Below, one piece after another: positions 1 to 30,600 of a stretch of DNA of 30,600 nucleotides. The position numbers and the translations under genes are program-made. Every line of letters begins with the position of its first letter. Position 1 is the stretch's first letter. Source of the stretch: Armatimonadota bacterium (GTDB lineage Bacteria > Armatimonadota > Zipacnadia > Zipacnadales > UBA5352); the NCBI GenBank assembly GCA_034722055.1, contig JAYENL010000095.1, forward strand, positions 1 to 30,600, in the 5' to 3' direction. A model generated the notes under the pieces. That model saw only the letters and a list, made by a program, of their open reading frames with translations. It was not told where the DNA came from and ran no database searches.

Positions 1-14
1 GGGCTGTTGGCCGT

Positions 15-158
15 GGAGGGGCCGCCTGAGGGCGCTCCTCAGGAGCGCGCGAAGTCGGCCCGCTGCAGGCGAAGTGACGCAATCGGCGGCCTGGACGGCC
101 AACGGCCGGGCCGGCTTCGGCTGCAGCAAACAACGCTGGAGCCTCAGGCGGCCCCTCC
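15..158. repeat. Branched palindromic element closed by a 17-bp perfect inverted repeat (MITE/REP-like or structured RNA)
   Basis: GGAGGGGCCGCCTGAGG (15-31) is the exact reverse complement of 142-158. Internal stems: 32-38/42-48, 50-61/108-119, 120-127/135-142. Its first 23 nt (12-34) recur at 26684-26706 with 22/23 identity. Confidence 0.65.
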
Positions 159-264
159 GGACGGCACACAGCGAAGCGCCACTCGCCACGATGTGCGTAA
201 AGGTAAGCATCCGGAACGGGAGGGGGGATGCCCGGCATGGCCGGGCAGGGGGGTGAGGCCTATG

Positions 265-371
265 ACGGCAGCTACCAGCTACGAGCTGCAAGCTGCAAGC
301 AAACGGCCTACGGCAACGACGGCGTACTGCTGGTAACGGCAGCTACAAGCTACGAGCGACAGGCTACGAGC
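265..371 (+). repeat. Two blocks of heptamer tandem repeats (AGCTACN/AGCTGCA)
   Basis: ACGGC-AGCTACC-AGCTACG-AGCTGCA-AGCTGCA-AGC at 265-300 and ACGGC-AGCTACA-AGCTACG-AGCGACA-GGCTACG-AGC at 336-371. Confidence 0.8.
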
Positions 372-458
372 TTGCGGCCGCGAAGGGCAGATACAGGCAG
401 AGAACATCAGACAACGGCAGAGACGGCCGGCGGCGTCGCTGCGCCTGCCACCTGTCGC

Positions 459-514
459 GTAGGTCGGGCTTCCAGCCCGACAACAACCGGGCGGGGGCGT
501 AGCCCCGCCCCTCC
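459..514. repeat. Pair of REP-like palindromes in opposite orientation
   Basis: GTAG + GTCGGGCT-TCC-AGCCCGAC (459-481), and on the minus strand GGAG + GGGCGGGGC-TAC-GCCCCCGCCC (489-514). A tetranucleotide followed by a short palindrome is the GTAG-family REP architecture. Confidence 0.6.
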
Positions 515-566
515 AAACGGCTGGACGACGACGCCGCGGAAAGCAGCGCGCCGTAGAGGTGTCGCG

Positions 567-1721
567 ATGGGCGCGACCATGACGGGCAGAGAGCGGGTGA
601 TGGCGACCTTCGAGGGGCGGCCCGCCGATAAGGTGCCCATCTACTGCGCCGGCCTGTCGAGCCGCATCGCCTCCCACGTGCTCGGCCGGGAGGCCTTCGT
701 GGGCCATGGGATGCAGCGCTACCGGGAGAGCGTGGCGCGGTGGCAGGGAGAGGCGGCGCTGCAGGAGTTCGAGGAGCGCACCCGCACCGACGTGCTGGAG
801 GTCAGCGAGAACCTGGACCTCGACCTGGTGCGGCCCCTGTACTGGCGGTATCCCCGCGACCCCATCGATCGCATCGACGAGTACACCTTCAAGTTCGGAG
901 ATGAGGAGGGACCCTGGTGGGTGATGCGCTTCGATCCGGAGACCGAGCTCTACCAGCAGATCGATCACAGCCCCCGCCCGGAGCCGACCATCGAGGATAT
1001 TGAGCCGCGCGTCGAACAGGTCGAGGCGGGCATCGACGACTACTCGCCGACGGTCGAGAGCTTCCCCGACCTGCTGGCGGCCGTGCAGTACTACGGGGAG
1101 CGGCGGGCCGTCCCAGGCACCGGGATAGGCGTGGCGGTACCCCGGGAGCGGCACTGGCTGGAGGCCATGGTGCTCCGGCCGGAGCTGGTGCGGCGCTACC
1201 TGGTGGCCTGCGCGAAGCGCAACGCCAAGAACCCGCCCGTCATGGCCGAGATGGGCCTGCGCGTGATCCTCGGCGGCGGGGACTTCGCCGGCAAGCACGG
1301 GCCCTTCTACTCCCCGAGGAGCTTCCACGACTGCATGCTGCCGGCGCTGCAGACCATCTCAGAGGCCTGCCATGAGCACGGCTGCTGGCACTTCTTCGCC
1401 AGCGACGGCGACCTCTGGCCGGTCGCCGAGGACCTCTTCGGCAACTCCGGTGCGGACGGCTTCTACGAGATCGACCGCCGGGCGGGCATGGACCTGGAGC
1501 GCCTCCGGGATGAGTACCCGCACCTGCGGCTGATGGGCGGGATCGCCTCGGAGACGCTGCACATGGGGACGGTCGAGGACGTGGTGGAGGAGACCCGCTC
1601 GGCGCTGCAGGTGGCGCGGGAGCGGGGGCGTATCGTGGTGGGGATCTCCAACCAGGTGGTGCCCGCCACGCCTGTGAAGAACTTCGAGGCCATGATGCAG
1701 ACGCTGCACCGTCAGCCGTAG
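567..1721 (+). CDS. Uroporphyrinogen decarboxylase (URO-D)/corrinoid methyltransferase superfamily protein
   Basis: N-terminal MTGRERV..TFEG..AD.VP, GGGDFAGKHGPFYSP, FASDG, L.GGI, G.VEDV.EE..., C-terminal ISNQV...TPV.NF.AM. Start moved to ATG 567, after AGAGGT; the ORF-track extension from 228 crosses non-coding repeats. Confidence 0.8.
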   Translation: MGATMTGRERVMATFEGRPADKVPIYCAGLSSRIASHVLGREAFVGHGMQRYRESVARWQGEAALQEFEERTRTDVLEVSENLDLDLVRPLYWRYPRDPIDRIDEYTFKFGDEEGPWWVMRFDPETELYQQIDHSPRPEPTIEDIEPRVEQVEAGIDDYSPTVESFPDLLAAVQYYGERRAVPGTGIGVAVPRERHWLEAMVLRPELVRRYLVACAKRNAKNPPVMAEMGLRVILGGGDFAGKHGPFYSPRSFHDCMLPALQTISEACHEHGCWHFFASDGDLWPVAEDLFGNSGADGFYEIDRRAGMDLERLRDEYPHLRLMGGIASETLHMGTVEDVVEETRSALQVARERGRIVVGISNQVVPATPVKNFEAMMQTLHRQP

Positions 1722-1734
1722 GAGCACCCGGCAG

Positions 1735-1791
1735 AGAATGATGCGGCTCCGGCGGGGCGAGCCTGCGCCTCTTCCGGAGTCGCATCATTCT
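1735..1791. terminator. 18-bp stem hairpin between convergent genes (possible bidirectional terminator)
   Basis: AGAATGATGCGGCTCCGG (1735-1752) pairs with CCGGAGTCGCATCATTCT (1774-1791) with one G-T. It lies 13 nt after the URO-D stop. No strong U-tract. Confidence 0.55.
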
Positions 1792-1890
1792 GTACTCGCA
1801 CTCATTCGGCCACGCCGACCTTCCTCGTGGCCTCAGGGGGCCACACGCCCGGACACGCCCGGCATAGCCCGGCGAACGCTCGGGGCGGCG

Positions 1891-2127
1891 CTACCAGACG
1901 GTGCCGCTGTCCTGGGCGGGAGCGGCCTTGATGACGACCACGTTGGCCGCCCGAGGGCCCTTGGGGCTGTCCTCGATGTCGAACTCCACCTCCGAGCCCT
2001 CGGTCAGGCTCCGGTAGCCCTCGCCCACGATGGCGGTGTAGTGGACGAAGACATCCTCCCCCTCTTCCTGCTCAATGAAGCCGTAGCCCTTCGCGTCGTC
2101 GAACCACTTGACGATGCCCGTGGCCAT
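1891..2127 (-). CDS. cspA: Cold-shock protein (CSD family)
   Basis: [15 protein letters not shown] (RNP1), DVFVHYTAI (RNP2), [26 protein letters not shown] upstream. Exact csp paralog name uncertain. Confidence 0.95.
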
Positions 2128-2265
2128 ACAAGCTTCCTCCGTTGAGAGAGGTCTGCGGCCTGCGTGTCGGATCGTCCCCGCACCATAGGAGGCAAGCCCA
2201 TACGGCGCACGGCGAACGACGACACCACGCGGTGGCAGTACAAGCCGCCGAACAGTCTATTTCAG

Positions 2266-2294
2266 ATTATATTGCTGAGGTGACGAAAGCGCAA
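2266..2294 (-). promoter_or_regulatory. Sigma70-type promoter of the csp gene
   Basis: Minus strand TTGCGC-N17-TATAAT (-35 at 2289-2294, -10 at 2266-2271). Implies a 5' UTR of about 130 nt. Confidence 0.75.
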
Positions 2295-2389
2295 GGAAAG
2301 AAGCGGATTCCGCCAAGCGGTCACCGAACCACAAGCTCCGCAGCGCCCGCTACCGGCGGGCGATGCGCAGGAGAGCTCGGTTCAGGGCG

Positions 2390-2710
2390 TCAAGAGGTGT
2401 TCTCCTCGCCCGGCAGCGGCTCGCCCTCGTGCAGGTGAGCGGCCTCGCGCTCCTCCTCGAACTGCGCCGCCTGGACGTTGACGGCCTTCACCGAGATGTG
2501 CGTGATCCAGGCCATGAAGACTACAAACATGAGGCCGCCCACGAAGGTCAGCATCCTCCCGCCGCCCACGTACATAATCACCACGGCGGCGAGGCCGAAG
2601 AGCAACGCTGCGATGAGCATCGGCTTGTTGACGGAGGTATGCAGGTCATGCACGCCCCACTCGTCCTGGGGCAGCAGAACCCCCGCCTCCCGCAGGTCCT
2701 TAAGTGACAT
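2390..2710 (-). CDS. Small hypothetical membrane protein (2 TM helices)
   Basis: 106 aa with two hydrophobic segments and an acidic tail. It follows the permease stop after a 21-nt gap, with a GGAAAGGGA RBS. Confidence 0.75.
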   Translation of the reverse strand: MSLKDLREAGVLLPQDEWGVHDLHTSVNKPMLIAALLFGLAAVVIMYVGGGRMLTFVGGLMFVVFMAWITHISVKAVNVQAAQFEEEREAAHLHEGEPLPGEENTS

Positions 2711-2731
2711 GGCGATCCCTTTCCATCCCCG

Positions 2732-5119
2732 CTACGGGACGATCTCCTCCTCGGTGTCCCAGAAGAACTGGAAGAACTGAGAGACGTTGAACTTCAGGCG
2801 CCCGCCGCGGAGGTTGACCAGCATCAGCGGGCAGTCCACCTGTTCGGCGACGCGGGCCGTCTTGTCGCCCCAGACCTTTCGGCGGATCCAGCTTTCGCGG
2901 GAGGCGCCCATCATCAGCAGGTCGAAGTTCCTGGAGCGTTCCACGATGCTCTGCGTCACGTCCCCGGTCTCGATCCGGATGCGGAAGCGCTGCGTGCGCC
3001 GGCCATCAGTCACGCCCTCCGCCGCCTCCGCGTCCACGAAACTGATGGCCTCCTTGAGCGCGGCGGCGCGCTCGGCGCGCTCCCGGGGCGTAAGCTCCTC
3101 GCCGACCACGTGCATCAGCTCGATGTAGGCCTCTTCATCCTGGGCCATCGGCGCCGCCAGGCCGGCTATCAGGTGCCCGTGGCGGGGATGCTGGACGGGC
3201 ACCAGGATACGGCTGGCGGGGAGCTTCACGTCGCCGCGCACGACGACGACGTTGCTGTGCGATTCCTTTACGATCTTGTCGATGTTGCTGCCGACGACCG
3301 TGCGGGGGTCGGTGGACCTGCCGCGCCAGCCCATGACCACGAAGTTGCAGCCCTGCTCCTCGATAGTATCGATGATGGCGTCAGCGGGGCGATGTCCGAC
3401 CCGGACCAGCATGTTGGGCGTCATGCCCATGTCTTCGGCCTTTCGCGCAGTCTCGTCCATGATCGGCCTTGCGTCGGAGACGAAGTCCCGGCCCACGCTG
3501 ACGGGAAGCTGGTCGGGCACAGTGATCACGTGCAGCAGGATCAGCTCCCCCGGCTCGGTGGCCAGGATGGACTTGGCGACGGCCAGCAGGTTGTCCACCG
3601 TCTTGGGATTGGCGACGGGCACCAGAACCGAGAAGCGCTCGCGATCGACCTTGAGCCGCTCCTCTACGAGCACAGGCGTCACCTCCTCCTCGCGCTCACG
3701 CTGTACCACCGAGAGGTAGTAGATGCCTGCGCCTCCCGCAAGCCAGCCAATTGTGACGTACCACGCGATCGGTGAGACCCTAAACAGCACGATGGCCAAG
3801 GCGAACTTGAGCACGATCCCCAAGATCGGGAGGTAGGGGAAGAACGGTGTGAGGTAGCCGTAGGCCAGCTTGTCGCCGTATTTCTGGCGGATGGTGAGCA
3901 CGGCCACATTGACTTGTGTGAACAGCAGCAAGAACATGATATCCGCGGCTGCCGCCACATCATGTATGTGCGGGATGAAGACGAGCATACTGATGATGAG
4001 GGCGCCGGAAAGAAGCAAGGCAAGGTGTGGTGTGCGGGTTCTCGGGTGCACCGCCCCGAAGACGTCGGGGAGATTGCGGTCGCGTCCCATGGCGAAGGAG
4101 ACGCGCGTGGAGGAGTAGGTGGTGGCGTTGAGGGCGCTCACCGTGGAGAACAACGCGCCTATCAGCAAGAGGATGCTGCCAAGCGGCATGAACTGCTCCG
4201 CCGCCCGGGCGAGACCCAGCTCTCCGGCATTGCCCAGCCACTGCCAGGTCGGGGTGGCGTCGCCCGTCTGCACGGCGCCAACGCAGACCAATGCCACCAG
4301 CATGTAGATTGGCACCACGATCAGCAGGGCCAGGAAGACCGCCTTCGGGATGTTACGCCGCGGGCTCTCAACCTCTTCGCCCGCCTGCACAATGATCTCG
4401 TATCCCTCGAAGGCGATGAACGTCAGGCCCATCGCAGAGAAGATGCCTGCAAGCCCCCTTGGGGCGAATGATGGGTCATAGAACGACCGCATCCTCTCGG
4501 GGTCGCCAAAGATCGCCACGAGACCGCTGGCGATGAATAGGGCGATGATGATGATCTTCCCCATCGTGACGATGTTGCCGGCCATCCCGGTCTCGGACGC
4601 ACCGCGGAAGTTGATGTAGATGAAGACAACCGCAATGAGCACAGCGAGGCCCTTCTTCACAATGGAGGCTGCGACGACGGCCGATCCGACTCGGAGAAGC
4701 TCGCCGCCGTCCATCCACTCGACCGCCCCGAAGAAGGCCACCGTCTCCACCAGGTAGGAGGCGAATCCGAGCGCGTAGAGACTGCCGGCCACGGCGTGGG
4801 CGAACCAGCTCATCCAGCCCGCGAAGAACGCGTTGCTGCCCGGCAGGCCCTGGCGGACCCACAGGTAGCCGCCGCCAGCCTCCGGGATGGCCGAGCCCAG
4901 CTCGGCGTAGACCATCGCCGTGACCAGCGTGACCACGCCGTTGAGGGCGAAGGCCACGATCAGCGCAGGGCCCGCCTCACCGGCCGCGATGCCCGTGAGC
5001 ACGAAGATGCCCGCACCCACCATGGCCGCCACGCCGACCATCGTGATATCGAAAAGCCCCAGATCGCGGCTGAGCTGTGTGGGTGGAGCGTATGTGTCGC
5101 CGGCCTGCTGCTGCGCCAT
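2732..5119 (-). CDS. APC-superfamily amino acid permease with two C-terminal universal stress protein (USP) domains
   Basis: GVAAMVGAGIF, YAELGSAIPEAGGGY, FIAFEGYE, EEVESPRRNIPKA, RVSFAMGRD..LP; about 12 TM segments. USP-like motifs VLVPVANP...VVMGWRG...VGSNIDKIV and ILVPV...DLLMMGAS...WG. Confidence 0.9.
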   Translation of the reverse strand: MAQQQAGDTYAPPTQLSRDLGLFDITMVGVAAMVGAGIFVLTGIAAGEAGPALIVAFALNGVVTLVTAMVYAELGSAIPEAGGGYLWVRQGLPGSNAFFAGWMSWFAHAVAGSLYALGFASYLVETVAFFGAVEWMDGGELLRVGSAVVAASIVKKGLAVLIAVVFIYINFRGASETGMAGNIVTMGKIIIIALFIASGLVAIFGDPERMRSFYDPSFAPRGLAGIFSAMGLTFIAFEGYEIIVQAGEEVESPRRNIPKAVFLALLIVVPIYMLVALVCVGAVQTGDATPTWQWLGNAGELGLARAAEQFMPLGSILLLIGALFSTVSALNATTYSSTRVSFAMGRDRNLPDVFGAVHPRTRTPHLALLLSGALIISMLVFIPHIHDVAAAADIMFLLLFTQVNVAVLTIRQKYGDKLAYGYLTPFFPYLPILGIVLKFALAIVLFRVSPIAWYVTIGWLAGGAGIYYLSVVQREREEEVTPVLVEERLKVDRERFSVLVPVANPKTVDNLLAVAKSILATEPGELILLHVITVPDQLPVSVGRDFVSDARPIMDETARKAEDMGMTPNMLVRVGHRPADAIIDTIEEQGCNFVVMGWRGRSTDPRTVVGSNIDKIVKESHSNVVVVRGDVKLPASRILVPVQHPRHGHLIAGLAAPMAQDEEAYIELMHVVGEELTPRERAERAAALKEAISFVDAEAAEGVTDGRRTQRFRIRIETGDVTQSIVERSRNFDLLMMGASRESWIRRKVWGDKTARVAEQVDCPLMLVNLRGGRLKFNVSQFFQFFWDTEEEIVP

Positions 5120-5243
5120 CCGCCTGCCTCTGCTCCCTCGAGTCCTGCCCCAATCTCATCCGACAGCACGCACGCCGCCCATCGTACAGCCGCCCTCGCA
5201 TGTGAGAAGACCGGTCAGTGGAGGGCGGCGCAGGGCGAGGGGA

Positions 5244-5272
5244 AATGTACCATGGGGCCGGTGGTCTGTCAA
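5244..5272 (-). promoter_or_regulatory. Sigma70-type promoter of the permease operon
   Basis: Minus strand TTGACA-N17-TACATT with an extended -10 TG (-35 at 5267-5272, -10 at 5244-5249). Confidence 0.7.
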
Positions 5273-5353
5273 ATATCGCATGCGTAAACGCGGACCTGCC
5301 CGACCCGCCAGCGAGGCACGAGAGGGAGGTGCTGGAGGCGCTTACCAGGCCTC

Positions 5354-5382
5354 TTGCTGCCGCCCGGCTCATGTGATAGTAT
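5354..5382 (+). promoter_or_regulatory. Putative promoter of the glycosyltransferase/exosortase operon
   Basis: TTGCTG-N17-TAGTAT with TG at the extended -10 position, 41 nt before ATG 5424. Confidence 0.5.
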
Positions 5383-5423
5383 CCCGGCTGATCGCGACCC
5401 CGAAGCGTGGAAGGACCGCCCGT

Positions 5424-7043
5424 ATGCGAGCCGATGAGGCCCAGCGCGAGACCCGGCGCCGACTGCTGTTGGCTGTGCTGCTGGTGGCGGGAATCGCCCT
5501 GGTCTACCTGCTCTACAACGTCAGTCGCTTCGATCGTGTAACGAACGTCAACGCCATGGACTACGCCCAGATCGCGCGGCACGTGTTGCGCGGCGAGGGC
5601 TTCACCACCAGCTTCATCAAGCCGCTGAGTCTGCTCTCCCATCGCAGCGTCGAGAACCATCCGGACCTGAGCTACCCGCCGATGCACATACTCTGGACCG
5701 CCGGCCTCATGAAGCTGTTGGGGCCCACCGACAGGGCCGTCTCCCACAGCTCGGGGCTGGCATTCCTGCTGACCATGCCCGTGATGTTCATCCTGGCCCT
5801 GCGGCTCTTCGACTGGCGAACGGCGGTGCTGGGGACGGCGGTCTTCGGCACGCACTTTGCTAACCTCGGCTACGCCGTCTCGGGCCTGGAGGCGTCCCTG
5901 CTGACGCTGGAGGTAACGCTTCTGATCCTCGTCGTGTACAGGGCCTCCGCCGGCGACCGACACGAGATGGCGTGGGTGGCCCTGGCAGGCCTGATCGCGG
6001 GCCTCATCTACATGACCAAGTACGTCTGGCTGGCCGGGGCCTTGCCGGTGGCGGTCTACCTGGCGCTGATGCGCCCGGAGCGGCGCCTCGCGCGCGTGGC
6101 TGTGTTCGTGGCTGTGATCGCGGTCGTGTCCGTCCCCTGGCTCTACCGCAACTACCGCCTCACCGGGAACCCGTTCTTCACCCTGCGCGTGCACGAGATG
6201 ATCGGCCGGACGCGGGCCTTCCCCGCCAACAGCATCTATCGCAGGTTCTCGGAGCAGATCCCCAGCTACCTGGTGTTCGCGGCCGACAATCCCCGGGCCG
6301 TCTTCGAGAAGGTACGTCAGGACTTCAGCCGCCTCTACCGCACCTTCCACGACCTCGGTGGCGCCTTCGTGACGCCATTCTTCCTGGTGGGAGTGCTGGT
6401 TCGGCTGGGCAACGACCGAGTGGAGCGACTGCGCTACCTGGTCTACGGGATGCTGGCGGCGGTGTCGATCGTCCTGATGCTTGTGATGGCGTCGCCGCGA
6501 CTGGTGGCGCCGCTGGGACCGATCGCTACCATCCTGGCCGTCTTCTTCTTCTGGCGCCTGCTCGAGGCCCGGCTGCAGTCGGCCGAGGAGCGGGCGCGTA
6601 CCCGGTGGACGGCGCTGGCGGTGGGTGCGCTGATCCTGCTGCACGTGCACCCGTTCGTCACCGAGGTGACCCCCGACGAGCCATGGTATGAGGCGGGCGA
6701 GCAGCCGGTGGAGACGGCCATGAAGCAGCTCCAGGGCCAGGTCGATGATGTCCTGCTCACGGATGTGCCCTGGCAGGCGGCCTGGATGGCGGACATGGAC
6801 GCGGTATGGGTGCCGCAGACCAAGGCGGACCTGAACAGGCTGGAGGACGCCGTCGGCCGCTTCCGCTGGCTGCTGCTGACACCGGCGGTGGCGCGAATGG
6901 CGGCGCCGGAGGGGCTGGAGGAGTGGGCGAAGTTCTGGGCGCAGGCCCAGCAGGGGGATGCAGAGTACCTCGGCTTCGTCCCGGCGGCGCGGCTGGGTAA
7001 CGGGCGCTTCATCCTGATGCGCCGGCTGCCCGAACGGGACTGA
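5424..7043 (+). CDS. GT-C fold membrane glycosyltransferase (ArnT/PMT-like, GT39/GT83-like)
   Basis: N-terminal TM followed by AMDYAQIARH...GEGF, YPP, LAGL..GL.YMTKY, PWLYRNY.LTGNPF; many TM segments. Start set at ATG 5424 because the ORF-track start (4920) overlaps the permease. Confidence 0.8.
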   Translation: MRADEAQRETRRRLLLAVLLVAGIALVYLLYNVSRFDRVTNVNAMDYAQIARHVLRGEGFTTSFIKPLSLLSHRSVENHPDLSYPPMHILWTAGLMKLLGPTDRAVSHSSGLAFLLTMPVMFILALRLFDWRTAVLGTAVFGTHFANLGYAVSGLEASLLTLEVTLLILVVYRASAGDRHEMAWVALAGLIAGLIYMTKYVWLAGALPVAVYLALMRPERRLARVAVFVAVIAVVSVPWLYRNYRLTGNPFFTLRVHEMIGRTRAFPANSIYRRFSEQIPSYLVFAADNPRAVFEKVRQDFSRLYRTFHDLGGAFVTPFFLVGVLVRLGNDRVERLRYLVYGMLAAVSIVLMLVMASPRLVAPLGPIATILAVFFFWRLLEARLQSAEERARTRWTALAVGALILLHVHPFVTEVTPDEPWYEAGEQPVETAMKQLQGQVDDVLLTDVPWQAAWMADMDAVWVPQTKADLNRLEDAVGRFRWLLLTPAVARMAAPEGLEEWAKFWAQAQQGDAEYLGFVPAARLGNGRFILMRRLPERD

Positions 7044-7056
7044 GGGCGGTGAGGGG

Positions 7057-7689
7057 ATGACGCTGGGCGGCGACGAGGTCGCACCTGATGAGGCCGCACA
7101 AGATGAGGCCGTGCGGGAGGACCAGAGTGGGGCCCTCCAGTACGCCTGCCTCAGATGCGGGGCACGCGTGCCGCAGGGCAGCACGTCATGCCCGAACTGC
7201 GGAAGACCCGTGCACCGTATCTGTCCCTGTGGATGGCATCTTCCTTCGGGCGAGACCACCTGCCCCAACTGCGGCGCCAGCTACCCCATTGAGGTCCGCG
7301 AGAGGCGGAGGTCGCGCAGCCGCACCGTGAGCCGGGAGCGCGCCGTGCGCTACGCCCTCGGAGGCGCCCTCGTGGCGCTGGTGGCGGCGGCCGTGATCTA
7401 CCTGCTGATCACGGGCCTGGCCCTGGTGGCCGTCGAAGACCGGGGAGCGCTGCCCAGTGACCCCGCCAGCCGGGTGGGCCTGGCTGTCGAGGGCCTGGCC
7501 CAGATGGTGGTCAACGCGGTGCAGCAGATTGGTCGCTATCTCAAGCCGCTGCTGACTGTGCTGGCCGTCATGGCGGTGGGGGCGGCCGGCGGTCTCGGAT
7601 ACTATCTGCTCTCCTTGAGATTCCGCTCAAGGCGGACGAGGAACAGCTCCAGGAACAGGAACGTGCGGCGGAAGCGTCGCCGCATCTGA
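7057..7689 (+). CDS. Double zinc-ribbon membrane protein
   Basis: CLRCG, CPNCG, CPCG and CPNCG motifs, then two TM helices and a strongly basic C-terminal tail. GAGGGG RBS. Confidence 0.8.
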   Translation: MTLGGDEVAPDEAAQDEAVREDQSGALQYACLRCGARVPQGSTSCPNCGRPVHRICPCGWHLPSGETTCPNCGASYPIEVRERRRSRSRTVSRERAVRYALGGALVALVAAAVIYLLITGLALVAVEDRGALPSDPASRVGLAVEGLAQMVVNAVQQIGRYLKPLLTVLAVMAVGAAGGLGYYLLSLRFRSRRTRNSSRNRNVRRKRRRI

Positions 7690-7702
7690 CAGGGCATTGG
7701 GA

Positions 7703-8596
7703 ATGAGTGGCGCGGACTCTGAGATCACACCGGCCGCTGAGAGCCCGACCGGGCGGAGGGATGATCGCCTGCTCTCGCCCCTCACGGCCATCGTTGCGGT
7801 TCTGCTTGTGGTCTGCTTCGCACCCTACCTCAAGTGGATGTGGGAGATCTGGATGCGGAGCGCCTACTACGGGCACGGCCCCCTTATCCCGCTCATCTCC
7901 GCCTACATCGTCTACAGCCGCCGCAAGGACTTCCTGGCGGCGAAGGGCGGCCACGAGCGATGGGGCATCCCCATCCTGGGAGCGGGGCTGGTCATCTATG
8001 CGGTGGCCGTCTACTGGGACGTGAACTTCCCCCAGGGCTTCGCCATGGTCATGGTGATCGGCGGACTGACACTGCTCCTGTGGGGCTGGGGGCGGGCCAA
8101 GGTGCTGGCCTTCCCCATCCTCTTCCTGGTCTTCATGGTGCCCACCGGCCGGCTGCTGGTGACGCAGTTCTCCAACCCCCTGCAGATGCACGCCGCCGGC
8201 ATCGCCGCCACTGCGGCCTCGTTCTTCGGCGTCCCCACCAAGCTCCACGGCACCACCATCATGATCCCGGACTACACATTCGAGGTCGCCGAGCCCTGCA
8301 GCGGCCTGAAGTCAGCCATTGCCATGACGGCCCTGGCGGCCCTGCTCGCCTACCTGGTGAAGGCCCCCATGTGGAAGCGCCTGCTGCTGTTCGTGGCAGG
8401 CGTTCCCATCGCCCTGCTTGCCAACTCCGTGCGCATCACCTTCACGCTCTTCCTCGGTCGGGCCTTTGGGGAGGGGGCCGCGGAGGGGTTCTTCCACACC
8501 GCCTCCGGGATGATGGTCTTCCTGCTGGGGCTGCTGGGGCTGTTCGGCGTCACAAAGGTGCTCAGATGCGATCACATGCGAAGCGACATCTGGTAG
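7703..8596 (+). CDS. Exosortase (EpsH family)
   Basis: YYGHGPLIP, FLVFMVP, and the Cys-Arg-His triad in EVAEPCSGL / LANSVRI / FFHTASG; multi-pass membrane protein. Confidence 0.92.
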   Translation: MSGADSEITPAAESPTGRRDDRLLSPLTAIVAVLLVVCFAPYLKWMWEIWMRSAYYGHGPLIPLISAYIVYSRRKDFLAAKGGHERWGIPILGAGLVIYAVAVYWDVNFPQGFAMVMVIGGLTLLLWGWGRAKVLAFPILFLVFMVPTGRLLVTQFSNPLQMHAAGIAATAASFFGVPTKLHGTTIMIPDYTFEVAEPCSGLKSAIAMTALAALLAYLVKAPMWKRLLLFVAGVPIALLANSVRITFTLFLGRAFGEGAAEGFFHTASGMMVFLLGLLGLFGVTKVLRCDHMRSDIW

Positions 8597-9249
8597 CGCT
8601 CGTCGTCATCATCTTCGGAATGGCGCTCTCCATGGCCGCCCGACGCGCCCGGCCGGGCGAGGCCCGCTACGAGGTGGACTTCTCCACGGTGCCGTTGCAG
8701 GTGGCGGGCATGCAGGGAAAGGAGCTGCCTGAGGCGCCCGAGGTGGCCAGAGTCCTTGAGGCGGACGCCATGCGCAGTATCGCCTACGGACAGGGGCTCG
8801 AGCGGGTCACCGTCAGCCTCATCTACGGCCGGAGCTGGCGCACAGTGCACACGCCCGCTCAGTGCTACCCGACCACCGGCTGGCGTATCATCTGGCAGAA
8901 CGAGGTCGTCATTCCGGCACAGGAGCGCATGTTGCCGCACGCCCCCCCTCTGGTGGGCAAGCTCATGCGGGTAGAGCGCGACGACGCTATCCAGCTGGTG
9001 CTCTTCGTCTTCGCCCACAAGGGCGGCACCTCGATCGACTACGCGGAGCACTGCTGGGCGGTGGCCACCGGACCTCCGGGGGCGGGCGGCCTGTCGATTC
9101 TGCTCAGCACGCCGCTCATCGGCGATGAGGTGGAGGCGGCGAAGGCCCGGCTGCTGTCAGTGGCCGCGGGCGTCTACCCACACGCGGTGCGCTTCTGGTA
9201 CGAGGGCTGGGAGCCTCCGCCAGCCGGGGACGCCGAAGGGCGGCCCTGA
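8566..9249 (+). CDS. Exosortase-associated EpsI-family protein
   Basis: N-terminal TM anchor, VPLQVAGMQG and the HTPAQCYPTTGW motif (H-x-P-x-x-C-Y-x-x-x-G-W). Overlaps the exosortase 3' end; the real start is ATG 8566 within ORF 7834..9249. Confidence 0.8.
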   Translation: MRSHAKRHLVALVVIIFGMALSMAARRARPGEARYEVDFSTVPLQVAGMQGKELPEAPEVARVLEADAMRSIAYGQGLERVTVSLIYGRSWRTVHTPAQCYPTTGWRIIWQNEVVIPAQERMLPHAPPLVGKLMRVERDDAIQLVLFVFAHKGGTSIDYAEHCWAVATGPPGAGGLSILLSTPLIGDEVEAAKARLLSVAAGVYPHAVRFWYEGWEPPPAGDAEGRP

Positions 9250-9342
9250 GCCGTTGTGAGCCCCTCGGGCGGCTGCATCGCGGCGCTGTGACCGCGAAGC
9301 GGGCTTCGGGGGGAGTGCGTGGATGCCTCGCGCCGTGCGCCT

Positions 9343-9371
9343 TTGTCTTTGGGGCCGCCATGTGCTATACT
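9343..9371 (+). promoter_or_regulatory. Sigma70-type promoter of the foldase-mazG operon
   Basis: TTGTCT-N17-TATACT with an extended -10 TG. Confidence 0.65.
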
Positions 9372-9428
9372 TGCCGGGAACTCATCATCGACCTGCATTC
9401 CCCATCGTGTGGAAAGGGGCACGGGCTG

Positions 9429-10421
9429 TTGCGACTTCGCTATCCAGTCGTCGTGCTCATCATTGCCGCCGTGGTGGCGACCGGGGGCTGTGGCAGTAAC
9501 CCGGTGGCGGTGGTCGGCGGCGTTAAGATAACCGAGGCCGAGTTCAGGGAGCGAATGGTTAAGACCTACGGGCGGACGGTCCTCCAGGAGATGATCAACG
9601 AGGAGCTGCTGCGACAGGCAGCCCAGGATGCCCAGATAACGGTCACCGAGGAGGAGCTGAACGAGGAGATCGCCACCTTCAAGCAGGAGCGCTTCCCCAA
9701 TGAGGAGGCCTTCAACCAGTGGATGGCGGGGGTTGATCTCAGCCAGCAGGAGTTGCGCGACCTCGTCCGCATGGCCGTCATCACCCGCAAGCTGGCCCTC
9801 CGGGACGTGGAGGTCACCGACGAGAAGCTCAAGCAGTTCTTCGAGCAGAACAAGAGCCGCTACGATCGCCCCGCCACGGTGGCGATGAGCGAGATCGTGG
9901 TGGACTCCAGGGACACCGCTGAGCAGGTCCTGCAGCAGCTTAGGGCGGGTGAGGCGAGCTTCGAGGACCTGGCGCGACGTTACTCGCTGGACACGCACAG
10001 CCGGAATCGAGGCGGGGAGCGGCCGGAGGTGGCCATCGAGCGGATTCCGATCGAGCCGATCCGCGAGGCGGCCCGGACGTTGCCCGTGGGTGAGGTGTCC
10101 GACCCTATCGACACGGACGGGCAGTACTACATCATCAAGGTGCGCGACCGGCAGCCGGCCCGGGAGGCCTCCTGGCCGGAGGACCGCGAGCGGGTGCTTG
10201 ACGACTACCGGGGGTTCCAGGCCAAGCCGCGTGAGGAGATCATTCGGGAGCAGATCAAGCAGACCAAGGTCCAGGTCCTCGACCCACGCTTCACTGAGCT
10301 GAACGAGGACTACACGCCGGTGCCCACCGAGGTGCCGCAGTTCGGCGCCGAGGAGCAACAGGCCCCCACAGCGGCGCCGCCGGAGCAGCCCGCGGCGCCC
10401 GCCAACAGCACCACCGAGTGA
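9429..10421 (+). CDS. prsA: PrsA/SurA-like parvulin peptidyl-prolyl isomerase lipoprotein (foldase)
   Basis: Lipobox ATGG-C, VAVVGG.KIT..EF, SFEDLARRYSLD..S...GG, GEVSDPI....YYIIKV. Start TTG 9429 chosen after GGAAAGGGG. Confidence 0.8.
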   Translation: MRLRYPVVVLIIAAVVATGGCGSNPVAVVGGVKITEAEFRERMVKTYGRTVLQEMINEELLRQAAQDAQITVTEEELNEEIATFKQERFPNEEAFNQWMAGVDLSQQELRDLVRMAVITRKLALRDVEVTDEKLKQFFEQNKSRYDRPATVAMSEIVVDSRDTAEQVLQQLRAGEASFEDLARRYSLDTHSRNRGGERPEVAIERIPIEPIREAARTLPVGEVSDPIDTDGQYYIIKVRDRQPAREASWPEDRERVLDDYRGFQAKPREEIIREQIKQTKVQVLDPRFTELNEDYTPVPTEVPQFGAEEQQAPTAAPPEQPAAPANSTTE

Positions 10422-10462
10422 TGTCACCAGCGCTGGCCGGACCGGGGCCGGGATAGCTACAG

Positions 10463-11263
10463 ATGCGGGCCTTCCACGAACTGGTGCGCGTCATGGCGCG
10501 CCTGCGCTCACCCGACGGATGTCCATGGGATAGGGAGCAGACGCACAGCTCCCTCCGCCCCTACCTGCTGGAGGAGGCCTACGAGGCCCTGGAGGCGGTG
10601 GACGCTGAGGACTGGGCCCGGCTGTGCGACGAGCTCGGCGACGTCCTCCTGCAGGTGGTCTTCCACGCCCAGCTCGCCTCCGAGCGCGAGGACTTCGACA
10701 TCCAGGACGTCTGCGCGGGGATCGTCACGAAGCTCAAGCGCCGTCACCCCCACGTCTTCGCGGACGCCGTAGCGGAGAGCCCCGAGGAGGTCCTGGCTCG
10801 CTGGGAGAAGCTGAAGCGACAGGAGAAGGGCTACGAGGGCCGGCGATCAGCCCTGGACGGCGTGCCGGCAGCCATGCCCGCGCTGCAGCGGGCCCACAAG
10901 CTGCAGAAGCGGGCGGCGCGCGTCGGCTTCGACTGGGACGGGATGGAGGGCCCGCGGGCCAAGATCGACGAGGAGCTGGCGGAGGTGGACGAGGCCGGGG
11001 CGGCCGAGGTTGAGGACGAGATCGGCGACCTGCTGTTCGCGGTCGTCAACCTCGCCAGGTTCCTGGGTGTGGAGCCCGAGGGGGCGCTGCGGCGGGCCAA
11101 CGCCCGGTTCGCACGCCGCTTCCGGGCCATCGAGCGGGCGGCGGGCAGCGCCGAGCAGTTGCGTGAGATGGACCTGCAGCAGATGGACGAGCTGTGGGAA
11201 CAGGTGAAGACGGAGGAGGCACAGACCTCGGAAGGACCCGCGGGGCGTTCGTCGAAGTTGTAG
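10463..11263 (+). CDS. mazG: Nucleoside triphosphate pyrophosphohydrolase MazG
   Basis: RLRSPDGCPWDREQT, EEAYE, DELGDVLLQVVFH, RRHPHVF, GFDW, EIGDLLF; tandem MazG domains. Confidence 0.95.
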   Translation: MRAFHELVRVMARLRSPDGCPWDREQTHSSLRPYLLEEAYEALEAVDAEDWARLCDELGDVLLQVVFHAQLASEREDFDIQDVCAGIVTKLKRRHPHVFADAVAESPEEVLARWEKLKRQEKGYEGRRSALDGVPAAMPALQRAHKLQKRAARVGFDWDGMEGPRAKIDEELAEVDEAGAAEVEDEIGDLLFAVVNLARFLGVEPEGALRRANARFARRFRAIERAAGSAEQLREMDLQQMDELWEQVKTEEAQTSEGPAGRSSKL

Positions 11264-11326
11264 GTGCAGCGGCCGGGCTCACCCGTCGGCCGCGGTCTTG
11301 TGAATGCCTGCGGGCCGTCCAGCAAC

Positions 11327-11602
11327 ATGCGAGTGGACAAGTTCCTCAAGAACACCGGCATCGTGAAGCGACGCACCCTCGCCAAGCGCCTTTCGGACGA
11401 GGGCAATGTCGAGGTTGACGGCCGAACGGCCAAGCCCAGCACTGACGTGACACCAGGGGATCACATCCGGGTGCACATCGGGATGCGGATCGCCGAGTAC
11501 GAGGTGCTGCAGGTGGCCGATCACCCGGTGCCCAAGGCCGAGCGTGACGAGTACGCCCGCCTGCTGCACTCCGAGCGCGTGCGGCCTCTCAGCGACATCT
11601 GA
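11327..11602 (+). CDS. S4-domain RNA-binding protein (YabO/RqcP/Hsp15-like)
   Basis: MRVDKFLK..GIVKRRTLAK....G.V.VDG..AKPS..V.PGD.I. Start at ATG 11327. Confidence 0.9.
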   Translation: MRVDKFLKNTGIVKRRTLAKRLSDEGNVEVDGRTAKPSTDVTPGDHIRVHIGMRIAEYEVLQVADHPVPKAERDEYARLLHSERVRPLSDI

Positions 11603-11709
11603 GGCCCACCGGCAGGCGCACCCCTGGGGGTTGACATAAGGCGACGCATCTCTTGCAGCGATCACAAAACGCACCTGGCGTGTGTGGAAAATGACAGGGA
11701 GGACGGCAG

Positions 11710-15815
<4,106 letters not shown>

Positions 15816-15868
15816 GTCGGCTGCATTGCAGCAGGCAGAGGGGAGCACTTACAGCACCGCCACTGCCA

Positions 15869-16480
15869 TTGCGCCGCGCCCGAGCGGTGCGGCGGAGGAG
15901 CTGGTCGGCCGTGGCATCATCGCACCAGGAGATGCGCGAGCAGATGCAGCAGCGCGCCCGCCGCCGCAGGTGGATCCTCCTCATTGTGCTCGGCTTCACC
16001 ACCATCGCATGGGGCCCGCGCACGGTGGAGCTGATCGTCAACAGTTGGAGCACGGCGTCGCACGTCCTGGAGCACGAGCGCGAGCTGAAGGCCACACACG
16101 CGCGCCAGAAGGCGCTGCAGCGTGAGGTGGCCTACGCGCGGACGGTCGAGGGGCGTGACGTGCAGGCCAAGCGGCAGTTCGGCGTCGGCCCCCGCGACGA
16201 GATCTGGATTACCCTGGAGGCCGAGGAGCCGGAGCCGCAGCCGACCGGGCCGCTGAGCATCGGCCAGCAGGTGCATGGCTGGCTGATGGACGCCGGCAGC
16301 CGATTCCTGGACCACTGTCGGAACACCGCGTCACTGCTCCGGTACTGGGTGGGGCTCGACCCCGCGCCTGACATCCCGTCATCCACGGGGGACAACGGTG
16401 ACACCACCGAGGAGTCGTCCGCGGAGGACATGGCAGCCGACGAGGCCGGCTCCGATGAGGAGGACGTCGGCCAGGACTGA
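15869..16480 (+). CDS. Septum formation initiator (DivIC/FtsB-like) protein with C-terminal extension
   Basis: Basic N-terminus, one TM helix, a coiled coil, then EGRDVQAKRQFGVGPRDEIWI, resembling the E..AR..LG...PGE signature. Located right after eno. Start codon uncertain (TTG 15869 or ATG 15932). Confidence 0.65.
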   Translation: MRRARAVRRRSWSAVASSHQEMREQMQQRARRRRWILLIVLGFTTIAWGPRTVELIVNSWSTASHVLEHERELKATHARQKALQREVAYARTVEGRDVQAKRQFGVGPRDEIWITLEAEEPEPQPTGPLSIGQQVHGWLMDAGSRFLDHCRNTASLLRYWVGLDPAPDIPSSTGDNGDTTEESSAEDMAADEAGSDEEDVGQD

Positions 16481-17681
16481 CAGGAGAAGACGATCATCAC
16501 CAGGCCGCGGACGCTCCCGCGCAGGGAGCCCGCGGCCGTTTCTGTGCGTTGTGCTGGCTGCCGTGCTCACCGGCCTCGGGGGCTGTCGGCCACCGGATCC
16601 GGAGGCGCATGATCGGTGGCCGCTGTCAACCGGACTGGATCCGGCGGTCGGAGAGGATGCCGCCGCCTGGCTTTCGCCACAGCACAAGCAGCGCGTGCTC
16701 ATGCACGGGTGCACGCGTCCCGAGACGGTCGGTGGGGCGGTGCGGGCAATCACGGCGCCGCTTTACCCGGACCCGGCGCCGGGCTTCTTCGTGTATCACG
16801 ACGGTGGCATCACCTACCTCCCCGGTGCCGACGTGGAGCCGCGGCCACTGTCCGAAGCCGGCGATCTGCCGACAGTGCGCTCCGTGGCCGCCTGCTCCGG
16901 ACCCCGGGGACGAAAGCTGGCAGCGCTCGTCGTGGGAGGTCGGGCGGCGGACAGTCCGAACACACCCAGCGCCGAGCCGCCTCCATGGGTGACAGGTGCT
17001 GAGCTGCGCCTCGCATGGACGCAGGACCGTGTCCTGAGCCTCAGCGCGCCGGCGCTGGAGGGAGAAGCCAGCCCGTGGCGGGTGAAGGCGGGCCGATTCG
17101 CGGGGGAGGACGCGAACGTGCTGGTCTTCGTTTACACTCAAGCGCGCTTCGATGACGTGGTCCGCCGTCGGCCCTGGATCTACCGCGTGGTTGCAGATAA
17201 TGACGGGCCTCCCCACCTTGATCCCCGATGGCGCGGCTCCTCATTCTCGCACCCCTTCCGCGACGCCACCTTCTGCGATCTCACCGGAACGGGCGAGGGT
17301 GAGATCGCGGCGCTGGAGGTCGATCGCGACGGCGGGCGGCTGCTCACGGCCTATCACTTCGAGGGCTTCGGGGTCGAGGGCCTGGCGCCGAGCGTGAAGC
17401 TGCCCGAGGTGGAGGATCGGCTGGAGGCGGCCGACTGGGTCGGGGAACGTCAGCAGGAGCTGGTCGTCCGGTGCGCCGATGGTCGCTTCGTGTTCTACCA
17501 GCTCGACGCTGAGGCGGATGAGCTGCGCGAGGTGCTCAGCGTCGATGGCCCGCCGGATGTTCTGGGCTGGCTCGTGACGGACAAGCACAGTGGCGAGCCG
17601 GGCGACATCCTGTGCGTGCTGCCTGACGGCGAGACGTGGGCCACGGACTCGTGGCAATTCGATCCGCGTTTGATGCATTAA
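16398..17681 (+). CDS. Hypothetical lipoprotein, possibly a beta-propeller/FG-GAP-like fold
   Basis: Hydrophobic stretch ending in lipobox LGG-C; DLTGTGEGEIA resembles a D-x-x-G-D-G-x-x-E loop. The true start is probably downstream of 16398 and is uncertain. Confidence 0.6.
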   Translation: MTPPRSRPRRTWQPTRPAPMRRTSARTDRRRRSSPGRGRSRAGSPRPFLCVVLAAVLTGLGGCRPPDPEAHDRWPLSTGLDPAVGEDAAAWLSPQHKQRVLMHGCTRPETVGGAVRAITAPLYPDPAPGFFVYHDGGITYLPGADVEPRPLSEAGDLPTVRSVAACSGPRGRKLAALVVGGRAADSPNTPSAEPPPWVTGAELRLAWTQDRVLSLSAPALEGEASPWRVKAGRFAGEDANVLVFVYTQARFDDVVRRRPWIYRVVADNDGPPHLDPRWRGSSFSHPFRDATFCDLTGTGEGEIAALEVDRDGGRLLTAYHFEGFGVEGLAPSVKLPEVEDRLEAADWVGERQQELVVRCADGRFVFYQLDAEADELREVLSVDGPPDVLGWLVTDKHSGEPGDILCVLPDGETWATDSWQFDPRLMH

Positions 17682-17849
17682 TGCCCCTTGCACAGTCCCG
17701 GGCAGGTCGGGCATCCTCGCTCGACCCCTTTTCCATCGGTTGCCTCATCTCGGCATACCGCCAAGACGCCTCCCTGCAGGACTGCAGCCCGCCATGCGCG
17801 AAGGGGCTACGGCGGTGGGAGATGCACTGACCCGAGAGAGGATACCATC

Positions 17850-20800
17850 ATGCTCCGCGTGCTGCTGGTGGGAGTGCTGCTGACCGCGACCGTCGCGGGC
17901 GCCCAGGACTACCAGGCCGTGCCCTACGGCGACCTGGAGTATCTCGGAGGGGCTTCTGACGGCACCGCGGCCTGGCCTGTATGGGCGCGAGCCGGCGGGC
18001 CCTGCAGCGCGCGTGGCTGGACGGTGATCCGCGGGAATCCCGCCGGCGGAGAGGTCTGCGTGCGCGGAACCGTCGCCGGCGAGAAGTTCACCATCGCCGG
18101 CGAGGGATATGGCAGCCCCATCACCGGCTCGGTGGCACTCCGCTCGGACATCGACGGGGCGCAGGCCACCATCCGTCTGAGCTGGTTCAACCGCCTCAGC
18201 CGTGTCGATGAAAAGCGCACCGTCGATCTCTCCCCCGAATGGCAGCGCTTCGAGCTGAGCACCAGCCCGGACAGCGGCGGACCGTTTGAGCTGGCAGTGG
18301 CCCCGGCGGGTGAGGCGGCGGTCTACGCTGACGAGTTCTCCATCCGCTGCGCCGGCCCGCCGCTGAACGAGAGGGTCGAGGATGCCACGCCGGTCGCGCA
18401 TCCAGCGCTGGACCTCGACGCGCTCCAGCAGTACGAGGGCGGGGCCGCCGGGCGGGCGGGCTCGGTGCCGCTGATGCTGCGCGTGCCTGAGGGCGATGGC
18501 GACCTGACCCCGGTCGCCTCTGGCGGCATTCCGTTCCCGAAGGGCGAGCTCTACGACCGGCGGCACGTGCGGGTGACCACGGCGGACGGCGAGCCGGTGG
18601 AGGCGCAGCTTGACGTCCTCTCGCGCTGGCACGGCGATAGCTCCATCCTGGCGCTGCTGGTGACGGTGCCGACAGACGCCCCGCGAGAGCTGCGGCTGGA
18701 GTACAGTCCGGAGATCACCGGCGAGCAGCAGCCGAGGGGGATGGAGCCGCCCTCCGCGCTGCCGGTCGTTGTCGGTCTCGATGGCAGTGAGTACGGTCCC
18801 GAGGACGCCGAGTGGGCGGCGGTTGAGCGCGGGGGACCGCTGATGGCGGTCACAGCGCGCCGACGTGCTGTCGGTCCGTTGCAGGTGGAGGTGCGGACGA
18901 CGGTGTTCCGCGGCTCGTCGAAGGCACTCGTGAGCGCCACCTTCATCAACGAGGGCGAGCGCGTGGCGCTGAAGGGCCTCGGCCTGCGACTGAAGCGGAC
19001 GGGTGCCGCCCCGCTGTTGCTCATGAGCGGCGACGGCTACGTGCCGACGCGCGCGGCCGAGGAGGTCGCGTGGGGGATCGGCCCGGCGCGGGCGCAGCCC
19101 GCGGTCTACGGGCTTGCAGCCGGCGCGGAGCCGACCGGATCGGTCGCGGTGCCCTCGGGCGATGCCGGGATCGGCGTATCCGTGCGCGACTTCGCCGAGA
19201 ACCGGCCGAGCGGCTTCACAGTGACTCAGGAGGCGCTGACCGCATGGGCCTGGCCTCCCGAGGCCGGCGGCTTCGTGATGAGCCAGGGGATGGCCCGGAC
19301 CTTCGACGTGCTGATCGACCTCGAGGCCGACGGCCCCCCGCCTCCGTACCGCACCCAGGACCTGCCGCTGCTTACCGCGCCCGCTCAGTGGTACTGCGAC
19401 AGCGGAGTGTTCAACTTCCTCATGCCGCCGGATGCCGAGACCTTCCCTATCTTCGAGAGCACGCTGGGGAGCCTGGAGACGCTGGGGCGCTTCTCGTGGG
19501 AGCGCAAGGAGAGCGGCGACCTCTATGGCTGGTTCAACTTCGGCGACGCGCCCGGCGACGGCGGCTGGTCCAACCTGGAGACCATGGCCGACCACGAGCT
19601 GCTGCTGCACTTCTTCCGCACCCTCTCGCGCGAGCACTTCGACAACGCGCGGCTGGCGGCAGAGCACTACCGCGACGTGGACATTGACCATCGCTTCGGC
19701 TACTGCCACACGCACTGCAACAACCACACGTCCTCCGGGGAGAGCTGGTCGCACTCCTGGATCCAGGGCATCCGCGACCTGTATCTGCTGACCGGCAACA
19801 CGCGCTCGCTGGCGGTGCTGGGCGAGGTGGGCGAGCGGCTGCTGAGCAAGGACCCCGGCTTCACCACCGGCCGCGACTGGACGCGGGCCATCGACAACCT
19901 GGTGGACATCTCCCAGGTCACCGGCGACCGGCGCTACCTGGACGCGGCCATGGATCACATCCGGCTGCTGGGCGAGCGGCAGGAGCCGGAGACGGGGGTG
20001 TGCGGCGCTGAGAAGGGCTCCTGGTACGAGAATCGCTACGCCGCGGGCAGCGCCTTCACCTGGTACGGCTGCCTGGCGATGGCGAAGCTGCATCAGAACG
20101 TGGGCGGCGATGAGCTGCGGGAGATCTTCCTGCGGGAGCTTGACCTCTCGCTGGACGTGGAGACGAAGGGCAAGGCCGCGTGGGTCTACCCCCAGGACGC
20201 GCAGATCAGCGAGGACAAGGGGGCGCAGGTGATCGGTCAGTACACCCTGGGCCGCGGCTCGGTGCTGTTCCCGGCGCTGGGGTACGCCTACCGCATCACC
20301 GGCGACGAGCAGTACCTGCGGCGGGGCATGGACGTGCTGGCCTACTGCCTGCTGAACCAGCGGGGCGGCTCGGACGCTTCGGCGACCTCCTTCATCACCG
20401 CCTTCCTGCGGGAGGCGAAGGCCGCCGGCTACGGCCCGGAGCAGGAGCGGGAAGCTTTCGAGCGCGCGAGGGACTTCTCGTGGTCGCAGCACCCTCGCGA
20501 GCTGACCAATGGCGGCTTTGAGATGCCGCAGTTCGCCCACTGGAGCGTCAAGAAGGTCCCCGGCCGGGACTTCTACGAGGACCCCATCGTCCACGTCGGC
20601 TACTACTGGGATGATGAGGTGACCATCGAGGGGCAGCACTCACTGCGCATCCACTCCGACAACCGCCTGCGGAGAATCACGGTGACTGGCAGGACCGCGC
20701 TCACCGGGCCGAGGCGGTGGCGACTCACCGGCTGGGTGCGCTCCGAGGGCAGCATGAACCCGCAGATCTACTACTCGCTGCGCAGCTTCGAGGACGACTC

Positions 20801-21479
20801 CGGCGGCAGCGGCATGCTGACCGACACCGGGGAGACGCGCGAGGGCTGGGTGCAGCGCTCGGCGGAGTTCATGACCATGGGCCGGCAGGTGCTGACCATC
20901 AGCCTCATCAACCGCCAGGGCACGGGAGACTGCTGGTTCGACGGCCTGGAGCTGGAGGACCTGGGCGAGACCGGCAAGCTCCTGACCGAGAACGGCGTCG
21001 GCCACGAGGGCCGGGAGCCGAGCGAGGCCATCGTCATCCGAACCGGCGGCAGCTACCTCCCCGACGCGCCCATGACCGGCGACGTGGAGATGGAGGGGCC
21101 CATTCCTTTCACCGAGGGCGCGCTTACCGATGGCGATGACAGCTACGACTACCACCGGACGCCGTGCAGCTACGCATACTGGGAGGATCGCGAGAGGGGC
21201 GAGGTCCTGTTCGACCTCCAGGACACCTACCGCATCGACCGCGTGAGCCTGAAGGTGAACAGCGACCCCTCGCGGCGGGCCCACGGGACGGCCAGGATCG
21301 AGCTGCTGCCGGCCGAGGGAGAGGAGCCGATCGCCGTCATGGAGCCGGTCGATGGCTGGAACAGCTTCGAGGACCTGGGCGTCCGGGCGCAGAAGCTGCG
21401 CCTGCGGCTGCACCTGATGGAGGGCCGGGCATATCTGACCATCGCCGAGGTGCAGATCTGGGGCGACGAGATCGACTGA
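17850..21479 (+). CDS. Large secreted modular protein with a PcRGLX/YetA-like (exo-rhamnogalacturonan lyase-like) core and CBM-like/discoidin-like domains
   Basis: Signal peptide (…AGA-QD); GGIPFPKGEL…V.AQLDVLSRW.GD.S (N-terminal barrel-like); LYGWFNFGD, EHYRDVD, SHSWIQG…YLLTG (alpha-toroid); LTNGGFE (CBM4/9-like); GALTDG…FDL…I.RV…IAEVQIWG (F5/8-like). Start ATG 17850 after GAGGA. Confidence 0.65.
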   Translation: MLRVLLVGVLLTATVAGAQDYQAVPYGDLEYLGGASDGTAAWPVWARAGGPCSARGWTVIRGNPAGGEVCVRGTVAGEKFTIAGEGYGSPITGSVALRSDIDGAQATIRLSWFNRLSRVDEKRTVDLSPEWQRFELSTSPDSGGPFELAVAPAGEAAVYADEFSIRCAGPPLNERVEDATPVAHPALDLDALQQYEGGAAGRAGSVPLMLRVPEGDGDLTPVASGGIPFPKGELYDRRHVRVTTADGEPVEAQLDVLSRWHGDSSILALLVTVPTDAPRELRLEYSPEITGEQQPRGMEPPSALPVVVGLDGSEYGPEDAEWAAVERGGPLMAVTARRRAVGPLQVEVRTTVFRGSSKALVSATFINEGERVALKGLGLRLKRTGAAPLLLMSGDGYVPTRAAEEVAWGIGPARAQPAVYGLAAGAEPTGSVAVPSGDAGIGVSVRDFAENRPSGFTVTQEALTAWAWPPEAGGFVMSQGMARTFDVLIDLEADGPPPPYRTQDLPLLTAPAQWYCDSGVFNFLMPPDAETFPIFESTLGSLETLGRFSWERKESGDLYGWFNFGDAPGDGGWSNLETMADHELLLHFFRTLSREHFDNARLAAEHYRDVDIDHRFGYCHTHCNNHTSSGESWSHSWIQGIRDLYLLTGNTRSLAVLGEVGERLLSKDPGFTTGRDWTRAIDNLVDISQVTGDRRYLDAAMDHIRLLGERQEPETGVCGAEKGSWYENRYAAGSAFTWYGCLAMAKLHQNVGGDELREIFLRELDLSLDVETKGKAAWVYPQDAQISEDKGAQVIGQYTLGRGSVLFPALGYAYRITGDEQYLRRGMDVLAYCLLNQRGGSDASATSFITAFLREAKAAGYGPEQEREAFERARDFSWSQHPRELTNGGFEMPQFAHWSVKKVPGRDFYEDPIVHVGYYWDDEVTIEGQHSLRIHSDNRLRRITVTGRTALTGPRRWRLTGWVRSEGSMNPQIYYSLRSFEDDSGGSGMLTDTGETREGWVQRSAEFMTMGRQVLTISLINRQGTGDCWFDGLELEDLGETGKLLTENGVGHEGREPSEAIVIRTGGSYLPDAPMTGDVEMEGPIPFTEGALTDGDDSYDYHRTPCSYAYWEDRERGEVLFDLQDTYRIDRVSLKVNSDPSRRAHGTARIELLPAEGEEPIAVMEPVDGWNSFEDLGVRAQKLRLRLHLMEGRAYLTIAEVQIWGDEID

Positions 21480-21503
21480 CGAAGCGCAAGGAGATATGAG
21501 CTG

Positions 21504-23435
21504 ATGGCGGAGCGACCGCTGCGACGCAGGGACGCGTTCTTCGGGCTGCACTTCGACCTGCACGCGAACGAGAGCGACGAGGCGCTCGGCGCGGAGACCA
21601 CGGAGCAGAACATCCGCGAGCTGATGCAGCGCGTGCGTCCCGACTGGGTGCAGTGGGACTGCAAGGGCCACCCGGGATATGCCAGCTACCCCACGGAGGT
21701 GGGCTGGTCGGCCCCGGGCATCGAGGGGGATGCGCTGGCGGTGCTGCGGGAGGTCACGCGCGAGATGGGCGTGGCGCTGCTGGTGCACTACTCGGGGGTG
21801 ATGGACCAGAAGGCCATCGAGGAGCACCCGGAGTGGGCCGCGCGGACCGCCGACCGCGAGCCCGACGAGCGCGCCACCAGCACCTTCGGCGACTATGTCG
21901 ATGAGCTGATGATCCCCCAGCTCCGGGAGGTCGTGGAGAAGTACGACATCGACGGCCTGTGGGTGGACGGTGACTGCTGGGCAGCGGTGCTGGACTACTG
22001 CCCGCGCGCCGTGGAGCAATGGCGTGAGGAGACCGGCCTGGAGCCGCCGGCCGGTCCCGATGACGAGGGCTGGCATCAGTGGAAGGACTTCCACCGCGAG
22101 CAGTTCCTGCGCTACCTGCGGCACTGGGTGGATGCGCTGCACGAGGTCAAGCCTGACCTGGACATCACCAGCAACTGGATGTACTCCACCTATGCTCCCG
22201 TGGAGCCGGAGGTGGATCTGGACTACCTCTCCGGCGACTTCTCGCCGACCGGCTCGTGCGACCGGGCGCGGCTGGAGGCGCGCTACTTCGCCAGCACCGG
22301 CAAGCCCTGGGACCTGATGGCATGGGGCTTCAACCGCCACTCGGCCGGGCGGCTGCACAAGCCGCCGGTGCAACTGATGCAGGAGGCCGGCGTGGTCCTC
22401 AGTCAGGGCGGGGCCTTCCAGTACTACTACCAGCCCACCCGCGCAGGTCGCGTGCCCAGCCAGTTCATCGACACCGCCGCGGAGGTCGCCGGGTTCTGCC
22501 GGGCGCGCCAGCTTATCACCCAGGGCAGCACCTCCGTCCCGCAGGTGGCGCTGCTGCTGCCCACCGACGACATGATGCGGCGCTCCGACCGCGTGTTCCA
22601 GACCGGCGGCGTCCGCGAGCACGTGGAGGGCGCCCTGCACGCGCTGCTGGAGCTGCACTACTCCGTGGACGTGCTGGCGGAGTGGGGCTTGATGGCACGG
22701 CTGGAGGAGTTCCCGCTGGTGGTGGTTCCTGATGCGCAGACGCTGGCGGCTCAGGTCCGCGACGCCTTGGTGCAGTACGTGCGCTCCGGCGGGAGCCTGC
22801 TGCTCATCGGCCCCCACGTGGCCGGCATGTTCGCCACGGAGCTGAGCGTGCGGCTCGATGGCGCGCCGAAGGAGGAGACCGCGTACCTGACCTCGCCGAT
22901 GGGGATGGGCGCCTCGCAGGGGCTGTGGCAGGCGGTGACGCACGTGGAGGCCGACGGGGTGGCGCTGCGCTTCCCGACCTTCGAGCCGCGGCACGGCGTG
23001 CCGGCCGCCACGGTAGCGGAGCTTGGCGACGGGATGATCGGCGCTGCATGGGGTCAGGTGGGCGCGGAGTACCGGCGCTCGCATCATCCGGCGCTGCGGC
23101 ACCTCATCGGCGAGCTGGCCGAGCGGCTGTTCCCGACGCCCGACGTGTCCATCGTCGGGCCGCCGAGCGTGGAGATGGCGCTGCGGCGCACGGCCGACGG
23201 CCGGCTCGCGCTGCACATGCTCAACCTCAGCAACGCGCAGCGCGCCGACAGCCACCTGGCGGTGGAGCACGTGCCGGAGGTGGGGCCCATCGGCGTGGAG
23301 CTGGCCGTCGAGGACGAGCCATCGGCTGTCACGTGGGAGCCCGACGGCGAGGCGCTGCAGTGGTCATGGGCCGATGGAGTGCTGAGCGCCGCGGTGCCGG
23401 GCGTGCACATCCACGGCGCGGTCGTGGTGTCATAG
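21504..23435 (+). CDS. Putative glycoside hydrolase (GH29/GHL6-like TIM barrel plus beta-galactosidase trimerisation-like domain)
   Basis: FGLHFDLH, WDCKGHPGYASYPT, YDIDGLWVDG, and C-terminal L.EFPLVVVPD…L.QYV.SGG.LL. No signal peptide. AAGGAG RBS. Confidence 0.7.
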   Translation: MAERPLRRRDAFFGLHFDLHANESDEALGAETTEQNIRELMQRVRPDWVQWDCKGHPGYASYPTEVGWSAPGIEGDALAVLREVTREMGVALLVHYSGVMDQKAIEEHPEWAARTADREPDERATSTFGDYVDELMIPQLREVVEKYDIDGLWVDGDCWAAVLDYCPRAVEQWREETGLEPPAGPDDEGWHQWKDFHREQFLRYLRHWVDALHEVKPDLDITSNWMYSTYAPVEPEVDLDYLSGDFSPTGSCDRARLEARYFASTGKPWDLMAWGFNRHSAGRLHKPPVQLMQEAGVVLSQGGAFQYYYQPTRAGRVPSQFIDTAAEVAGFCRARQLITQGSTSVPQVALLLPTDDMMRRSDRVFQTGGVREHVEGALHALLELHYSVDVLAEWGLMARLEEFPLVVVPDAQTLAAQVRDALVQYVRSGGSLLLIGPHVAGMFATELSVRLDGAPKEETAYLTSPMGMGASQGLWQAVTHVEADGVALRFPTFEPRHGVPAATVAELGDGMIGAAWGQVGAEYRRSHHPALRHLIGELAERLFPTPDVSIVGPPSVEMALRRTADGRLALHMLNLSNAQRADSHLAVEHVPEVGPIGVELAVEDEPSAVTWEPDGEALQWSWADGVLSAAVPGVHIHGAVVVS

Positions 23436-23465
23436 ACCCGCGAGACGACTGACGGAGGTGCTGCC

Positions 23466-24413
23466 ATGCACGAGCTGGGAGCGTCGGCGTGCTGTGTGTT
23501 GTGCCTGCTGCTTGCGACGCAGGCGGGCGGGCAGGGGGAGCTGCCGGAGGGCACGTGGGAGCTCGTGACCGAGCACGCGCAGTTTGGCCCCCGCGACACC
23601 GCCGAGCCGCTGGTCTACGACGGGAGGATGTGGCTCAGCAACGGCTACTACCACGGGAACGCGCTCTACCCCGACCTGTGGGTCTCCGAGGATGGCAGGG
23701 ACTGGCGCTGCGTGCTGGAGCACACCCCCTATGATCCCTACTCGGAGATGGTGGTCTACGACGGGAAGATGTGGGCGATCAAGGGCAGCGTCTGGACCTC
23801 CACCGATGGCGAGAGCTGGCAGCAGGTGCTGGAGGAGACGCCCTTCGGCGTGCGCGGCTACGGGGAGGTGCTGGTGCACGAGGGCAAGATCTGGCAGCTC
23901 GGCGGCTCGGACATCTGGACCACCACCGACGGCGTCAACTGGACGCGCGTGGCCCAGGATCTCCCCTACGGCGGGCGCTCGGGCTCCACGATCCTGTCCT
24001 TCGACGGCAAGCTGTGGCTGATCGCGGGCAGAGTGCCGGTGCGCAGCGACCCGCCCGAGAGCGGCTACGAGAACATCACAACCCACAACGACGTGTGGCG
24101 CTCAGCGGACGGGGTGACGTGGGAGCGGGTGCTGGAGCACGCGCCGTGGACGCCGCGGATGTGGGTGTGCGGCGAGGTCTACCGCGACCATATGTTCATC
24201 ATCGGCGGGTATGACAACCGCAACGAGGCGAACTTCGGCGACATCTGGTACAGCGCGGACGGCGTGACCTGGCACGAGCTGCCCACGCCCGAGGGCTACA
24301 AGGGCCGCCACGAGGTCTCGCCCTACGTGTTCCAGGACAGCCTGTGGGTCGTCGCCGGGAACACCTGGCCGGTGGTCAATGACGTCTGGCGACTGACCAT
24401 CCCCGAGGAGTGA
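23466..24413 (+). CDS. Secreted Kelch/BNR-like beta-propeller protein
   Basis: Signal peptide and repeated units of V(Y/F)DGK(M/L)W…GG…D(V/I)W.S.DG..W. GGAGG RBS. Confidence 0.8.
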   Translation: MHELGASACCVLCLLLATQAGGQGELPEGTWELVTEHAQFGPRDTAEPLVYDGRMWLSNGYYHGNALYPDLWVSEDGRDWRCVLEHTPYDPYSEMVVYDGKMWAIKGSVWTSTDGESWQQVLEETPFGVRGYGEVLVHEGKIWQLGGSDIWTTTDGVNWTRVAQDLPYGGRSGSTILSFDGKLWLIAGRVPVRSDPPESGYENITTHNDVWRSADGVTWERVLEHAPWTPRMWVCGEVYRDHMFIIGGYDNRNEANFGDIWYSADGVTWHELPTPEGYKGRHEVSPYVFQDSLWVVAGNTWPVVNDVWRLTIPEE

Positions 24414-26611
24414 TGCCGGTGGCTCGCGGACTGTGCGCCCTGGCGCTGGCTGTGATGCTGATTGCGGCCCAGGCCGCGGCACAGCAGGTGACCTCGTTCG
24501 AGAGCGATGACTGGACGGAGCGGTTCCAGCCGGGCAACGTGACTGCCGAGCGGGTGCGCGAGCACGCCACGGACGGCGAATGGGCGCTGCGGGTGCTGTT
24601 CCCGGGCGCGGAGGAGGACACCTGGCCGGGGATCAGCTTCTTCCCGCAGGTGGACACCACCGACAAGCAGGTCCTGATGTTCGACGTCTTCAACCCCGCG
24701 GAGGAGCCGGTGCATCTCTCCTGGCGGCTGGACCTGGCCGACGAGAGCACGCAGTTCGGGGGCACCAGCGTGGAGCCGGGGGCATCGACCGTCGAGCTGT
24801 GGGTCTCGGGCCTCGGCCCCCTCACGCGCATCTACCCCTACTTCCGCATGCCCCGCGCCGATCACGTCCTGTTCTTCGACAACGTCCGCTGGGCCACGGT
24901 CGAGGACCGATTCCGGCCGCTGGTCTATGTGGATGACGCCGAGCCGCCGACGCCCACCGACCTGGAGGGGGAGCGCGGCTTCATCCTCTTCCGCCGGCCG
25001 CTGACGGACGTGGTCTTCGCGAACAGCCCGCCGCGGCCACGCGAGCGCATCGAGACGGTTGACGTCTTCGCCACGCCCGACGAGTACGAGCCGGCGACGC
25101 TGGCGATCTTCGCGCTGGAGGACCTGACCGGGCTGGAGGTGCGCTTCGAGGGCGTGCCCGCCGCGGGCGAGGTGCTGCCTGTCCGCTGCCTCAACAAGCG
25201 CGTGACGTATCACTCCGACGAGTACATCCGCGACATGCCGGTCCTGTGCGAGCGGCGCAAGGCGGTGGACGTCGCGGCCGGCGAGTCCAGGCGCTTCGTG
25301 ATCGACCTGCACATCGACGAGAACGCCCCGCCGGGCATCCACCGGGGGACGGTGATTATCTCCCGCGATGGCGCCGAGCCGGTGCGGGTGCCCATGCGCG
25401 TGCGCGTGCTGCCCTACCGGCTCGCGGAGCCGGCGGACATGTTCTGGGGCGAGTACTACACCGGGCCGAAGCTGGTGGAGGGCGAGGAGCAGGCGCTGGC
25501 GCAGATGCGCCGGGACCTTGCCGACCAGCGCGCGCACGGCATGAGCTCGGTGGGGCTCACCTTCGGCCTTTCCACCGACAGCGTGACGTGGCGCGAGGAC
25601 GGAAGCTGCGAGATCGAGCCCGAGGGAACGCGCTACGCGGCCTTCATGGACATGTACGTGGAGCTGGGCTTCCCGATGCCGGTGATCCTGCTTGGCGACA
25701 GCGGCCAGGCCGCGGCCGGGAAGGCCGGTGACTTCGCCGTGGACAGCGAGGAGTGGGCCCGGCACTACCAGGCCTTCTGGCGCGCCATGCAGGCCGAGCA
25801 TCGGCGGCGCGGGTGGCCCGAGGTCATCGTCCAGCCCGTCGATGAGCCCGGCTGGCAGAGCCGCGAGAAGCAGCTCCGCAACGTGCGCTGCCTGAGGCTG
25901 CTCAAGGAGATTCCGGGCATGCGCACCGAGCAGGACGGCCCGGGCGATGAGTACTTCCACACCGAGGCCGGGCCGTGGGCGGACGTGTGGAACTACAACG
26001 GCGGGATCGCGGAGCGGGAGGTCGTGCAGGAGGCGCGGGACGCGAGCAAGATCGTGACGATCTACAATTGTGACGTGGAGAGCTACCGGCCGGAGGTGGA
26101 TCGCTACGTGGCCGGCTGGTTCCAGACCGCCGCCGGCATCAGCGGCTGCTACAACTGGGCCTACATGTCCTGGCGCGGCAGTCCCTACGACGACCTCGAC
26201 CACGGCACCGGCACATGGATGCACGTCTATCCGCCGATGGGCGAGGAGCAGGGCGGACCGTCCACGGGCTGGATCGGCGCGCGCGAGGGCGTGGATGACT
26301 ATCGCTACGTGCACACGCTGCGCCAGGCCATCCGGCGCGCTGAGGCCGCCGGCGGCGAGGCCCGCGCCGCCGCCCGCGAGGCCCGGAGGGAGCTGGATGG
26401 CATCGTCGCGAGCATCGACTACGATCCCCGGGTCCGCGGGACCGCGCGCTGGACAGGGGCCGGCGCCCTGCGGGACGGCACGAAGACCATCGGGGGGACG
26501 CTGAAGCTGCCTAATGGCTGGCGGCACGCCGACTACCTGGTCAATCGCTGGCTGGTGGCGCAGGCCACGATGCGCGTGCTGGAGGCGCTGGGCGAGATCC
26601 CGGAGCAGTAG
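24413..26611 (+). CDS. Secreted putative glycoside hydrolase (GH123/DUF4091-like)
   Basis: Signal peptide (AAA-QQ), DEYEPA, PVDEP motif, GCYNWAY, VYP…GPS..W…REGVDDYRY. Coupled to the upstream gene through TGATG. Confidence 0.65.
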   Translation: MPVARGLCALALAVMLIAAQAAAQQVTSFESDDWTERFQPGNVTAERVREHATDGEWALRVLFPGAEEDTWPGISFFPQVDTTDKQVLMFDVFNPAEEPVHLSWRLDLADESTQFGGTSVEPGASTVELWVSGLGPLTRIYPYFRMPRADHVLFFDNVRWATVEDRFRPLVYVDDAEPPTPTDLEGERGFILFRRPLTDVVFANSPPRPRERIETVDVFATPDEYEPATLAIFALEDLTGLEVRFEGVPAAGEVLPVRCLNKRVTYHSDEYIRDMPVLCERRKAVDVAAGESRRFVIDLHIDENAPPGIHRGTVIISRDGAEPVRVPMRVRVLPYRLAEPADMFWGEYYTGPKLVEGEEQALAQMRRDLADQRAHGMSSVGLTFGLSTDSVTWREDGSCEIEPEGTRYAAFMDMYVELGFPMPVILLGDSGQAAAGKAGDFAVDSEEWARHYQAFWRAMQAEHRRRGWPEVIVQPVDEPGWQSREKQLRNVRCLRLLKEIPGMRTEQDGPGDEYFHTEAGPWADVWNYNGGIAEREVVQEARDASKIVTIYNCDVESYRPEVDRYVAGWFQTAAGISGCYNWAYMSWRGSPYDDLDHGTGTWMHVYPPMGEEQGGPSTGWIGAREGVDDYRYVHTLRQAIRRAEAAGGEARAAAREARRELDGIVASIDYDPRVRGTARWTGAGALRDGTKTIGGTLKLPNGWRHADYLVNRWLVAQATMRVLEALGEIPEQ

Positions 26612-26620
26612 ACACAGGTG

Positions 26621-26757
26621 CCGCTGACGACAGCGCGACCCATGCCGCGCATGGCTCGCGCCTGGGTCGACTTTCGGTGTCGGCGTGGAGGGGCCGCCGG
26701 AGGGCGACCGCCCTCGGCCCTGCGGCGGCCGAGACGATGCACGCCGACCGGCAGCGG
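26621..26757. repeat. Nested palindromic intergenic element between convergent operons, sharing a 23-mer with the element at 12-34
   Basis: Stems CCGCTG/CAGCGG, CGACCCA/TGGGTCG, GTCGGCGTG/CACGCCGAC, GGCCGCCG/CGGCGGCC; CGTGGAGGGGCCGCCGGAGGGCG at 26684-26706. Confidence 0.55.
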
Positions 26758-26795
26758 CCCGTCCGGCAGGCTACCTCCGGCCGCAGGTCAGGCCC

Positions 26796-27494
26796 TCACG
26801 GTGATGGATCGAAGTACGTATCATTGCCGTTGTCGTAGAGCACCTGGTAACCCATCGCCTTCGCATGGCCATCGACGAAGCCGACGTTCCCCTGCTGGTT
26901 GTGGCGCACGCAGAAGTTGAAGGTGTACTCGTACGGGATGTTGTGATCCCAGGTGTCATGGTCGCTGCCATCCGGGGCGTCGCCGCGCATGCCACTCGAT
27001 GGCGGGAAGATCTGCCAGGTCAGCCACGCGATGTTCGGCGTGATGTCCGCGACCGTCACACACGAGGCGGGCTGCTTCACCTGTGCCAGTGAGGGCGGGG
27101 TGGAGCCATGGAGGCAGAGGTACGCGTTCATGCCGTAGCTGCGCGAGCCCTTGTAGTAGATCCCGTATAGATCGTGCTTGACTGATGCGGGCCCCTGACT
27201 GGGGCAGTCATAGACCTGCACATTCTTCACATAGGGGTAGACCGCTCCCGACCAGGTATAGCGGTCGTAGAAGTTCGTCCGGTTCACAAATCCCAGGGGG
27301 AAGTGCTCGTCATAGTCCTGGACGTACATCAGCACTCCCATATTGATCTGCTTGACGTTGGAGAGACAGCTCGATTGCCGTGCCTTCTCGCGCGCCCTTG
27401 CGAAGACGGGAAACAGGATCGCTGCCAGGATCGCGATGATCGCGATCACGACCAGCAGTTCGATGAGGGTGAAGCCACGCCTGTGGGTGAACAT
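26796..27494 (-). CDS. DUF1559-family prepilin-type N-terminal cleavage/methylation protein with H-X9-DG motif (copy A)
   Basis: [44 protein letters not shown]…[27 protein letters not shown]. Start at 27494 after GGAGGG. Confidence 0.92.
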
Positions 27495-27622
27495 AATCGT
27501 CCCTCCTGCTTGTTTGGCGCAGGGGGGGGACGTGATACAATCGCTGCGGCGGCGTGGCGATTGCCACGTCCCCCCGGGCTCGCAGCGCGTTGCCGCGCGC
27601 TGCGGGCCTTTGTATTGCGCCG
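27495..27622 (-). promoter_or_regulatory. Conserved structured 5' leader, copy A
   Basis: Near-identical to 29630-29754 and 30560-30600; two long hairpins plus an alternative anti-SD helix. Confidence 0.7.
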
Positions 27623-28078
27623 CGTTCTGACCTGAGGTGCTCTCAGACCGAAGGCATCTCAGGAGAGCAGTACTGCCCTTCATATTGTTGCCTGGCGCAG
27701 CAGTTCCTTCGCGAGGTGCACGTTAAATTGCTGCGGCAATCTGCAACATTTGGGAGCGGCAGTGCCCGTGCGGGCTCACATAGAGCAGGCGCGGAGGCGC
27801 AGGGTCTCGTCGGCGAGGGTAGGCTGCCGCCGGCCTGCCCCTGTGGTCGGCCTACCAGTGGGCTATGTCCTGCCTGTGACCCGCGACCGCGCTGGACACG
27901 CGGCACTCAGGAGGCGATGGGGAGGGGCCGGCTGTGGCCCGTTGGCTTTCTTGATGCGGCTGCTGTGCGTGCGCCCTGCGCGTACGGCGCATGGTCGTGA
28001 CCGGCGCTGAAAGGACATCCACGAGGCCGGCGCTCTCGCGTTCCTGTTCCGCGCCGCGGCGCAGGCCTGCCCTCAGGC

Positions 28079-28780
28079 TCAGTATTTCGCGATGATGCTC
28101 TCGGCCTTCTCCCACTTCGCGTGCCCGTCGAAGAATGCGATGTTGCTTCCACCGTTGTGCGCGGTCGCGTCCACGTTGGGGTTGTCCTCCAGGTAGGTCT
28201 CCCAGTTGCAGTTATTGGGATAGCCCATCCGCGGGAATGCGAAGCAGCGAGACGGTCCGAGGAAGTTCGGGTAGACGCTATCGGCCCACGCGGGCGTCTC
28301 CGCGGGCGCGAGCATCTCCGCGATCGGATAGCCGCCGACCTCGCGATGGCTGGGGCCGTATCCGAGCGTGAGGCCGTCGAACTCATCCGGGTACGCCGCC
28401 GACGCCCACATCGGGTGCCCATCCTTGTGCCAGGGCTTGCGCCCCGTGCGGGACGGGCAGACCCAGACCTGCTTGTTCTTGATATATGGATCGAGCAGAG
28501 CCTGCGGTGCCAGCGCCGCGAGCCAGGGCTCCCAGCCATAGTGGTCGGCGCGAACGACAGTCCCGTCGGGCAGGTGGGTTGACGGCATCCACACCTGATC
28601 GTAGTCCGAGATGTACATCATCGACGCCATGCCGATCTGCTTGAGGTTAGAGAGGCAGCTCGCCTGCCGTGCCTTCTCGCGCGCCCGTGCGAATACCGGG
28701 AAGAGGATCGCTGCCAGGATCGCGATAATCGCGATCACGACCAGCAGCTCAATGAGTGTGAAGCCTCTGCGCGTGCACAT
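28079..28780 (-). CDS. DUF1559-family prepilin-type protein with H-X9-DG motif (copy C)
   Basis: [12 protein letters not shown]…CLSNLKQ…[31 protein letters not shown]; start at 28780. Lacks the shared leader. Confidence 0.92.
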
Positions 28781-28897
28781 ACTATCTCCTCCTTCGACCT
28801 GACGATCTGGTACCGTTGCCACGCACTGACGGAAGAGCTGTGGCCTGACGGCACTTGAGCCGCGTCATCATGGGCTGGGCAGACCTGCCGGCTTCCT

Positions 28898-29629
28898 TCA
28901 CATCCACGGCTCGGCATCGTGCAGCGTGTTCCACCATGTCGTTATGGTCAGGCTCTTGACATGGCCGTCGAGGAACGCTGCGTTCATCGGTGCGTTCGCG
29001 CCCTCTCCGTGTGGCGACCTGAAGACGGTGCACTGTGGGAACACCCGATAGAGGTTTGCGCCCACGCCCTCCCCACCCCAGGTGATCGCATCCTGCCAGA
29101 TGGGGAAGTTGGTCGGCGACACGTTCAGGTCCGCTTCCGTGGCACCGTCGATCGGCTTCCAGTTACTCGAGACGTGGTTGGTGATCACGAGGCTACACAG
29201 GTAGGAGGTCTGGTCGCCGTTCTGGGGGTCAACCGGGCGCATGGCGGGGCAGCGCCAGAGCTCCCAGTTCTTCACATATGGCTGCAGGCGCCAGTGCACG
29301 TAGCCGTTGCGCACGCCCTGGGGTGCGGACGGGGGAGGAGAGCTGTCCTTGTTCTGACTCCAGGCGCTCTTGCAGCAGCCGGCCTCGTTGCTGTGTGCCC
29401 GCGGGCCGATGATGGACCCGTGCGTCGCGATGGGCATGCGCTCGTCGTAGTCCTGCATGTACATTCTCATGGCGAGAGCGATCTGCTTGAGATTCGACGA
29501 GCAGCTCGTCTGCATGGCCTTCTCGCGGGCTCTGGCGAAGACGGGGAACAGGATGGCTGCCAGGATCGCGATGATCGCGATCACGACCAGCAGTTCGATG
29601 AGGGTGAAGCCACGCCTGTCGGTAAACAT
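28898..29629 (-). CDS. DUF1559-family prepilin-type protein (copy B; longer H…DG spacing)
   Basis: [12 protein letters not shown]…CSSNLKQ…[27 protein letters not shown]. Start at 29629. Confidence 0.92.
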
Positions 29630-29754
29630 AATCGTCCCTCCTGCTTGCTGGCGCAGGGGGGGACGTGATACAATCGCTACAGGCGGCGTGGCGATTGCCA
29701 CGTCCCCCGGGCCCGTAGCGCGTTGCCGCGCGCTGCGGGCCTTTCGTTGCACCG
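29630..29754 (-). promoter_or_regulatory. Conserved structured 5' leader, copy B
   Basis: Same element as 27495-27622. Confidence 0.7.
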
Positions 29755-29923
29755 ATTGATCCTTACATCAGTCCGCTGTACGTCCCGCCACATCAATTTA
29801 TTCCCGATTCCTTAAACGACCCGAATGCCGCGGCGGTTCCTGACCGCTGGCGACGCTGAACGTGCAGGGCAGGCGGCGGGCGCCTTCTGAGCTTACACCG
29901 CCGAAGGCACAGGGGTCGCCGGC

Positions 29924-30559
29924 TCAATCGTCGGGATCCGGGGTCCACATGTCCGGATCCAGCGTCTGATCAACCTGGAGCCACTTCGCGTGTCCGTCGA
30001 AGAACCCGTAGTTGGCACCGCCGTTATGCACTTTGTCTACTCCCTCGTTCGTGATCGGATTGCAGTATGTCCCCTCGTGATAGGGAGGGCAGACGCGATG
30101 TCCAGAGTATGACGGCCTCTCGGCGAAGGCGATCGTCTCTGCCGGTGCAGGAAGCTTCGCCAGCTTCAGCACGTCGCCGCTGCCGTGGTAGGACTGAGCG
30201 CTGATGTTGCGCTCGCAGTTCATCGCGTAGCTCAGCCAGCTGTTGTGGGGCGACGAGGGGCAGGTGAAGAGCTGCTGGTTCTTGATGTAGGGGACGATCG
30301 CCTCGTACCACTCGATGCGATCGACCCAGCTACCGTTCAGCTCGACATCGTAGTAGCGGTTGATGTAGACCTCGTCGTAGTCGGAGGCGTACATCGATGC
30401 GCCCAGCATGATCTGCTTGACGTTGCTGAGACAGGCTGTCTGCCGTGCCTTCTCGCGCGCCCTTGCGAATACCGGGAACAGGATGGCTGCCAGGATCGCG
30501 ATGATCGCGATCACGACCAGCAGTTCGATGAGGGTGAAGCCACGCCTGTCGGTAAACAT
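29924..30559 (-). CDS. DUF1559-family prepilin-type protein with H-X9-DG motif (copy D)
   Basis: [12 protein letters not shown]…CLSNVKQ…[27 protein letters not shown]. Confidence 0.92.
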
Positions 30560-30600
30560 AATCGTCCCTCCTGCTTGCTGGCGCAGGGGGGGACGTGATA
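30560..30600 (-). promoter_or_regulatory. Conserved structured 5' leader, copy D (truncated by window end)
   Basis: Identical to 29630-29670. Confidence 0.7.

Follow-up and report, generated by a model that had tools for sequence, protein, structure and literature searches.

Hiding of a ribosome-binding site (RBS) through antisense-induced refolding of a leader has been described for plasmid replication genes (PMC5703833). According to the sections of that work used here, RNAI of pSK41, from the staphylococcal RepA_N plasmids, is a counter-transcribed RNA of ∼83 nt with two stem-loops, an 8-nt spacer and an 18-nt tail; the leader sequence that precedes the RBS is complementary to it, and it is proposed to induce an RBS-sequestering stem-loop without ending transcription (PMC5703833). 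In the parts of the sources covering the repABC ctRNA, pT181 RNAI and pIP501 RNAIII, a large stem-loop of the free leader leaves the Shine-Dalgarno (SD) sequence open and antisense binding frees an arm for an alternative helix (PMC3155836, PMC5703833), and in pIP501 the sense promoter is additionally under a repressor (PMC5703833). In Synechocystis, as the relevant sections report, the cis-antisense RNA of the IsrR/isiA pair lies beneath an iron-dependent repressor, which results in a delay and a threshold (PMC8635728).

In a 30,600-nt stretch of an Armatimonadota genome (GCA_034722055.1, contig JAYENL010000095.1, positions 1 to 30,600; the window), a repeated leader of ∼125 nt adjoins the ATG of the DUF1559 prepilin genes A, B and D, and gene C has no copy. 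The three copies, all on the - strand, are present where a sequence-only reading of the window had placed them (Table 1). Copy D is interrupted by a 100-N scaffold gap; since the 127 bases on each side form an exact overlap, the complete D leader was placed at C95:30787-30911. All four window genes passed the cut-offs for both the PF07963 N-methyl motif and PF07596. Between A, B and D, 91-98% of the leader and 94-95 of the first 99 coding bases are alike; the C-terminal domains are unrelated to one another. Indels of 1 and 2 bases occur in the leader, which argues against a conserved leader peptide. On the sequence evidence, the leader is probably an antisense-RNA-controlled translation switch, a proposal that takes in production of the antisense RNA, refolding of the mRNA, a metal threshold and spread as a module.

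Table 1. Features of the leader copies and DUF1559 prepilin genes in the window
Feature	Position	Strand	Remarks
Leader copy A	27495..27621	-	mRNA sense: P0 5′ arm, A-rich linker, P1, P2, P0 3′ arm, SD
Leader copy B	29630..29753	-	
Leader copy D, 3′ part	30560..30600	-	SD, anti-SD, antisense -35 TTGCTG 30575-30580, first two -10 box bases
Prepilin gene A	26796..27494	-	232 aa from ATG 27494; PF07963 and PF07596 over cut-off
Prepilin gene B	28898..29629	-	243 aa; PF07963 and PF07596 over cut-off
Prepilin gene C	28079..28780	-	PF07963 and PF07596 over cut-off; leaderless internal control
Prepilin gene D	29924..30559	-	211 aa; H-X9-DG C-terminal motif over cut-off
A: P0 5′ arm	27616..27621	-	pairs with 27516-27521
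A: SD and invariant spacer (GCAGGAGGGACG)	27498..27509	-	3′ strand of OFF helix
A: anti-SD arm	27519..27532	-	common to P2 3′ arm, P0 3′ arm and OFF helix; also spacer of predicted antisense promoter
A: candidate antisense -35 region	27510..27519	+	TTGGCG 16 nt, TTGTTT 20 nt from -10 box; putative function
A: extended -10 box TGaTACAAT	27533..27541	+	putative antisense promoter function
B: antisense promoter-like site	29645..29674	+	TTGCTG (29645-29650), 18 nt, TGa-TACAAT (-10 29669-29674); putative function
A: predicted antisense RNA, ∼68 nt	27548..27615	+	H1 core 27553-27568; terminator hairpin P1 27577-27608; U-rich tail; predicted ends; z -4.95
B: predicted antisense RNA, ∼67 nt	29681..29747	+	H1 core 29687-29702; P1 29710-29741; U-rich tail; predicted ends; z -5.25
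Upstream block common to A and D	27628..27753	-	∼71% alike; absent elsewhere in genome; candidate promoter region
B-specific upstream stretch	29754..29763	-	can pair with P2b 3′ arm, pre-setting OFF fold in cis; depends on folded length

On the mRNA strand, the leader folds into a three-way junction of helices P0, P1 and P2 that is mutually exclusive with an anti-SD (OFF) helix. The helices described in the sequence-only reading, namely P1, P2 and the anti-SD helix (29653-29665 paired with 29633-29644), all occur, P0 is the third helix and closes the junction, and the earlier picture of a conserved cis-acting leader with two exclusive folds, one opening and one burying the RBS, is supported. 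Copies A and B fold far better than shuffled sequences, both on the mRNA strand (z -5.0 and -6.4) and on the opposite strand (z -5.0 and -5.8). Across genomes, two-sided changes in P0, P1 and P2 were found at 8 of the 36 pairs of the mRNA fold, a number reached by none of 500 shuffles, a control that overstates significance for closely related copies. The co-varying G and C runs previously noted in P2 are real for A (G8/C6) and B (G7/C5), but D has G7/C4, so they count for little; the change from GGAGAC/GUCUCC to GGGGAC/GUCCCC is the genuine P2 covariation, and A, B and D show a two-sided P2a change relative to other genomes. The GNRA loop suggested for P1 is not conserved (loops CGGCAA, UUGCAG, CUGCAA and CUGACA). 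The OFF helix is 97.7% paired across copies, and neither it nor hairpin H1 of the opposite strand showed a two-sided change. Every copy has the same SD-to-ATG spacer, GGACG, and in each it pairs with the anti-SD arm, whereas the spacer of other prepilin genes varies freely. The OFF helix is followed by ATT-ATG without a U run, and no terminator site was found on the mRNA strand of the leader.

The opposite strand inside the leader carries a sigma70-type promoter-like site facing P1, which the sequence-only reading had overlooked. Ten of the 11 copies carry TGn-TAnnnT on the antisense strand, and a purine follows 7-8 nt downstream. The spacing to a -35 TTG is 17 nt in seven of the 11 copies, 18 nt in B and D and 16 nt in A; the G-run is longer in the window copies and the -35 box is shifted to 16, 18 or 20 nt. 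Matches to the strict pattern number 111 over 12.3 Mb, an expectation of 0.001 per 120 nt, and none of 37 other prepilin upstream regions has one on the antisense strand. Since 65 of the 111 sites lie upstream of a same-strand ORF, compared with 11% of random places, the pattern appears to mark real promoter positions here. The extended -10 box has two matches in the window (0.08 expected). Part of the -10 region (TG, ATTG) is likewise accounted for by pairing in P2. In one copy (G005:C79), a change of the box from TACAAT to TAGACT has cost three P2b pairs and kept TAnnnT.

The RNA predicted from this site has 65-68 nt and two hairpins, H1 and P1, in eight of ten copies (not C319b and G016b). 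It would start ∼40 nt upstream of the SD (in A, at 27548 versus 27498-27509), and its target does not overlap the RBS. A pyrimidine- or U-rich tail follows P1 on the antisense strand only, in all eight aligned copies; the U-tails of these predicted terminators are short (3-5 U). A terminator benchmark of 33 hairpins from tRNA 3′ flanks, whose tails averaged 1.8 T, provided no usable yardstick. Both P1 and H1 are more stably folded on the antisense than on the mRNA strand. Departures from pairing in P1 and H1 were A.C on the mRNA (G-U on the antisense RNA) by 11 to 1, compared with 3 to 7 in mRNA-only helices (Fisher P = 0.006 for ten copies, without the promoter-less G016b, an exclusion decided after seeing the data; 11:4 versus 6:10, P = 0.07, with it). 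The wobble pairs thus seem to favour the antisense strand in P1 and H1; in P2a, with three A.C departures and one G-U, the mRNA strand is not favoured. Copy C319b has kept the promoter and lost P1, the terminator, by deletion. A search of the 93% complete genome for ProQ/FinO gave no match.

Switching was computed in silico. In the free leader, the anti-SD helix had a probability of at most 0.01 in eight of ten copies, and with the antisense target blocked it reached at least 0.85 in nine of ten. In these computed folds, the RBS-sequestering, non-terminator helix is induced by target blocking. With the target blocked, opening the RBS was predicted to cost 3.7-9.4 kcal/mol more in eight of ten copies, compared with a change of 0.09 ± 1.45 kcal/mol (maximum 3.7) in 37 control genes. 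Predicted switching of the window copies (+5.4 to +9.4 kcal/mol) was as strong as elsewhere, and G016b, the sole copy without a promoter, is also the only copy that fails to switch. The RBS of the free leader is by no means fully exposed, since opening it costs 5.8-12.0 kcal/mol (controls average 9.3), and when a shorter context is folded copy B adopts the OFF fold on its own (P 0.91). With so little of the anti-SD helix present in the free leader, a trans factor appears to be needed. The sequence-only reading had proposed a translational attenuator, riboswitch or protein-binding leader; this scarcely populated helix speaks against a ligand-sensing riboswitch or protein-binding leader as the best reading, and the embedded antisense promoter and terminator offer a candidate trans factor.

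As far as the published account of pSK41 RNAI used here goes, the leader resembles it in a predicted two-hairpin RNA, a target upstream of the RBS and an RBS-hiding helix that is not a terminator. It differs in that its predicted RNA is shorter (∼66 nt) and has a spacer of 0-3 nt and hardly any 5′ tail; it is chromosomal and precedes pilin-like genes in several paralogous copies, and its predicted promoter is built into the mRNA switch helices. Rfam and plasmid-collection searches revealed no sequence likeness to pSK41-type RNAs. We regard the leader as likely to work in the manner of pSK41 RNAI without belonging to that group, as it would target DUF1559 prepilins, not RepA_N, and no related plasmid sequence was found. 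In the repABC, pT181 and pIP501 systems, as represented in our sources, the induced helix is a transcription terminator, whereas that of the leader precedes the start codon. With IsrR/isiA the leader would share an antisense RNA layered under a metal repressor (for copies outside the window only); the repressor there is Fur, the putative one here DtxR-like, and IsrR acts by linked degradation, with no leader refolding described in the sections used. Translational riboswitches with an anti-SD expression platform likewise have two exclusive folds, one hiding the RBS, and a three-way junction. The leader shares these but lacks a conserved loop core and has promoter- and terminator-like sites on the opposite strand. 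Type I toxin–antitoxin systems use an antisense RNA against a small (<60 aa) toxic peptide; the ORFs behind the leader encode 211-314 aa and do not fit this class.

The leader precedes five of the 43 DUF1559 prepilin genes of this genome. Across the family, five of 18 genomes contain it, with 11 copies in total; as these copies are related, counts from them are not independent. Copies were found only in front of prepilin-type starts, and in 11/11 copies orientation is single and the distance to the ATG fixed. Co-ordination of the whole paralogous family, as previously suggested, does not fit 38 genes without a leader. No match near the gathering score was found in Rfam 15 (4227 families) for 26600-30600, 27480-27700 and eight related loci, in line with the view that it lies outside the known riboswitch classes; a by-eye comparison with GNRA loop, ANTAR, NiCo, yybP, Moco and fluoride motifs showed no fit. 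Pattern scans gave ten loci in genome contigs (six in Armatimonadota-group records; the other four without the leader on inspection) and two in metagenomes, both without it. Viral contigs gave no leader matches, the plasmid collection eight short chance-level matches (E 0.09 at best, covering 20-35% of the query) and the phage collection two, also short and at chance level. Weak covariance-model matches (G017:C45, G000:C219 and G065:C660) were generic hairpins without the SD/ATG end, and blastn matches of only 19-42 bases in G009, G018, G029 and G043 were discarded. DNA contigs of four plus four sequencing runs confirmed the leader, with no TG-TACAAT change among those listed. Our literature searches found no description of the element (a motif confined to a supplement could escape them), no link of DUF1559 to a riboswitch or of DUF1559 prepilins to iron, and no cis-encoded antisense RNA acting on pilin genes.

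Outside the window, six of six promoter-proximal copies have a TTGAC-17/18-TAnnnT sense promoter with TTAG-N6-CTAA over it, which places them under a DtxR-like box in a metal-uptake locus. This sequence resembles the DtxR consensus core (PMC7762939) and occurs 3-6 times per genome, once before dtxR-feoA/feoB; a fourth box of this genome, inside a 23S rRNA gene, was attributed to chance. Cargo near these copies includes DUF4198, FmdE, CbiX and ferredoxin. The predicted box is present at none of the three window copies: within 420 nt, neither a sense sigma70 promoter nor a DtxR box turned up for A, B and D, so the case for an iron link is made by the copies outside the window. We regard the window copies as a derived spread without the DtxR-like box.

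The same promoter and terminator evidence would apply if the antisense RNA were made but acted mainly by convergent-transcription interference or, like IsrR, by RNase III co-degradation of the duplex, with the anti-SD helix as a secondary safeguard. The genome encodes RNase III, the predicted duplex has 65-68 bp, and both modes are known, for pIP501 and isiA, from the sections used here (PMC5703833, PMC8635728). This reading is unlikely, as it leaves unexplained the P0 and P2 covariation and a GGACG spacer that is invariant here and variable elsewhere. Distinctly unlikely is a metal or metabolite riboswitch, or a protein-binding leader, that drives the ON/OFF refolding, with the antisense promoter pattern a by-product of P2. 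The three-way junction, A-rich linker, covarying helices, exclusive anti-SD helix and metal-uptake context outside the window would suit it, but Rfam gave no match, the loops vary, P1 and H1 prefer the other strand, P1 is deleted in C319b, and conservation extends to two unpaired elements, the TA bulge (antisense -10) and CAA (antisense -35). In addition, ligand-free states are unbalanced in eight of ten copies, and an uptake gene would need a ligand favouring OFF, yet OFF has no junction.

It is also conceivable, if very unlikely, that the switch is active at the ancestral DtxR-controlled locus only and that the window copies are decaying passengers, carried along when gene conversion copied the hyper-conserved prepilin head. 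Near-identical leaders and first 99 coding bases on unrelated C-terminal domains, drifting spacer lengths and the missing DtxR box point that way; against it, A, B and D have each retained the extended -10 box, the two hairpins, P0 and the anti-SD helix, together with the two-sided P2a change and strong predicted switching, and the A/D upstream block has fallen to ∼71% while the leader has not. Least credible, and barely so, is a DNA-level hairpin without an RNA role (a mobile-element end, a DUF1559 cassette recombination site or a REP-like repeat). The leader folds well on both strands and lies beside variable cassettes on unrelated gene bodies; however, its single orientation and fixed ATG distance, only five copies per 6.1 Mb, a strand preference that differs from helix to helix, no transposase or integrase among the neighbouring ORFs listed and nothing similar in plasmid, phage and viral collections all oppose this.

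In the antisense-controlled switch that we favour, a predicted promoter in the leader's own 3′ half would make the 65-68-nt two-hairpin RNA. Free mRNA would fold P0/P1/P2 and be translated; antisense RNA bound to the P2 5′ arm would release the anti-SD arm, which would bury the RBS of the pilin-like gene, and RNase III may afterwards cut the duplex. At the ancestral locus, a steady antisense RNA pool would set a threshold, with translation only when the DtxR/FeoA repressor releases under metal (probably iron) shortage. The leader and the first ten codons (MFxxRRGFTL) may have moved as one module onto unrelated DUF1559 bodies, giving A, B and D.

If true, this would be a new use of a plasmid design, on a chromosome, with promoter, anti-SD arm and mRNA helix in the same 30 bases, and a module that moves between unrelated members of a large pilin-like family under a DtxR-like repressor. 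For an uncultured lineage, it would also provide a first regulatory clue (metal uptake) to the functionally unknown DUF1559 proteins. The element is limited in reach to one family and 5/18 genomes; with 125 nt and sigma70-type sites, the leader is compact and suits a laboratory reporter strain.

In predicted cross-pairing, the A or B RNA pairs with the C319 leader at -111 to -114 kcal/mol, compared with -162 to -169 for cognate pairs. Such cross-pairing between RNAs of different copies would allow a shared antisense pool. A doubtful extension of this model is that the plasmid-style module wires unlinked pilin-like paralogues into one network, in which a DtxR-controlled mRNA burst under iron shortage would soak up the shared pool and switch on the window genes, which have no DtxR box, so that the displayed subunits would be chosen by RNA titration.

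The leader is a real, conserved, non-coding element of ~125 nt that adjoins the ATG of prepilin genes A, B and D and is missing from gene C. The window ends at a 100-N scaffold gap, and because the gap flanks overlap exactly by 127 bases (a negative gap), D is one gene with a full leader and the apparent fifth prepilin start on the contig is D again. Whichever strand was taken, leaders A and B folded better than any of 200 shuffles. The hairpins and anti-SD pairing picked out by the sequence-only reading are present where it had placed them. Its argument for P2 from homopolymer runs that co-vary in length proved weak (D has G7/C4), and the GNRA loop it proposed for P1 is not conserved among copies. 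In an alignment of eight full copies (A4, leaving out A, a partial G005 copy and C319b, the P1-less second copy on contig C319), the fold P0 (6 pairs), P1 (13) and P2 (17) had 91% of cells paired, P0 being an additional helix overlooked in that reading. Eight pairs of this fold changed on both sides, which 0 of 500 shuffles reached (slid controls, 0-3), though the sequences compared are kin. The alternative fold consists of P1, a short hairpin (H1) and an 11-pair anti-SD:SD helix; H1 was paired at 93.8% and the anti-SD helix at 97.7%, with no two-sided changes in either. The SD-to-ATG spacer, GGACG, is invariant in leader copies and diverse in other prepilin genes.

A promoter scan of 26600-30600 returned a single sigma70-like site, on the + strand within leader A, and P1 scored as terminator-like on the same strand. 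Across the 11 copies, the antisense -10 reads TGn-TACAAT in nine and TGn-TAGACT in one; the pattern is absent from the remaining copy, G016b. A TTG -35 lies at 17 nt in seven copies, 18 nt in B and D, and 16 or 20 nt in A, and a purine follows 7-8 nt downstream of the -10 box. The window holds two TGnTACAAT sites (A and B) against 0.08 expected. The strict promoter pattern had 111 matches in 12.3 Mb, 65 of them upstream of a same-strand ORF (11% of random places) and 12 inside ORFs (71% of random places); upstream of other prepilin genes it occurred in 0/37 cases on the antisense strand and 1/37 on the sense strand. The -35 box coincides with the unpaired CAA between anti-SD and SD, and the -10 box takes in the unpaired UA bulge of P2, so the promoter explains two conserved spots that mRNA pairing does not. 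The predicted antisense RNA is 65-68 nt long and comprises H1, P1 and a short U-rich tail. With G016b left out, a post hoc exclusion though based on its promoter loss, distinct wobble-type departures in H1 and P1 gave G-U in the antisense RNA 11 times and in the mRNA once, compared with 3 and 7 in mRNA-only helices (p 0.006); with G016b kept, the tallies were 11:4 and 6:10 (p 0.07). Departures in P2a showed no bias toward the mRNA strand.

Judging from sequence and predicted folding, the leader is probably a translation switch driven by this antisense RNA, which would cover the A-rich linker, P1, the P2 5′ arm and part of the P2 loop. In free leaders, the full anti-SD helix had P ≤ 0.01 in 8/10 copies (B, 0.91; G005b, one of the G005 copies, 0.28); free leaders thus rarely form it and a trigger is needed. 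When the target stretch was held unpaired, equilibrium predictions gave the helix in 9/10 copies (P 0.85-1.00; G016b, 0.01). With the target blocked, opening the stretch from the SD to AUG+3 was predicted to cost 9.4 kcal/mol more in D, 5.9 more in A and 5.4 more in B, and 5.0, 4.6, 3.7, 5.9 and 7.4 more in five other copies; for C319b and G016b the increase was only 1.8 and 1.2. Blocked in the same way, 37 control genes showed a change of 0.09 ± 1.45 kcal/mol, at most 3.7. Restricting the block to the 5′-most 26 nt of the target kept most of the effect, and blocking the 8-nt tail alone left this cost unchanged. The RBS of the free leader is only averagely open. The fold of B varies with the length of sequence folded, and the 3′ arm of P2b has a possible pairing partner directly upstream of B, which in shorter folding contexts sets the OFF fold without antisense RNA.

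A prepilin motif search of the genome gave 44 matches, two being the same D gene, hence 43 genes; the leader is present at five of them (A, B, D and two on C319). Blastn against 61 related genomes added six full or long copies (G001, one; G005, two; G011, one; G016, two), all in the same family. A covariance model recovered the same set (5/18 family genomes); it yielded no convincing copy among the class's 61 other genomes. Ten of the 11 copies stand before a prepilin gene. The exception, on G005:C825, is followed by the gene of a 314-aa protein without a Pfam or NCBIfam match, in which nothing of the prepilin is retained beyond the first ten codons; after this head comes a further likely start. 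Because the leader stands before genes whose C-terminal domains are unrelated in type, we infer that leader and prepilin head moved together as one module. The best matches of the A and D domains are leaderless paralogues (38% and 34%); that of B had no match above 35 bits. C319b begins 3 bases past a DUF4198 stop codon. P1 has been lost from this copy; P0, P2, the anti-SD arm and the antisense promoter are retained.

Outside the window, a TTGAC-17/18-TAnnnT promoter lies 220-285 nt upstream of each promoter-proximal copy (6/6), overlain by one or two TTAG-N6-CTAA boxes. This box is rare (four matches in the window's genome under a stricter pattern, three to six in four relatives), and its sequence agrees with the DtxR consensus core (PMC7762939). 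One of the genome's four lies within 23S rRNA and one before a DtxR-FeoA fusion gene, itself followed by feoB; there the box sits just after TTGACA, and four relatives each have a single, nearly identical box. The regulator's best NCBIfam score is to MntR, below cut-off. Cargo of the boxed loci is DUF4198, FmdE, CbiX or a ferredoxin. The leader's likely role at these loci, by analogy with IsrR/isiA (PMC8635728), is to add a threshold to control by a metal repressor. The cluster in the window represents a derived spread of the module; A, B and D, like the intercistronic C319b, have neither such a promoter nor the box within 420 nt.

An antisense RNA acting instead through decay or interference is an unlikely reading. 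RNase III is present in the genome; ProQ/FinO was not found there. We regard the riboswitch or protein-binding leader proposed from sequence alone as quite unlikely; the suggested Rfam search returned no match. That the window copies are decaying passengers is very unlikely: A, B and D all keep the antisense promoter pattern and a large predicted rise in opening cost under blocking. A DNA hairpin is the most improbable reading: 11/11 copies end at an ATG in a single orientation. The proposed antisense-driven switch would work like pSK41 RNAI, which is proposed to induce an RBS-hiding stem-loop from upstream (PMC5703833); repABC ctRNA (PMC3155836) and pT181/pIP501 (PMC5703833) share the architecture, but there the induced helix is a terminator. 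The leader is not a member of these systems, because its target differs, plasmid, phage and viral collections gave no sequence match, and Rfam gave none. No description of the element was found in the literature searched.

Locations of the features discussed (unprefixed positions, window; G000, genome of the window; other G, related genomes; C, contigs; L, extracted loci)
Feature	Location	Strand
Four DUF1559 prepilin genes	26796-30559	-
Exact 127-base repeat	30474-30600; G000:C95:30701-30827	
Full leader of D	G000:C95:30787-30911	
Segment upstream of B pairing with P2b	29754-29763	
A/D upstream block	27628-27753; G000:C95:30916-31042	
Secreted/sugar-active gene run	17850-26611	+
Contigs of run X1, aligned region	29600-29790	
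C319b copy	L017:3850-3962 (G000:C319)	
Leader with 314-aa protein	L023:1-1033 (G005:C825)	
DtxR-FeoA fusion and feoB	L036 (G000:C324:8257-10221)	
His-rich ORF	L019:8750-9070 (G016:C123)	
VVIAII breaks	G000 C176, C203, C250, C275, C28; L004 end (G011:C348)	
Hairpin in Oscillibacter record	L030:3980-4045	

Upstream of A and D lies a common block of 126 bases (71% identity) with conserved AT-rich spots and a hairpin; it contains no sigma70 pattern or DtxR box, was not found elsewhere in the genome, and is a candidate promoter under a different regulator. A run of genes encoding large proteins that are secreted or sugar-active (GHL6/fucosidase-like, Kelch-like repeats, GH123-like) converges on the prepilin cluster. 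In G016, a third, leaderless DUF1559 gene is preceded by a short ORF that is rich in His and carries CxxC and a C-terminal RGPP; this ORF had no NCBIfam match and resembles a DUF2946-type metal-responsive leader peptide. In an Oscillibacter record, an unrelated intergenic hairpin has a 3′ arm that complements the SD of the LacI-like gene downstream, and follows the same anti-SD logic with a different sequence. Close to contig ends, a number of prepilin genes are interrupted at one common codon after VVIAII, where they run into a foreign sequence that they share. Loose ends among the run X1 contigs hint at more leader variants in the same habitat, one of which (2 contigs, agreement 0.75) has an altered SD spacer in which a G-U pair would keep the OFF helix.
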